This document shows, one piece after another, positions 1 to 64,000 of a stretch of DNA of 64,000 nucleotides. The position numbers were made by a program, and so were the translations under genes. This DNA is from a virus: IMG/VR virus record IMGVR_UViG_3300025151_003852, positions 32,001 through 96,000 of that record; one strand, given 5' to 3'. Every line of letters begins with the position of its first letter. The stretch's first letter is position 1. The notes under the pieces are model-generated. The model did no database searches and had not been told where the DNA came from. It saw only the letters and a list, made by a program, of their open reading frames with translations.

Positions 1-228
1 ATTACGAGTAATGCGACCATCGATCACTTTGATGTCAGGTCTGGCTTCTGCAAATACGCCGGAATCGATGACAATGTAATTACCTTCTGGTTTTTCACAT
101 GTATAAAAGTCAACGGTGCCGTCTTCTTTATAATACAACCTAAACTCAGGAGCCTCAATCTTGGGTGCTTCCCAAACAGTGATATATTCTTCGTTGTCAT
201 CAGTCGGACTGGTGTTTTTATCACTCAT
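1..228 (-). CDS. Hypothetical phage protein, runs off the window start (MSDKNTSPTDDNEEYITVWEAPKIEAPEFRLYYKEDG...)
   Basis: Manual translation: ATG at 228 overlaps the upstream stop (ATGA) and the frame is open to position 1. Not in the ORF track because it is truncated. Confidence 0.75.
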   Translation of the reverse strand, partial: MSDKNTSPTDDNEEYITVWEAPKIEAPEFRLYYKEDGTVDFYTCEKPEGNYIVIDSGVFAEARPDIKVIDGRITRN

Positions 229-1022
229 TGAATCGACTCCTTTATTTTATCAGAAAATGATTTGATATGATAGTGAAACGGATACGTCTGTGGGATTGTG
301 TTCACTCTTAATGTATGAGGATAAATCTCATACAATAAAGTATCAGTCCATTTTTCTGATGGTGTACCATTAATAAATTGCTTCATGTGTATCATAGAAA
401 ATTCTTTAAAAGTTGGAAGTGTAGACTTTTCAACTCCTATAAGATGACACGCATAAGCATAAATCCAGTCAGTCGTTGCTGGTTCATCTGGATTACATTG
501 AAGTGTGTCTCTAAACTCACTCCAATTCTCAAAGACATGTCTTACAATGTCAAAGAATTCTTTTGCTGTTTCTGACTTTTTAAAATAAGTTATAGCATTG
601 TATACGTCTGGCAGTTCATTATCGTCTATAAACCTACGATAGGTGCGTACATGCGATATATTCTGCTTGAAGTCACGTATATGTGTAGAGACAACTAAGT
701 CTCTTTGTTTAAGTATATCCCACCAATAGTCTATTGATGAAGGAATATACAAGTCTGCTTCTAATTTGATTGTGTGTTTATAAGGACTTGCTTCATACAC
801 TTGCCAATCATTGATAAGTTTCCAATCACTATCAGGTTCTAAGTCTCCATAGGGTAATGGAATAACTTTATGAAAAGCCTTACACTTTGTTTTGTCATCA
901 GAGATTAATGATACTTTTGCATCTGGCATCACTCTCATTATAGACTCTGCTAATTGTTCTGCACACTGGACATAGTTGACATCGGCTGTATTTTGTGCTA
1001 ATATAACGAAACCCTTATCCAT
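225..1022 (-). CDS. Putative glycosyltransferase (GT-A / nucleotide-diphospho-sugar transferase-like)
   Basis: N-terminal GFVILA strand, 'YEASPYKHTIKLEADL' (DxD-like ExD), C-terminal PFHYH; paralogous to the next gene. Confidence 0.55.
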   Translation of the reverse strand: MDKGFVILAQNTADVNYVQCAEQLAESIMRVMPDAKVSLISDDKTKCKAFHKVIPLPYGDLEPDSDWKLINDWQVYEASPYKHTIKLEADLYIPSSIDYWWDILKQRDLVVSTHIRDFKQNISHVRTYRRFIDDNELPDVYNAITYFKKSETAKEFFDIVRHVFENWSEFRDTLQCNPDEPATTDWIYAYACHLIGVEKSTLPTFKEFSMIHMKQFINGTPSEKWTDTLLYEIYPHTLRVNTIPQTYPFHYHIKSFSDKIKESIQ

Positions 1023-1881
1023 TCATAATCCCCACAAATAAATCTTTGTTCATAACATGAAAGTCCATGTCTTTAATTAGCATATATTCTTTTCTAACTT
1101 TGCTTTTCTTCCAATGATCAAACATGATTGTAAATTCTGTGTTAAAGTCATATACTTGACCGTCACAAGGCACTTGTACATCTACATTATTTGCATAGAC
1201 TGAAGTGTTTTTACCTACGTGTACTAAGTTCCATGGTATATAATCACTTGGTACATCTGTATGACCATTAACAATTTTAAGTGCAATTGTTAGTCCATAG
1301 TCATTACGATATACTCCACCAATAAAACTATGAATACCTGCATAATGTTCGTAATTGTTTTGCACCATTTCTAAAGTTTCAAAGATTTGCTTTGCACGTT
1401 CAGATTTCTTAAACATAATTACAGTTGCCCATAATGTTTCATATGAATAGCCCATCTTTTCTTGTGCCGCTTCTGGGTGCATAAGCATGTGTGTACGGTC
1501 ATGACAACAGAATGTGTCAGACAAGTCAAATGTTTTTAGTAGTGTATCAGAATTGACAAGATAGTCAACATCGATAAGGAGCGTTTCCTCATAAGGACTC
1601 AGTTCATATGCTTGATATCGACCTTTGTTGATCCAAGATGTTTGATCTTTAATATTAGTTAAATCAGGTTCAACTTCGACTACCCCGTCAAATACATTTC
1701 TATCATCTAATATAGTTTTGTATGTATCTACATCTGTAATTAGAGTTGTAGGTAAATCTAAAAATGCTCTTACTCTTTTTGCAGTATAGACGGCCATATC
1801 GGCATAATTATATTTGCTAGAATTAAAAGCAAATAAAACTACGCCTCTAGTTTTTACCTTTTCCTTTCTAGTTCTTTCCAT
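1015..1881 (-). CDS. Putative glycosyltransferase (GT-A fold)
   Basis: 'RGVVLFAFN', 'YELSPYEETLLIDVDYLV' with DxD motif, 'WATVIMFKKS', 'YRND', C-terminal 'DFHVMNK'. Confidence 0.6.
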   Translation of the reverse strand: MERTRKEKVKTRGVVLFAFNSSKYNYADMAVYTAKRVRAFLDLPTTLITDVDTYKTILDDRNVFDGVVEVEPDLTNIKDQTSWINKGRYQAYELSPYEETLLIDVDYLVNSDTLLKTFDLSDTFCCHDRTHMLMHPEAAQEKMGYSYETLWATVIMFKKSERAKQIFETLEMVQNNYEHYAGIHSFIGGVYRNDYGLTIALKIVNGHTDVPSDYIPWNLVHVGKNTSVYANNVDVQVPCDGQVYDFNTEFTIMFDHWKKSKVRKEYMLIKDMDFHVMNKDLFVGIMNG

Positions 1882-2159
1882 TCACTGTTCCACTCAGTCA
1901 TCACGTTATTATATGTTTTAGTAAGAGATTCTAACAATTGTAGTCTATCTACTTTTACTGGATTTTCAAACGTGTCGATAACGACAAGAGTTTCATCAGA
2001 AAATGAATTAAGAAAGCCTATAGTTTGAGCATCGGCATTCCACAAACCGCCTTGTTCTGCAATGACAAGTTTGCTCTTATATTTTTCTTGTAGGTATGCT
2101 TTGGCTGAATTATGACTAAATCTAGCCTTTGCATCTTTGATTAATTTTGTTGTATCCAT
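1854..2159 (-). CDS. Hypothetical helical phage protein
   Basis: ORF track gives 1854..2177. The ATG at 2159 (MDTTK) is preferred because GGGAG lies about 11 nt upstream and a CTAAATA promoter at 2181-2187 is too close to 2177. Confidence 0.65.
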   Translation of the reverse strand: MDTTKLIKDAKARFSHNSAKAYLQEKYKSKLVIAEQGGLWNADAQTIGFLNSFSDETLVVIDTFENPVKVDRLQLLESLTKTYNNVMTEWNSEWKELERKR

Positions 2160-2214
2160 AGTAAATAATACTCCCATGAGTATTTAGATGGATTTCAAAG
2201 TGACTGAAAAAAAC

Positions 2215-3168
2215 TTATGAGCCAGATACTGAACCTGAAACCGAAGGTGTTCCCCACGATGCAGACAAGTATGTAGTCTCAGGAAGTTGCACAGTACAAG
2301 TTACAGCACTACCACTAGTTGCTACTAAGTCATTAGGAATTTCGTCCCAAACAGAGTAGATTGTGATAACTGAACCAGTGTCACCGTTTGATCCTTGAGC
2401 ACCATTAGACTTAACAATGTATCTAATGAATGAGTTCAAGTAACCAGAAGGACCTGAGTCTGCTAACTGTGTAAATGCAGTTGCGTTTCCTGTTGTTAGT
2501 CCAAAATACCCTTTATCTGAATCAACAGTAGGTGAATTACCAGCACCACCGACTTTAGTAATACCAGAGTATGATGTACTTGCGATAGAAATTGTGCCTG
2601 AGTTAGGTGCAGACATAGTAACTGTTCCTGTGTCACTTGCTAAGTCTGAGAAAAGCAAGTTGATACCAGAACCAGTTGGGTGTGAAGCAGTCATTTTGAT
2701 TTGACCACCTGCGTTAAAGAAGTAACGAGCGGCATCACCTGATGCGAATGTAACTGTATGAGTGAATGTAAGACCATTCTGCCATGAAGTGCCACGTGTT
2801 GCTGTATCAGCAATAGTAGAACCTTGTGATGCGGCGTTTCTTCTGTTAGTATAAATTGTTGTTAAGTTTGTAGGGATAGCAGACAAATAAGTAACTGTTG
2901 AACCTGATGTAGGTGCAGTTACTGAGGTAATAGATGACCCCTGATGAGAAGCAGAAGATGCAGTATTAGTAACTAGAGCATTCCATTGCCCTGTTGCTAC
3001 TACAGTATCTCCACCACTTACTTGTGATACAGCAGTTTGTCCATAACCAGCAGTTGTTCCACCTGTTGCCCAAACTGTATTAAGTTTGTTGGCGCTTGTG
3101 TCTGGGTTGCTACCTACCAAATTATTAAAATCTGATGCTTCGATTAAGCCATTTTGTGCGTAACTCAT
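2215..3168 (-). CDS. Ser/Thr/Gly-rich virion structural protein (tail/baseplate associated)
   Basis: 317 aa, beta-rich composition, 'RYFFNAGG' motif, located in the baseplate/fibre cluster. Confidence 0.55.
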   Translation of the reverse strand: MSYAQNGLIEASDFNNLVGSNPDTSANKLNTVWATGGTTAGYGQTAVSQVSGGDTVVATGQWNALVTNTASSASHQGSSITSVTAPTSGSTVTYLSAIPTNLTTIYTNRRNAASQGSTIADTATRGTSWQNGLTFTHTVTFASGDAARYFFNAGGQIKMTASHPTGSGINLLFSDLASDTGTVTMSAPNSGTISIASTSYSGITKVGGAGNSPTVDSDKGYFGLTTGNATAFTQLADSGPSGYLNSFIRYIVKSNGAQGSNGDTGSVITIYSVWDEIPNDLVATSGSAVTCTVQLPETTYLSASWGTPSVSGSVSGS

Positions 3169-3183
3169 GTTAAAATCCCTAAA

Positions 3184-4401
3184 TTATTTTATTGTAACAA
3201 TGGCTTCTACTGTGCCAAAGTCAGATGTTGTTTTATCTTCTAATGCTCTACCGATAACGTTGAAAGCAGTTGCTTCGTCATTCTCAGCGGCTCTAGCATA
3301 CCCTTCTCCAGCACTTACAAGTCGTTGACCTTTACGTACTGTTCCTAATGTTTTCACTCGTACACGTCCTGTCATTGCAACAGCAGGGTGAGTATCATTG
3401 TCACCTGCGCCGTTGTTCATTAAGAACGCCATGTTATCTGAGATAACACCGAATACGTCTTCACTTAATTCATATTTAACAGCAGTAATTTCAGCAGGTC
3501 CGCCTAATTCTACTACTGTACCAGGCTCATATACATCATCAGCACTAAATCTTTCCGCCAAGTCAGCATATGTTGCTGTAAGACGAGAACCTGTTGATAG
3601 AGTCCAATTACCTGTAATTGTACCTGCTGTTGTGTTCGCACCAGTTGTTAATGTTGTTGCTTGAGTTTGTACTGTTAAAATATTACCGTTGTATGTTGGT
3701 AAGTATGATGCTACGTTTGAGTTACTATATGTACCTGCAAATGAGATAGGATCTCCGTTTGCATACATGTATTTGTCAGTTCTGATACCATATAAGTTAC
3801 CAGAGTTATTAATGTATATACCACCTGTATCTAGCAAAATAGCAGAAGCATTTGCACCAGTGTTACCTGTTACAGTCCAAATACCTGTTAATGTTCCTGG
3901 TGTCGTTGCTGAACCAGTAGTAATTGCTGTTGTTGTTAGTGTACCGATGTTTGCTGTTGTTATACTAGCATCTGCAATAGTTGCGTTTGCTGATATTGTT
4001 AAATATCCTGCTGTAAATGCGTTTGCTGTAACTTCGTTTGTTGCTGTAAAATTATTTGCTGTTGCGTTGCCTGTTATGTTGACTGATCCGAATGTTGTAT
4101 TACCACCTGATGCTGTTGAAGTCAATGACAACCAGGCTAAACTATTTGATTCGCCGTCTGTTGGGCAAACTTTTAACGTAGTGTCAGAAGTATCGTACCA
4201 AATTTGACCTCTTAGAGGATTAGCAGGTGGAGTGCTGTCTGCAAAATTCTCAGTTACATGGACAAAGTTAGTATCTAAAGACTGGCCATATCCTGCGTAG
4301 TTTCTACCAGGAAGACCTAATGAAGTACTACTCGTATTGATAGTACCGTCGGCGATGGTAGTTAAGACTGTCCCATCACTTTTTACAATTGTATATGCCA
4401 T
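3184..4401 (-). CDS. Tail fibre/baseplate protein with C-terminal peptidase G2-like (intramolecular chaperone) domain
   Basis: N-terminal 'MAYTIVKSDG...GRNYAGYG...ENFA...P.NPLRGQIWYD'; C-terminal 'YADLAERF..D..YEPGTVV..GG..EIT...VAMTGRV..K..G..RKGQRLVS'; GGAG SD upstream. Confidence 0.65.
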   Translation of the reverse strand: MAYTIVKSDGTVLTTIADGTINTSSTSLGLPGRNYAGYGQSLDTNFVHVTENFADSTPPANPLRGQIWYDTSDTTLKVCPTDGESNSLAWLSLTSTASGGNTTFGSVNITGNATANNFTATNEVTANAFTAGYLTISANATIADASITTANIGTLTTTAITTGSATTPGTLTGIWTVTGNTGANASAILLDTGGIYINNSGNLYGIRTDKYMYANGDPISFAGTYSNSNVASYLPTYNGNILTVQTQATTLTTGANTTAGTITGNWTLSTGSRLTATYADLAERFSADDVYEPGTVVELGGPAEITAVKYELSEDVFGVISDNMAFLMNNGAGDNDTHPAVAMTGRVRVKTLGTVRKGQRLVSAGEGYARAAENDEATAFNVIGRALEDKTTSDFGTVEAIVTIK

Positions 4402-4432
4402 TTTCTAATTCACTCCGTTAATATTATTTATC

Positions 4433-5053
4433 TTAAATGGTAACTAAATTAGTTAGAGATTGTATCCTAACCGTGTAATCTATTTGTATTTGCCTATTCA
4501 AGGACTTTTGAACAGGATGAAAGATTACATGAGTTAAAAGTCTTGTAATTACGTTCCCGTTTGCATCCGTTCCATAGTTTGCTAATAGTCCTAATTCATC
4601 AAATATGAAGTTAGAATCTGTTTGCGTACTGTTATCAAATGCGGCTTGTCCTGCAGGTTCTCCATAATCTAGTAAACATTGTACTAAGATATCTGTGTAC
4701 ACACGACCTGTTGTGTGAAACACTGTCATTTTATTTCTTGTTGGGTCTAAGTTAAAAACACTTGTATCATCTACGATTTTTGCATAAGTTTGATTATATA
4801 GAGCCGCATTCTGACCCGCAGTATTAGGTGGTAGATATGTAATAACACCTGTTTCATCAACAGAGGCTCCACCATTACCGAATGCCATCTGATATATCTC
4901 TCCGTAACCTCTACTAGATAATGTATCAGCAATTGCTTCCGACATGTTTTCGTAGTTAATTGCGTTCTTTGCTTCTTGTAAAATTTCGCCGGTGTTATAG
5001 TCTCTGATCGTCAGGAAACCTTCCATTTTTAGAATTTGTTGATCGCCAGACAT
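4433..5053 (-). CDS. Baseplate/tail-fibre attachment-type structural protein
   Basis: 206 aa with 'FDELGL' and 'LLTHVIFHPVQKSLNRQIQIDYTVRI', next to the giant baseplate gene; GAGGAG SD upstream. Confidence 0.55.
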   Translation of the reverse strand: MSGDQQILKMEGFLTIRDYNTGEILQEAKNAINYENMSEAIADTLSSRGYGEIYQMAFGNGGASVDETGVITYLPPNTAGQNAALYNQTYAKIVDDTSVFNLDPTRNKMTVFHTTGRVYTDILVQCLLDYGEPAGQAAFDNSTQTDSNFIFDELGLLANYGTDANGNVITRLLTHVIFHPVQKSLNRQIQIDYTVRIQSLTNLVTI

Positions 5054-5193
5054 TAACTATCTCCTCGCACTTGCACTAACACTTCTTTGGTGTCAGGATC
5101 AGTGATTTTAAGGCTTGAAGAAAAATAAATCCCGCTGTTTTCGTTGGGTTTTACTTCTTTCGGCTCTTGGTTCTCTGATTTATTATCGTTCAT
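5053..5193 (-). CDS. Small 46-aa protein (MNDNKSENQEPKEVKPNENSGIYFSSSLKITDPDTKEVLVQVRGDS), below the ORF-track cutoff
   Basis: Fills the gap exactly, its stop overlaps the next start (TAATG), and GATAAATA lies just upstream. Confidence 0.7.
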   Translation of the reverse strand: MNDNKSENQEPKEVKPNENSGIYFSSSLKITDPDTKEVLVQVRGDS

Positions 5194-5208
5194 CTCTTTA
5201 TTTATCAT

Positions 5209-8200
5209 TTACGTTATATCCGTATGTAGAAATTGTGCAGGAGCAGTTTCTGATATCGATAATGGATCTCCTTCAACTTTATTAAAGTTATAAGAGTTCC
5301 AACTTTGATCAATATACAAGTCAGGTAACTGATTATTGCTCAATAAACTAAACACTTCTGTATACTTGGCAGTGTAATTTTGCACTGCTGTACCATTTGC
5401 GCCTCGTTGTAATCCAGTAACTGAGTTGTTGTCAAAGTCTACACTAGTAAACTTGATTTGTTCCCCATTAATGTATAACACATTTCCTTCTAATGATGTA
5501 ATTGTCAATGAATCTCCTGCAGAAATGTACGTGCCATCTGTAATCTTTAAGATAGGTGCAAGTTCTTCAATAACAACTTCATATGTATCAGTGTCTAATG
5601 TGTTTCCTGTAGTATTATTTAGAACAGTTACACCACTCAAAATGTTTTTATCTGAGTTTAGACCAATTGAATAAATGTTATCAACTGGAGTAGGTGCAAT
5701 TCTGTCTTCTACTAAGTTATCTGTTACTCTAGTTACGTCACCTAAGTAAATTACTTGTGACAGAGGGAAGATAGGTTCTGCTAACCATGTTCTGCTTTGT
5801 GTATTTGCTCTATAAACTGACTGCTCTCCATCCTGATTGACTGCATTTAAATAAATTTCTTCATCAGGCGTTGAGTGTGGTATCATATTTGTTATAATCA
5901 CAACATCACCTGGTGCAATATCAGTTAATATGCTTACTTCATTGTCTTCATCTAATCTCAACTTGTTTGTTGGTAAACGATAACCGTTAACAGTGACCCA
6001 AAGTCTTTCGACATTAGTTTGTTCCCATTGTGTTACGTTCATAACACCTGTATCATTAGTTAAAGATACTTCACTGGATGCATTTCTAGTCAAGCCTATT
6101 GTAAATTCAGTACCACTTAAAATTTGTTTAATATAGTAAGTTGTTCCTTGTGTCAAACCACCTAACACTGGGGCGCCTGCTACTTGACCTTGTTGTGAGA
6201 AGATAACTTCATTATTAACAACAAGTTGACTTGTATCCTGACATGTAATTCTATTTGTTGTTGCTGTTGCAGTTGCCTGTGTAGTAACTAAGAAGAATGT
6301 TCCTTGTCTCCAAACATATCCACCTGAGATATAAGTGGATACACCAGTCACTGGGTAATTTACTGCATCTAATGCAGGGTTATATACTTGGGTATAAATT
6401 TCAAATCTATATTGATCGAACACTCTTACATAATATGAGTTACCGTTCAATTCAACAGCACCATATACGCCGTCAATTCTTACTAATTGATCAGTTGCTA
6501 GTGAGTGTGGTATGCCTGTTGTAATTCTTGTAGTTGGGTTGCCACCACATGTTGTAACCATTAAGCCTGTTGCTGTGCTTAATGAAACTTGTGCTCCTGT
6601 TTGATCTTTAATAGTTGCTGTTGTAGAATCTATAACATTTTCTACAAAGTAAACTGTACCTTGCTCTAGTCCACCAAAGTCAGTTCCTTGGAAGTAAATT
6701 TGTTGATCTACTGCAAAGCCCGATGTTGTGTCAAATGTGATCGCATTTGTAATACCATCTGTAGCAGTTGCTTGAGTGACACGAAGAGGTTCTTCTTGTC
6801 CAGTTTCGATGTTTGTAATGTTTGCAACTGTAATCGCATTTGAACTACCAACCATTGATCCTGAATCAGTTGTGACAGTCACTGGTGTGCCGCCTACTGT
6901 TAATGAAATTGTAAATGTAGTTGCATCGATAATTTCTAAAATATAATATGTTACGCCTGCTGTGATTCCACCTATAGTAGGATTAGAGAATACAATTGGC
7001 TCGTCTTCTGCTAAGACTGATGTATCAGCACAAGTTAAAGTGTCTAATAATTCATCATACATAACAACAGTAGGTGTATCTTGGTCATATGTCTCTACAT
7101 CTGGTGTGTCTTCATCAAATGTACCTTCAGTGTGAGTCGTTGCTGTAACTGTAATAGTTGTAAACGAACTACCTGAAGTACCTGAGATACCATATTGTGT
7201 TGTTAAGTATTGTCTTTCAGTGTTGTTATACGTTAAGACAGAAATTTTATCGTTAAGTGCCGGTGGTGCATTAAACAGCACAGAGTTAGTGCCGTCATCG
7301 ACAGTGTATTGAGAACTTGTTTGTCGTAATCCATTGACCTCAACGATTGCGTTGTGTGGATTATCTCCGCCATTAAAGTTGCTCATTGGGAACGATGCTT
7401 GTGATCCGTTACCAACATATTCTTGTATCTCTGGTACAGAGTATCCATACTGTGATGGGTCTCCTGAATCTCCAAAGATAGAATAAACAAGATAATCTTC
7501 TCCGTTTACATAACCTGTTGGGCTGGCTAATACAAGTTTTGCTTGTATGCCGTTTGGTTGTCTACCAATTGCATAATCATTAGTTACGTAAGATGATATT
7601 CCAGATGCATCACTTAAAGTAAAGACAGGTCCACCATCAGTTTCTGAAATTGTAAATTCGTTATTGTCTATAATTGATTCAATATAATATACAGTGTTTG
7701 GTGTAATATCTGAGCCAAACATATCTGCCGCAAATTGTATTCTGTTTCCTACAGCAAGTCCTGCAGTGGTTCCTACTGTAATTCCGTTATTTGATGCTTT
7801 AGTTCTGCTTACAGAATTTGTTTTTCCTAGTACTAGTCTAGTACCGTTATGATAAACAAGAGGATCAGTCCATACTGTACCACTTCCTGTTTGTATATTT
7901 ACGATCATTGAACCAGTTGCGTCTGTTAATGATTTGATTGGCCCTGCTAATCCTGTACTTGAATCATAAGTTTCTGATATCGTTATAGAATTTGTTGCTG
8001 TAGAAATAGATTTAACAAAGTAAGGTGTATCTTCTGCTACACCACCGAATACTACTCCTTGGAATGATATTGATTCATTTACTGTAAAGTCAGACACACT
8101 TACACAGACGATTGTGTCACCTGCCGCAATTGTTTCTGTTGCTTCTACTTCGACTGATGCAGAACCGGTTCTGATTGCTCCTGATCCTTGGAAGAATGAT

Positions 8201-11200
8201 GCACTATAATTACAGTTCAAGTAAATGTCATCAAACCCTGTTGATACAGTTTCTCTAATAGGATCAGTATCTGTGTTACCTTTAACTAATTGATTACCAT
8301 TACCTACTTCATAAACATCAACACGCAATGACTGTTTTGGAGCAAATGCTAATGGAGTATTCAATGTAATTACTTTTGTTATCCAATTGATAGAGTATTC
8401 ACTTGTTGCTAATCCAGTTCCTAAGCCTGTTATTGGATCAATAATTTGTACTGACATATCTATTGGGTATTGAACAAACTGATCGAAACTATAATCAACT
8501 TGGAATTCAGTTGCAGGTTCAATAACTCTACTCACAACATTAAATCCTGTGTGAGAATATTGAGTAACGTCCCATACTGTTCCAGGACGTGTAACTACTG
8601 TTAAGTTTAGATTGTCTTTAACTAAGCCAGGCACTAATTCTTCTGGTCCGTATCCAGAAGTAAATTCATCTCCTTTAACATCATACACGGGTGCTTCTAC
8701 TGTGAATACACCTGTTGATGTCCAAGTTACGCCTGAATCTGTAGATTGTAAGATTGCATTGTTGTCTCCAACAACTACAAACGTATCTGTTTCTGGTGAG
8801 TATGTTACTCCGTTCAAGTCTTGTGTTGTACCTGATGTCTGTGTTGTCCAACGTAAGCCGTCAGATGAAGTTTGTATTCTACCGTTGTCTCCAACTGTCA
8901 TCCAAATACTATCAGCATAAATGACATCACGTAAAACATCTGAGTTTGCATCGTATAGATACATTCTTGCTTGTAATGGAATAACATCATCTACTAATGT
9001 TACTTGTGATGTTAGTCCTGAATCAGTATACACTTCTACCTGCGTAGAACTTACGATGTTTATATAATAAGTTGTATCTATAAGCAATCCACCGAATGAG
9101 TCTGTGAATCTAACTGGGTCTGCATTGATAAAACCGTCTGTATTAGTAACGTTAAGTTCATTAGAAGATTCGTTTATAGACACGATTCCTACTTCATTGA
9201 TTCCTGTCCAATCTCCGCCGTTGTTTGTTTGATACTTGACATCATTCTCACCTACTGCAATTGCAATAGTGCCATTACTTGCTACACCATACAATCCATT
9301 TGGAGTAAGTTGTGGTCCGTCTTGCCAGTACTCTCCAGTTGGTTCATAAGAGTACGCAATAATGTTAGTATCGATTAATTCTGTTACACCAGTTGAGTAA
9401 TCATATTTTTTACCTTTACCAACTGCAATGAATCCACCAAAGCCTGTAGTGTCAATTGAATTGACTCCATATAAAGTTACTGCTAATGGTGTGTCGTATA
9501 CTTTTCTTTCTGTCCATACGTATGTGTCAGGAGAGTTAACAATTCCTTCTCCAACACTTACATAATAATTGTTTCTGTGTGCTGTACTTTGCAACGTGAT
9601 TGCCGCAATCGACAATGATGTTGATGAATATGGATTAGTATCATATGGTAAAGCACCGTATGGTGTGAACCAACCGTTTGTTGTCCATGTAACTCCGTCG
9701 TTTGATCTATAGATTGGTGTCGCAGTATTTGTAGTTGTCATTACATATAAGCCGCCACCGTATACTATGTCAGTTGCGTTAACGACAATATTTGAAATTT
9801 GTTTTGTTGACCAACTCTGTCCTTCGATAGACGCAATAACACCTGTGTACTTGTCAAAGTTAGCAGATGCTATGTAGTTTATTCCGTTCCATAGAACACC
9901 AGTAATAGATACTCCTGTTGGATAGAACGGCTCATCTTTCAATACAGTGTCTACAGTAAATTGATCTTCAGGTGCAAATGCATTACCCAAATAAACTGCA
10001 TTTGGATATGTTATACCTGTAAATAATTGCTCTAAGTCTATACCCGGCATATTAATGTTCGGCTGATAGTAGCCCTCGACTCTATCAAGTGCATTTAATA
10101 CTCTATCATCTGATCTTAACTCTTCCCACTTACCAATGATAAATTCTGAGTCATTATTAGAAATAACACAACGATAAACTCTGTCTAAGTATTTGATAAT
10201 AGACTGATTAAAGTAGAATGGTTCTGGTAAGAATGCATATCCACCTGCTTTAGATAAAGTGAGTCCTGTGATCGATACTGTTGTGATCACATTTACAACA
10301 GTACCACCTGGATTACTTGAAATTGTTACTTCATTTGTACCAGTGTCAATTGTTTTAATGTAGTAAGACGTTGATACTTGTGCATCTATTGAATTATTGG
10401 GTACTACACCTTCAAATATAACTTCATCATTCAATGAGAATCCACTTACATCTGTCAACGTAATTGAATCTGTTCCTGACGTACATCCTGTAACGTCAGT
10501 TGTTGTAAACCCATCAAATGCAAATCCTATACCACTAACTGGTACAGTCATTCTTGCATCTGAATAAACTTCTAATGTATTTTGTCCAACAACTTTTAAG
10601 TAATAATCTGTTGTAAGATCATTAGGTTCGCCTGAAACAATTAAACTTGTTATTGTTCCGTCTGCATCAACTGAATTAACTTTTAATGTAGCATCGTTAA
10701 GAGGAGAATCTCCGCCTAACTCAGAACCTGATATAGTAATAACATTATCGATTGCATAACCTTCGCCTGCATTAGATAAAATTACTCTGTACCCACCTAA
10801 TTTATATCCTATATCAAACACGCCATCTACAGTTGGTGTTTGTGATAAACTAAATGTAGAATTAGTATCGGCTACAGTAACATCTTGTGTTCCACCTTTA
10901 GAAGTTGAAAGTCTTATCCAAGGGTTACCGGTACCGACCATTGGGCCGTTATCATTTTGTAATACGAATGTACTTCCACCTGCGACTTCTGTGATTGTAA
11001 ATTGAGTTGAACTATCAATTGACTTAATATAATATTCATCTCCTACTACGATGTTTCCTAAACCAACACCAGTAAATCTAATTGGCATATTCACCCAAAG
11101 TGATGAAGTATCTGCACATGTAATTCTGTTTGTGCTAGATGAAGTAGATGTACAATCTACAGTTATGTATGTACTTTCATCTCCGTCTAATGAGAAGTCA

Positions 11201-14200
11201 AAAATATAATACGTTACACCAGTAGATAGTCCTGATCCGCCCGGTACTGAATTAAATACGATCGGCATATCAGTATAGAAATTAAATGTTCCTTTATCTT
11301 GCTCATTTAGTGCAATTCTATTATCTGTTCCTTCTGCATTATCTCCTGCAATAGTTGCATAACATGTTCTGTCAAGTGTATTTGTTAATACCCCAGATGT
11401 AATGTCTGTATAATATGCAGATGTATTATACATTGTAAACTTCTGTCCGTCAACCTGACCCGGTGATACAGGAAGTGAGACATGCATTAACATAGAACCA
11501 GTTGCTGTACTTAAGTCTATAGTATCTTTCTGATTAGTTAGCAGTGCTGAACCTGTAGTTACTGTAGATAGTGTCAATGGTGACACGTTTACACTAACAC
11601 CAACTTTCAGTTCAGTCATTGACACAATTTCATTTACGTAGTATACTGTGCCTGAAGTAATTCCACCAAAGTCTGTAATCTTATTGCCATTTACATCAAG
11701 CATCATATTAAATATGACTGGATCATTAATTGAGAAACCAGTTGTGTCTGCAACAGTAATAATATCTGTTGAAGTAGTTGTAGCACTTACTGTGGTTGTC
11801 AGAGGCGTCTCTGTGGGGCCTATTGTAATTGTTTGCTCATCTACTACTGTTGTTACATAGTAAACGTCATTTTCTTCTATATCGCCAAATACATCACCTG
11901 TAAAGAACAATGGTATACCAACATAGAATCCGTCAGTTCCGCCTGTGCCTATAACACTTTGCGGAATAGTAATTTTATTTGTTACTGCTTCTGTTGCAGT
12001 TGCTGTTAGTAAGCCTGGATAGTTAAGTGTAACGACTGCTGTATCTGTGACTTCACCTGCATATGCAAACATACCTGCAAGTGGTGCAGTCGCATCTGGT
12101 AATGTTTTAACTGCTCCACCAGGAGTCTCACTGATCGTAAAGTCAGTTACATTAACAACAGAATGTACATAATAAACTTGTTCATCAACGATGCCACCTA
12201 TTACTGCGCCTGTGAATTTAATTGGCATGCCTACATAAAAACCAATTGTTGAACCTGATGAATTTAATTCACCGTTGTTTTCATCATAAGGATCTAATCT
12301 AATAAGATTACCTGTTGTTTCTGTTAGTTCTACAATACGTTTAAATTCTGTATAATAAACGTTATGATCATTGGTAACGTTTGCAATTTCAAATATTGCA
12401 CCTTGTGCTGATGCTGAAATGTCTGCTATTGGTGGTTGTGTTGCTTGTAAACTTATACTAGAACTTGCAACGTTTTCACTGTTAAAATATGATCCTGCAA
12501 AGAATGCACCATAGAAAACATTTGCTTCCCAATCTAATACTTGACTTGTGTAAGTAGTTCTATCAAATCGAACAGCAAGGTTATTTTCTCTTGTAGGACT
12601 TGAACTTGTAATTGCAGATGCCTTTGCACCTACATTAAGAGCAAAGTCTCCGTCAGTTGTTCCTGCACTTAGTTCTACTCTATTTGTTTCATTGACTGCA
12701 TCATCATAACTAGTGTATAAACCTACAATAGTTGTTGGGGTAGTTTCTAATACATTAATATAGTACCATTGACCATCAACTAATCTAGTTACAGTTGCTC
12801 CAGTTGTACTATCATCTTTATATTGTATTAAGTTACCAGTTTGCAAACTTGGGGCAAACAATTTAATTGTATGCAACGTAGAGTTGATGTCATCATTAGT
12901 AAAGAACAATTGTTCTGCTGGTGCAACTCTGATTTCTGGTAATACAGCATACCCTTCTCCGGGATTTATTACGTTCACACTGATTACACTATCGACACTC
13001 ATCACTGCTTCAAGTTCTGCATCAACTCTTGGTGCTGGGTATTTTTCTAAATCAATGTATGCTGTTACCTTGGGTGGTTCTACATAATTTTTTCCACCAT
13101 CAAGTATTACCACTGCAGGTAAATCAATAATGATTTTTGCTCCAGGTAAATGTGTTGTCGGTGTTGTTCCGTTTAAGCCTCTTTGTAGTCCTCCAAGAGT
13201 ATTTAAAGCACGATCAACAAAAGAGTAACTAATAATTTCTTCATCTATTTGTATTGTTCCATTAATCGGGAAACCTTGTGCATTGTCTACCATTATTAAA
13301 ACTGAACCGATAGTCATGTATTCGTTTAGTTCAGTTATCTCATAGTCAGACTCTCCAACTAATGATAATCCATAATTGTTATACCAATTTCGATATTGTT
13401 CTTTTTGCCATATCGCATCAGTTGGTAAGAATTCATTTGTTCCGTCAACATTTTCATAAACTAACTGCGGAGAAATATAAGATTGAGTTGTCTCGTTCCA
13501 CTCAGCAGGTAAATCAAAGTCTGTGACGTTACCATCATATGTATCGATTCCTGTATATTTAAACAAGAAGTCTTTAATAACTACATGATAAGGTTTTGCT
13601 TCATTAATATATCCTGACAAGAACTCTTGGTTGTCTTGTTGATAATTTTGAATTGGTTTTAGTTCTCTAATAACATGAGACACATCTACTAACGATGTTT
13701 TATTCAACCAAGGCAAATAGTTTTGTGATTCATCTGTTTCACTTTGAATATATTCAAATAAAATAATTAGAGACTTGTTTCTAAATTCAACTAATTCGTC
13801 AATATAAATTTGTTCGTTTAATGCACGAATAATCCAACGTGTTTCTTCACTTGGATATTCATCAAAGTCTGTTGTGTCAAAGAAGTTATCTCCGAAGCCT
13901 GTTTTGCCTGCGGCGTAGTCCCAAAGATATGTATTAAATTGTATTGTACCATTTTCTAAGCCGATACGTGTCCAAACACTGTTACCGTCATAACGATACA
14001 TTTCCCATTTGCCATCACCATTTGCTTCTACTGTAGCAATAGTGTTTACTTCTACATTAAGTTTAGCAAGGTCTGAATACTTTTCAACACTAACAGTTGA
14101 CTTAGTATTGTTATTATATTGTCCTACTGGGTTCTTTGTTGGTAACCACCAGTTTACATACTGCCAATAATCTGCTGTGTCATAAAATTCTCCACTAGCA

Positions 14201-17200
14201 AACAAATACGTTGCATCTTGTCTTGTTTCTGAGATTGGATACTCAGCAAGAACTTTGTTTGCATACTCTAAGTAGTTTTCTAATCCTAAGAATCTACTAA
14301 AGAAGAAACTTTGTCTTGGTCTTGCTAAAACGCCTGACTGCACTGCTTTTGGCAGATACGGATTAGGTACAACTTCTCCAACTTCATCTACACCAGATAA
14401 AGAATCTAATAAACGATCATACAAACCTTCTGGTCTGTTAGTTGAAGTTTGTGGTCCGAACTTGGGTAGACCAGGTAAGAAGTCATCTGGTTCACCGTCT
14501 TTAATTAAATTAAATTCTTGGTGAGAAGGATCATCATTATTTCCTTCTGCGTATCCTATATGAAATACACTGTCAGTTGTGTTTATATATGGTTGTGTAT
14601 TATATAAAGCAAATGTGTTCGGCAGTAAAGGTGCAAAGTATGCGATACCTGATCTGCTTGGCTCTCCAATATATCTTTGTATTGTAGTATCACTTAATGT
14701 TTTACCTATAGATGTTTCTACTTTATTCGTATTACGTACCCAGAAATAGTAACAAGGTTGAACTGTGTTGGTTGCGTTAATATCTGTTTCAACACTATAT
14801 TTTGTATTTGATTTAGGTGTTCCTGTGCCAGTGTATTGATTAGGTGGTGTAGTTGATTTTACCCAAGTGTAACATGCAACCTGTGATCCCGGGAATATTC
14901 TACCCCACATTTTGCTATTATATACTACGTCATTTTGATGATAGTTTAACCATCTTACATTTGTTGTATCAAACCAAATATGTCCTATTTGATTTGCTCC
15001 CCATGTTAGTCCTGAGTTTATTTCTCCTATAGCACTATTATATATTGCTGGGTCAACACTATTAACATAATCAATATTTTCTCTGGCTGCACCTAATAGT
15101 TTACCCTGCATTGGATCCATGTAATCTAAATTAATTAATGTATCATTTGTTTCTGCACTATAGACCTGTGAGTTTTGTATTCTGTTAATATCTACAACAG
15201 GTGCAGATTGTCTATAAATCTCCCAGTCTTTAGCAGTGCCTGAGTTTTGGAACAATGTAACTTGTCCTTCTAAATCACCGAAACTTAAATTAGGTGTACC
15301 GATAACAACTTGGTTATTTGTAAAGTCTATTGCTGTCCCATACTCTGGTTCAAAGCCATAGTTTTGATCTTGGCTGTTACAGTTTTGTGCGTATGTAAAC
15401 TTACCTGGGTCTGTAATTGATCCATTATAGTTTGCAAGATAATCATACATGTATACTGCACCTGCATTATCCCATGTATCTACCCATCGTGTTGCATTGT
15501 TATCAAAAATTGTATCGTTATCTAAATTCTCGTCATCAATAAAGTCAAATGTTGTTGCTAAGTATCTAGTTGAAACAGGAGCAGAAATTACAACTGAATC
15601 GTGTTCATTAAATTTAATTGTATTACCAAATAATGTTCTACTCTGATTATGAGGTGCATTAATAAGTTGTGTCTGTTGATATATTTCTAATCCTAATTCA
15701 GCAAATGCATCTGTGCTTGGTGCTTGTAATATTAATTTTTCATTGACAAGGGCTAAACTTTGATCTATAATAGAAATAATTAATTTACCGTCATCAGTCG
15801 CACTTGATGTTATATTTGTAATACCGTATTGATTAATCAAACTTGATACTGTACTTGCGTTTGCACCTGAAGGCAACTCTACTAGATAACCATTGATTAA
15901 TAATTTAGTGTCTGTAGTTAAATTAGTGACACCAGTACCTATTACTGTACCATATTTGCCACCGGCATTTGTATATCTATAAACAGTACCGTCTGTTTGT
16001 TTTGCACCTTCAATTCTTATTTCGCCCGGTGCACCAATTAATAGTTCATTACCGTATGTACCCATATCAGACGCATAGCCCATAAAGACGCCTACTCTGT
16101 CATCTGCTTCAGGCACCATTGTTTGTACCCATTGAATTCTACGAGTACTAATTTCGATTATGTCTCCTGCTCTGATATCTCCGAAGTATCTAAAGTCTGA
16201 CGTTCCTCCACCAACTGCATAGTTGTTGTCATCAACAATTGTTCCATTGACAAAAACTAATAACGGTTCTTGTTGTGGGTAAATATCAAAGTTAACAGTA
16301 GGCTCATCTGTAAGTGTTATTACTGTGTTAGTTGATCTACTTTCTTTAAGTGAGAATGTTTGTGCACCTACGTACTGCATGTAATACACTTGATTAGGTG
16401 TAATGCCACTGTCACCGTATGTTCCACCTTCGTTAAACACTACAGGTGTATTTGTATATGTTGCATCTATTGCAGTACCTGTAAACGTAATTACGTTTGA
16501 TGCTACCGCAGTTGCGTTTCTACTTGCAAACGATGTAGTCCATGCTAATGGATACTGTTGCGGTTGATTAGGTATTGCAGTATATTGTGATTCTATATTT
16601 TGTACTAAACGTGAGAACGAATAGTTTGTTCCCCAATTTGTTTTTGTTGTTGGAGATGCTGTATTAGGCGCGCCAATCGATATACAATCTGCTTCGTCAT
16701 CACAACTTACAGAGAAACCAAAGTTATCTCCTGCACTTGCATTGACTGGGGCGAGAGTGCCATCGATATCACTTATCGCCTCATATGAAATTTGTGTTGC
16801 TGTGCCGGTGCCTGTTCCTGCACCAGTTGATACAAAGATTATTCCTACTTTATTTTCTACTGCACCTAGTGCTGTAAAGTCTGTTGTACCTACACTAGTA
16901 ATCTCGTATGTTTCACCTACATTAAAATATCCTGCAGTTAAAGGTATGTGTTGTCTGTTATAAACTTGTACTGAATTATTACTGGGGTTACCTGCAAAGA
17001 TATAATTTTGATCATCACTAATTGCAAGACTTGTGCCTGAACTAAATGTTGATGTAAAAGATTGTAGCGGTAAAATATCATCTGATAACACAGAATCATT
17101 TAGTGTGTAAATTCTAAGTGTTGAAGTAGTCAACGATGTTTCAGGTTCACTGATTACAAATAAATTATTAGAGTATGCAATTGCTTTACCGAATGATGTT

Positions 17201-20200
17201 CCACCAGTTAAAAGACTACCTGTATCTTCATCGAACTCGTTTGTGACAGGGTTTAAGCCATAACGATAAACTTTACCTGCGGCTGAGTCACCAATCAAAT
17301 AACCCATTCTTGGAGTATATGCTACAGCACTACCAAATTCTTGTCCATCAGTACGATTTAGATTATTTGTTAAACTATAGTTAATTGACTTACGATAAAC
17401 TCCCCAATTACCATCACTTGCTTGGTCTACCCAAACAGTGTTTTTTGAGAACTCTGATTCAAGTAAATCTAAATCTGCAATGTCACCTGGCTTTTCAACA
17501 CGTTGCTCAACAAATGTCAAACCTAATCCAGTGAGTGGTCTGATAACAGGAGATACTGTTAATTGCAAATTAATTATAATCTGCGTGGTATTAACTACTT
17601 TAGTGACAATATAATATCCATTGACATTAGGAGCAACTTCTATAAAAGATACTGGATCTAATACTTTCAGATTGTGTCTTTGTTTAAATGTAATTGTAGT
17701 TGTGTTATCTTGGTTTGGTTGTACTGCTGTAACTTCTCCAACTGGCTTAACTGAATACACTCTCCACTGTTCTTTGAAGTTAGCAATCCACATGTAATCT
17801 CTTACATAAAATTGGCTAATAGGAATACGTTTACCATTAACATTAGTTGCTCTATTTGTTAATGATCTGAAATCATATGCTCCCATCTTAACGTCATCGT
17901 AATTTACATAACCTGCTGATGGGTAAAGACTTAATGGGTCTTCATATTGTAATGTAGATAAGATGTCTGGACCGTCAATTGGTCTTGCATAATTAAACAA
18001 GTTATGCACTGACACTTCTTGTTGAGAACCTATTGTAGGTGTCCCCTCAGTCAAAGATACAATGCCAGGATTACCTGTTAACTTTGCTTGATCTAATTTA
18101 AATTCAACAAAATTACTGTTCAGTGTTCCACCGAACTCTCCTGAAAGAATAGCCCAGTTTTCATAAACATCATAATCAATACCACCAGTTGGTAACTGAG
18201 TTCCTTTAAATGCTGATACTGCATTCGTTGTACCTTTAGTTTCAATTAAGTTTTTATAAACATTTACCTGAGTAATATCTGATAAATTTACACTTGCTAA
18301 ATAATCTCTAGGTCTAAAGCCTATCAGAGAGAATGACAATTGGTCTGCATCATTTTCTAAGTTTGCTTTTGTACTATTATAATATAATGTACTTTCATAA
18401 GAACGTGTTGCAGAGTTAGGTAATAAGCCTTTTTGTATATCGTTGTAATCTGTTTCTGTCCAATCAAGTTCTACAAACTTTTCACTAGGTTCAACTGTTT
18501 TGTTAGCAACAAAGAATTTATTTTTATACTTGACAATTTCACCTTTTGCATATTTAAATGCAACTTGCCATTCTTTAACATTATCTTGGTTGAGAATAAA
18601 TCCAGATGCACTAACTGTTCCGTTCCATTCAGCAGTTTTAGTTCCTCGTAAGTAAATACGATTCTGTCTTAACCCTGTTACTAAGTTATAAATGACATCA
18701 TTAAAAACTGTATTGTTGTCAAACACGATACCATGTTCAATACTGCTCATATTAAACTGACCATATCCCATAGTATCACCACTGTTTAGGGTTTTTACTT
18801 GGAACGCAGTATCTAAACGTTCTATTGCTAAATCTTTAGTTGCAATAGGATACAAGTTTTGATTCAATAAAAAGTTATCTTGTTGAACTGTTAATGGTTG
18901 AACGATATCACTATCTTTTTCAATCTTTAAATTTTGTGCCGACGGATTGACAGTCAGTAATGAGCCGTTTTCCCAATTAAATTGTGTCCAATATAGATAC
19001 TCTTGTATCATTGTAGTCCAATTAATTTCTTTTCCTAATTCGATAAGTTCAAACTTCATGCCTTTGCGTTCCAGCCATGAACCGTAACTTGCTAAGAATT
19101 GTGATAGGGCTTGATACGTGTAAAACTGTGTGCCATAAGGGACAATCTTTTCATCTTTTTTAGATGTAGTATAATCATTTGCAATTTCAACTGAGTAATT
19201 ATCTACTTCAACTTTACTTTTCTTGCCGTTATTAATAGGAGTATCTGTTGTAAAGTATGCTTGATCTTGTGAGTTACCAAATACTTTCCAGCCGTTTTCT
19301 ACAATCTGAATTATAACACTTGAAAATTTAATTTGATCGTTTGGTTGGTTATCATGTAATAAAACAGCATAACTTTCATCTGGTATTAATAGTGATGCAT
19401 TATCAGAGTTAGGCGTTGCTTTTTCTACAAAGAATTTTAATAATGTCTTGTCACTAAAGCCTGCTAATCTATAAATTAAACGAACATCTAAGTTGTCTAG
19501 TGTAGTTGTGATATCTTTAGTTGCATCAACACCTTGTTGTTTTTCAAAATCAACAATCCAGTTTATGTAACTTGTTTTTGCAGTACCATTACCATAGATT
19601 TCAATGTTGCCAAGGTTTAAATGACTTCGATCATTTACTAGATACTGATTAAATTCTGTATTAAATTTATAATTATCTAAGTCTGCACCTAAGTTAAAGA
19701 ATTGCGAAGGCTTAGTTAATGCAAATATTCGCATTAAGTCGAACGGATAAGATGAACTTCTTCTGTATGAGAATTCTGCCGGAGCGTCATCTCCTACTTT
19801 CCAATCACGTTGTAGAGTGTTAGAATCATATGCACCCACTAGTGCATCAAACGGAGATAAAAGATCACCGTGTTCATCTACAGGAATAATTTTGCTTAAG
19901 CCAGGTCGTTTTAATTCATCAACAGTAACACTTGTTGTTCCACCTGTATTATAAATAATACCTGCTTCGATGTCTCCCCACATAATACCGTTTTCACTTG
20001 TATATGGAGCAGGTCCATAACGACTAGTCCACCAAGTTGGTATTTCAGTGAATCCCAACATTTCCCAAGGTGCTATGTTTGGTTGAGATGTTCCATAAAA
20101 ATATTCATAGATACCTCTCCAATAACCTTGATCGATTGGTGTATTAGTCAGTTTGTTTCCTGATTGAAAATAGTTCCAACTAAACTGATTACCTTTTGTA

Positions 20201-23200
20201 TACCCTGTTTGTGTTTTATAATCGATCCTGTTTTGTCCAGCCCAATTTAAAAACTGTGTGCTATAAATTTTTAAATAGTCTTCTGTTGTATATGTTGACT
20301 CTCTAAAGAATCCAGGCAACACTTCATAACGTTCAATAGGAACAAGTGTGCTTAGTTTAATATTATTATAAATTCTAGTTTCAAATTCTAATAATGCTTG
20401 ATCTCTAAAATCAGTAAGTCCTGTCTCTGGAGTATAGTCAAGTGTATACAAAGATGTATACGATCCGTCATGACCTCTCAACATATATGTAGGCGTTTGA
20501 TAGTTTGGATCCAATACAACTTCAGGTTTCCATTTAGGATACATGCCTAACTTACTAGGCGTGTTAGGTACAAAGTTACCATATGTTTGATTGTATTCTT
20601 TGATTGTAACAACGTCACCTGCTTCTAAATCTTTAGTTACTGTCAGTGAAGGTGCGGTTGTCGATACAACATAATCTACATCTCTAATTAACTGAGATGT
20701 CTTTGTGACGCCACTAGTTGTTCTTGTAAGATAAACAAGTACACCTTTATAATTGGCTTCTGTAAAATCATACGTTTGGGCTAGAGGGTAAATGGACTCT
20801 TGCAATGCGTTTGCAAACGTATATGTATTTGACTTATATGGTGCCTGTGACGGCAACATGTCTGACCAGAAGAAAGAATCTCCTTCTGATTTTGCTGATA
20901 CTATTTGTTCTAAGGCTGTGTCTAAAATATAACTAGGATCAAATCTTTGCGACCAATCAATATCATTTACAGTTTTTACAAGTTGTTGCTTGTATTGAAT
21001 ATATTGATCTGCGTTGAATTGTAATGCATTAAACAAATTATGTTCTGACTTACGTAAAAATACACTAGGTAAAACTAGTGATGCAGAGTTTTGAATAATC
21101 TTTGTACCGTAAGGAACTAAATTACCTAAGTCTCTTAAATTGTTTGATCCAAAGATTGTACCTTCTGAATTCGGATTATTAATAAAGATGTCTTGGTACT
21201 GTGATCTAATATCACCTATGTCTGCAACTTCTAAATCTGTATTAAAAGGGTTGTTGCTTAAGTTAATAGGTATACTATAATAAGCAGAATCAGATGTTTG
21301 ATTACTTAGTACTAAAATTTGTACAGGTGTATCTACTGTCGGAGCAGTATTTAAAGTAATCTTTGTTGAGGTGTCAGTTTCAGTAATTGTATATGTAGAT
21401 TCTAATTGATATACATTGTTCACGTACACTTGTACACGTGGCCATGAATCATCTGATTCAGGTATTACAGCAACGTCACACGTGAATGAGGCTACGGACC
21501 CTTTACTATATTCTAATTCAAATATTTGATATTGAACTGAGGGGGCAATTGCTGTTTGCCAACCCAACTCACGTGTTTTGTCAGTACGTGTAGTATAATT
21601 ATACACGTAACCTGTGTTGACTTTTTCAGTAACTGGTGTTGATCCAGTAACATATGAAAATGAGTCAACGTTCAAAGAGCAATCAAAACTAATATCACCT
21701 ACATTATCTACTGCTGAATAACGCAACGGGAAACCTAATACAGCATCATTGACTCCTGTACCTCTGCCATAAGCAAATAGTTTATTACCTAAAAATGATG
21801 AACCTTGATAAACTGTGGTGTCTCCAAATGAGATGCCGTCTTTGTCAAAGATATCAAATTGTGGTGCTTGATTGACTGTAAGTTTTTGTTGTGCTTCTTC
21901 CCAAGTTGCTCCATCAAACCAAAAAGTAGAACCTTGATAATTGTATCCTCTAAGTGCTACTGCTTGATCATCTGTTAAACAGAGAGCATCGTCTGCTTCA
22001 GTTAATGTTATAACTGGAGTAGATCCAAATGTAATTGTTGAGAAGCCGACAACATAAATTTTATTTCTAACTTCTAAATTAGTATCTGCTGTAAAGATAA
22101 CTCTTGCACCAGAGAACAATTCATAGTTGTTTACTGTTGTGTCACTTCCTACGATTGATACGTTTGTTTGTCCAACTACAGTAGATGATGCAAACTCGAC
22201 TGTTAAAACAGTATTGGCACCAACTACTTCGATGTTTGTAATTTGTGTATTATTCGGTAATGCAAAGTTAGAGTCTGTTACATACATGTTAACAGCAAAT
22301 GACGTATAAATGTCTGCTGTTGGAATAGTGATTGTTGTACTCGTTCCTGTTACTCCTGCAATCGTAGCGGTGTAACTTGTATATGTTTCTATGTCAGGAT
22401 AGTATTGTTGCTTGTTTGCAACTTGATCAAATGCATTTGTTGTTCTTGTATCGATAAAGTCTACAGGTGCTTTTGCAATTGTACCTGAATCAAAGAGTTT
22501 TAAGTTTGGATAAAACTCAATAATCGGTCTTTTTGCTTTTGCTGTTCCTGTTGCATAATTTGTAACAATTGATGGGTCATCATTATATTCAGCAGTTGCA
22601 TTAATAACATCAATGTGGAACCATCTGTTAGAACGTGACCAAGCATTTCTATTAATAGAGTTTCTACCGATAGTAATATAATCTTGGTCTACAGGAATAA
22701 ACAACTCTGTATCAAAGTTACCAATTGAATATGGTAGTGAGTCGTAAGGAATATAGTTTGTTCCTGTAAAGTCTTCTGGTACTGTTAAGTCGGTAGTTGG
22801 AATTAAATTAATAGATTCTCCTACACCTTGAACATAATACTCACCTGACAAATAATTTGAAGGAACAACATCTCCATCAAATTGTACTTTTAATCCGTTT
22901 GTAAAAACAACACCATTTGTTGATGTAAATGTTTTTTGTCCTATAATATCTTGGTCAACATCTAAAGTATTTGTTAAATTACTTTCGATTAATTTAATAA
23001 CACCCACTTTATTTGCATTTGTACCGTCTTGGTAGTATAATGTATCTAATAATGCTGAAAGATAAGGTACTCTAGTAATCTCGCCTGCTAATGATCTGTA
23101 AAAATCTAAGCCGATAAATTCTGTACCAAATTGAACAGTAATCTTTTCTTCGGTTGGTATTACACCTGCGGGAATCAAACGAATAGTTGGGTCTGATGAA

Positions 23201-24498
23201 TCTCCTACATATGTAATTGTGTAAAAGTTTTCACTAACATTTGTATAAAAGCCTTCTTCCCACAAACCTTCATTAATGTTTGCAACCATTGATCCTGTGT
23301 CAGGAGTCAATGACAATGTTGGGCCATTCAATGTTAGTGAAATCGTAAACGATGTTGAATCAATAATATCTTTTACATAGTAAATTGTATCAACGTCTAG
23401 TCCACCAAGTAACGGATCACTTTCAGGTACTGCTGTAAATGTAACAGTTTGATTTGCAACTAAGTCTGCTGTAGTGCCAGATGATAATCTAAGTTGTGAT
23501 GTTGTAGTTTCATCGATTGCTAATGTGACAGGAGCAACAATTTCAGGCGATGTTAAATTAACGTCATAGTTTGCTCCATTCTCATCAAAGAATGATTGAA
23601 CAAAACCTACTTCGTTTGGTTCTTCTGTTTGATAGAACATAACAGTAAGACCTTCTAATGAAGTTACTCCGTCTATGTTTCCTACTTGACTAATTGTTAA
23701 GCCGTTAATTTCTGAAAATAGTTTTGTACTTACAACACCAACTGTATTGTTACCCGGGAATATAAAGTCATTCTGTGCTTCTCTACTTGGAACAGTAAAT
23801 GTTACATAGCCTGTATTTGCACCATTATTATTAACACCTAAAATCTCTCTTGTGTTTTGTGCTCCGTCCATGCCTGTAACACCGGGAACACCCTGTATCC
23901 AAAACTGAGTTTCTTGGTTGACTGCAAATCTATAAGAGCCGCCACGCAGTAAAGTAAGAGTAGGATTCAACGATCCTGCTCCTGCGCCTAATGCTTTAAT
24001 ACTATATGCGTTTGATGTATCTGTAACAATGTAATCTGATTCTGAAAATACTGTAGCACTAGCAACAGTGACTGCTGGAGGACCGTCTGGTATCCAAAAA
24101 TACTGATTAAAATTAATTAACTTATCTAAGTCTGTAAACGAGTCCCATGAATAAAATTGACTATTAAACAAACGAGAGTTATCTAATGTTACTCCGCCTT
24201 TAAGTTGTAATGCATCAATAAGTTCTGGGTAAGTTAAAAAGTCTTTAGCAGTAGATTGATTTTCATTTAAGAATGCAGTACCGGGTGCTAGTTGATAATC
24301 TGTTCTTGTTTTGTTTGGTTCAGTTACATAGTAATCTTTTGCATTAACACCATAACCAAACTTACTTCCGACATAACCTTGCAACGTTTCTGTTTTGGGT
24401 TCGTTGACTAATTGATCTAGTGTTGCACCTAAAAACTGTGCATTGGTAGAGGTTTTAAATATCTCAGGTAAAAACTCTAATGTTCTGATCTTTGCCAT
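5209..24498 (-). CDS. Giant 6429-aa virion structural protein (baseplate wedge gp7-like position; repeat domains and beta-propellers)
   Basis: Single uninterrupted 19.3-kb ORF directly after gp6; about 17 copies of a 'GG...YY(V/I)..I...T.FTIS...GG' repeat; Asp-box and FG-GAP-like motifs. Confidence 0.75.
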   Translation of the reverse strand: MAKIRTLEFLPEIFKTSTNAQFLGATLDQLVNEPKTETLQGYVGSKFGYGVNAKDYYVTEPNKTRTDYQLAPGTAFLNENQSTAKDFLTYPELIDALQLKGGVTLDNSRLFNSQFYSWDSFTDLDKLINFNQYFWIPDGPPAVTVASATVFSESDYIVTDTSNAYSIKALGAGAGSLNPTLTLLRGGSYRFAVNQETQFWIQGVPGVTGMDGAQNTREILGVNNNGANTGYVTFTVPSREAQNDFIFPGNNTVGVVSTKLFSEINGLTISQVGNIDGVTSLEGLTVMFYQTEEPNEVGFVQSFFDENGANYDVNLTSPEIVAPVTLAIDETTTSQLRLSSGTTADLVANQTVTFTAVPESDPLLGGLDVDTIYYVKDIIDSTSFTISLTLNGPTLSLTPDTGSMVANINEGLWEEGFYTNVSENFYTITYVGDSSDPTIRLIPAGVIPTEEKITVQFGTEFIGLDFYRSLAGEITRVPYLSALLDTLYYQDGTNANKVGVIKLIESNLTNTLDVDQDIIGQKTFTSTNGVVFTNGLKVQFDGDVVPSNYLSGEYYVQGVGESINLIPTTDLTVPEDFTGTNYIPYDSLPYSIGNFDTELFIPVDQDYITIGRNSINRNAWSRSNRWFHIDVINATAEYNDDPSIVTNYATGTAKAKRPIIEFYPNLKLFDSGTIAKAPVDFIDTRTTNAFDQVANKQQYYPDIETYTSYTATIAGVTGTSTTITIPTADIYTSFAVNMYVTDSNFALPNNTQITNIEVVGANTVLTVEFASSTVVGQTNVSIVGSDTTVNNYELFSGARVIFTADTNLEVRNKIYVVGFSTITFGSTPVITLTEADDALCLTDDQAVALRGYNYQGSTFWFDGATWEEAQQKLTVNQAPQFDIFDKDGISFGDTTVYQGSSFLGNKLFAYGRGTGVNDAVLGFPLRYSAVDNVGDISFDCSLNVDSFSYVTGSTPVTEKVNTGYVYNYTTRTDKTRELGWQTAIAPSVQYQIFELEYSKGSVASFTCDVAVIPESDDSWPRVQVYVNNVYQLESTYTITETDTSTKITLNTAPTVDTPVQILVLSNQTSDSAYYSIPINLSNNPFNTDLEVADIGDIRSQYQDIFINNPNSEGTIFGSNNLRDLGNLVPYGTKIIQNSASLVLPSVFLRKSEHNLFNALQFNADQYIQYKQQLVKTVNDIDWSQRFDPSYILDTALEQIVSAKSEGDSFFWSDMLPSQAPYKSNTYTFANALQESIYPLAQTYDFTEANYKGVLVYLTRTTSGVTKTSQLIRDVDYVVSTTAPSLTVTKDLEAGDVVTIKEYNQTYGNFVPNTPSKLGMYPKWKPEVVLDPNYQTPTYMLRGHDGSYTSLYTLDYTPETGLTDFRDQALLEFETRIYNNIKLSTLVPIERYEVLPGFFRESTYTTEDYLKIYSTQFLNWAGQNRIDYKTQTGYTKGNQFSWNYFQSGNKLTNTPIDQGYWRGIYEYFYGTSQPNIAPWEMLGFTEIPTWWTSRYGPAPYTSENGIMWGDIEAGIIYNTGGTTSVTVDELKRPGLSKIIPVDEHGDLLSPFDALVGAYDSNTLQRDWKVGDDAPAEFSYRRSSSYPFDLMRIFALTKPSQFFNLGADLDNYKFNTEFNQYLVNDRSHLNLGNIEIYGNGTAKTSYINWIVDFEKQQGVDATKDITTTLDNLDVRLIYRLAGFSDKTLLKFFVEKATPNSDNASLLIPDESYAVLLHDNQPNDQIKFSSVIIQIVENGWKVFGNSQDQAYFTTDTPINNGKKSKVEVDNYSVEIANDYTTSKKDEKIVPYGTQFYTYQALSQFLASYGSWLERKGMKFELIELGKEINWTTMIQEYLYWTQFNWENGSLLTVNPSAQNLKIEKDSDIVQPLTVQQDNFLLNQNLYPIATKDLAIERLDTAFQVKTLNSGDTMGYGQFNMSSIEHGIVFDNNTVFNDVIYNLVTGLRQNRIYLRGTKTAEWNGTVSASGFILNQDNVKEWQVAFKYAKGEIVKYKNKFFVANKTVEPSEKFVELDWTETDYNDIQKGLLPNSATRSYESTLYYNSTKANLENDADQLSFSLIGFRPRDYLASVNLSDITQVNVYKNLIETKGTTNAVSAFKGTQLPTGGIDYDVYENWAILSGEFGGTLNSNFVEFKLDQAKLTGNPGIVSLTEGTPTIGSQQEVSVHNLFNYARPIDGPDILSTLQYEDPLSLYPSAGYVNYDDVKMGAYDFRSLTNRATNVNGKRIPISQFYVRDYMWIANFKEQWRVYSVKPVGEVTAVQPNQDNTTTITFKQRHNLKVLDPVSFIEVAPNVNGYYIVTKVVNTTQIIINLQLTVSPVIRPLTGLGLTFVEQRVEKPGDIADLDLLESEFSKNTVWVDQASDGNWGVYRKSINYSLTNNLNRTDGQEFGSAVAYTPRMGYLIGDSAAGKVYRYGLNPVTNEFDEDTGSLLTGGTSFGKAIAYSNNLFVISEPETSLTTSTLRIYTLNDSVLSDDILPLQSFTSTFSSGTSLAISDDQNYIFAGNPSNNSVQVYNRQHIPLTAGYFNVGETYEITSVGTTDFTALGAVENKVGIIFVSTGAGTGTGTATQISYEAISDIDGTLAPVNASAGDNFGFSVSCDDEADCISIGAPNTASPTTKTNWGTNYSFSRLVQNIESQYTAIPNQPQQYPLAWTTSFASRNATAVASNVITFTGTAIDATYTNTPVVFNEGGTYGDSGITPNQVYYMQYVGAQTFSLKESRSTNTVITLTDEPTVNFDIYPQQEPLLVFVNGTIVDDNNYAVGGGTSDFRYFGDIRAGDIIEISTRRIQWVQTMVPEADDRVGVFMGYASDMGTYGNELLIGAPGEIRIEGAKQTDGTVYRYTNAGGKYGTVIGTGVTNLTTDTKLLINGYLVELPSGANASTVSSLINQYGITNITSSATDDGKLIISIIDQSLALVNEKLILQAPSTDAFAELGLEIYQQTQLINAPHNQSRTLFGNTIKFNEHDSVVISAPVSTRYLATTFDFIDDENLDNDTIFDNNATRWVDTWDNAGAVYMYDYLANYNGSITDPGKFTYAQNCNSQDQNYGFEPEYGTAIDFTNNQVVIGTPNLSFGDLEGQVTLFQNSGTAKDWEIYRQSAPVVDINRIQNSQVYSAETNDTLINLDYMDPMQGKLLGAARENIDYVNSVDPAIYNSAIGEINSGLTWGANQIGHIWFDTTNVRWLNYHQNDVVYNSKMWGRIFPGSQVACYTWVKSTTPPNQYTGTGTPKSNTKYSVETDINATNTVQPCYYFWVRNTNKVETSIGKTLSDTTIQRYIGEPSRSGIAYFAPLLPNTFALYNTQPYINTTDSVFHIGYAEGNNDDPSHQEFNLIKDGEPDDFLPGLPKFGPQTSTNRPEGLYDRLLDSLSGVDEVGEVVPNPYLPKAVQSGVLARPRQSFFFSRFLGLENYLEYANKVLAEYPISETRQDATYLFASGEFYDTADYWQYVNWWLPTKNPVGQYNNNTKSTVSVEKYSDLAKLNVEVNTIATVEANGDGKWEMYRYDGNSVWTRIGLENGTIQFNTYLWDYAAGKTGFGDNFFDTTDFDEYPSEETRWIIRALNEQIYIDELVEFRNKSLIILFEYIQSETDESQNYLPWLNKTSLVDVSHVIRELKPIQNYQQDNQEFLSGYINEAKPYHVVIKDFLFKYTGIDTYDGNVTDFDLPAEWNETTQSYISPQLVYENVDGTNEFLPTDAIWQKEQYRNWYNNYGLSLVGESDYEITELNEYMTIGSVLIMVDNAQGFPINGTIQIDEEIISYSFVDRALNTLGGLQRGLNGTTPTTHLPGAKIIIDLPAVVILDGGKNYVEPPKVTAYIDLEKYPAPRVDAELEAVMSVDSVISVNVINPGEGYAVLPEIRVAPAEQLFFTNDDINSTLHTIKLFAPSLQTGNLIQYKDDSTTGATVTRLVDGQWYYINVLETTPTTIVGLYTSYDDAVNETNRVELSAGTTDGDFALNVGAKASAITSSSPTRENNLAVRFDRTTYTSQVLDWEANVFYGAFFAGSYFNSENVASSSISLQATQPPIADISASAQGAIFEIANVTNDHNVYYTEFKRIVELTETTGNLIRLDPYDENNGELNSSGSTIGFYVGMPIKFTGAVIGGIVDEQVYYVHSVVNVTDFTISETPGGAVKTLPDATAPLAGMFAYAGEVTDTAVVTLNYPGLLTATATEAVTNKITIPQSVIGTGGTDGFYVGIPLFFTGDVFGDIEENDVYYVTTVVDEQTITIGPTETPLTTTVSATTTSTDIITVADTTGFSINDPVIFNMMLDVNGNKITDFGGITSGTVYYVNEIVSMTELKVGVSVNVSPLTLSTVTTGSALLTNQKDTIDLSTATGSMLMHVSLPVSPGQVDGQKFTMYNTSAYYTDITSGVLTNTLDRTCYATIAGDNAEGTDNRIALNEQDKGTFNFYTDMPIVFNSVPGGSGLSTGVTYYIFDFSLDGDESTYITVDCTSTSSSTNRITCADTSSLWVNMPIRFTGVGLGNIVVGDEYYIKSIDSSTQFTITEVAGGSTFVLQNDNGPMVGTGNPWIRLSTSKGGTQDVTVADTNSTFSLSQTPTVDGVFDIGYKLGGYRVILSNAGEGYAIDNVITISGSELGGDSPLNDATLKVNSVDADGTITSLIVSGEPNDLTTDYYLKVVGQNTLEVYSDARMTVPVSGIGFAFDGFTTTDVTGCTSGTDSITLTDVSGFSLNDEVIFEGVVPNNSIDAQVSTSYYIKTIDTGTNEVTISSNPGGTVVNVITTVSITGLTLSKAGGYAFLPEPFYFNQSIIKYLDRVYRCVISNNDSEFIIGKWEELRSDDRVLNALDRVEGYYQPNINMPGIDLEQLFTGITYPNAVYLGNAFAPEDQFTVDTVLKDEPFYPTGVSITGVLWNGINYIASANFDKYTGVIASIEGQSWSTKQISNIVVNATDIVYGGGLYVMTTTNTATPIYRSNDGVTWTTNGWFTPYGALPYDTNPYSSTSLSIAAITLQSTAHRNNYYVSVGEGIVNSPDTYVWTERKVYDTPLAVTLYGVNSIDTTGFGGFIAVGKGKKYDYSTGVTELIDTNIIAYSYEPTGEYWQDGPQLTPNGLYGVASNGTIAIAVGENDVKYQTNNGGDWTGINEVGIVSINESSNELNVTNTDGFINADPVRFTDSFGGLLIDTTYYINIVSSTQVEVYTDSGLTSQVTLVDDVIPLQARMYLYDANSDVLRDVIYADSIWMTVGDNGRIQTSSDGLRWTTQTSGTTQDLNGVTYSPETDTFVVVGDNNAILQSTDSGVTWTSTGVFTVEAPVYDVKGDEFTSGYGPEELVPGLVKDNLNLTVVTRPGTVWDVTQYSHTGFNVVSRVIEPATEFQVDYSFDQFVQYPIDMSVQIIDPITGLGTGLATSEYSINWITKVITLNTPLAFAPKQSLRVDVYEVGNGNQLVKGNTDTDPIRETVSTGFDDIYLNCNYSASFFQGSGAIRTGSASVEVEATETIAAGDTIVCVSVSDFTVNESISFQGVVFGGVAEDTPYFVKSISTATNSITISETYDSSTGLAGPIKSLTDATGSMIVNIQTGSGTVWTDPLVYHNGTRLVLGKTNSVSRTKASNNGITVGTTAGLAVGNRIQFAADMFGSDITPNTVYYIESIIDNNEFTISETDGGPVFTLSDASGISSYVTNDYAIGRQPNGIQAKLVLASPTGYVNGEDYLVYSIFGDSGDPSQYGYSVPEIQEYVGNGSQASFPMSNFNGGDNPHNAIVEVNGLRQTSSQYTVDDGTNSVLFNAPPALNDKISVLTYNNTERQYLTTQYGISGTSGSSFTTITVTATTHTEGTFDEDTPDVETYDQDTPTVVMYDELLDTLTCADTSVLAEDEPIVFSNPTIGGITAGVTYYILEIIDATTFTISLTVGGTPVTVTTDSGSMVGSSNAITVANITNIETGQEEPLRVTQATATDGITNAITFDTTSGFAVDQQIYFQGTDFGGLEQGTVYFVENVIDSTTATIKDQTGAQVSLSTATGLMVTTCGGNPTTRITTGIPHSLATDQLVRIDGVYGAVELNGNSYYVRVFDQYRFEIYTQVYNPALDAVNYPVTGVSTYISGGYVWRQGTFFLVTTQATATATTNRITCQDTSQLVVNNEVIFSQQGQVAGAPVLGGLTQGTTYYIKQILSGTEFTIGLTRNASSEVSLTNDTGVMNVTQWEQTNVERLWVTVNGYRLPTNKLRLDEDNEVSILTDIAPGDVVIITNMIPHSTPDEEIYLNAVNQDGEQSVYRANTQSRTWLAEPIFPLSQVIYLGDVTRVTDNLVEDRIAPTPVDNIYSIGLNSDKNILSGVTVLNNTTGNTLDTDTYEVVIEELAPILKITDGTYISAGDSLTITSLEGNVLYINGEQIKFTSVDFDNNSVTGLQRGANGTAVQNYTAKYTEVFSLLSNNQLPDLYIDQSWNSYNFNKVEGDPLSISETAPAQFLHTDIT

Positions 24499-24513
24499 AT
24501 TTTATTTACAACC

Positions 24514-27500
24514 TTAAGACTGCATTGTTGCAGGAGTTAGTGCCGGTACAATTACTATATCGTTTGTAGTAGCCGCGTTCACAAATATTTCATACGGTCT
24601 ACATTTAATTTCATATAAATCACCGAATAATTTTTCTGGGTCATCTGAAACAAGTATAACCGAACTCACTAGTTCTCCTATTTGTTCATGTAGATACGCA
24701 CTCAATTCTGAAAAGAAGAAAGTATCGCCAAAGTTCCAATTGTTAATATCAAAATAACTATCCATTGCCGCTAACACAGAACTTCTAATTTCACTATTAG
24801 ATGCATTTGTTGATTGTGATTTTACCACTTTAATAGTTGCTCTCAATGATTGATCTGCTTTAGGTCCAAACAATGGTTTAAACGTAACACTATTTAATAT
24901 GACTGAATCTGACAGCATTTTATAATCTTGTATTAAAGGATACTGAATATTCAATTCATTTAATGTTGGTTGATCAGGTTTCTTAACTGTATCCGTTGTG
25001 TCTTTAATATAATTATTAAATGCCGTGTAGTATGACTGTGTTACTACATAAAGATCAACAATGTTAGTTGTTGCTGGATCAATACGTGTTGTGTTATTAG
25101 CATTGTGTCTATACTGATAATCTAATCCTTGTCTTCCCGACTTAACAGAATAATCTAACTGCTCAGTCATAATATAATTAGGAGTAGTTATTGTGGGGTC
25201 TTGTATAGACTTATAGAATTTATTATCAGTGTATGCATAAAATAATTGTCCTACAGGGAATTCGTATTTGACAATTTCAATTTGATTTTTAGTTCCATAA
25301 GTGTAAACAACATCACTGCTAGGCACAATTAATTGTCTTGTTAAATTTACTGGATCAGTAATAGTTCTAAAGAATACATACACTCCAATATTTGCACCAT
25401 TGTTTACATAACCAGTAATATCATTAAAGAAGTCTGGGTCTAATATTAATTGACCATTGTTGACATCAGTTGCGGCAACTTCAACTTGGAAGTCGTTTAC
25501 ATAACCGTCACTTTCAACAGTTTGTCCTAAAATATTAACTTTAGTATCTTCGCCTAATGCAGTTGCTGTATTGAATACTGTGTTAATACCTAGTACATTA
25601 ATAAAGTCTTGTATGATTTTACCTGTAAACGGATCGTACACTAATTCATCTTTACTAAAAGTAAATCTTGTATCAGCAACACTACCAAAATAGTATGTTA
25701 ACGATCTATAAGTTACTGTATAACGATTGTTTCCTAAACTAGTAAATTTAACAAAGTAATTTGCATTTGATGCAGACCCTATTGACCAACGTTCTTGGTT
25801 AATTAATAGTGAGTTGTTAAAAATTAAAGTAAAATCTTGTTGTAATTCAATTTTAAGAATTGCTTCTTGTATAACCGCACTTGATAAAGAATTATCAAAC
25901 ACTGGAATAATTTCTGTAAGTATTACTCCGTCAGGTATATAACCATTTACTGTTACTGGTCCTTTGCCATTTGCAAATGTTCCTTCGCCGTTGTTGTTAC
26001 CATCTCCAACAACATTTAATATTGTTGACCATATATAATTTTTCTCTCCGCCAGTAGGCACACCTGCAACTAGACGATTGTTTTCATCAAAGTAAAAACC
26101 TGTCGGCGCATCAAATTTTAATAATGCTCCTTGTGTTGCATATTTTGCATTAGTAGTCGTAAATGTTCCTATAGGCTGAGGTCTTTCTATTGTTCCGTCA
26201 AGTGAATAAAAGTATCCTGTTTCACTTGATGAGTCAACAGAACTTGTTTTCCAATATAAAGTATTTCCGCCACCTGTGCCTGGATAAGCATAACGAGTAT
26301 AATTTTGAATGTAATATTGATTAGCACGATTCAATGCAAGTACAGATGCTAAATCATCTGTAAAGAACTGAATAATATCTGATGTGTTGTTTACTTGTAA
26401 AGTTAAAAACCCGTCAGCATTATCTTGGTACAATGCGCCATCATCACCAAATGAATTAGTGCTTGAATACTTACCTGTTGGGTCGAGTAAATCTAAGTTT
26501 TTAGATACACCGATTGAACTTCTATTAATTGCTTTCGATTTTATAATAGAGTTGTATAAAGTGTACGGGAAGTTTGTATAGTCTTCTCCGTTAACCATTC
26601 TATTTTGTGTATAGTATCTTGTTGGTGCTCTTTGTTTAATTTGTGCTATTGGTTCTCTTGCTTGAGCATTTGTTACTGCAACCGGCAATGAAAAATTCAT
26701 AGTCAAAGTTTGAGTACTACCTACTCTGTCAATATAATTAATAGAAACACTTACTCCGTTCATTTCTGAAGGATCGATAGTATATGTTAATGCATTGCTT
26801 GATCTTACATATGCTCTAAAGTTACCTACGGGCATTTCTGAAAACACACCGTCACCGAATACATATGTAACTTGATCATTTACACGTGAGTTTACAGAAA
26901 AGATTTTCTTATCACTTGATTCTGTTTGCAAGTATGCATCGGCATAAACATTTTCTACTTGATTCCATGACCCTAATGTATTGTCTGCGTTTGTTTGATA
27001 CAACCATGTATCAGTTTCGTTGACACCCACAACATCAATATTAATTGTTTGGTTTGAAATTTGTTGTTGAAAATTAAAATTGAATGGGGTCAATGTTCCT
27101 TGTTTAAAGAAAAACATAAATCCTGTATTGGGACTACCAAAACCTAATTTATCATTTCTATATAACATGTTGATTTGATTAGTTGGTGCTGGTGGAATTT
27201 CATAAACATAATCTTCATCTAGTGTTGTTGCACTGACTAATTCAAAGTTCATTCCTTGACCATCTACTTGTGACGTAAAGGGAACAATTGGCATCGTTCC
27301 TTCTGGAAGTCTTATTCCATATTCACTTGTTGTAACACCTAAGACTTCAGCAGTATTACCTGGACGTCCTATTTTTTGCGAGTCTACCATAGCCGCATTA
27401 AATATTGTGTTCATTTGATCTAACCAATTAGTGTTAGATGGATCATTCCAACTGATCGGATTGTTACTTAAGTTTACGCCATTTGCATCTGTGATATTTT

Positions 27501-27879
27501 CAGTTGTTCTGACAGACTGAACTTTTAAGAAACCAGATGCACATGAATTTCTTTTTGGTGTGTATCCAACTAAGTCTGCTAATTTTACTACAGAGTCTCT
27601 GCGTTCGGCCGTGTCGATGAAATTTTCACGTGTGTTTAAATCATTTCTAAAGGCAAGACCTTGACCCATAAAAGCCATGACATCAAGTAGAGCAATAAAC
27701 TCTGAACTTTCGATATAATCATTGTAGGTTTCAGGATAATAAAGTCTAATATAATCGATAAAACTTTTTCTTAGAGTTTCATAATCGTATGATCGGAAGT
27801 CTGCCTCACGAAAGGTTTCGTAGATTGCTTTCCAATCATTTACTCCAAAGAGACCTGATTGCCTTGAACTTGTAGCCAT
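24514..27879 (-). CDS. gp6: Baseplate wedge protein, T4 gp6-like
   Basis: 'DFRSYDYETLRKSFIDY...NDYIESSE..ALLD..A...RENFIDTAERRDSV..LA..VGY.P' and 'TQNRMVNGEDY' are gp6/baseplate J-type motifs. Start at ATG 27879 preferred over TTG 27897. Confidence 0.8.
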   Translation of the reverse strand: MATSSRQSGLFGVNDWKAIYETFREADFRSYDYETLRKSFIDYIRLYYPETYNDYIESSEFIALLDVMAFMGQGLAFRNDLNTRENFIDTAERRDSVVKLADLVGYTPKRNSCASGFLKVQSVRTTENITDANGVNLSNNPISWNDPSNTNWLDQMNTIFNAAMVDSQKIGRPGNTAEVLGVTTSEYGIRLPEGTMPIVPFTSQVDGQGMNFELVSATTLDEDYVYEIPPAPTNQINMLYRNDKLGFGSPNTGFMFFFKQGTLTPFNFNFQQQISNQTINIDVVGVNETDTWLYQTNADNTLGSWNQVENVYADAYLQTESSDKKIFSVNSRVNDQVTYVFGDGVFSEMPVGNFRAYVRSSNALTYTIDPSEMNGVSVSINYIDRVGSTQTLTMNFSLPVAVTNAQAREPIAQIKQRAPTRYYTQNRMVNGEDYTNFPYTLYNSIIKSKAINRSSIGVSKNLDLLDPTGKYSSTNSFGDDGALYQDNADGFLTLQVNNTSDIIQFFTDDLASVLALNRANQYYIQNYTRYAYPGTGGGNTLYWKTSSVDSSSETGYFYSLDGTIERPQPIGTFTTTNAKYATQGALLKFDAPTGFYFDENNRLVAGVPTGGEKNYIWSTILNVVGDGNNNGEGTFANGKGPVTVNGYIPDGVILTEIIPVFDNSLSSAVIQEAILKIELQQDFTLIFNNSLLINQERWSIGSASNANYFVKFTSLGNNRYTVTYRSLTYYFGSVADTRFTFSKDELVYDPFTGKIIQDFINVLGINTVFNTATALGEDTKVNILGQTVESDGYVNDFQVEVAATDVNNGQLILDPDFFNDITGYVNNGANIGVYVFFRTITDPVNLTRQLIVPSSDVVYTYGTKNQIEIVKYEFPVGQLFYAYTDNKFYKSIQDPTITTPNYIMTEQLDYSVKSGRQGLDYQYRHNANNTTRIDPATTNIVDLYVVTQSYYTAFNNYIKDTTDTVKKPDQPTLNELNIQYPLIQDYKMLSDSVILNSVTFKPLFGPKADQSLRATIKVVKSQSTNASNSEIRSSVLAAMDSYFDINNWNFGDTFFFSELSAYLHEQIGELVSSVILVSDDPEKLFGDLYEIKCRPYEIFVNAATTNDIVIVPALTPATMQS

Positions 27880-27928
27880 AGTTTTTCCCTGTTTCAAGTA
27901 TTTATCTTTATGGAAAAACCGACTTTTT

Positions 27929-28378
27929 TTATGCTATTGTGGCAGTATTTGTTTGAGAATCAAAGAATAATGCTAGATCTCCTGCATTATTATATGGAGT
28001 AATAGACAATTGAACTTCTATTAAAATGCCATTATCTCTAGGATATGCTTGTATTGTGTTGATTGTAAGGCGAGGGTCTAAACCAGCAACTCGTCTGACT
28101 TCATTTTGTATTGCAGTTTGAACGTCACTTGTATTAGGCTCAAAGATAAAGTCCCATAATGTAGTTCCATAATTAGGCTTACCTACTTTTTCACCTCGTC
28201 TAATGTTAAGTGCATTAACCAAGTCTTGTATAACAAGTTGTTCATCAGTTAATTTAAACTTTTTACCAAAAACGATGGGGTTAGTTATGCCGTTGGCTTC
28301 TCCATCAATAGCAGGTGCAGGATTAACCGTACGAGGTTTATCTGCATTAATTGTTGAAAATCCTATGTAAGTTGCCAT
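27929..28378 (-). CDS. gp25: Baseplate wedge protein gp25-like (GPW/gp25 family)
   Basis: 'LVNALNIRRGEKVGKPNYGTTLWDFIFEP...DPRL' matches the gp25 signature; adjacent to gp6. Confidence 0.85.
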   Translation of the reverse strand: MATYIGFSTINADKPRTVNPAPAIDGEANGITNPIVFGKKFKLTDEQLVIQDLVNALNIRRGEKVGKPNYGTTLWDFIFEPNTSDVQTAIQNEVRRVAGLDPRLTINTIQAYPRDNGILIEVQLSITPYNNAGDLALFFDSQTNTATIA

Positions 28379-28396
28379 AATACTATTTATATCCTG

Positions 28397-31300
28397 TTAT
28401 TTTAACTTCCAAGTATCACCATCAAACACCCACTTAAGTACACCGCCGCCTACAACACCTGATGAGATAAAGTTCTCATTAATATTAATAGTGCCGCCGA
28501 TAGCAACGTCTTGTCCTACACCTCCGGCGCCATCTGTGTTATCTGATGTCAATGGACCATCACCAAGGTCATCTCCAACAACACTTTCAACTGTATTATC
28601 TGGTACCCATTCGGTTCCAGTTATAATGGGTGTATAGTCAGTTGTGTAAGGTTCAGTTAGATATGCTGTCCATTCAGTACCCACATACGTTTTTGCAATA
28701 GTTGCTAAAATGTTTGAATATGTTGTGTCGGTGTATTGAGATTTATCTACAGGAATGAAACCGGCTGAGATGGTATCCGTAAAGTAATTGAAGTTAGATT
28801 CGTATGAAGGGGGTGTTCCTGCCAACGTGCCGTCTCCGTTTGCACCAAAAGGATCAGCAAATGAATCTCCAGTAAGTCCTGCATCAGCATAGTTTTGTAA
28901 TGTATTTTCAATATCACTAAACGGATTAGTTTCTGGTTGTATTGTTTCTTCTACTGTAATATTATCGAACAATGTTTCTGCGGCTTTAATTTTGTTTACT
29001 AAGTTTGTGTATGTAGGTGATGATGCGGCCGCTTCATATGCCGCTTCAGCCGCCGCAATTTCGGGTGAACCTGCAGGGAATTTTGTTTGTGCTTCAAACA
29101 GAGCCTTTTGCTTTTGAGCAATTCCTTTAGATAACACACTTAATGTTTGTATATCATTTGACAGTTCTTTTTTAACTTGTAATAAAGCAGTAGCCGCAGT
29201 GATCGCACCTTGAGGTATTTCTCCTAATAAGTTCGGTCTAGGTACAATAGGATCTCCTAACACTCCGTCTATTAAATTTGTAATTTTAGATCGATCATAT
29301 GTATTAACTGCTACTACAGGTAGTTTGATAGTTGAGCCGCCACCTGCTGTTAATGATGATAATGCTGATTGTAGTGCGGCTGATGCTCCTGGACTCAATG
29401 CATTAGATAACGGTCCAGAAGTAGCACCGATCAATTGATCTGTCATAGAGTTGAAACTCTTACTGATTTCCCCTAAAGCAGACTCTCCTGTATATGCTAG
29501 ATTTCCTGCATCAACACCTGAAAATGCTTGTTGACCTAATGTCTGTAATGCACCAGTAACATTATCTATACCGTCTGCTATTGGATTAACTGCGCCGACA
29601 GCATTGTTTACAACTGATCCTGCTAGTTTTTGTCCACCGGGTAATTGACTTACACCCGATGCTACTGTTCCTGCTATTTTTGATTGTAGACCTGCTTGTA
29701 CTTGTGTTGCCGCGGCACTCAGTGTTCCTTGCTGTGTTAAAGTTTCAGGGTTAACTCCAATTGCATTCGTAGCATTGACTGCATCATTAATAGCCGCTAC
29801 AGCAGTTGGGTCACCCGAGGAGACTAGTGCGGCTACTGCACCTGATTGTGATACTGCCGCGCCTGAGAACGCATCAATTGCGCCTGCTCCGACTGCATCT
29901 GCAAGGCCTGTAGAAATAGATGATGTGCTTGGAATATCTAAGCCAGTCATTCCTGCACTTGCTCCTGCTACTGCGGCCGCGGCTGCTCCTGCAGTAGCCG
30001 CTAAATCAACTGGTACGTCAGCAGGTAACACAGGGAAAGAATTTACAATAGACTTAAATGATGAAGCCGATGCCCCTATATTTAGATCGGCGCCTACGCC
30101 CGGTAAGTCAAGCCCACTTTGATTGAGAGTATCTAATGCTGATACGATACCACCTGTAGCACCCGATAAAGCAGATGCTAACATAGCACCCGATCCGCTT
30201 TTCATTTTTGACAAGACTGAAGTTTGTCCTCCAACAGGATTAATGTCTGAACCTTCGACAGCATACTTATTGACAATTGATGACACATCTTTTGCATTTT
30301 CAAAAAGATCACCTTTATCGGCTTTTGTTGTCATTGTACCTTGCACAAGTGCTCCGATTCCTCCTTGAGATTCTTTACCAGATACAACACCTAACTTTTG
30401 CAATACTTTTTGTCCTTTTTGTAAAACTTGTGCACCTGACTTTGCTTGTGCGGCAGATGCACCTGTAAATTGCTCTAATGAATTAATACCTGATTGTCCA
30501 GAGAAGGCTTGAGCAGGCATTACTGAGGCTAATTTATCCGGGTTGATCCATCCTACATTATTTTCTGCTACACCTAAAGCCTGTTCAGTCTTTGAACCTA
30601 TGCCTCCTGCATTAAGACCAATTAAAGTATTAACCATAGTGTCTGCGCCGGGCTTAAGAACACCACCTTGAGCCATCTGAGATGGTGTTTGACCAAACAC
30701 ACCTACAACTGCTGTTGATGCAGTTCCTGTCACATCGTTAACGACATCAGTAATAGCCGCTTGAACTTCATTGCCTGATACCCCGATACCCACACCGAAA
30801 TCAGTACCAGTATCTTGTGCTATGCTACCTAGCATTTGTGCAGTAGCATTTTTATCTAGTGCATCACTGATGCCACCTACTTCATTAATTGATGCGGCTA
30901 TTGAAGGATTTGCTAGTTGAACGGCTCCTCCTAAATCTCCTGCTAAGTCTGAATTTAAACCCGCTATTGTTTCTGTAGGTTCTGCTGGCAGTGAGCCTTC
31001 AGCCGTGGGGTCTACTTGTACATCTGCACCTTGGTTTGCATTCATCCAAGGCATGTGAGCAGGCGCACGTGAAGTAATACTTGGGAGTTTTGCTAATGCG
31101 GCAGCCCAGCCTTTATTATCATCAAATAAAGTATCTGGGTGCATAATGACTTCTATTGGTTCAACTACGTCAGGACTCAAACTAGCCGCACCATCATTTA
31201 AATGTATCTTTGTGCCTTCGTTGTATATTTCAGAGTCAGATTTTATTCCTACTTGACCGACTGCTTCTAATGCAACAGCCGCATCTGCTTTAAATTTTAA

Positions 31301-32449
31301 ATTTTGCAATGCAAAAAGATTGTAATCTTCTCCTACCCTTTGTTTAAATTGTTTGTCTGCATTTAAGTAGGTATCCTCTGATGAATTTATGTTTACGTTT
31401 TTTCCACTGATGTTGACTGTTTCATCTGCATGTAAATTAAGATCACCTTGAGTACGTAAGTTAATAGAGTTTGTACTAAAAACATCTACTGTTCCTTCTT
31501 TACCTAATTCAATATATGATTGTCCATTTGCATGTAGGATAGATAACATTTGTCCGTCATCACTCATCGTTATCTGATGTCCTAATGCTGTACGTAATCT
31601 AATTAACTGGTCTCTACCAATGATGTCTCCATCATCCATAACAAGTGAGTGGCCACCTCGTCTTGTTACTACTCTAAAGTCTTCAGCATCATCTCCTAAT
31701 TTACCTGCAATGTCTTCATCTGTTGCACCACCCATATAAACAGGACGTCCCGGAGTACTAACACCCCAGCCTACTCTACTAGATGCTTCTCTTGTTGCAC
31801 TTGAGCCTATAGGACCTCTATATTTGTCTCTGAGAACACCTTGTTGTTGCATGATAGATGCAGTATAACTATGAACTGGTTTTGCATCTCTTAAATAATT
31901 AACACTATCAGCAATATCTTTGTTATTTGTATTAATATTAGTAGTTGGTAATCTTGCGGCGCCGCCATAGGATGCCGCTTCTGCTCCATTAAGAGTTACA
32001 TTTTCAGATGCACCTATTGCAGGTATCATTGACAATGTTTCTGGTTTAGGAATTGAACCTATATAAAAACCATAATTAGGATCACCATTAACAAATATAC
32101 AAATAACTTGTGTTTCTTTATCCGGGGGTGCGTTCCATTGTCCATATGAACTAGGGTTTAAAGTATATGCTCCGTACTGACCGCCACCTTGATCATCTGG
32201 GCCGTCAGGGCCTAACGGTGCTGTTTGTCCAGCAAATGTTGAAAGTCTGCCAACCCATAACCAATTATTACGATTGTATGCATCTTTGTTAAGATTCTCT
32301 GACGGATAGACTGCAATACGACCTTGGTGAGTAGGATCGACTGTACTCATTACTGTACAGATAATAGGTACTTCGATGACAGAGGCTACACCCGCGCCAG
32401 GTTGACTCTTTTTTAATTTACCTCTGGGTTTAAAAACGTCAATAGCCAT
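28397..32449 (-). CDS. gp5/VgrG-like baseplate hub-spike protein with long Ala/Gly-rich extension
   Basis: OB-fold-type N-terminus ('DPTHQGRIAVY', 'PPDKETQVICIFVNGD') and beta-helix spike repeats ('GGHSLVMDDG', 'RTALGHQITMSD', 'SYIELGKEGTVDVFS'). Confidence 0.7.
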   Translation of the reverse strand: MAIDVFKPRGKLKKSQPGAGVASVIEVPIICTVMSTVDPTHQGRIAVYPSENLNKDAYNRNNWLWVGRLSTFAGQTAPLGPDGPDDQGGGQYGAYTLNPSSYGQWNAPPDKETQVICIFVNGDPNYGFYIGSIPKPETLSMIPAIGASENVTLNGAEAASYGGAARLPTTNINTNNKDIADSVNYLRDAKPVHSYTASIMQQQGVLRDKYRGPIGSSATREASSRVGWGVSTPGRPVYMGGATDEDIAGKLGDDAEDFRVVTRRGGHSLVMDDGDIIGRDQLIRLRTALGHQITMSDDGQMLSILHANGQSYIELGKEGTVDVFSTNSINLRTQGDLNLHADETVNISGKNVNINSSEDTYLNADKQFKQRVGEDYNLFALQNLKFKADAAVALEAVGQVGIKSDSEIYNEGTKIHLNDGAASLSPDVVEPIEVIMHPDTLFDDNKGWAAALAKLPSITSRAPAHMPWMNANQGADVQVDPTAEGSLPAEPTETIAGLNSDLAGDLGGAVQLANPSIAASINEVGGISDALDKNATAQMLGSIAQDTGTDFGVGIGVSGNEVQAAITDVVNDVTGTASTAVVGVFGQTPSQMAQGGVLKPGADTMVNTLIGLNAGGIGSKTEQALGVAENNVGWINPDKLASVMPAQAFSGQSGINSLEQFTGASAAQAKSGAQVLQKGQKVLQKLGVVSGKESQGGIGALVQGTMTTKADKGDLFENAKDVSSIVNKYAVEGSDINPVGGQTSVLSKMKSGSGAMLASALSGATGGIVSALDTLNQSGLDLPGVGADLNIGASASSFKSIVNSFPVLPADVPVDLAATAGAAAAAVAGASAGMTGLDIPSTSSISTGLADAVGAGAIDAFSGAAVSQSGAVAALVSSGDPTAVAAINDAVNATNAIGVNPETLTQQGTLSAAATQVQAGLQSKIAGTVASGVSQLPGGQKLAGSVVNNAVGAVNPIADGIDNVTGALQTLGQQAFSGVDAGNLAYTGESALGEISKSFNSMTDQLIGATSGPLSNALSPGASAALQSALSSLTAGGGSTIKLPVVAVNTYDRSKITNLIDGVLGDPIVPRPNLLGEIPQGAITAATALLQVKKELSNDIQTLSVLSKGIAQKQKALFEAQTKFPAGSPEIAAAEAAYEAAASSPTYTNLVNKIKAAETLFDNITVEETIQPETNPFSDIENTLQNYADAGLTGDSFADPFGANGDGTLAGTPPSYESNFNYFTDTISAGFIPVDKSQYTDTTYSNILATIAKTYVGTEWTAYLTEPYTTDYTPIITGTEWVPDNTVESVVGDDLGDGPLTSDNTDGAGGVGQDVAIGGTININENFISSGVVGGGVLKWVFDGDTWKLK

Positions 32450-34476
32450 TATGTATCACCTGTTCCTTCATCATCTTGTTCAGTTCCCTGATCTTGTGCG
32501 CCTGCTTCATCTCCTGTTGTTTCTATAGGTTCAGGATCTGCGAATGTATTAATTGCACAAGATAATTCTTGTGTAAATTTTCCTTCACTGAAGGTACTAT
32601 CTATAGTTATGATTTTATAACTTACTCCTTTAATTTGTTCTTCTATTTCTGCAGGATATCTGAAAAATAAAATAGAGTCATTGAGATCCATTACACCTGT
32701 TTCGCCATTGTAATCGATTGCTTCTTTAAAATCAATTTCAATAAAGACTTGACCGCCGTTTGCAGTAACTCTAAATCCATCGTCTCCGTAAAATCTTTGA
32801 TAAACACTATCTACTCCTCCCCGATGTTCTTGTACTAGAAAATCAGGGTCTCCTAATATTTTAATTTTTGCAGTAGCATAAGAATCAGGAGAATAAAGAC
32901 TTGTTACATATTCATTCTGTGACGATCTGCCTCCGCCTACAGCATTGAGTGTGGGCATTGACGTATTTTTGTTTGTTGCAACTGGAGTTTGTGCGGCTCC
33001 ACCAGAGCCTCTACCTTTTTGATCGTTGTCTTCATTATTTAAATTTGCATTTCCCAATACTTCATTATAAAATAAATTATCTAATTTCTGTGAGTATTCT
33101 AAAATCTCTCTGTTTTCTCCAGTCCACCAATATTCATATCTTTTATGGGGACCATAATAATCTTGTGCCGGGTTTGTAACACTCGTAGTAACAATAGGTG
33201 TTTCATATCTTTCTATTCTAAAAATAATTTGATATGCCCAATCAACTACAATACTATCCCATTTGGCTTTTTGAATAACCGGTGTTACTTTATACCACGC
33301 AACTTTTGTATCACTACCTGGATCTTCTTGTGGTTGTTCTCCTGTTGTTAAGTCAGGTGTAACCTGACTTTTATAAATGGCTTTTAACGCATCGTACATA
33401 TAACCACTGCCTTTAAGAACTTCATCAAAGATTTCTATAAACGTAGTATCAGCATTAAATATTATTTTTCTATGTGCATCGTCTGGTACTGCTGTCGCGG
33501 CTTCAGCATCAGTTGCTTCCTGAGTATTGAGAGGGCCGCCGTCTGGGCCGCACCATTTGCTTTTGTCTGTATCTGTAGGCAAAATAAGTCTAGCATCTTT
33601 AATAGCATCTACACCATCTCCTATGTATTCTACTTTGTATACATTTGCAAATTCTGCTTCTTCTTGTTGAACTTTTTGTGCCTCTATATTATTAAGTTGT
33701 GTAAATAATCCATTATCTCCTTGCATGGCTTGATCAAACGTTTGCCCAGAGATTGTTTTTGTTGAATCTATTCTACCTCTTTTTGTACCGAATGCTTTTC
33801 CAGGAGATAATGCTACACCTGATAGTGCATATCTTGTTGCACCGCCTTCGATTGAAAATTTAATACCCGTAATACTAATATCATAATATGTTTGAAAAAT
33901 AGAGTTACCACTTGCATTTGGATCTAGTACGTCGCCTTCAAAATCTTGGTCACCGGTTATTAAATTACCACTGTCATCATAGCCTAAAAATCTAACACCT
34001 ATAATAAAAAACTGCCTACTTGGATTTTCAACTGAGCCATTACCTGAATACCCTGTTTCATTATAATATGCTTGTAGTTGATCACTGGCTCTTTTTAATT
34101 TTGTGTTAAAAGAAAATCCATAAGGCTCTATGATATCAAACGAGACCGAATAAGTGTTAGTAGATGATTGAGTGGCTGCGCCATTGATTGCTTGTTTTAG
34201 TTTAAAATTATCTATATAATAATCTAAATCAAAACCAGGTGCCCTTTGAGATGCATCATTGTTGACTCCACCTGATTGTGCAATTAAATAAGCACCACCT
34301 GTATTTTCTTCTCCTGATGCTTCTGCTAATGCATTAATTGATCTTCTGCCTGTTGCATTAAAAGCATCATATGCATCTGGAGTAATCATATACAAACTTA
34401 ATTGATATGTATACGAGGATAACGCTCCAAGCGGGTTTTTTAGTCTTCTGCCAGGTGCATCTGTTGGGCTAGTCAT
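32449..34476 (-). CDS. Baseplate hub protein (gp27/gpD-like)
   Basis: Lies between gp53 and the gp5-like gene; 'NPL...SSYTY', 'IKILGDPDFL', 'YKIITIDSTFSEGKFTQEL'. Confidence 0.55.
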   Translation of the reverse strand: MTSPTDAPGRRLKNPLGALSSYTYQLSLYMITPDAYDAFNATGRRSINALAEASGEENTGGAYLIAQSGGVNNDASQRAPGFDLDYYIDNFKLKQAINGAATQSSTNTYSVSFDIIEPYGFSFNTKLKRASDQLQAYYNETGYSGNGSVENPSRQFFIIGVRFLGYDDSGNLITGDQDFEGDVLDPNASGNSIFQTYYDISITGIKFSIEGGATRYALSGVALSPGKAFGTKRGRIDSTKTISGQTFDQAMQGDNGLFTQLNNIEAQKVQQEEAEFANVYKVEYIGDGVDAIKDARLILPTDTDKSKWCGPDGGPLNTQEATDAEAATAVPDDAHRKIIFNADTTFIEIFDEVLKGSGYMYDALKAIYKSQVTPDLTTGEQPQEDPGSDTKVAWYKVTPVIQKAKWDSIVVDWAYQIIFRIERYETPIVTTSVTNPAQDYYGPHKRYEYWWTGENREILEYSQKLDNLFYNEVLGNANLNNEDNDQKGRGSGGAAQTPVATNKNTSMPTLNAVGGGRSSQNEYVTSLYSPDSYATAKIKILGDPDFLVQEHRGGVDSVYQRFYGDDGFRVTANGGQVFIEIDFKEAIDYNGETGVMDLNDSILFFRYPAEIEEQIKGVSYKIITIDSTFSEGKFTQELSCAINTFADPEPIETTGDEAGAQDQGTEQDDEGTGDT

Positions 34477-34793
34477 TAAATGCTCAGTACTCTTTTAAGA
34501 GTATCCATAGTAGGAACATATATTTCTGCTCCTGAAGTAAAATTAAAATATGGATCAGGACCTAATAGATTAGGGTTACGTGCCGCAAATACCCACCACA
34601 AACGTGAGTCATTGTATAAATGTTGTGCTAACATATCAGGTCTAAATTCATACTGCGGAGTAATAGTAAAGGATGCATCTGATTTGTATCTAGGTATTTT
34701 TGGAAAATTATCTAGTATACCTAAATATTTGCCATCAACAATTTTTGTTCTGTTATATGGACTTGCTGGCGGATATATATTATTCTGAGCCAT
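34476..34793 (-). CDS. gp53: Baseplate wedge protein gp53-like (LysM-like)
   Basis: 'YEFRPDMLAQHLYNDSRLWWVFAARN' is the gp53/LysM pattern; ATG 34793 overlaps the upstream stop (TAATG). Confidence 0.75.
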   Translation of the reverse strand: MAQNNIYPPASPYNRTKIVDGKYLGILDNFPKIPRYKSDASFTITPQYEFRPDMLAQHLYNDSRLWWVFAARNPNLLGPDPYFNFTSGAEIYVPTMDTLKRVLSI

Positions 34794-35566
34794 TACCAAA
34801 TTCCTGGTTTATCATTTTGTGATCCGCGTAGTAATTTTCCTGTTGCATATTCTTTAACACTAAAGTCATTACTAATTGTATTTCTACTGACAACAGGTAC
34901 GCATGTAAGTGTTATTGTAATTTTTGTAGGGACATATGTAATTGCTTGATCTGCTGTATCTGAGAACGTTGCTGGTGGCCTATTGCCGCCCGGTGTTAAT
35001 TGTCCACCTATCAAATTAAATTGAGAAGTTGATGGATCATCTGCATCTGTATTGGTTGCTCTAATGTAGTCAACGTTGTTAGGTAGATTATAAGCAAAGT
35101 TTGTAACAACAACAGGATGTGTATCTAACTGGAATGCTCCCAAACCATAAAAGAAGCCTAATGGGGGAGGAGTTCCGTTTGTTGGGTTTTCATCTTGTCC
35201 ATAAAACATTTTAGTCATTGACTTAAAAAAATGTATTGATGCTAACAAGTAATTTGCTTCAAATGTATCTTGTGCTGTGAAGTCCGCAGTTATTGTTACT
35301 TGCTCTACAGCACTATTCATATACTGCTGAATTCTAAAATTTGTATGAGTTGGCAATACACCATCATAGTTTGCTACATAAGAAGTATTAATTGTAGGAG
35401 TATATGGAAAAACAACTCCATCTGTTTTTGCTAGAGGAGCCATAATACCAGGTGAGTCTGCTCTGTACAAGTAATTAGCCGTAGGTGCTAACGACAGACG
35501 TACTCTCCAATCGGACAGTCTAATATCTGCGGCTGATTCGGTTTGCGAGTCTACTGGATCAGGCAT
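34793..35566 (-). CDS. Baseplate-tail tube initiator (gp48/gp54-like)
   Basis: 'GVVFPYTPTI...Y.....PTHTN', 'GTPPP', 'PVVVTNF.Y.LP..VDY', 'VPT.....LT' resemble a tube-like fold; GGAG SD upstream. Confidence 0.55.
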   Translation of the reverse strand: MPDPVDSQTESAADIRLSDWRVRLSLAPTANYLYRADSPGIMAPLAKTDGVVFPYTPTINTSYVANYDGVLPTHTNFRIQQYMNSAVEQVTITADFTAQDTFEANYLLASIHFFKSMTKMFYGQDENPTNGTPPPLGFFYGLGAFQLDTHPVVVTNFAYNLPNNVDYIRATNTDADDPSTSQFNLIGGQLTPGGNRPPATFSDTADQAITYVPTKITITLTCVPVVSRNTISNDFSVKEYATGKLLRGSQNDKPGIW

Positions 35567-35668
35567 TTCATTTTCTCCAAATATTTCCCAAGACTTACCT
35601 ATTTGTATAAATAGTAGTCTTACATGATATATTTATCTATTACAAAAACCACTAAATTTTACCCGTTC

Positions 35669-35700
35669 GACTTGCATTTGAATAGCAAGTCTTATAGAAT
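35669..35700 (+). promoter_or_regulatory. Sigma70-type promoter for the gp55-like gene, overlapped by an inverted repeat
   Basis: TTGCAT (35672-77), 17-nt spacer, TAGAAT (35695-700); GACTTGC/GCAAGTC inverted repeat at 35669-91. Confidence 0.5.
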
Positions 35701-35750
35701 AGATATATCGACTCCACACTTGTCGAAATAATCAAACTAGAGGAATATTA

Positions 35751-36704
35751 ATGCCAGCACCGAGAAAAACAACAAATTATCTTAATAACAAAGACATTCT
35801 TAAAGAAATCCACAAAAGCAAAACATCTTATTGCTACTACACTAAAAAAGACTACCATCAATATGATCTAATTACAGATTTGGATCTTGCAAATGATGGT
35901 CAAGCAGGCATTGAAAAGAGTCTGACATGGGCACTTAAGCCAGAACAGATTCAACAAGCAAAAGAAAACAAAGCCGCACGTTTATCAGCAGAGCAAGGCT
36001 TGACTGGAAAGAACAAAATTGATCCAGCAACGATTGAAACAGATGGATTAATCTTTAGAGTTATGACTTGGGACCATATTCCTGTTGCACAAAAGCAACC
36101 TAGAAAAGTTGCTAAGAAAAAGAAAGCGGCAGACATTATTGACTTTGAAGATGATTTGAGTGCAAACCAAGATTTGTTTGCAGATATAGAAGACAAGAAA
36201 ACAAAGAAAGAAGTTGAAGACTTAGTTCATGTAAAAGTTAACTTCCCTCCTTTTCAGCATTTTAGATTAGATGCTGAAACAATGTCTACCCATTTAGTTG
36301 GCAAGTCACATTGGAAGGGTGGTCTTAAGACTGGTAAGTTTACTGCAACTGACGGTAATCTTACAGACAAGTTAGCACGTATGTACATTATGTTATGTGA
36401 AAAGTATGCTATGAAGTTTAACTGGCGTGGCTATACTTACAATGACGAAATGAGACAAAGTGCTATTCTTCAATTGACTTATGTGGGCTTAAGATTTAAT
36501 GAAGCCAAGTCAGCAAATCCATTCGCATATTACACTGCGGCAATTACAAATAGTTTCTGTAGAGTTCTTAACTCTGAAAAACGTAACCAAAATATCAGAG
36601 ACGATATTTTAGAAATGAATGGGTTGAATCCTTCATTCACTAGACAGATGAAAGATTACAACGGTTTAGGTTACGAAAAGAAAGCAGAAGCATATTCTGA
36701 GTAA
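35751..36704 (+). CDS. gp55: Late-transcription sigma factor, T4 gp55-like
   Basis: 'NYLNNKDIL.EI' N-terminus and 'NWRGYTYNDEM...A...L......FNEAKSANPFAYYT....NSF.R....EK' core; precedes gp47/gp46 as in T4-like phages. Confidence 0.8.
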   Translation: MPAPRKTTNYLNNKDILKEIHKSKTSYCYYTKKDYHQYDLITDLDLANDGQAGIEKSLTWALKPEQIQQAKENKAARLSAEQGLTGKNKIDPATIETDGLIFRVMTWDHIPVAQKQPRKVAKKKKAADIIDFEDDLSANQDLFADIEDKKTKKEVEDLVHVKVNFPPFQHFRLDAETMSTHLVGKSHWKGGLKTGKFTATDGNLTDKLARMYIMLCEKYAMKFNWRGYTYNDEMRQSAILQLTYVGLRFNEAKSANPFAYYTAAITNSFCRVLNSEKRNQNIRDDILEMNGLNPSFTRQMKDYNGLGYEKKAEAYSE

Positions 36705-36711
36705 CATTTTC

Positions 36712-36764
36712 GGGCAAACAAGGCATCCAAATGTCTTGCTTTGCCTACCTTTATCATGTATACT
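36712..36764 (+). promoter_or_regulatory. Sigma70-type promoter for gp47, with a hairpin covering the -35 box
   Basis: TTGCTT (36736-41), 17-nt spacer, TATACT (36759-64); GGGCAAA-CAAGGCAT/ATGTCTTG-C-TTTGCCT stem at 36712-46. Confidence 0.5.
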
Positions 36765-36791
36765 AGTTATTGAATACTGGGAAAACTAATT

Positions 36792-37808
36792 ATGTCAAAT
36801 CTTTTTAAAAAGGCAGCCGTATTCACAGACATACACTTCGGTTTAAAGAGCAATAGCATACAACATAACCGAGACTGTAGTGATTTTGTGGATTGGTTTA
36901 TTGAGAAATCAAAAGAAGAAGGCTGTGAAACATGTTTGTTCTTAGGTGATTGGAATCATCACAGAGCAAGTATTAACATGCATACCTTACAGTTTGGACT
37001 TAATGCGTTAGAAAAACTAAATGATGCATTTGAGAAAGTCTATTTCATAACAGGTAACCACGATCTCTATTATAGAGACAAACGTGACATTCATTCAGTC
37101 GAGTGGGCTAAACATCTTAAAAACGTAGTCATTGTCGATCACTTTATCGAAGAAGGTAACTGTGTGATTGCTCCATGGTTGTGTGGTGATGATTATAAAC
37201 TTCTTAAAAAGAAAAAAGGTAAGTATTTGTTTGCTCATTTAGAGTTACCGCACTTTTATATGAATGCTATGATAGAAATGCCTGATCACGGTGAGACTAA
37301 TGCTGACCATTTATCTCATTTTGAAAAAGTATTTTCTGGGCATTTCCATAAACGTCAAGCAAGAAAAAATATTTGGTATATGGGTAATGCTTTCCCACAC
37401 AACTATGCAGATGCAGGTGATGATGCTAGAGGCATGATGGTACTAGAATGGGATAAAGAACCTGAGTTTCATTCATGGCCAAATCAACCTGTATATAGAG
37501 TATACAAACTAAGTGAAGTATTAGATAACCCAGAAGGGTTGTTAATTAAGAATGCTCATGTTAGAGTACATTTAGACATCGATATATCTTATGAAGAATC
37601 GAACTTTATAAGAGAACAATTGATACCACAATATGATTTAAGAGAAATGTCATTGATTCCTGTTAAGTCTGATGAACATGCACAAGACTTAGCACCTGGT
37701 GAGATATCATTTGAAAGTGTGGATTCAATTATTATCGAACAAATTAAAAACATAGAATCTGATTTCTATGACAAAGGTGTATTACTGGAGATTTATCAGT
37801 CTATATGA
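36792..37808 (+). CDS. gp47: Recombination endonuclease subunit (Mre11/SbcD-like metallophosphoesterase)
   Basis: Phosphoesterase motifs DIHFG, GDW, GNHD, AHLE and SGHFH. Confidence 0.9.
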   Translation: MSNLFKKAAVFTDIHFGLKSNSIQHNRDCSDFVDWFIEKSKEEGCETCLFLGDWNHHRASINMHTLQFGLNALEKLNDAFEKVYFITGNHDLYYRDKRDIHSVEWAKHLKNVVIVDHFIEEGNCVIAPWLCGDDYKLLKKKKGKYLFAHLELPHFYMNAMIEMPDHGETNADHLSHFEKVFSGHFHKRQARKNIWYMGNAFPHNYADAGDDARGMMVLEWDKEPEFHSWPNQPVYRVYKLSEVLDNPEGLLIKNAHVRVHLDIDISYEESNFIREQLIPQYDLREMSLIPVKSDEHAQDLAPGEISFESVDSIIIEQIKNIESDFYDKGVLLEIYQSI

Positions 37809-39571
37809 TCAATTTAAAACATGTAACTCTCAGAAACTTTTTAAGTGTAGGATCAGTTACACAAGCAATTGACTTGCAAAATGAGGAACTAACCCTCATC
37901 TTAGGTGATAACTTAGATTTAGGTGGAGACGGTGCTAGAAATGGTACTGGTAAGACTACTATTATACAAGCAATCAGTTATGCATTGTATGGTGTTCCAC
38001 TTAACAATATCAAACAAAACAATTTAATCAATAGAACTAACGGCAAAGGCATGATGGTGACATTAGACTTTGAAGCCAATGGCGTTGAGTATCGTATTGA
38101 ACGTGGACGTAAGCCTCATGGCATGAAGTTCTTTATCAACGGTGTAGATGAAGAAGACAACGAAGCACAGGGCGAAAATAAAGAGACACAACAAGTTATC
38201 GAAGACATCGTAGGCATGTCTTCAGTGATGTTTAGAAACATCGTTGCACTTAATACATACAGTCAACCATTCTTAAGCATGACACAGGGACAACAACGTG
38301 ATATCATCGAACAGTTGTTGGGTATAACTCTGTTATCAGAAAAAGCAGAGAAGATTAAAATCATTATAAAAAATAACAAAGAAGAAATTCAACAAGAAGA
38401 ATTTAAAGTCCAAGCAATAGAAGAAGCAAACAAAAGAATTGAAGAACAAATAGATAGTCTTAGAAAGAGAGAAAGACTATGGACAGCAAAGACTAATGAA
38501 GATATTGGCACGTTAAAAGATAAGATTGAAACACTAGAAAAAGTGGATATCGATGCCGAATTACTTGGACATAAACAACTTGCTGTCTATAATGCTTTAG
38601 TTAAGGATCATGCAGATATCGACAAATTAATGTTAAGAACTCAAAACGATATTGATAGAGAAACTAAGTCAATAACCAAGTTTGAAAAAGAATTAGATAT
38701 ACTAAAACAAAATAAATGTCACACATGTGGACAAGATATATGCGATGATACGCATATTAGAATCATGGGAGACAAAGAAGAAAGTTTATCAGAGGCTACT
38801 AAACATGCCGAAGAACTAGCAGAAGTTTATGTAGAATTAGAAAAAGAGAAACATTCATTGTTTGAGATAGGAGAGAAACCAGAGACTTATTATAGTTCTG
38901 AAGAAGAGGCTATCGAACATAAGAATAAAATCAAAGACTTGTCAGCACAAGTTAAACGCAAAGAGCAAGAAGAAAATCCATACACAGATCAAATATCTGA
39001 AATGGAGTCTAGTGCATTACAAGAAGCAAACTTTGATAAAGTAAACGAATTATCACGTATAGGAGATCATCAGAAGTTCTTGTTAGACCTATTAACAAGC
39101 AAAGATTCATTTGTACGTAAAAAGATTATTGATCAAAACTTATCTTACTTAAATTCACGTTTAACAAACTACTTAGACAAGATGGGTCTACCTCATCAAG
39201 TAGTATTCCAAAATGATTTGTCTGTAGAAATTACAGAATTGGGCAGAGAGTTAGACTTTGACAATTTAAGTAGAGGAGAACGTAACAGATTAATCTTAGG
39301 ATTATCATTTGCGTTCAGAGATGTTTGGGAGAACTTGTACTTCCCAATCAATACATTGTTTATTGACGAGTTGATTGACTCAGGACTTGACACTATAGGT
39401 GTTGAGAATGCTATGGCTATTCTTAAAGACATGACACGTAGACGTAACAAATCTGTTTGGTTAGTGTCACACAGAGAAGAATTAGCAGGCAGAGTTGCTA
39501 GTGTGTTACAAGTTATTAAAGAGAACGGATTCACTACATACAATTCGACTAGGGAGTTGGAGCAGTTGTGA
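37805..39571 (+). CDS. gp46: Recombination ATPase subunit (Rad50/SbcC-like)
   Basis: Walker A 'NGTGKTT', coiled coil with zinc hook 'CHTCGQ', signature 'LSRGE', Walker B 'LFIDE', H-loop 'VSH'. Confidence 0.9.
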   Translation: MINLKHVTLRNFLSVGSVTQAIDLQNEELTLILGDNLDLGGDGARNGTGKTTIIQAISYALYGVPLNNIKQNNLINRTNGKGMMVTLDFEANGVEYRIERGRKPHGMKFFINGVDEEDNEAQGENKETQQVIEDIVGMSSVMFRNIVALNTYSQPFLSMTQGQQRDIIEQLLGITLLSEKAEKIKIIIKNNKEEIQQEEFKVQAIEEANKRIEEQIDSLRKRERLWTAKTNEDIGTLKDKIETLEKVDIDAELLGHKQLAVYNALVKDHADIDKLMLRTQNDIDRETKSITKFEKELDILKQNKCHTCGQDICDDTHIRIMGDKEESLSEATKHAEELAEVYVELEKEKHSLFEIGEKPETYYSSEEEAIEHKNKIKDLSAQVKRKEQEENPYTDQISEMESSALQEANFDKVNELSRIGDHQKFLLDLLTSKDSFVRKKIIDQNLSYLNSRLTNYLDKMGLPHQVVFQNDLSVEITELGRELDFDNLSRGERNRLILGLSFAFRDVWENLYFPINTLFIDELIDSGLDTIGVENAMAILKDMTRRRNKSVWLVSHREELAGRVASVLQVIKENGFTTYNSTRELEQL

Positions 39572-40584
39572 GTCTAGCCTTGTGGCACTGGCATATTGAA
39601 GTAAGCAGTAAGTGTACTTTAAAGTGCCCACGATGTCCTAGACAAGAAGTTCCTGATACATTAGTCAGTACTGAACTCAAACTAGATTTTTTTAAACAAA
39701 ACTTCCCTGCGTTCTTTATATTAGAACACGTAGAGAAACTAACGTTCTGTGGTGACGATGGCGATCCTATCTATGCACATGACTTCTTAGAAGTCATCCA
39801 GTATTTCAAATCAATTAAGCCTAGTATAGCAATCATTATCGTCACTAACGGATCATATAAAAATGAAGACTGGTGGGCAAGACTAGCAGAAATGCTTGAT
39901 GAGCAAGATCAGATTCACTTCAGTATCGACGGCTGGGACCATGAGAGTAATAATCTCTATCGAATCAATTCTAATTGGTCTAGTATCATTACAGGCGTCT
40001 CTATCATCAATGATAAGTCTAATTGTTATACCGTATGGGACGCAATAGGCTTTAAGTTTAACGAAGATAAGATTGGCGACATGCAGAATTATGCTAGAGA
40101 CTTAGGTTTTGATGCATTTCAATTAACACGTAGCACTAAGTTCGGTAAGATATACGAAGATTCTTATGGGAAAGAAGATGCTTTACAACCACGTGATGAT
40201 CTGTTATCATCTAGTCATAGATTTGAAAGAGAAGTCTTTAAGTTTACAGATAAAACAATTAAAGAACCTTGGATGAAGACAAACATTAAGTTGTATGATG
40301 AATCTAAGTTAGTAGGAAATGAACGACCTCTATGTCATATCGGCAATAAAGGTAGTTACATTAATGCTAGGGGCGAATTTTACCCCTGTTGTTGGGTTGC
40401 TACAAGATATGGACACAACAATAAATGGAATGAAATTGGCAAGAAATATAATCTACATGAATTGAGGTTACCCAAAATTGTAAAAGATAAATTCTGGGAA
40501 GCCGACTTTATACATGACTCTTACGAGTGCCAAACAAAATGTGCCCATCATAGGGTAGATAAAAATTATGCCACCGAGTGGTAA
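39568..40584 (+). CDS. Radical SAM protein with C-terminal SPASM/twitch-like Cys cluster
   Basis: CxxxCxxC (CTLKCPRC), 'CGDDGDP', 'TNGS', 'FSIDG', C-terminal 'C...YINARGEFYPCCW...CQTKC'. Confidence 0.85.
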   Translation: MSLALWHWHIEVSSKCTLKCPRCPRQEVPDTLVSTELKLDFFKQNFPAFFILEHVEKLTFCGDDGDPIYAHDFLEVIQYFKSIKPSIAIIIVTNGSYKNEDWWARLAEMLDEQDQIHFSIDGWDHESNNLYRINSNWSSIITGVSIINDKSNCYTVWDAIGFKFNEDKIGDMQNYARDLGFDAFQLTRSTKFGKIYEDSYGKEDALQPRDDLLSSSHRFEREVFKFTDKTIKEPWMKTNIKLYDESKLVGNERPLCHIGNKGSYINARGEFYPCCWVATRYGHNNKWNEIGKKYNLHELRLPKIVKDKFWEADFIHDSYECQTKCAHHRVDKNYATEW

Positions 40585-40601
40585 GGAGATAACTATATAT
40601 A

Positions 40602-41189
40602 ATGCCATCACCATCTAAGAACAAAGGATCAGGATTTGAACGAGAAGTTGCAAAATTTCTCAGTGAGACTTATGAAGAAAGTTTCATACGTGCTCCTGGC
40701 TCTGGTGCTTATGTAGGTGGCAAAAATCAAAATCGTACAGAGATTTTGCATGAAGGACAAATCAGAAGTTTCAAAGGCGACATTGTTCCCGGAGAAAGTT
40801 TTCACAAGTTAAATGTAGAATGTAAGTTCTACGCAGATTTCCCTTTTCATCAACTTCTTTCTGGTTCATGCAGACAACTAGAAGAATGGCTCGACCAATT
40901 AATGGACGTGCATGATGAAGGGGATTTTGACGTTCTCTTTATGAAGTTTAATCGTAAAGGACGTTTTGTATGTGTACCAAGTAAATACACATTCGTAAGT
41001 GATCAATTCATATATTACACATCAGACAATCATGGTGACTGGGTAATATTTGGATGGGATCACTTTTTTAAATTCAATAAAGATATATTCAAAGCATACG
41101 CAGGCGACACAGAGACCAACTCAGAACCCACCGATGACACCAAGTCAGAACTAAAACTAAACACAACAACAACTACAGTAGACTTTTAA
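40602..41189 (+). CDS. Holliday junction resolvase (Hjc-like PD-(D/E)xK nuclease)
   Basis: 'SKNKGSGFEREVA', 'R.PGSGA', 'GDI', 'VECK'; AGGAG SD upstream. Confidence 0.75.
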   Translation: MPSPSKNKGSGFEREVAKFLSETYEESFIRAPGSGAYVGGKNQNRTEILHEGQIRSFKGDIVPGESFHKLNVECKFYADFPFHQLLSGSCRQLEEWLDQLMDVHDEGDFDVLFMKFNRKGRFVCVPSKYTFVSDQFIYYTSDNHGDWVIFGWDHFFKFNKDIFKAYAGDTETNSEPTDDTKSELKLNTTTTTVDF

Positions 41190-41194
41190 AATTT

Positions 41195-41545
41195 AGTATG
41201 GTCGTAATTTGTACTCGACCCTCCTCGAGGATGCAGTAACCCTGCTGACGGATTTGGAGTAGTGTGTTATACACAATAAACCGACAGGGCAATTGTTATG
41301 GTAGCAAACCCTGAATGAGTTCATATCTACTTTGATTTGATGATATGAAACATGCGTTGCTGAGAGGTCATGCTCATTAGTATGATTGGCTCAACTACAG
41401 CCCAGTAAACATTACAGAGCAACCGGTTGCAATTGATTATAGTAACGTAATCGATTGGGGATAATCAACATGGATGACAGGCGGTAAAGAGGCTTGAATT
41501 TTTCGTGGTAGTGCTGAGTAGCACTACCATGGCTTCAAAACGGTA
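41195..41545 (+). ncRNA. Candidate structured non-coding RNA (family unidentified)
   Basis: No credible ORF. Hand folding gives a continuous series of stems, several needing G-U pairs on the + strand (see findings). Confidence 0.45.
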
Positions 41546-41600
41546 ATAAGACTTTAAACAATAACCATTAAGAACTTTTACTTTATCCTTTTAAATAAGA

Positions 41601-41650
41601 AATTACGAATGAACGAAGTGAATGAGTAATTGGGTCTTCTTTGAAGACCC
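41601..41650. other. Twin hairpins at the convergence point: tandem-GA hairpin plus GGGTCTTC-TTT-GAAGACCC (possible terminator)
   Basis: AATTAC-GA-AT-GA-AC-GAA-GT-GA-AT-GA-GTAATT at 41601-31 and a perfect 8-bp stem at 41632-50, between convergent transcription units. Confidence 0.55.
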
Positions 41651-41668
41651 TTAAGAATGCTCTAGTGT

Positions 41669-41899
41669 TTAGAAGAATGGCATTTGAGTTTTCTTAGTAG
41701 TTTCTAAGTGTTCCTCAATTAATTTGTTTATGGCTTTACGTTCTGATAGGGACATGTTAAGGACATCTTCATATGAGGCACCACCACGCATGTACCAAGC
41801 CAAAGTCAAGGCGTTTGACTTTAAGCCCTGAGTGTATTCTTCATATTTTTGTATTAACTCCCTTATCCCTTCAGGGTCGAGTGAAAGGAGTCTTAGACG
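41669..41899 (-). CDS. gp51-like baseplate hub/tail assembly ORF, probably expressed as the -1 frameshift extension of the upstream gene
   Basis: 76-codon frame RLRLLSLDPEGIRELIQKYEEYTQGLKSNALTLAWYMRGGASYEDVLNMSLSERKAINKLIEEHLETTKKTQMPFF. First ATG only at 41791. Absent from the ORF track. Confidence 0.7.
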   Translation of the reverse strand, partial: RLRLLSLDPEGIRELIQKYEEYTQGLKSNALTLAWYMRGGASYEDVLNMSLSERKAINKLIEEHLETTKKTQMPFF

Positions 41900-42753
41900 A
41901 AAAAATCCGATGCGTTCAATGTGAATGGTTGCTTGTACTCATGTCCACATTCTTCTTTTTCTGGATCATCTGAACCTGCGGTGCATACAATAGTTAGAGG
42001 CTTAATTGTTGATTTCTCTCTAAGTTGCGTGTTGTGATCTCTTATAGTTTCATAAGTTTTCGTGTCAGCATTCTTTAGAAAGTCATGTATATGATCTGTA
42101 TCAGTAACTTCTCCTTCAGGAGTAACAATTTTTACGATTGTTTGAGATAAGATTTCCATTGTGAGTACTGTAATATCTTTCAATGCTTCAGCACTTACTA
42201 AGGTACGTTCTTGTTGATCTTCAATAGCAGATAAGTTTTTGTATTTTGCTTGAATTTCAAACTGTTTTAGACCTGCTTCATTCATTTCTTTGTACTTTAA
42301 GGGCGCAAAATAAATTTCTAACTCATTCATTCTTAAAGGAGTTTCATAATCTCCTGCCCCCAATGATCTTAGTAGAACTTGTAGATTAATACCATATGTA
42401 CCTTCTTCACCGCATTTCTCACATTTAGACTCAACATCAATAGTTTCTTGCCCACCTGCGGCTTTGATAGAGATTAATACTGTATCTAAATCAGTACTTA
42501 ATAATGCCCAAGGATTCTTAATTGCTGGTACACAACTTTTAATAATCTCTACCATGGCTGTACCATTAAACAAAGCATCTGGAGTCTTTGTCGTTATTTC
42601 ATCGATTGCTGTCATAGGATAGACAGGTAATTCTTTGTTCTCAGGCCATTCGATGTCTTCAGGTGCGTAACTTTCCCCACCTGACGGTAAAGAGATATGT
42701 ACAGCGGGTCTACGAAAAAACTGTCGTAGCGGATTATTTTCATTAATTGTCAT
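41893..42753 (-). CDS. Baseplate hub assembly / tail assembly chaperone, gp26-like
   Basis: 'NPL..FFRRP...I.LPS.G', 'PMTAIDE...KTPDALFNG', 'D.D..L..I..A', CxxC (CEKC), C-terminal '...DFFV'. Confidence 0.65.
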   Translation of the reverse strand: MTINENNPLRQFFRRPAVHISLPSGGESYAPEDIEWPENKELPVYPMTAIDEITTKTPDALFNGTAMVEIIKSCVPAIKNPWALLSTDLDTVLISIKAAGGQETIDVESKCEKCGEEGTYGINLQVLLRSLGAGDYETPLRMNELEIYFAPLKYKEMNEAGLKQFEIQAKYKNLSAIEDQQERTLVSAEALKDITVLTMEILSQTIVKIVTPEGEVTDTDHIHDFLKNADTKTYETIRDHNTQLREKSTIKPLTIVCTAGSDDPEKEECGHEYKQPFTLNASDFFV

Positions 42754-42789
42754 ATATGTTCCCCATAATAAAATACGGTATTTTAAAAA

Positions 42790-42817
42790 ACTAAATACTA
42801 GTGTGATTATATTTAGT
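42790..42817. promoter_or_regulatory. Face-to-face pair of late promoters (ACTAAATA on each strand)
   Basis: ACTAAATA (+, 42790-97) and TATTTAGT (-, 42810-17) between the divergent chaperone and tape measure genes. Confidence 0.55.
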
Positions 42818-42860
42818 ATCCCAAAACCATGCTAAATTAAAAATAATAGGACAACATTAG

Positions 42861-45800
42861 ATGGATGATTTTTCACCTGAAGAAATGCGAGAATTTAATG
42901 AGAATTTAAATTCTATGAATGCCTCTTTGGGAGCATTAAATTCAGGACTACAAAATTTATCTAATACCCTAAATCAAACATCACAGGCAAATCAGGAAGC
43001 CGCAAAACAGTCAGAAGAAAACACAAAACAGCAAACATCTTCTACTAATAAAAAGACAGAATCAGATGATAGAGCCGGCGAACAAATAAAAACAACTGCT
43101 GAAAAAATGTCAGGAGCATTGCGAACTGCTACTAGTGCAGTTGTTAGTTTTTCAGGTGCATTAGTTTCAGGTGTTGATGGTTTTGACAAGTATACTAAAG
43201 CAGTATCAGGTTTTGGAGACTCAGCAAAAGAAACTGGTGACGCATTAGGTGGATTCGGTAAGTTTTTAGGTAACGCAGTAAACATATTAGCCGAGTTTAC
43301 AGTCGTTACAATGAAACAGGCTGATGCACAAAATCAGTTTGCAAAAGAAATGAACCGAATGGGTGCTATTGTTGATACAACTACCCAAGGTTTAGCAGAA
43401 CAAGCAAGAGCCGCAGGCGCAAGTGCAGGTGACTTACAAGAATTAGCCGTAGTTATTACTCAAAGTTCTCAAGCATTAGCATCGTTTGGTGCAGGTACTT
43501 CTGAGGGTACAGCAAAAATGCTGGAAGTCTTCAGATTATCTGATGACCAAGAAAGAGAAATGCGTAGATATGGGTACACTCTAAGAGAAGCCCAAGAACA
43601 ACAAGCATATTACATAGAATTGCAAAGAACATCTGGTATTAATATGCAAGCCAGAGAGATGACTGAACAAGATGTTCGTATTAAGTCATTACAGTATGCA
43701 AAAACATTAAACACATTATCAGAGTTAACAGGTATTCAAGCCGGACAACTCAAAGAAGAACAAGCCGCAGTACAAGCAGACTTACGTAATAAGATTCGTA
43801 ATATACGTGATCAAAATGATATTGAAAGACTTAAGCAACAGTTAGACGGCAACATTACTGCTGAAAAAAGAAAATCGATAGAAGCAGAAATAAGAGCAAG
43901 AGAAGAAGAAATACAAGTAAGAGTCGATGCAGGTAACCAATTTGCAGGTTTACTAGGCAGAGACATGGCTGCCAAAGTGATGAACGTTATTGGTACTGGG
44001 GCATTTGATGAGAATACAAAAGAACTAGCAAACTTAGGTCTTAATGCCGCAGAACTTAAAGAAAGATTTGCAGGCTTGACTGCTGGTTCAGACGAATACA
44101 AACAAGCAGTTGCCGAAACAACAGGTGAACTCGTAGGTGGTGTTAGACGAAACGTAGATAGGTTCGGTAAGTCTATGGAACTTGCCGCTAACGCAAGTGA
44201 GATCGGCGCCGCAGTAGGTATTAACGAAAGAACAACAGATACAGCCAGACTTTTTGATAGCCAAGATCAGGCTACGAATAGAGTATTAGAAAGTTTTGAT
44301 AAAGTATCAGAGGCTACACAAGAAGGCGTAGATACACAAAAAGATTTGGCCGCTGAACTACAAGTATTTGAAACTAATGTTAGAACAGCCGCAGATGAGT
44401 TTTTAAATTCGATTAATCCGTTTACAGGTGGATTAGGATTAGGCACTATTGCACTAGGCGGTTTTACAATAGCATTAGGAACCGCTACAACTGCATTATA
44501 TGGCATGGCTGGTTCAGGAGCAGGAAGTGGCATGTTAGACATGTTCACCGGCGGCGGTAACGGTGGCGGTAAACGAGCAAGAGGGTTAAGAGCGGCCGGC
44601 AACTTCTTATCAAAAGGTGTTAGTAGATTAGCCGTACCACTAGCCGCAGGAATGTCTATTTATAGTGGAGTATCAGAAGCAAGTGCAGGACGAGATGAAG
44701 CAGATGCACAACTAGCCCAAGTAACAGACGCCGAAGACTCATCAGTAGCAGAAATATATCGTGCTAAAAAACAGCACGAAATAGACACTAAACAAGCCAA
44801 CAGAAAGGGGGCCGGTACAGCAATCGGCGGTACTGGTGGAGCCATTGCAGGTGCGGCCGCAGGTGCAGCCATAGGTTCGTTTATTCCAATCATTGGAACA
44901 GCAATTGGTGGTATTATCGGCGGAGCCTTAGGAGCATGGGGCGGATCTTCAGCAGGAAGTGCAATAGCAGAAAACTATCTAAGTCCAGAAGACTTAGAAA
45001 TGTATAATGCTAGTGATGCTGAATATGCTTTAATGACTGATGAAGAAAAAGAAAAATATAATGAGATCAGAGATGCTATTAAGGAACAAACACGATTACA
45101 AGAAGAAGAAGCAACACGTTTAGAAAAAGCATATAATGACAATTACGAGGAAATACAGAAGATAGGTCTATATGACAAAGACTTGCTTGGTAATAGTGAA
45201 GTAAACTTTGAAATGCTTGCCCAAATGAGAGACGATGGTACTCTCTCACAAGAAATGCTTGAGGCTATGCTATATGATAATGATTTAAGTGAAGCAGACA
45301 CGGCATTAGTGCAGAAACAGTTAGATTTGATGAAAGCAAACGCCGAAAAAGACGAAGTAAAAGAAAAAGAAAAAGAAGTAGCAGAAGTAAAAGAAGAAGA
45401 AGTAGGTGGCAGAACATTAGATATGTCTCCTGAAAATCTAGCCAAAATATTTGAGGCAGATATAAAAGCAGAAGAAAAAAGAAATGCAGAAAAACAAGCA
45501 GAACAACTTGCACTCGCACAAGCAAAAGAAGAAACTGTTACAGAACAAATTACACCTGAAGTTGTTGCTAATGCATTAAAAGAAACAGGAAGCGGCGCAC
45601 CTATTCCAGGAGTAGTTGATACAGAACAATTATTAGCAACAACAGACGTTGTTGAAAATATGATAGCAGATGCAGGGAAAGCCATTAGTACCCCTGCATT
45701 AGAAGAAATCACAACTACAGCAGAATCTGTCCCTATAGATGATATTTTAAAAGAAGTTCAAGTTTCTTCATCTAAAGTAGCAACTCTTATAGAATCACCT

Positions 45801-46337
45801 GCAATTAAAAAAGCAGTAGATCCACTAGATGAATTAAGAAATATGGATAATGGTTTTGGTGGAACTCTAGGAGACACGGTCACAAGAGACATGGTGAGAG
45901 GTGGATATATTGCTCATGGTCAATTTGGTTCATTAGATCCATTAACAGGTGAAGCACCTGAAATGGAAAGAAGACACTTTGAAACCGAAGAAGAAGCCCT
46001 TAGAGCAATGGCCGCTCCTCAAGAATGGGAAGCACAATTACAAGCAAAGTTGGATGCTAACTTTGCTGAGATGATGGCTGAAATAGATGCAGGATCACCT
46101 GGAACTATGCCCGTTGTTGATATTACTCCAGAACCAACTGAAGAAGAACCTAGTGCTGAAGTACAGTCCGATAGTCAACTTGCCCAAACTGATACTGGTG
46201 GTGGAGAAATGACTGAATTTGAAAAACGTAGTCTAGCCGCACTAGAAAAGCAGAATGAGAGACTTGCTAGAATTGAAAATGCATCTATAGAGACCGCAGA
46301 TGGTACCCAAAAAATTGCAATCAACTCGGCAGTTTAA
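42861..46337 (+). CDS. Tail tape measure protein
   Basis: 1158 aa, helical and Ala/Glu/Gln-rich, with a Gly/Ala hydrophobic segment 'GAIAGAAAGAAIGSFIPIIGTAIGGIIGGALG'; directly before the portal. Confidence 0.7.
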   Translation: MDDFSPEEMREFNENLNSMNASLGALNSGLQNLSNTLNQTSQANQEAAKQSEENTKQQTSSTNKKTESDDRAGEQIKTTAEKMSGALRTATSAVVSFSGALVSGVDGFDKYTKAVSGFGDSAKETGDALGGFGKFLGNAVNILAEFTVVTMKQADAQNQFAKEMNRMGAIVDTTTQGLAEQARAAGASAGDLQELAVVITQSSQALASFGAGTSEGTAKMLEVFRLSDDQEREMRRYGYTLREAQEQQAYYIELQRTSGINMQAREMTEQDVRIKSLQYAKTLNTLSELTGIQAGQLKEEQAAVQADLRNKIRNIRDQNDIERLKQQLDGNITAEKRKSIEAEIRAREEEIQVRVDAGNQFAGLLGRDMAAKVMNVIGTGAFDENTKELANLGLNAAELKERFAGLTAGSDEYKQAVAETTGELVGGVRRNVDRFGKSMELAANASEIGAAVGINERTTDTARLFDSQDQATNRVLESFDKVSEATQEGVDTQKDLAAELQVFETNVRTAADEFLNSINPFTGGLGLGTIALGGFTIALGTATTALYGMAGSGAGSGMLDMFTGGGNGGGKRARGLRAAGNFLSKGVSRLAVPLAAGMSIYSGVSEASAGRDEADAQLAQVTDAEDSSVAEIYRAKKQHEIDTKQANRKGAGTAIGGTGGAIAGAAAGAAIGSFIPIIGTAIGGIIGGALGAWGGSSAGSAIAENYLSPEDLEMYNASDAEYALMTDEEKEKYNEIRDAIKEQTRLQEEEATRLEKAYNDNYEEIQKIGLYDKDLLGNSEVNFEMLAQMRDDGTLSQEMLEAMLYDNDLSEADTALVQKQLDLMKANAEKDEVKEKEKEVAEVKEEEVGGRTLDMSPENLAKIFEADIKAEEKRNAEKQAEQLALAQAKEETVTEQITPEVVANALKETGSGAPIPGVVDTEQLLATTDVVENMIADAGKAISTPALEEITTTAESVPIDDILKEVQVSSSKVATLIESPAIKKAVDPLDELRNMDNGFGGTLGDTVTRDMVRGGYIAHGQFGSLDPLTGEAPEMERRHFETEEEALRAMAAPQEWEAQLQAKLDANFAEMMAEIDAGSPGTMPVVDITPEPTEEEPSAEVQSDSQLAQTDTGGGEMTEFEKRSLAALEKQNERLARIENASIETADGTQKIAINSAV

Positions 46338-46370
46338 CTAAATATATAATATAAAGAGAACCTATACCAC

Positions 46371-48164
46371 ATGGCATATACAAAGAAATTTTTAAACAAG
46401 AGCGGAGTATCAAGTCCGATATCGGGAGGCAACAGTAATCCTGGGTCTTGGAACGGTGTAGGCGCATCAGAAGAAGGTTACTCAAACACTGATTTCGGTT
46501 ACAAGAATTACATGAGTAGACTTCCTGAAGTTTACACAGGACATCCTAACAGAATAGAAAGATACAATCAGTATGAGATGATGGATGTCGATGCTGAGAT
46601 CAATGCTTGTTTAGATATCATTGCAGAATTCAGCACACAAAAGAATGATCACAATCATACACCATTTAACTTTGAGTTTAGAGATGAGCCTACTCCACAT
46701 GAGATGGACTTGTTATCTAAGCAGTTACAACAATGGTGTAAGTTAAATGAATTTGATACTCGTATGTTTAAGATGTTTAGAAACGTCATTAAATACGGAG
46801 ATCAAGTCTTTGTAAGAGATCCAGAGAACTTTAAACTCTACTGGGTTGACATGGTTAAGGTCATCAAAGTTATTGTTAACGAAAGTGAAGGTAAACTTCC
46901 TGAACAGTATGTTATTAAAGACTTAAACATTAACTTACAGAACTTAACAGTTGCACAAAAAACAAACACAGATTTTGCCGCTAATCCAACAACAGGATTA
47001 GGTGGTACTGGTGGCGGTGGCGGAGCAGGTGGAGGCGGATATACTGTCCCATCTATGCCATACAACACATCAGGTAGTAGATTTACATTAGGACAAGCAG
47101 AATCAGCAATCGATTCTAATCATGTTGTTCACTTGTCACTAACAGAAGGCTTAGATCGTTTCTGGCCTTTCGGACAATCAATCTTAGAGAACATCTTTAA
47201 AGTATATAAACAGAAAGAACTATTAGAAGATGCTATCTTAATCTATCGTGTACAACGTGCGCCAGAACGTAGAATGTTTAAGATTGATGTAGGTAATATG
47301 CCTAGTCACTTAGCAATGGCATTCGTAGATAGAATTAAAAATGAGATTCACCAAAGACGTATTCCAAGTATTCACGGTGGGCAGTCTGTAGTTGATGCTA
47401 CATACAATCCACTATCAATGAATGAAGATTACTTCTTCCCAGTCACATCAGAAGGTAGAGGATCATCTATCGAAGTTCTCCCAGGTGGACAGAACTTAGG
47501 TGAGATTGATGACTTGAAATACTTTAATAATAGATTAGCAAGAGGACTACGTGTACCTAGTTCATACTTACCCACAGGTCCTGATGACAACACAACACCT
47601 CTGAACGATGGTCGTGTTGGTACTGCTATGATACAAGAGTTTAGATTCAATCAGTACTGTGAAAGACTACAGAACTACATCTGTCAAAAACTTGATGATG
47701 AATTTAAATTATTTTTGCGTTGGAGAGGATTCAACATCGATACACAGATGTTTGACTTATCATTTAATCCACCGCAAAACTTTGCCGCTTATCGTCAAAG
47801 TGAACTAGATACTGCAAGAGTAGGTACTTTTGGAGCAATGGAAGCATTCCCTTATGTTTCTAAACGTTTTGCACTAGAAAGATTCTTAGGATTAACTGAA
47901 GAAGAAATCAATAAGAATGAAAAACTTTGGGCAGAAGAAAACACTGAAGCACAAGATGCAGACCCATCAGGCTCTGATCTTAGAAACATTGGAGTGTCTA
48001 CAGGAGACTTTGATGCAGATATGGACACTAGTGAAGAAATCGAAGACCAAGAAAACTTAGACGATCTTGGAGACCTCGATGTAGCAGGTCCAGTAGGTAC
48101 CCCGGGGACAGCAACCGGTTCAGTTGAAGGTGCTGGTGAAGTAGGACCTGCTCAAGGCGTTTAG
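46371..48164 (+). CDS. gp20: Portal vertex protein, T4 gp20-like
   Basis: 'LLEDAILIYRVQRAPERRMFKIDVGNMP', 'EDYFFP...GRGS.IE.LPGGQNLGEIDD..YF...L..GLRVP.S'. Confidence 0.92.
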   Translation: MAYTKKFLNKSGVSSPISGGNSNPGSWNGVGASEEGYSNTDFGYKNYMSRLPEVYTGHPNRIERYNQYEMMDVDAEINACLDIIAEFSTQKNDHNHTPFNFEFRDEPTPHEMDLLSKQLQQWCKLNEFDTRMFKMFRNVIKYGDQVFVRDPENFKLYWVDMVKVIKVIVNESEGKLPEQYVIKDLNINLQNLTVAQKTNTDFAANPTTGLGGTGGGGGAGGGGYTVPSMPYNTSGSRFTLGQAESAIDSNHVVHLSLTEGLDRFWPFGQSILENIFKVYKQKELLEDAILIYRVQRAPERRMFKIDVGNMPSHLAMAFVDRIKNEIHQRRIPSIHGGQSVVDATYNPLSMNEDYFFPVTSEGRGSSIEVLPGGQNLGEIDDLKYFNNRLARGLRVPSSYLPTGPDDNTTPLNDGRVGTAMIQEFRFNQYCERLQNYICQKLDDEFKLFLRWRGFNIDTQMFDLSFNPPQNFAAYRQSELDTARVGTFGAMEAFPYVSKRFALERFLGLTEEEINKNEKLWAEENTEAQDADPSGSDLRNIGVSTGDFDADMDTSEEIEDQENLDDLGDLDVAGPVGTPGTATGSVEGAGEVGPAQGV

Positions 48165-49018
48165 TGAAACTTAAACATATTATTACATCTGGATGCAGTT
48201 TCAGTGATGCTTATACTCACTGGACGTGGCCTCATGTATTAGAATCACATATCAAATCATTAGACCCTAACGTAACATTCGATCACAGAGGCATGGGTCA
48301 TCAAGGTCAAGAACTCATACAAAAGAAAACAACAAATGCTATTATAGATGCATTAGATAATGGGATTGATCCATCTGAAATAGGTGTTCTTGTTGCTTGG
48401 AGTGGTAATGATCGCAAAACTTGGTACATAACAAACAAAGATTATATTAGTGATATTAAAGATCACTGGAGTACGTCCGGTGGAGACAACTGGGACATAC
48501 AATTTTGTAATCTCAAAAACAATAAAGAAGGTGTTGAAGTATTAGAATATAATAATAAACACGGAAATTATTTTGTTCAATATAATCCCAACGGCGGGTG
48601 GTATCACTCCGCATGGAATCATAGAGAACCTAAATTTATCAATGATTATATAATGTTTACTGAACCTGTTACTGCCAGAGGTTATGATACACATAACATA
48701 CACTCGTTGCATCTTGCATTAGAAAATATGATTATGTTGCAAAATACATGTAAAGTACATGGTATTAAATTTTATCATCAATATTATATGGATCATACAT
48801 ACAAAGATATTGAAGCATGTAAAGATCATCCTATTATAGAATATCTCTATAAACAACTAGATCAAACGATTAGAGTAAAGCCTGCAATCCATGAATATGT
48901 CAAACCTTTTGGCATGACAGTATCAGAAAGAGATGTACATCCTAATGAAGAAGGGCATCAAAAATACTTTGATGATATTCTAAAACCCTTTTTAGAAGAA
49001 AAAAACTTTTTTGAATAA
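48164..49018 (+). CDS. SGNH/GDSL hydrolase-like protein
   Basis: Block I-like 'GCSFS', 'WP..L', 'G.G', and block V-like 'DVHPNEEGH'. Confidence 0.6.
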   Translation: MKLKHIITSGCSFSDAYTHWTWPHVLESHIKSLDPNVTFDHRGMGHQGQELIQKKTTNAIIDALDNGIDPSEIGVLVAWSGNDRKTWYITNKDYISDIKDHWSTSGGDNWDIQFCNLKNNKEGVEVLEYNNKHGNYFVQYNPNGGWYHSAWNHREPKFINDYIMFTEPVTARGYDTHNIHSLHLALENMIMLQNTCKVHGIKFYHQYYMDHTYKDIEACKDHPIIEYLYKQLDQTIRVKPAIHEYVKPFGMTVSERDVHPNEEGHQKYFDDILKPFLEEKNFFE

Positions 49019-49026
49019 ATATTAAT

Positions 49027-49257
49027 ATGAAATTATTTGAAATGTTCGATGCGGCAACACCAGGATACCAAGAAGTTGGAGATGACAACTCCAAACCTAT
49101 TTGGAGAACATCTAGGAAAACAAAACTCACATTGAGTCAAATCAGAAAGTTACGTAAAATGTTAGATGTCAGAAATTATGAAAAAGCAAAACATCTGACC
49201 AAAGTTAGAAATCAGTACGGGGCAAAACCAGATCCAGAGGCTGGTCCTAGCATCTAA
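49027..49257 (+). CDS. Small basic head-region protein
   Basis: 76 aa, 'RKTKLTLSQIRKLRKM'; TAAATA 5 nt upstream; N-terminal L-x-E. Confidence 0.65.
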   Translation: MKLFEMFDAATPGYQEVGDDNSKPIWRTSRKTKLTLSQIRKLRKMLDVRNYEKAKHLTKVRNQYGAKPDPEAGPSI

Positions 49258-49405
49258 TTTTAATAATCAGAAATACCTGATTTCCCCTATTTTCACCTCA
49301 AATACGCCAAAAACGCAAAAAAGTAGTACTTAAATAGTACTTTTTATAACTACGCACTAAATATCTCTACAAAGCCATACTTTATTATATCAGGAGAAAA
49401 GTACA

Positions 49406-50239
49406 ATGGAAAACAAGAAATTTGAACAATTAATCGATCTCATTATTAATGAAGACGAAGAACAGGCGAAAGAACTGTTTCACAACATTGTTGTCGAAAA
49501 ATCAAAAGAAATCTACGAGTCTATCATGGAAGAAGAAATGAAAGACAGTGACGACCTAGAAGAAGGCATGGGCGGTCAAGTCGGTGATCTTGCTGACGAA
49601 GTCCAAGCAGAAGAATCTGGTGTTGCAGAAGATGCTGAAGAAGAAATTGACGTTGATTCAGAAGAAGTTTTCGACATCGAAGGCGATGATGAAGTAGATG
49701 CTACTTTAGACATCGAAGCAAACTCATCTGAAGAAGTTGAAGATGCAGTTGTAAGAATCGAAGACAAACTCGACACATTATTAGACGAGTTTGAAGAACT
49801 CATGGCCGACCAAGACGAATTAAAAGGTCGTGATGACGAAATGGATGCTGACCTACATGACATCGAAGATAAAGAAGATGACATCGAAGGCGACATCGAA
49901 GACCAGGAAGTTGACGTAGACGTTTCTGTTGATGACGAAGAAGTAGTTGCTGAAGCAATTAATCTTCCTAAAGTAACAGCACACATGGGAGACAACGGTT
50001 CAAATACTAAATCTCCAGTAGACGCAAACTCAGGTCAAAAAGGAATGGACAGTAAGCCAGTAGATTTCGATCTAGGTGGTGATGAAAAAGGACGCCCTGC
50101 TCCGACTGCTAAAGACGTAGATGGTGCTTCTTCATTCCAAAACGTTCCTGGAAACAACAAAGGACCTAAATTGAGTCCTGCACCAAAGCCCGTAACATCA
50201 CAGGCTGAAGGTACTAACACTAAATCTGTAATAGATTAA
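49406..50239 (+). CDS. Highly acidic prohead core/scaffold protein (gp67/gp68-like position)
   Basis: Asp/Glu-rich 277 aa directly upstream of the prohead protease; AGGAG SD; TAAATA at 49331 and 49358. Confidence 0.6.
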   Translation: MENKKFEQLIDLIINEDEEQAKELFHNIVVEKSKEIYESIMEEEMKDSDDLEEGMGGQVGDLADEVQAEESGVAEDAEEEIDVDSEEVFDIEGDDEVDATLDIEANSSEEVEDAVVRIEDKLDTLLDEFEELMADQDELKGRDDEMDADLHDIEDKEDDIEGDIEDQEVDVDVSVDDEEVVAEAINLPKVTAHMGDNGSNTKSPVDANSGQKGMDSKPVDFDLGGDEKGRPAPTAKDVDGASSFQNVPGNNKGPKLSPAPKPVTSQAEGTNTKSVID

Positions 50240-50251
50240 GGACTGATACAA

Positions 50252-50893
50252 ATGGCTTTGTATCTTAAAGAACACTTATCATTCGACCGTGCTGAAATGA
50301 TGGTCGAATCGGTAAAAGAAGGTGATTCTAATTTGAAGACTCTTTATATGAAAGGAATCTTCATTCAGGGAGGGGTAAAAAACGCCAATGAACGTGTTTA
50401 CCCCGTTTCTGAAATCAAAACAGCCGTAGACACACTTAACGATCAAATACAAGAAGGTAATTCTGTGTTAGGTGAAGTTGACCATCCCGATGATTTAAAA
50501 ATTAACTTAGATCGTGTTTCACATATGATTACTAATATGTGGATGGATGGGCCTAATGGCTACGGTAAGTTAAAGATTTTACCAACTCCGATGGGTCAGT
50601 TAGTTCAGACCATGTTAGAGTCAGGGGTAAAACTCGGAGTATCTAGTAGAGGTAGCGGAAACGTTAATGATTTAGATGGCCGAGTCAGTGATTTTGAAAT
50701 AATCACTGTGGATATTGTTGCCCAACCAAGTGCTCCTAATGCATATCCTAAAGCAATTTACGAAGGTCTTATGAATATGACCAACGGACATAAAGTTTTA
50801 GAAATTGCAAGAGAAGCAAGAGGCAATAAACAAGTAGAACGGTTTTTGAAGGACGAGGTAACTCGTCTTATCAAAGATTTAAAAATCGACTAA
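50252..50893 (+). CDS. gp21: Prohead core protease, T4 gp21-like
   Basis: 'GIFIQ...KNANERVYP', 'GEVDHP', 'RVSH.I', 'TPMG', 'GVSSRGSG', 'D.V..PSAP.A'. Confidence 0.92.
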   Translation: MALYLKEHLSFDRAEMMVESVKEGDSNLKTLYMKGIFIQGGVKNANERVYPVSEIKTAVDTLNDQIQEGNSVLGEVDHPDDLKINLDRVSHMITNMWMDGPNGYGKLKILPTPMGQLVQTMLESGVKLGVSSRGSGNVNDLDGRVSDFEIITVDIVAQPSAPNAYPKAIYEGLMNMTNGHKVLEIAREARGNKQVERFLKDEVTRLIKDLKID

Positions 50894-50911
50894 AATAGAG
50901 GGGAAAACAGC

Positions 50912-52018
50912 ATGTTAGATGCTATCAAACCATTAATTGATTCAGGTCTTATTAACGAAGATGTCGCAGGTGAATTAGAAAGCACTTGGGAATCTAAGTT
51001 AACTGAGGCTAAAGATCAAGTTCGTGGTGAACTTAGAAATGAGTTCGCACAAAGATACGAACATGACAGAAGTGTGATGGTTGAAGCCCTGGATAAGATG
51101 ATTACAGAATCTCTCTCAGAAGAAATTAAAGAATTTCATGAGGAGAAGACTGCAATTAACGAAGACCGCGTAAAAGCAAAAATGAAACTTAAGGAAAGTG
51201 CAAAGAAATTTAATAACTTTATGGTAACTAAGTTAGCAGAAGAAATTAAAGAACTACGTGCAGACCGTAAGGTTCAGTTGGAAAACCAAGATAAACTTCA
51301 AAAGTTTATCACTCATGCATTGGCTAGAGAGATCAAAGAATTTGCTCAGGATAGACAAGCAGTGGTAGAACAACGAGTCAAGTTAGTTGCTGAAGGTCGT
51401 ACACAATTAGAAGCATTGAAAGAGAAGTTTATTTCTGAAAGTGCCTCAAGATTGAGTAAGTCAGTTTCATCTCATCTAAAAGGTGAATTATCACAACTTA
51501 AGGAAGATATTCAAATTGCTAGGGAGAATAACTTCGGTCGTAAGATTTTTGAAACATTTGCAGGTGAATTCAGCACAACTTATCTTAATGATAAGGCTGA
51601 AACACGTAAGATTGTTTCTGACTTGAACGACAAAGAACAAGAACTAGCAGAATCAAGGGTTCAACTTGCGAAAGCACAAGAACTCATTGAATCAAAAGAA
51701 CGTGAAGTTAACATTATTAAAGAATCTACTCAACGTGAAAAGACTTTAGACAGTTTAGTGTCATCTTTAAACAAAGAGAAGGCTCAAGTAATGCGATCTT
51801 TATTAGAAAGTGTTCAGACGCCAAAACTGAAGAACGCATTTGATAAGTATTTACCAGCAGTATTGAACGAAGGAAGTACCAAAGAGAAATCTGAAAAGGC
51901 TCCTCTTACTGAATCTGTTTCAACTGCACAAACAGGTAATAAATCTGCCAAGAAAGAACAAGAGGTTGAGGTAGATGACAGCAATGTTATCGATCTTAAG
52001 CGCCTGGCAGGGCTTTAA
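50912..52018 (+). CDS. gp22: Prohead scaffolding protein, T4 gp22-like
   Basis: Coiled-coil 368-aa protein between protease and capsid; 'FGRKIFE.F..EF'. Confidence 0.75.
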   Translation: MLDAIKPLIDSGLINEDVAGELESTWESKLTEAKDQVRGELRNEFAQRYEHDRSVMVEALDKMITESLSEEIKEFHEEKTAINEDRVKAKMKLKESAKKFNNFMVTKLAEEIKELRADRKVQLENQDKLQKFITHALAREIKEFAQDRQAVVEQRVKLVAEGRTQLEALKEKFISESASRLSKSVSSHLKGELSQLKEDIQIARENNFGRKIFETFAGEFSTTYLNDKAETRKIVSDLNDKEQELAESRVQLAKAQELIESKEREVNIIKESTQREKTLDSLVSSLNKEKAQVMRSLLESVQTPKLKNAFDKYLPAVLNEGSTKEKSEKAPLTESVSTAQTGNKSAKKEQEVEVDDSNVIDLKRLAGL

Positions 52019-52055
52019 TTATAAACTAGACATAGAAATTTAGGAGAAAATAACC

Positions 52056-53255
52056 ATGTCACAAGTACTCTTAGAAAGCCGTTGGGACGAGACAAAAGAC
52101 GCCCTGTTAGAAGGCTTAAAAGGCACTCGCCGATCAACAATGGGTGTTATCCTTGAAAACACTCGCAAAGGTCTCTTAAATGAGAATGCTACCGCAGGTA
52201 GTACCTCTGCAGGAAATATTGCTACACTTAACCGTGTGATTTTACCAGTAATTCGTAGGGTTATGCCTACTGTTATTGCTAACGAACTAGTCGGCGTTCA
52301 GCCAATGACTGGTCCTGTTGGACAGATTCACACTTTACGTGTACGTTATGCTCAGTCATTGACTGACAATTCAGCAGCCGCTACTTCTGTAACTGCTGGT
52401 GAAGAAGCATTATCACCATTCAAAATCGCACAGGCGTACTCACGTACAGCCCAAGGAACTGCGACTGCGAACTCTTACACAGGTGCTGATACAGCAACTT
52501 TAGAAGGTAACGGTGGTAAGCAAATCAGTGTGCAAATCTTAAGACAGGCTGTAGAAGCCAAGTCACGTAAGTTACAAGCACGTTGGACTTTTGAAGCCGC
52601 TCAGGATGCTCAGTCTCAACACGGAATCGATGTTGAAGCAGAAATCATGGCCGCTTTAGCACAAGAAATCACTGCTGAAATTGATCAGGAGATTTTACTA
52701 TCTCTTAGAACATTGGCAGCAACTGAGTTCACATATAACCAGGCAGCGGTATCAGGTACTGCTACTTACGTTGGTGACGAACATGCCGCATTAGCAGTTC
52801 TAATCAACAGAGTTGCAAACTTGATTGCACAAAGAACACGTAGAGGCGCAGGTAACTGGGCTGTTGTTTCTTCTGCCGCATTAACTGTATTACAATCTGC
52901 TACTACATCAGCATTTGCACGTACAACTGAAGGTACTTTTGAAGCACCTACTAACACTAAGTTTGTTGGTACGTTGAACGGCGCTATGCGTGTTTTCGTT
53001 GATTCATATGCTCCTGATACTCAAGCAGTATTAGTTGGATACAAAGGATCATCTGAGACTGATGCGGCGGCATTCTACTGCCCATACATTCCATTAATGA
53101 GCAGTGGTGTTGTACTAGATCCATCAACATTCGAACCAGTCGTTTCATTTATGACACGTTACGGATATGTAGAGTTAACTAACACTGCATCTTCATTCGG
53201 TAACGCGGCTGACTACGTTGGTGAAATCGCAGTTCAAAACTTAACTTTCCAATAA
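52056..53255 (+). CDS. gp23: Major capsid protein, T4 gp23-like
   Basis: 'RRVMP..IA.E..GVQPMTGP.G', 'AKSRKL.A.WT.E.AQD....HGID.E', 'EIT.EID.E', 'FYCPYIPL', 'TRYG'. Confidence 0.95.
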   Translation: MSQVLLESRWDETKDALLEGLKGTRRSTMGVILENTRKGLLNENATAGSTSAGNIATLNRVILPVIRRVMPTVIANELVGVQPMTGPVGQIHTLRVRYAQSLTDNSAAATSVTAGEEALSPFKIAQAYSRTAQGTATANSYTGADTATLEGNGGKQISVQILRQAVEAKSRKLQARWTFEAAQDAQSQHGIDVEAEIMAALAQEITAEIDQEILLSLRTLAATEFTYNQAAVSGTATYVGDEHAALAVLINRVANLIAQRTRRGAGNWAVVSSAALTVLQSATTSAFARTTEGTFEAPTNTKFVGTLNGAMRVFVDSYAPDTQAVLVGYKGSSETDAAAFYCPYIPLMSSGVVLDPSTFEPVVSFMTRYGYVELTNTASSFGNAADYVGEIAVQNLTFQ

Positions 53256-53290
53256 GCCGATTATTATATAATCAACTTATTATAAGTTTT

Positions 53291-53321
53291 AAGGAAGAGT
53301 CATTAGGCTCTTCCTTTTTTT
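53291..53321 (+). terminator. Rho-independent terminator after the capsid gene
   Basis: AAGGAAGAGTC-ATTA-GGCTCTTCCTT stem followed by a T run. Confidence 0.85.
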
Positions 53322-53348
53322 GTGGTTGCCCTTTTTTGTAGTAAATAC

Positions 53349-53377
53349 TTGACAATATTAACCAAAGGTTGTATAAT
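53349..53377 (+). promoter_or_regulatory. Perfect consensus sigma70 promoter
   Basis: TTGACA (53349-54), 17-nt spacer, TATAAT (53372-77), then GGAG SD before ATG 53403. Confidence 0.85.
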
Positions 53378-53402
53378 AGTAAGATAAGTTTGGAGAACAT
53401 TT

Positions 53403-54338
53403 ATGGCAAAAAGAATCTTTAGAATTGAAGCCGGTAGATACGGCGGAGAAACAGTAATGGGCACAGTAGACGAAGAATTTGTCTCAATAATGCTAGAAGA
53501 AGACCAAGAAGAACTCATTGATACCTGCACCAGTGCTGACGAAGAGGACTTTAAAGGAACACTTCCCTATGAGGGTTATTATATGTGGGAATGCGATGAC
53601 ATAGAACATCTTAATTCAGCATATGCAGACAGTGGATTTATTGTTACTGAAGTAACCAATGAAGATGACAAATATGCATACTCAGAAACTGAAACTGATT
53701 TTGAGCCAGTAGCATGTCTTTATGGTAGAGAAGCATATTCACAAAACAGTGAGCCTGATTGGGACGATATTGACAAAGAAAAAGATGATTATGTTCCTGT
53801 GCTAAGTTTTCACAGTTCTGAGAAAGGTAACTTTGGTTGCTGGTTTATAGAAACAGAAGGTGAACCATTCGACAAATATAAATTCACATATGGTATCGTT
53901 GAAACTAATATGGGAGAATTTATTGATAGAGTTTACTATGATGGTAAAGAACTAGAATGTGAATATGATTATTCTGATAGCATCGGTAAGGCTTATTATG
54001 CAGAAGTAGGCTGGATGAATAGAAGATGGCATGATAGTTATGACAAATATGATGAAGATCAATTAGACTCTATCTACTGGGAAGACTTTGCAGAAAATGT
54101 AGAGTACGAAAAGAAAGAAGCATCTACTACTGTACCTTTAAACATTTCAGCAGATGAAATTGTAGGAGAAGTAGGAACAATCGAAAATCCAGGTGACGTA
54201 GATCCTAGTATTGAACCAATCAACGAACCACCTGTTGTTAGTGAAAACGAAGCAGATACATATAAAGAACTACAAGATCAATTAACGCAACTTAACGGTC
54301 ACGGAGATGGTCGAGGGGAAGACGGCGAAGTACTTTAA
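53403..54338 (+). CDS. Acidic, aromatic-rich hypothetical protein (probable early gene)
   Basis: 311-aa ORF with SD and a consensus sigma70 promoter; no family recognised. Confidence 0.7.
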   Translation: MAKRIFRIEAGRYGGETVMGTVDEEFVSIMLEEDQEELIDTCTSADEEDFKGTLPYEGYYMWECDDIEHLNSAYADSGFIVTEVTNEDDKYAYSETETDFEPVACLYGREAYSQNSEPDWDDIDKEKDDYVPVLSFHSSEKGNFGCWFIETEGEPFDKYKFTYGIVETNMGEFIDRVYYDGKELECEYDYSDSIGKAYYAEVGWMNRRWHDSYDKYDEDQLDSIYWEDFAENVEYEKKEASTTVPLNISADEIVGEVGTIENPGDVDPSIEPINEPPVVSENEADTYKELQDQLTQLNGHGDGRGEDGEVL

Positions 54339-55054
54339 TGGCCAGATGTCGCCCAGAAGACTGTAACTTAGAAACAGACAACTTAACTATAATTTGGTAT
54401 CATAATTATTCAGGTGGCAAATTTATGGCTAATTGTCTGAGTCTATCTGATCATGGATTATTTGGTCACAAAGAAATGACCGAAGCACAACTTAGGGGAG
54501 AGTTGTCTCCGGATGACAAATTAAATTATTTGTTAGGTCAAATAGACGAAATCGAAAAAGGAGTTTATTGGACTGACCTTAATATATCAGATAATAAATT
54601 CTTTGGCTTTGACAAAAAAGACTACATCGATCCTTGGAGAGGTATATCATATCATAGTTATGTCAAAGATGTCTCTTATGGTGATTATAAATTTTTTATA
54701 GCATCACACTTCAATCCAGAAGTTATTGAAATCAAAAAGATTTGGAAGAATGCAAACATTATATTGTTTACTCATCCTCACGGTTATGTTGAAAAAAGAG
54801 CAAAGAACGATCCTCAAATCAGTGTTTTTTATGACAGACTTGTTGACTATGAAGACAACATAGCAGAAATGAGAGCATTGCCTAATGTCGTGTATGAATT
54901 TGATGTGCGAAAGTATGAGTCTGAAACTGAAACATTAGATGCAGTCAAAGAAATGTATGATATATTAAATATCAAAGGTTATGATAGAGACAAACTCTCT
55001 GTATATTATAATCACTGGTATAATAAGATAGAAGAAATTAAATACGAATCGTAG
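54338..55054 (+). CDS. Hypothetical protein, possibly sulfotransferase/P-loop-like
   Basis: 'IIWYHNYSGGKFMANCL' resembles a sulfotransferase-like PSB loop; coupled to the upstream gene (TAATG). Confidence 0.45.
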   Translation: MARCRPEDCNLETDNLTIIWYHNYSGGKFMANCLSLSDHGLFGHKEMTEAQLRGELSPDDKLNYLLGQIDEIEKGVYWTDLNISDNKFFGFDKKDYIDPWRGISYHSYVKDVSYGDYKFFIASHFNPEVIEIKKIWKNANIILFTHPHGYVEKRAKNDPQISVFYDRLVDYEDNIAEMRALPNVVYEFDVRKYESETETLDAVKEMYDILNIKGYDRDKLSVYYNHWYNKIEEIKYES

Positions 55055-55391
55055 AGTCTACAGACATCTCCATTTGCTTTTTACCCTCTCGTAACTTCTT
55101 GTTGCGTAGTCTACTACAGTTAGCACAGATTGTCAATATATTTTCTTTTGCTTTGTTGTTAGGATCAAAATCTTTATAAGCAATATCTAATTGAATTAAA
55201 TCTTCAGGTACAAAACCACATTCAATACACATAGTATTTTTCATTGGTATCTTTTTATTATAGATTGCTTTAGCACAATCTGTACAATATTTGTGCCATT
55301 TTTGAAAGCCGTGTTTGCTAACACCGTTTGGTTTAGCAAAAGATATGTTGCAGTTAGCACATTTTGGTCTTGCTGGTTGTCTTGTAAGCAT
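55038..55391 (-). CDS. Zinc-finger protein with degenerate HNH domain
   Basis: Four CxxC pairs; 'QLDIAYKDFDPNNKAKENILTICANCS' follows the HNH pattern but lacks the His residues. Confidence 0.6.
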   Translation of the reverse strand: MLTRQPARPKCANCNISFAKPNGVSKHGFQKWHKYCTDCAKAIYNKKIPMKNTMCIECGFVPEDLIQLDIAYKDFDPNNKAKENILTICANCSRLRNKKLREGKKQMEMSVDSTIRI

Positions 55392-55487
55392 AATTTTATT
55401 TATTAAAAAGATTCATTGGGTTCTTTTTTATGAGATCATTTTTATTATATCAGCATAAATACAGTACATAACTAATGGAACTTATAC

Positions 55488-57011
55488 ATGGCCGCAGACA
55501 AATTTAATTCACTAACTGGTTATTCAGTAGGATTACCCGGGATAGACGTAATTGCCGCAAATGGCAATGTAGTTACTAATCATAACTATCCTCAAGGAAA
55601 CGTGACATCTAACAGTGTTTACGCAAATAATTATTATTTTTCTAATGGTCAACCATTCACAAGTGATCCAGCAGGATCAAACACTGAAGTTCAATTCAAT
55701 AATGATGGTAATTTTGGTGCTAGTCCAAATTTAGTATTTGATTCTACTACTGGAACATTGATCTCAGAAAATCTTACAGTAACAGGCAATACACTATTGG
55801 GCGATGTCGAAACAGTAACAATATTAGGCGGAACAAACGGATATGTTTTACAAACAGACGGTGCAGGTGGATTAAGTTGGACAGCCCAAACAGGTAACGG
55901 TGGCGGAAACGGATCACCTGGTGGCGCCAATATGCAGGTACAGTTCAATAGTGCTGGTTCGTTTGCAGGTGATGCAGGATTTATATATGATGTAGATGAT
56001 GATTTACTATCAGCAATTCATATTGCAGGTGAAGCAGGTAACCTTTCTAATCTAACATATTCTAATATTGTAGGTATTGGAAACATATCATCAGTTAATC
56101 TTACTGGTGAAGACAATAAAGTTTTATATGCTAATGGTATCTTTGCAGATATATCAGCAGGAGCAAGTGCAAACTTTGCTAACTATGCCGGCAACGTTAC
56201 AGTTGCCGCACAACCAAACATTACATCAGTAGGAACATTAACTGGCTTACAGATAAGCGGAGGATTGTCTGTAACCGGTAATATAGGTGTTAGTAATTTA
56301 GCAGTTACAGATGACACGACATTTTCAGGCCCTGTCAATTTTAGTACGTTAAGTAATGTTACAGTCTCATCAAATATAAACGCAATAACATCACCTAATG
56401 TTAATTTACCTATAGCAAACTTACATATTGACGGCGGACTTAACGGATATGTATTAGCCACAGATGGTGCAGGTAATCTTTCTTGGACAATTCAATCAGG
56501 TGGCGGCGGTGGAGGCACCCCAGGCGGAGCCAACACACAAATGCAGTTTAACAATCAAGGTGCATTCGGCGGTTCTGCTAACTTTGTTTATGACAGCACA
56601 TTAAACAAAGCAACAATGGCAGGAGAGTTTGTCGCAAATAATTTAACAGTAGGTTCAGGAGCATATTCATTTAGAACTACTAAAGTTAAAAACGGTGTAA
56701 CAACCACTACTTCAGCAGTTGAAATATGTGCAACAGAAGCAGATACAGTATCAGCAATTGATTATACTATTGTTGCTACAGATCCTGCAAATTCATCCAG
56801 ACAAACTACAAAATTAACAACAGCAGTATATGGAACAACAGTTAACTACATAGAATATGCAACTATCTCTGTAGGATCATTACTTGCTGATTTTGAAGTA
56901 ACTTATGTGCCGGGAGATGCATTTAGAGATGCTCAAGTAGTACTTTATGCTACCCCAGCCACAACAAACGAAACAACTTATAAAATTTTATTAGAGGAAT
57001 ATTCCTCTTAA
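55488..57011 (+). CDS. Modular virion fibre protein
   Basis: Three 'G(S/A)N(T/M)xxQFN' modules, two 'GG.NGYVL.TDGAG.LSWT' modules, C-terminal beta domain; CATAAATA at 55454-61. Confidence 0.65.
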   Translation: MAADKFNSLTGYSVGLPGIDVIAANGNVVTNHNYPQGNVTSNSVYANNYYFSNGQPFTSDPAGSNTEVQFNNDGNFGASPNLVFDSTTGTLISENLTVTGNTLLGDVETVTILGGTNGYVLQTDGAGGLSWTAQTGNGGGNGSPGGANMQVQFNSAGSFAGDAGFIYDVDDDLLSAIHIAGEAGNLSNLTYSNIVGIGNISSVNLTGEDNKVLYANGIFADISAGASANFANYAGNVTVAAQPNITSVGTLTGLQISGGLSVTGNIGVSNLAVTDDTTFSGPVNFSTLSNVTVSSNINAITSPNVNLPIANLHIDGGLNGYVLATDGAGNLSWTIQSGGGGGGTPGGANTQMQFNNQGAFGGSANFVYDSTLNKATMAGEFVANNLTVGSGAYSFRTTKVKNGVTTTTSAVEICATEADTVSAIDYTIVATDPANSSRQTTKLTTAVYGTTVNYIEYATISVGSLLADFEVTYVPGDAFRDAQVVLYATPATTNETTYKILLEEYSS

Positions 57012-57073
57012 AAAAAATAGTAAAAAAATAATCGCAAAAAACCATTAGTTAGCAGTTATTTTTTGCGGAAACA

Positions 57074-57081
57074 TATAAATA
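57074..57081 (+). promoter_or_regulatory. T4-type late promoter TATAAATA
   Basis: Exact T4 late consensus upstream of the GGAG SD and ATG 57108; a gp55-like sigma is encoded in the window. Confidence 0.7.
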
Positions 57082-57107
57082 CAACTATAGTTTACGGAGA
57101 CCAAACC

Positions 57108-59285
57108 ATGGCAATCAAAGCATTTAACTCGGTTGCGGGATTTTCAGTAGGAGAAACCCCGGCCAACATAATTTTATCGAACGGTTATATCACAACAAAC
57201 GGCGCAACGTTTACAGCAAATATTGCGGCATTGGGTGTATTGACCGATAACTTATATTACGCAAACGGCGTACCCTGGGACTTACAAGAACCAGCAGGTG
57301 CTAACACTCAAATCCAGTTCAACAATCAACAGGACTTTGGTGCATCAGCAGACTTAACATTTGATACGGCTACATCTAATTTAGATGTTTCTGGTAATGT
57401 TAATCTAACAACTGGTAAGTACTATGGTGACGGTTCAGCATTAACAGGTATTGATGCTACAGGCATTCAAAACGGAACATCAAATGTTCGTATACCATCA
57501 GCAGATGGCAATATCGAAATGAATTCAGGTGGCAATTTAGTTGCAAACATTACAGATACAGGAGCAAATATTTCAGGTACATTAAATGTAACAGGTATTG
57601 TTACTGTTCCTAGTAGCACAGGAGCAATTGATGTTGCATTAGGAACACCTACTCAAGGAAATCTAACATCTAATGCTTTAACTTTAACAACTTCATCGTC
57701 GGTCTCCAATTCGATTGCACAGTTGAATGAAGTATTAGGAAAATTAGTTCCTGAAAGCCCAGATAACTTCCCGGGCGGACAAAGCATTACTATTGCAAGT
57801 ACATCTTCATACAGAATGGCAGATGGCTTCACTCAGCCTGACAACACAGCAGGTGGATCAGCGGCAGTGGCAGCAGGTACAACAGTATCTAAAACACGTA
57901 GAGCATCATCATACAATGTTAATGCGATTACAAACACTGGCCCTGGTGACAACGGAACGATTTCTGTTCAAAAGAATGGTGCAGCCGCAGGTAGCAGAAC
58001 TTTAACTACTTCTTTAGACGGTAACGGAACTTACAGTGACTTGATTATTTCAAATAACGTAGACTATAACTCTGTAAATTCAAATGTAGCGGCAGGCTTC
58101 TGGTCAGTCTTTACAGCAGACGCATCAGGTACTGTATCAGACGGATGGAACGAAGTATTAATTGATGATACTGCAACGACATCTACAAACAAAGAAACTT
58201 GGTACTATGATTCATCGAATCCTGGTACACCTCAATTTACATCAACATCATTTACTGCACCAGGTGCACCTAGTTATACATACAGTTCAACTGTACCTCA
58301 CTATAACAACACAAATGATTTTGCTGTAGCATTTAATGTAAACAGATTATCAGGTAACATGTATCCAACAAGTGATACGTTTGTTACAGGATCATCAGGT
58401 GGTGCTTTCTCATCACCTAGTAGTGTAACATATTCAACTGCTGGAGTGACAACTCCATTAGCGGCTCAGTTACACGTAGCATCAGGAAGTCAAGCAGTTA
58501 CAACTACTTCTTCTATCATTTCAGGATTTGGTTCAAGTACATCGGGTCCATCAGTCTCTGTCTTTAACTCTTATGCAACAGGAGTACAATCATTCTCTCC
58601 TGGAGGCACAGTACTTTATAAGACAGGTACTTCATCTTCTTCAAGCAGAATCGAAGAAGCAAACGTGTATATTGGTTCATCAATTGGTTCAGGATCAGGG
58701 TTAGCACAACGTATTGAAAACCCAGGTTCAACTGATACACCTAGTTTCTCTGCAAGTGCAACTGTGTTTAACAGTGAAACTTCAACATTAGAGACATATG
58801 ATGCAACAGTCGTTGGTGATGTATTAAGCCATGATGAAACTGATTATTCTTCTGGTCATTTACCAGCAGGACCTGACTTATCAGCAGGTAGATCAGGTGA
58901 CCAATACTTTACATTCAAATTTGTAAGAACATCAACATCGAAGTTTGATGTTAAATTTACTGGAACGTTGGCAGGTTGTTGGGTAGCAGTACCCGGCAGT
59001 ACAATTGACTCAGCATCTTCATTGAACGGTTGGGTTGACATGGCAACATCTTACGCGGGAGCAGGTGTCCCCGGTGCTAATACAGGCTCTGGTGGTAATG
59101 GTTCAAACGGGTGTGCGTTAGGCGGCGTTATACCTACAGGATCTGCTCAAACAAATAAATCAACAACTGCTACTTTTGGTACAGTAAGTTCATCTAGTAC
59201 AGCAACTAATGAAATTTATGTTCGTATCAAGTTAGAGAGTGGTCAATCGATAACAGCCTTATCACTAGAATCTGCGAGTAACTAA
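57108..59285 (+). CDS. Ser/Thr/Gly-rich virion fibre/structural protein
   Basis: Start at ATG 57108 (MAIKAFNS, GGAG SD) rather than TTG 57063; shares N-terminal and internal modules with its neighbours. Confidence 0.65.
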   Translation: MAIKAFNSVAGFSVGETPANIILSNGYITTNGATFTANIAALGVLTDNLYYANGVPWDLQEPAGANTQIQFNNQQDFGASADLTFDTATSNLDVSGNVNLTTGKYYGDGSALTGIDATGIQNGTSNVRIPSADGNIEMNSGGNLVANITDTGANISGTLNVTGIVTVPSSTGAIDVALGTPTQGNLTSNALTLTTSSSVSNSIAQLNEVLGKLVPESPDNFPGGQSITIASTSSYRMADGFTQPDNTAGGSAAVAAGTTVSKTRRASSYNVNAITNTGPGDNGTISVQKNGAAAGSRTLTTSLDGNGTYSDLIISNNVDYNSVNSNVAAGFWSVFTADASGTVSDGWNEVLIDDTATTSTNKETWYYDSSNPGTPQFTSTSFTAPGAPSYTYSSTVPHYNNTNDFAVAFNVNRLSGNMYPTSDTFVTGSSGGAFSSPSSVTYSTAGVTTPLAAQLHVASGSQAVTTTSSIISGFGSSTSGPSVSVFNSYATGVQSFSPGGTVLYKTGTSSSSSRIEEANVYIGSSIGSGSGLAQRIENPGSTDTPSFSASATVFNSETSTLETYDATVVGDVLSHDETDYSSGHLPAGPDLSAGRSGDQYFTFKFVRTSTSKFDVKFTGTLAGCWVAVPGSTIDSASSLNGWVDMATSYAGAGVPGANTGSGGNGSNGCALGGVIPTGSAQTNKSTTATFGTVSSSSTATNEIYVRIKLESGQSITALSLESASN

Positions 59286-59287
59286 AA

Positions 59288-62200
59288 ATGAGTATACCTA
59301 TTTCACAAAAAGTCGACCTACTTTATAAACAGGCATTTGGTGTCACTAAAACTGACACAGAATCTAATAAAAGTCCAAGTAACGAGGCTATTGCTAGCCC
59401 ATTACTAAATCGTGGTGATACACTATGGTCACAGGCTGATCAGATCCCAGGAACAGCGGCAGCCGTTGCTAGTATTGTTCAAGCATATACAGGATCTAAT
59501 GCAGTCGAGTGTACAGCAGATAATACTACTGTACCAGTTGGCGGTGTTTACCCCACATGGAAAACTGATTTAACTTACTGGATCCCACAAGAATTTGGTT
59601 CTACTTATGCAGTCCAAGTTTGGGTAGATGATTCAGGAGTTGCAGATCCAACTTCAACTGGTACTCAAATCTTTGGTGCTGGTTCAGGTGGAACTGGTGA
59701 GTTCTATTATAACTATCAATCAGGTGTTCTTAACTTTATCGGAGAAACTATTCCGACTGCTCTAACAAGTAGTAAAGTTCTTTACATCGTAGGTTATAGA
59801 TACATTGGTAAGACAGGTGTTACTAACTTACCAGACTCACAGATTGGTAACTTAGATATAACTGATCAGACTATTACTGGTCAAGACACAGATGCTAACA
59901 TTATCTTTACACCAAATGGCACAGGTCAAGTTGTCACTGGTGGTAACATTACTGCTTCATATTATTATGGAGATGGTTCTCAATTAACAGGTATTGACAC
60001 AGCAGGTGTGTCAAACGGTACATCAAATGTTCGTATTGCAGTCGCAGATGGTAATATCGAACTAAACGTCAACGGTGGATTAACAGCAAACGTTACTGAT
60101 GACGGCATAGTAATGACAAGTGGTAATTTAGACCTCGGTAATGTCATTGCAACAGGCGTTGTAACTGCAACAGGTAATGTAGCAGGTGGTAACTTAACAT
60201 CAGGTGGTGTTGTAGAAGTAACAGGTAACGTAATCGGCGGAAACTTAACTACAGCAGGCGTTGTAGACGCAACAGGCAATGTTGCTGGTGGAAACTTAAC
60301 TACAGCAGGTGTTGTAGAAGCAACAGGCAATGTTGCTGGTGGAAATATTACAACAGCAGGCGTAGTCGAAGCAACAGGTAACGTAATTGGTGGAAATATT
60401 ACAACAGTAGGTGTTGTAGCCGCAACTGGTAACGTATCAGGTGGTAACGTATCAGGTGGAAACTTAGTAACAGCAAACTTCTTTACAGGTACATTAATCG
60501 ACGGTACATCAAATGTTACAGTTAATAATAATGGTAACGTTGATTTAGTAGCCGCAGGAAACACAACTGCTGTTATTACTGATACTGGCGCAAACATTAT
60601 TGGTACAATTAATGCAAATGGTACAGGTACTTTAGGAGCATTAATTACTCCGACTGTTACTGGTACTACAGGTAATTTAACATTAACAGCGGGTTCATCA
60701 GATGATTACGTTGAGATCAGACCTACTGGTACTGGTCAAGTTCACGTAGGTGGATTTAAAATCGAAGCAGTTGGAACTCCAACAGCATCAACTGACGCCG
60801 CTACTAAGCAGTACGTAGATGACGTAGCACAAGGACTTGCAGTTCATGCACCTTGTATCGTAGCATCAACAGATACATTGGCAACAATGTCTGGTGGTAC
60901 TGTAACATATGACAACGGCACAGCAGGTGTCGGAGCGACTCTTACAATTTCTGGTGCAACATTAACAGCAATTGACGGAGTAACTTTAACTTCAAATGAT
61001 AGAATTTTAATCAAAGACGAGTCAACAGGTGCTAATAATGGTATCTATGTATATACAAGTTCAACTGTTTTAACAAGATCAGATGACTTCAATACTCCGA
61101 CTGAAATGGCAGGCGGTGACTTTACATTTGTACAACAAGGTACAGTTTATAATGATACTGGTTGGGTAATGACTGATCCAGTAACAACAGTTGGTACTTC
61201 TACTGTTAACTTTGTTCAGTTCTCAGGTGCAGGATCATTCACAGCAGGTGCAGGTCTTACATTAACAGGTACTGAATTCTCTGTTAACGTTGATAACTTA
61301 ACAACAGATATTCAAGGTGGAAACGTAGTTGTTAAAACTTCTGCTCAGTTAACTACTCCAAACATCGGAGCGGCAACAGGTACAAGTTTAACTACAACTG
61401 GTAATGTAGCAGGTGGTAACTTAACAACAACAGGTGTTGTAAGTGCTACAGGTAATGTAGTCGGTGGCAACCTAACAACAGGTGGTGCAGTAACTGCAAC
61501 AGGTGCAGTAACTGGTGGCAGTTTAACAGATGGCACAGCAACATTAAGTTCAGGTGCATTAAGTGGTGCAACTACAGGTGCATTTAGCGGCAACGTAAGT
61601 GCTGGTAACTTAACTTCAACAGGTGCTGTTTATACTGACACTATCAATGAAGAATCTACTAATGCAGGCATTACTTTTGGACATGAAGTTCTAGGTGGAG
61701 CGGCAACTTTCTCTGCTAACGTAGCAGGTGGTAACTTAACAACAGGTGGTGTTGTAAGTGCAACTGGTAATGTAACAGGTGGTAACTTAACAACAGCAGG
61801 CGTAGTTGAAGCAACAGGAAATATCGATTCAACATCAGGTATCTTTAATGGTGACGGTTTTGGATTATCAAATATCCCGGCCGCAAACATTACAGGCTTA
61901 AGTCTTTCAGGTATCGCAAATGGTACATCTAATGTAGACATTGCATCTGTAGACGGTAACATCACAATGGGTGTTAACGGAACTGCTGACGTAATAGTCG
62001 TATCAGACGGTGGACTTGATGTAAAAGGAACAGCAGATATTACTTCTACTGTAACAGCACCCGCATTTACTGCGAACACAGGACTATTTACTGGTGACGG
62101 TGGTGGTTTATCTAATGTCGCAGGTGGTAATGTAACTGGTGAAGTTGCATTCGCGGCGACTGCTAACGCAGTAGCAGGTGGAAATGTATCAGGTCAAGTA

Positions 62201-62650
62201 GCAAACGCACTTGTATCAGGTACTGTCTACACAGCGGCACAACCTAACATTACTTCTGTAGGTACTTTAACAAGTGTTGAAGTAAGTGGTACAGCAAATG
62301 TAGCAGGTAACTTAAATGTCGGTACTAGTGAGATTTCAACACTAGCGGCAGGAACAGTAACTACTACAACTACATCACAAACAGCAATTGCTAGTTTCGC
62401 AGTTTCAGGAATAAACGGAATTGAGTTCTTAGTAAAAGGATATGACGCAACATCAGGAAATACTTCTGTAGCATCAGTACTAACTGTAACAGACGGATCA
62501 ACAGTTGATTTCGTTACATACGGTCAGACATACTTAACAGGAGCACCTGGTGTATTAGCAGTAGGCTTAAACGGTAGTGACTTAGAATTGTTGGTAACAC
62601 CAGCATCAACTAATTCAACTGTTTGGGTTACACAATATAGGTTTATTTAA
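59288..62650 (+). CDS. Long virion fibre protein with 17-aa tandem repeats
   Basis: 1120 aa; GVVxATGNVxGGNLTT repeats, 'DAATKQYVD' fibre motif, 'DRILIKD....ANNGIY' module. Confidence 0.7.
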   Translation: MSIPISQKVDLLYKQAFGVTKTDTESNKSPSNEAIASPLLNRGDTLWSQADQIPGTAAAVASIVQAYTGSNAVECTADNTTVPVGGVYPTWKTDLTYWIPQEFGSTYAVQVWVDDSGVADPTSTGTQIFGAGSGGTGEFYYNYQSGVLNFIGETIPTALTSSKVLYIVGYRYIGKTGVTNLPDSQIGNLDITDQTITGQDTDANIIFTPNGTGQVVTGGNITASYYYGDGSQLTGIDTAGVSNGTSNVRIAVADGNIELNVNGGLTANVTDDGIVMTSGNLDLGNVIATGVVTATGNVAGGNLTSGGVVEVTGNVIGGNLTTAGVVDATGNVAGGNLTTAGVVEATGNVAGGNITTAGVVEATGNVIGGNITTVGVVAATGNVSGGNVSGGNLVTANFFTGTLIDGTSNVTVNNNGNVDLVAAGNTTAVITDTGANIIGTINANGTGTLGALITPTVTGTTGNLTLTAGSSDDYVEIRPTGTGQVHVGGFKIEAVGTPTASTDAATKQYVDDVAQGLAVHAPCIVASTDTLATMSGGTVTYDNGTAGVGATLTISGATLTAIDGVTLTSNDRILIKDESTGANNGIYVYTSSTVLTRSDDFNTPTEMAGGDFTFVQQGTVYNDTGWVMTDPVTTVGTSTVNFVQFSGAGSFTAGAGLTLTGTEFSVNVDNLTTDIQGGNVVVKTSAQLTTPNIGAATGTSLTTTGNVAGGNLTTTGVVSATGNVVGGNLTTGGAVTATGAVTGGSLTDGTATLSSGALSGATTGAFSGNVSAGNLTSTGAVYTDTINEESTNAGITFGHEVLGGAATFSANVAGGNLTTGGVVSATGNVTGGNLTTAGVVEATGNIDSTSGIFNGDGFGLSNIPAANITGLSLSGIANGTSNVDIASVDGNITMGVNGTADVIVVSDGGLDVKGTADITSTVTAPAFTANTGLFTGDGGGLSNVAGGNVTGEVAFAATANAVAGGNVSGQVANALVSGTVYTAAQPNITSVGTLTSVEVSGTANVAGNLNVGTSEISTLAAGTVTTTTTSQTAIASFAVSGINGIEFLVKGYDATSGNTSVASVLTVTDGSTVDFVTYGQTYLTGAPGVLAVGLNGSDLELLVTPASTNSTVWVTQYRFI
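60155..60460 (+). repeat. Six tandem 51-bp (17-aa) coding repeats
   Basis: GVVTATGNVAGGNLTSG / GVVEVTGNVIGGNLTTA / GVVDATGNVAGGNLTTA / GVVEATGNVAGGNITTA / GVVEATGNVIGGNITTV / GVVAATGNVSGGN; further copies near 61390-61510 and 61720-61820. Confidence 0.85.
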
Positions 62651-62652
62651 TA

Positions 62653-64000
62653 ATGGGAATTAGATCCTTTAACTCAGTTGGAGGGTTTTCGGTAGCCGAA
62701 ACGCCCGTTGAGATAATCAGTAATGTGGGTAATGTTACCCCTACTAACTTAGATGTTAGTACTGGACTATCTGATCTAGGTGCTATTGGCAATATTACGA
62801 TTACTGGAGGCTCCGCAAACCAAGCAATTATCACTGATGGTTCAGGTACATTATCATTTGGTGAAGCAGGCATGTCGGCAAATTCAGCCGCTACTATGCC
62901 ATATCAAATCAATGCATCTGAATCATATACAGTGGGTGCTAATCTTCAGGGTCTATTTGCAGAAGCAATCACAATCGATGGAGAATTAGATGTAGAAGGT
63001 ATTCTTATCGAAGTAGGCGTCTCTCAAAACGCAGAATCATCACAGATTTATTTTGACAATGCAGGTACATTCTATGGTAACACAGGATTTACATTTAATA
63101 TAAATTCTGGTAATTTAGATGTACCAGGAAATATTAATCCTACTGGAAGTATTATTCCTAGTGCAAATGTCACATACGATTTAGGATCAGCAAATTATCG
63201 TTGGAATGATCTATATCTTGCAGGAACATCTATATTCTTAGGTGGTGGGTCAATAGCAGAAGCCGCAAATGGCGCTATGGTCATGACTAACGGTGACGGC
63301 GGACAATTTATATTCGATGGTACTGCTGATTTTCATACATATGCAATATCACATGGTAACTCTAATGTATCTATAGACACATCAGGTTCAGCAGTCACAA
63401 TGGGTGTTGCTGGAAATGCTGACGTATTTTCAATGTCAGGCGGTGGTGTCTTAACTACGACAGGTAATGTCGTACCATTAGGTATTAAAACAGACAATTA
63501 TTATTATGCAAATGGAGCCGCAATTACTTTTGGTGAATCAGCGGCAGGCTCTGATACACAAGTACAGTTTAATGACAACGGATCATTTGGTGGATCAGGT
63601 AACTTAACATTTGCAGATGCTTCAGGATTACTGACAGCATCAGGCAACGTAGTAGGTAATAACTTTATATCTACATCTGGCGATATGCTATTTGGCACAG
63701 GTGTCGGACAAGGTACTATATCAGTAGATACAAGTACAACAACAGCCGGTGTATTCACAACCACAATGACAGACGTTAATATCGGATTAAATGCTAACGT
63801 TGTAATTTGTGGTACAGGCAAAACATTAACAGCACGTGGTAACGTGTCTGCGGACAATTTAAATTCAACAACTTTATCAGTTGACGATTTATATAGTAGC
63901 AGAACAGCAGTTTCTGTAGGAAGTGCTAATACAACAATTGATACATTTGCCGCATCTTCTTATAGATCAGCAAAATATACAATTAAGGTTTCGGATAACA
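62653..64000 (+). CDS. Modular virion fibre protein, runs off the window end (MGIRSFNSVGGFSVAETP...)
   Basis: Manual translation is open from ATG 62653 to the end and includes 'IIPSANVTYDLGSANYRWNDLYL', 'AGSDTQVQFND' and 'IDTFAASSYRSAKYTIKV'. Missing from the ORF track because it is truncated. Confidence 0.75.
   Translation, partial: MGIRSFNSVGGFSVAETPVEIISNVGNVTPTNLDVSTGLSDLGAIGNITITGGSANQAIITDGSGTLSFGEAGMSANSAATMPYQINASESYTVGANLQGLFAEAITIDGELDVEGILIEVGVSQNAESSQIYFDNAGTFYGNTGFTFNINSGNLDVPGNINPTGSIIPSANVTYDLGSANYRWNDLYLAGTSIFLGGGSIAEAANGAMVMTNGDGGQFIFDGTADFHTYAISHGNSNVSIDTSGSAVTMGVAGNADVFSMSGGGVLTTTGNVVPLGIKTDNYYYANGAAITFGESAAGSDTQVQFNDNGSFGGSGNLTFADASGLLTASGNVVGNNFISTSGDMLFGTGVGQGTISVDTSTTTAGVFTTTMTDVNIGLNANVVICGTGKTLTARGNVSADNLNSTTLSVDDLYSSRTAVSVGSANTTIDTFAASSYRSAKYTIKVSDN

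Follow-up and report, generated by a model that had tools for sequence, protein, structure and literature searches.

The element studied here lies in a 479-nt gap between two converging genes, in a 64-kb stretch of viral DNA that is the whole of the sequence analysed and that we call the window. The + strand gene of a resolvase-like nuclease stops at 41189, and a - strand coding sequence ends at 41669 (Table 1). An initial annotation, made from the letters of the window alone, had called this gap its largest non-coding one, and by a crude ORF mask it is indeed the longest ORF-free stretch of the 64 kb. The ORFs inside the gap are scattered and only 31-43 aa long, and its G+C content of 0.42-0.43 is slightly raised over the value of about 0.33-0.39 found nearby. 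The source is a 128-kb viral record with a CheckV completeness of 37%, which therefore derives from a jumbo phage; the element is present in this record as a single copy.

The nuclease product is of the PD-(D/E)XK type (Pfam PF24608 PDDEXK_15, E 7e-26) and also matches the PHROG family phrog_244 ('RusA-like resolvase'). On the other side of the gap, the - strand carries the gene of a gp26-like baseplate-hub chaperone (41893-42753; Pfam PF12322), whose 3' end reads ...GAT TTT TTC GTC TAA. The run TTTTTTC at 41905-41899 is slippery, and a -1 slip opens a stop-free frame that continues down to 41669. We also considered a 46-aa ORF (41669-41809) as an independent gene and rejected it; it is contained in the -1 frame extension of the hub chaperone.

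Synteny and distribution

A search of IMG/VR with the nuclease protein yielded 236 relatives, and the best 80 of the 236 were retained. Among these best 80, the same order of nuclease gene (+), gap and - strand hub genes is found in 77 loci, with a gap length between 424 and 556 nt, and the other three are interrupted by contig ends. The DNA of the gap is still alignable where the nucleases are only 64-70% identical. R1, a covariance model of 152 positions that is limited to the core stretch, gives the window 146 bits and matches 79 of these best 80 of 236 loci (77 full-length matches of 119-160 bits and two cut by contig ends), while in the 80th, L017, the contig stops short of the RNA. The RNA core sits directly 3' of the nuclease gene in the 79 loci of these 80 protein-anchored ones.

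We scanned viral contigs independently with the invariant motif of hairpin H13 and found at least 118 loci, with the same context wherever the flanks permit. Eighty of these loci were examined with 1.5-kb flanks: upstream of the RNA, the nuclease gene is present in 72, the contig ends first in seven, and in one locus, L146, a SegE-type GIY-YIG endonuclease gene replaces the nuclease gene while the RNA is kept. Downstream, the hub-gene extension follows the RNA in 78 of the 80. As a side observation, a homing-endonuclease-type ORF is inserted beside the RNA in L146 and perhaps also in L147.

The locus was also compared with cultured phages and cellular genomes. Its sole blastn match among 50,697 phage records is a piece of the baseplate-hub region in a Pseudomonas phage. 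Five cultured jumbo phages (Phosso, Atu_ph07, SCTP-2, PA5oct and Xoo-sp13) share the nuclease or the hub extension with the RNA carriers, and R1 did not find the RNA in their whole genomes; in SCTP-2 and PA5oct, the nuclease gene is not followed by a gap. The best R1 match in these phages, 17.5 bits inside a phosphoesterase gene, was rejected as chance-level because a chance match inside a coding region of the window scores 16.1 bits. The H13 motif scan of representative cellular genomes gave no homologue; its 16 cellular motif loci were discarded as chance matches, in which the nhmmer profile matched the hairpin alone. The carriers of the RNA family belong to a clade of uncultured jumbo phages related to T4, and the RNA is phage-specific, single-copy and always located at the convergence of the nuclease and baseplate-hub chaperone genes.

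Covariation and pseudoknots

We now turn to the comparative evidence for RNA structure. Alignments were built with mafft L-INS-i. From 58 unique gaps, RNAalifold predicted 48 base pairs, 24 of them with compensatory changes. A model-free scan of all column pairs in a 102-sequence alignment, which looked for Watson-Crick covariation, recovered the nested helices together with three long-range stacks that cross them, the pseudoknots PKa, PK1 and PK2. The three crossing stacks therefore join three elements, namely the H7 loop, the junction that follows H9 and the strand downstream of H11. All 10 pseudoknot pairs are altered on both sides among 48 sequences, the cells of PKa and PK2 are 98-100% paired, and in alignment A1 PK1 is variously written CCU/AGG, GCC/GGC, CCUC/GAGG and CUCC/GGAG. 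Most of the invariant unpaired nucleotides cluster around this pseudoknotted core. The same scan found no co-varying stack that would close the 5' and 3' ends or pair with the conserved tail.

To quantify the support, we used alignment A2, which contains 48 sequences less than 86% identical and 53 pairs in 11 fixed-length helices, pseudoknots included. Standard pairs make up 98.9% of its 2,529 cells (87.9% after shuffling), 35 of the 53 pairs are altered on both sides (19.8 after shuffling), and the covariation score is 0.379 (0.160 after shuffling); none of 500 shuffles reached the observed values, although the sequences share ancestry and the shuffle controls thus overstate significance. In a fairer control, where the 3' partners were slid by one to three columns, pairing drops to 27-42% and the score to 0.05-0.08. 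The six hairpins of variable length (H1, H3, H4, H9, H11 and H12) were scored instead by folding each distinct version, and their mean energies are two to four times those of shuffled sequences, except for the weakest two, H3 and H12. About 13 helices are conserved, three of which are pseudoknots that form one compact core. The proposal that an ornate RNA of ~350 nt lies here, and the prediction of covariation in the syntenic regions of related contigs, are both upheld by these 48 homologues under the shuffle and slid-partner controls.

Of nine stems drawn by hand in the initial annotation, the family retains eight. Compensatory changes maintain TTCATATC/GATATGAA, GTTGCT/AGCAAC, and CAGGG/CCCTG together with the stem it encloses. 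At the sites of GGTCG/CGACC, GCAG/CTGC, GTGTG/TACAC, GGTCATGCT/AGTATGATT and CAATTGATTA/TAATCGATTG, a hairpin recurs at the same place despite differing sequence, and in the 12-bp stem of 41504-41531 a core of 8 bp is invariant except for changes to G-U. The ninth, GTAA/TTAC, finds no support: the stretch is a conserved unpaired junction, and its CCC forms a pseudoknot. Two perfect palindromes noted in the same reading proved incidental, as TCCTCGAGGA is specific to the window's close relatives, other sequences reading CCTCCTTGAG, and GCAACCGGTTGC consists of the 3' strands of two helices. The RNA does carry two invariant palindromes, CCAUGG and ACCGGU.

Features of the RNA

The conserved core extends from H1 (41200) to the tail (41548), and H14 and H15 reach 41650; the full model of the window contains 102 nested pairs and 10 pseudoknot pairs (Table 1).

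Table 1. Features of the RNA locus and its flanking genes, with positions in the window
Feature	Position	Strand	Basis or remark
Resolvase-like nuclease gene, 195 aa	40602..41189	+	Upstream neighbour, outside the RNA
Conserved leader AAUUNRGU	41190..41199	+	Alignment A1 and upstream alignment; precedes first hairpin
H1, 5' hairpin, GGUCG/CGACC in the window	41200..41220	+	Per-version folding
H2, CUCC 41221-24 with GGAG 41256-59	41221..41259	+	Column pairing
H3	41233-36 with 41242-45	+	Enclosed by H2; at least 4 bp in 44/51 distinct versions
H4, variable-length hairpin	41262..41274	+	At least 4 bp in 64/64 distinct versions
Multi-helix core closed by H5 (41279-83 with 41424-28)	41279..41428	+	Covariation, R1
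H6	41285-89/41309-13 and 41293-95/41305-07	+	Within H5-closed core
H7	41315-17/41351-53 and 41320-27/41342-49	+	Within H5-closed core
H7 loop, 5' strands of PKa and PK2	41330..41336	+	Unbiased column-pair scan
H8	41356-61/41418-23	+	Within H5-closed core
H9	41362-92	+	Within H5-closed core; at least 4 bp in 76/76 distinct versions
Conserved junction AACUACAG...UUACAG	41393-41417	+	Within H5-closed core
Junction strand: PKa 3' strand 41399-400, PK1 5' strand CCC 41401-03	41399..41403	+	Covariation
PKa	41330-31 with 41399-400	+	2/2 pairs altered on both sides
PK1	CCC 41401-03 with GGG 41458-60	+	3/3 pairs altered on both sides; 97% paired
PK2	41332-36 with 41464-68	+	5/5 pairs altered on both sides
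H11 (41430-39 with 41448-57), then PK1 and PK2 3' strands	41430..41468	+	Folding and covariation
H12, small hairpin, loop usually with GGCAA	41478..41496	+	At least 4 bp in 65/70 distinct versions
H13, 12 bp in the window, and conserved tail AUGGCUUCAAA.CGG.AAU	41504..41548	+	Invariance
A+T-rich variable linker	41549..41602	+	Poorly conserved in A1
H14, tandem G-A mismatches, 2-bp stem, GAA loop (GAACGAAGUGA)	41603..41629	+	Pair counts
H15, 8-bp hairpin between converging transcription units	41632..41650	+	7/8 pairs co-vary
-1 frame extension of gp26-like baseplate-hub chaperone gene	41669..41905	-	Downstream neighbour; sequence read directly

In the 5' part, H1 forms at least 4 bp in all 70 distinct full-length versions (mean MFE -7.1 kcal/mol, against -2.8 kcal/mol for shuffled sequences). 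H2 is 100% paired among 48 sequences, with one pair altered on both sides, and it encloses the pair G41229-C41249, which occurs as G-C, A-U and G-U in 37, 7 and 4 sequences. A conserved CCUCCUU was considered as an anti-Shine-Dalgarno mimic and set aside; it pairs with an internal GGAG, and two sequences alter it in a compensatory way. H4 has a mean MFE of -9.0 (shuffled, -2.3), and its loop is a GNRA tetraloop (GCGA, GCAA, GUAA or GUGA) in 53 of 102 sequences and UUA in the window. Within the core, 23 of the 30 pairs of H5-H8 are altered on both sides, and their cells are 95.5-100% paired among 48 sequences. Further 3', H11 has at least 4 bp in all 69 distinct versions, and H12 is the weakest helix (mean MFE -3.5, shuffled -2.3).

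H13 contains an 8-bp core, GGUAGUGC/GCACUACC, in which six of the eight pairs are invariant and two vary to G-U only. The hairpin is unique in the window, and its loop is 4 to 8 nt long among the loci. Its pairing is plausible, as judged by invariance and G-U changes rather than by covariation, and since it never co-varies, H13 could instead be a sequence-specific site.

An invariant AUG (41530) also lies in the 3' arm of H13, and one may ask whether the RNA is a leader that controls a mini-ORF starting there, or more generally a riboswitch-like ligand sensor. A multi-helix junction and pseudoknots make the architecture aptamer-like, H13 is followed by an invariant AUG-GCU-UC, and the mini-ORF of the window reads MASKR-stop, with its Arg written CGG or AGG in the alignment. 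However, the length of the mini-ORF ranges from 3 to about 20 codons with only the first three conserved (A1, A2), and the AUG is half buried in H13 and lacks a preceding Shine-Dalgarno sequence. A riboswitch or leader would also need a gene to regulate, whereas no + strand gene follows; the first coding sequence downstream is a - strand one that runs toward the RNA. We regard this explanation as very improbable.

H14 combines tandem G-A mismatches with a motif that is unique in the 128-kb record, and its inner pair is A-U in 74, G-C in 25 and G-U in two of 102 sequences. Its role may be that of a 3' end segment of the RNA, of a terminator for the - strand operon or of a signal at the DNA level. 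After the stem of H15, the window reads UUAAGAAU and most relatives read CUUUA; from its position, H15 is likely a terminator between the converging units.

Strand and single-sequence folding

Scoring 63 pairs in 102 sequences gave 6,194 Watson-Crick, 129 G-U and 28 A-C cells. The G-U and A-C counts separate sharply in the core, which has 116 G-U and 14 A-C cells when H15 is left out. The excess of G-U over A-C shows that the core is read from the + strand, so that the argument from wobble pairs, made earlier for the window alone, holds family-wide. H15 by itself has 13 G-U and 14 A-C cells and looks strand-neutral, as a terminator between converging units would be. The + strand also folds better than its complement in 85 of the 102 sequences.

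The folding energy of the window sequence says less. The + strand has an MFE of -104.3 kcal/mol and a z-score of -2.4, and the - strand has a z-score of -2.8; the z-score against shuffled controls is thus modest, and the + strand does no better than the - strand. Single-sequence folding energy is weak evidence for a structured + strand RNA and does not decide the matter. Consequently, comparative data are required.

These observations also bear on the structured replication or recombination locus that the initial annotation raised as an alternative. More broadly, the hairpins could form in DNA and serve as a replication origin, a single-strand initiation site or a site of recombination or packaging, either across the whole gap or in H14 and H15 alone. 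The location between recombination genes and the baseplate hub module would suit such an element, as would the C-GAA-G loops and tandem G-A mismatches of H14 and H15, the equal G-U and A-C counts of H15 (13 and 14) and the invariant inverted repeat that is H13. The core, by contrast, has GNRA loops and three long-range pseudoknots, and its strong asymmetry of 116 G-U to 14 A-C cells extends over helices up to 150 nt apart; the H13 loop can have 4 to 8 nt, a variation that does not resemble an operator bound by a dimeric protein, and the region is present in RNA libraries at greater depth than its flanks. A DNA-level role is unlikely for the core and possible for H14 and H15, and taken as an explanation of the locus it has only a slim chance of being correct.

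Transcription signals and RNA-library coverage

Ten RNA-library runs contain parts of the locus, and four of them were examined as assembled contigs. The marine metatranscriptome X1 contains a 342-nt contig that is identical to 41117-41458 and has a word depth of 28.7, compared with 10.8 for the flanking contig of the nuclease gene and 12.4 for that of the hub gene. One contig of X9 joins the nuclease gene to the 5' portion of the RNA of a relative. The X1 contigs do not cover 41459-41660, and the contigs of X10 and X12 cover the nuclease gene alone; missing contig cover carries no information either way. These contigs hint at expression and at read-through from the nuclease gene; they carry neither strand nor end information and could include contaminating DNA. 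Co-transcription with the recombination genes, as the initial annotation proposed, may take place.

A simple scan found no sigma-70-like promoter for the RNA, and there are no terminator-like sites in 40900-41900, where H15 fails the U-tract criterion. The word TATAAATA, which we take to be the T4 late-promoter word, is not enriched (5 found, 7.8 expected). Two further promoter candidates were rejected. The sequence ATTTAGTAT, common to this locus and the region upstream of the 42861 gene, has four exact copies, two of them inside ORFs, and at one mismatch its frequency is at chance level. The upstream motif GACACC(A/C)AGTCA is a peptide motif of the nuclease tail, because its variation falls at third codon positions and its distance to H1 varies.

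The same data allow another proposal, namely that the RNA is the cis-acting, structured 3' UTR of the nuclease/recombination operon, which stabilises or processes the mRNA or stops convergent transcription, rather than a functional RNA of its own. In the window, the RNA begins 10 nt after the nuclease stop codon, contigs from two metatranscriptome runs span the nuclease gene into the RNA, no promoter was found, and H14 and H15 are placed where the converging units must terminate. Yet mRNA protection or termination would need far less than an element of ~350 nt that has three co-varying pseudoknots and dozens of unpaired, invariant bases, and in X1 the word depth of the RNA contig is higher than that of the neighbouring contigs by a factor of 2.3-2.7. 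Moreover, L146 keeps the RNA although the SegE-type endonuclease gene takes the place of the nuclease gene, and this argues against a mere tail of the nuclease gene. We consider a 3' UTR of this kind unlikely.

Known RNA classes and coding capacity

The 4,227 models of Rfam 15 were searched at the gathering threshold and then at E up to 10. At gathering, the 64-kb window has no match; at E up to 10, no match falls inside 41190-41630, and no match recurs on the RNA in 20 homologous loci, which agrees with the earlier failure to assign the element to a known family. The covariance models of GOLLD, ROOL, OLE, raiA and HEARO matched neither the window nor the 20 homologues. ARAGORN found no tRNA or tmRNA gene in the 64-kb window. 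Our search of the literature found no description of this RNA, fragments of which may sit in bulk catalogues of viral structured RNAs.

We also asked whether the gap holds a missed protein-coding gene, a self-splicing intron or another mobile ribozyme. Individual sequences do contain stop-to-stop frames of 47-128 codons, and the homing-endonuclease-type ORFs that adjoin the RNA in L146, and perhaps in L147, would fit a mobile element. Against coding, no ORF is conserved among the 58 unique gaps: from one gap to another, the longest frames between stops lie on different strands and in different phases, both with the standard code and when TAG, TGA or TAA is recoded singly, and the substitutions are compensatory in helices and lack codon periodicity. 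Group I introns are defined by a core with the P3-P7 pseudoknot and the G-site, group II introns by domain V, and RNase P RNA by the P4 pseudoknot together with CR-I and CR-V, which are universally conserved. The helices and pseudoknots of the present RNA come in an order that presumably departs from the group I scheme. At E up to 10, neither the window nor the 20 homologues match the Rfam models of group I and II introns, ribozymes, RNase P and tmRNA, and flanking exons are missing, as the element lies between the stops of converging genes with no + strand ORF after it. An explanation by coding or splicing is scarcely credible.

Discussion

We conclude that 41200-41548 is a real + strand structured RNA gene of a new family, with a probability of about 0.88. 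The RNA probably runs on to about 41650, and it belongs to no described RNA family. A multi-pseudoknot anatomy with invariant unpaired bases is typical of ribozymes, ligand-binding RNAs and ribonucleoprotein scaffolds, whereas antisense regulators have their conservation in an unpaired seed and leaders require a downstream gene. We infer that the RNA acts in trans through its three-dimensional fold, rather than as an antisense regulator or an mRNA leader.

How such an RNA might act can be ranked by analogy with other large pseudoknotted RNAs, the remaining probability belonging to the rival explanations discussed above. Our tentative first choice, held at well below even odds, is that the RNA would serve as a protein-binding scaffold or decoy during infection. 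A ribozyme would come second, with perhaps half that chance, and an RNA-only assembly like the large ornate bacterial RNAs third, with a smaller one still. A broader formulation, doubtful in our view, is that the family is a new class in which marine and aquatic jumbo phages encode either a large natural ribozyme or an RNA machine that assembles itself. If so, the triple-pseudoknot core might be its active site or oligomerisation hub, and it might be used in replication, recombination or tail assembly, or against host defence.

To our knowledge, few large, pseudoknotted and highly conserved RNAs have been found. Many of the classic large pseudoknotted RNAs are ribozymes, ribonucleoprotein cores or, more recently, RNA-only assemblies. 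The present family adds an RNA class with at least 118 natural loci and a well-determined secondary structure, which is ready for biochemistry. It is a strictly conserved, unexplained gene in a widespread group of uncultured jumbo phages, and it hints that giant-phage biology includes an RNA-based step to which annotation centred on proteins is blind.

Comparison with known systems

The phi29 prohead RNA and the T4 species 1 and 2 RNAs are stand-alone structured phage RNAs that act in trans or are presumed to do so, and the phi29 pRNA serves as a structural component of a machine for virion assembly. The present RNA has baseplate genes as neighbours, which makes the phi29 pRNA a possible, if speculative, model for it. 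The phi29 and T4 RNAs, at about 120-175 nt, are much smaller and come from unrelated phage groups, and the present RNA has no Rfam match.

Among cultured phages, the Sinorhizobium jumbo phage Phosso has the same nuclease and hub-chaperone extension as the RNA carriers. Beside its nuclease gene lies an unannotated, strongly structured gap of 1,014 nt (z -5.1), which contains a sub-threshold match to EGFOA (Rfam RF02955; 29 bits, cutoff 37.7). The Phosso gap has no match to the nhmmer profile of the present family or to R1, EGFOA has no match to the window at E up to 10, and the Phosso gene orientation differs from that of the window locus. The structured gap of Phosso, with its EGFOA-like segment, is at most an analogue of this RNA rather than a shown homologue.

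Fremin, Bhatt and Kyrpides (2023) searched IMG/VR intergenic regions with CMfinder and R-scape for candidate structured RNAs (csRNAs; PMC10690425), and their csRNAs come from the same collection of viral contigs as the present family. In the accessible text of PMC10690425, the csRNAs are 29-151 nt long with a mean of 67, no pseudoknotted RNA of 350 nt is described and this locus is not mentioned; single hairpins of the RNA may be among the 8,495 DNA-virus candidates given there.

The closest parallels in kind are GOLLD and ROOL, along with OLE and raiA. Like the present RNA, they are several hundred nucleotides long, multi-domain and rich in pseudoknots, and they too are comparative-genomics finds, often borne by phages or prophages, with no known biochemical function. 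According to the accessible text of PMC12286853, GOLLD, ROOL and OLE form RNA-only homo-oligomers. In contrast to these families, the present RNA is smaller, with a core of about 350 nt, does not lie beside tRNA genes (ARAGORN, 64-kb window) and is confined to one jumbo-phage clade at a fixed syntenic site. Its palindromes CCAUGG and ACCGGU could in principle mediate self-association of the RNA.

Genes and reading frames in and around the RNA

The nuclease upstream of the RNA ends in a variable C-terminal tail that bears a short motif, repeated in many cases, at the same place in the window and in the related viral loci L001-L160. The motif, GAC ACC AAG/ACG TCA, is translated as D-T-K/T-S, and the window's nuclease carries two copies (ETNSE and DTKSE). 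Its variation falls mainly at third codon positions, which points to a peptide motif, one that perhaps forms a docking tail, rather than to a promoter. Farther upstream, a radical SAM protein gene is flanked by the genes for an SbcC-like recombination nuclease and for the PD-(D/E)XK nuclease. In two relatives, free-standing ORFs have been inserted adjoining the RNA, which is left intact (see table).

At the 3′ end of the RNA core, an invariant AUG within the 3′ arm of hairpin H13 starts a mini-ORF, which reads MASKR-stop in the window; a AUGGCUUC block lies here. Its first three codons are kept across the family, but the whole frame can be as short as 3 codons or as long as about 20. The mini-ORF is probably not a gene.

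Downstream of the RNA, the gp26-like baseplate-hub chaperone gene on the - strand has a TTTTTTC run just before its end, and its -1 frame continues for about 75 further codons without a stop. The '46-aa ORF' is contained in this extension. The run and the open -1 frame fit a programmed -1 frameshift, which would yield short and long forms of the chaperone.

Coordinates of features near the RNA and in related loci
Feature	Location	Strand	Remarks
Radical SAM protein gene	window 39568-40584	+	338 aa
Nuclease tail motif	window 41094-41150		
Mini-ORF	window 41530-41547	+	
Chaperone -1 frame	window 41669-41905	-	
TTTTTTC run	window 41905-41899	-	
Chaperone gene	window 41893-42753		
SegE-type GIY-YIG endonuclease	L146 588-1031	+	Pfam PF19835, E 9e-36; replaces nuclease gene
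165-aa ORF	L147 1681-2178	-	no Pfam match; between RNA and chaperone gene
Phosso gap	L218 3760-4773 (record 229759-230772)		1,014 nt, unannotated

Comparison with a cultured jumbo phage

Sinorhizobium phage Phosso has an unannotated gap between its Holliday junction resolvase and RNase HI genes. We looked for homology between this gap and the window's RNA and detected none; a match to the EGFOA RNA is sub-threshold (29 bits versus a cutoff of 37.7). Across 781 nt, its folding far exceeds that of shuffled sequence (z -5.1). The gap may encode a further large phage RNA.
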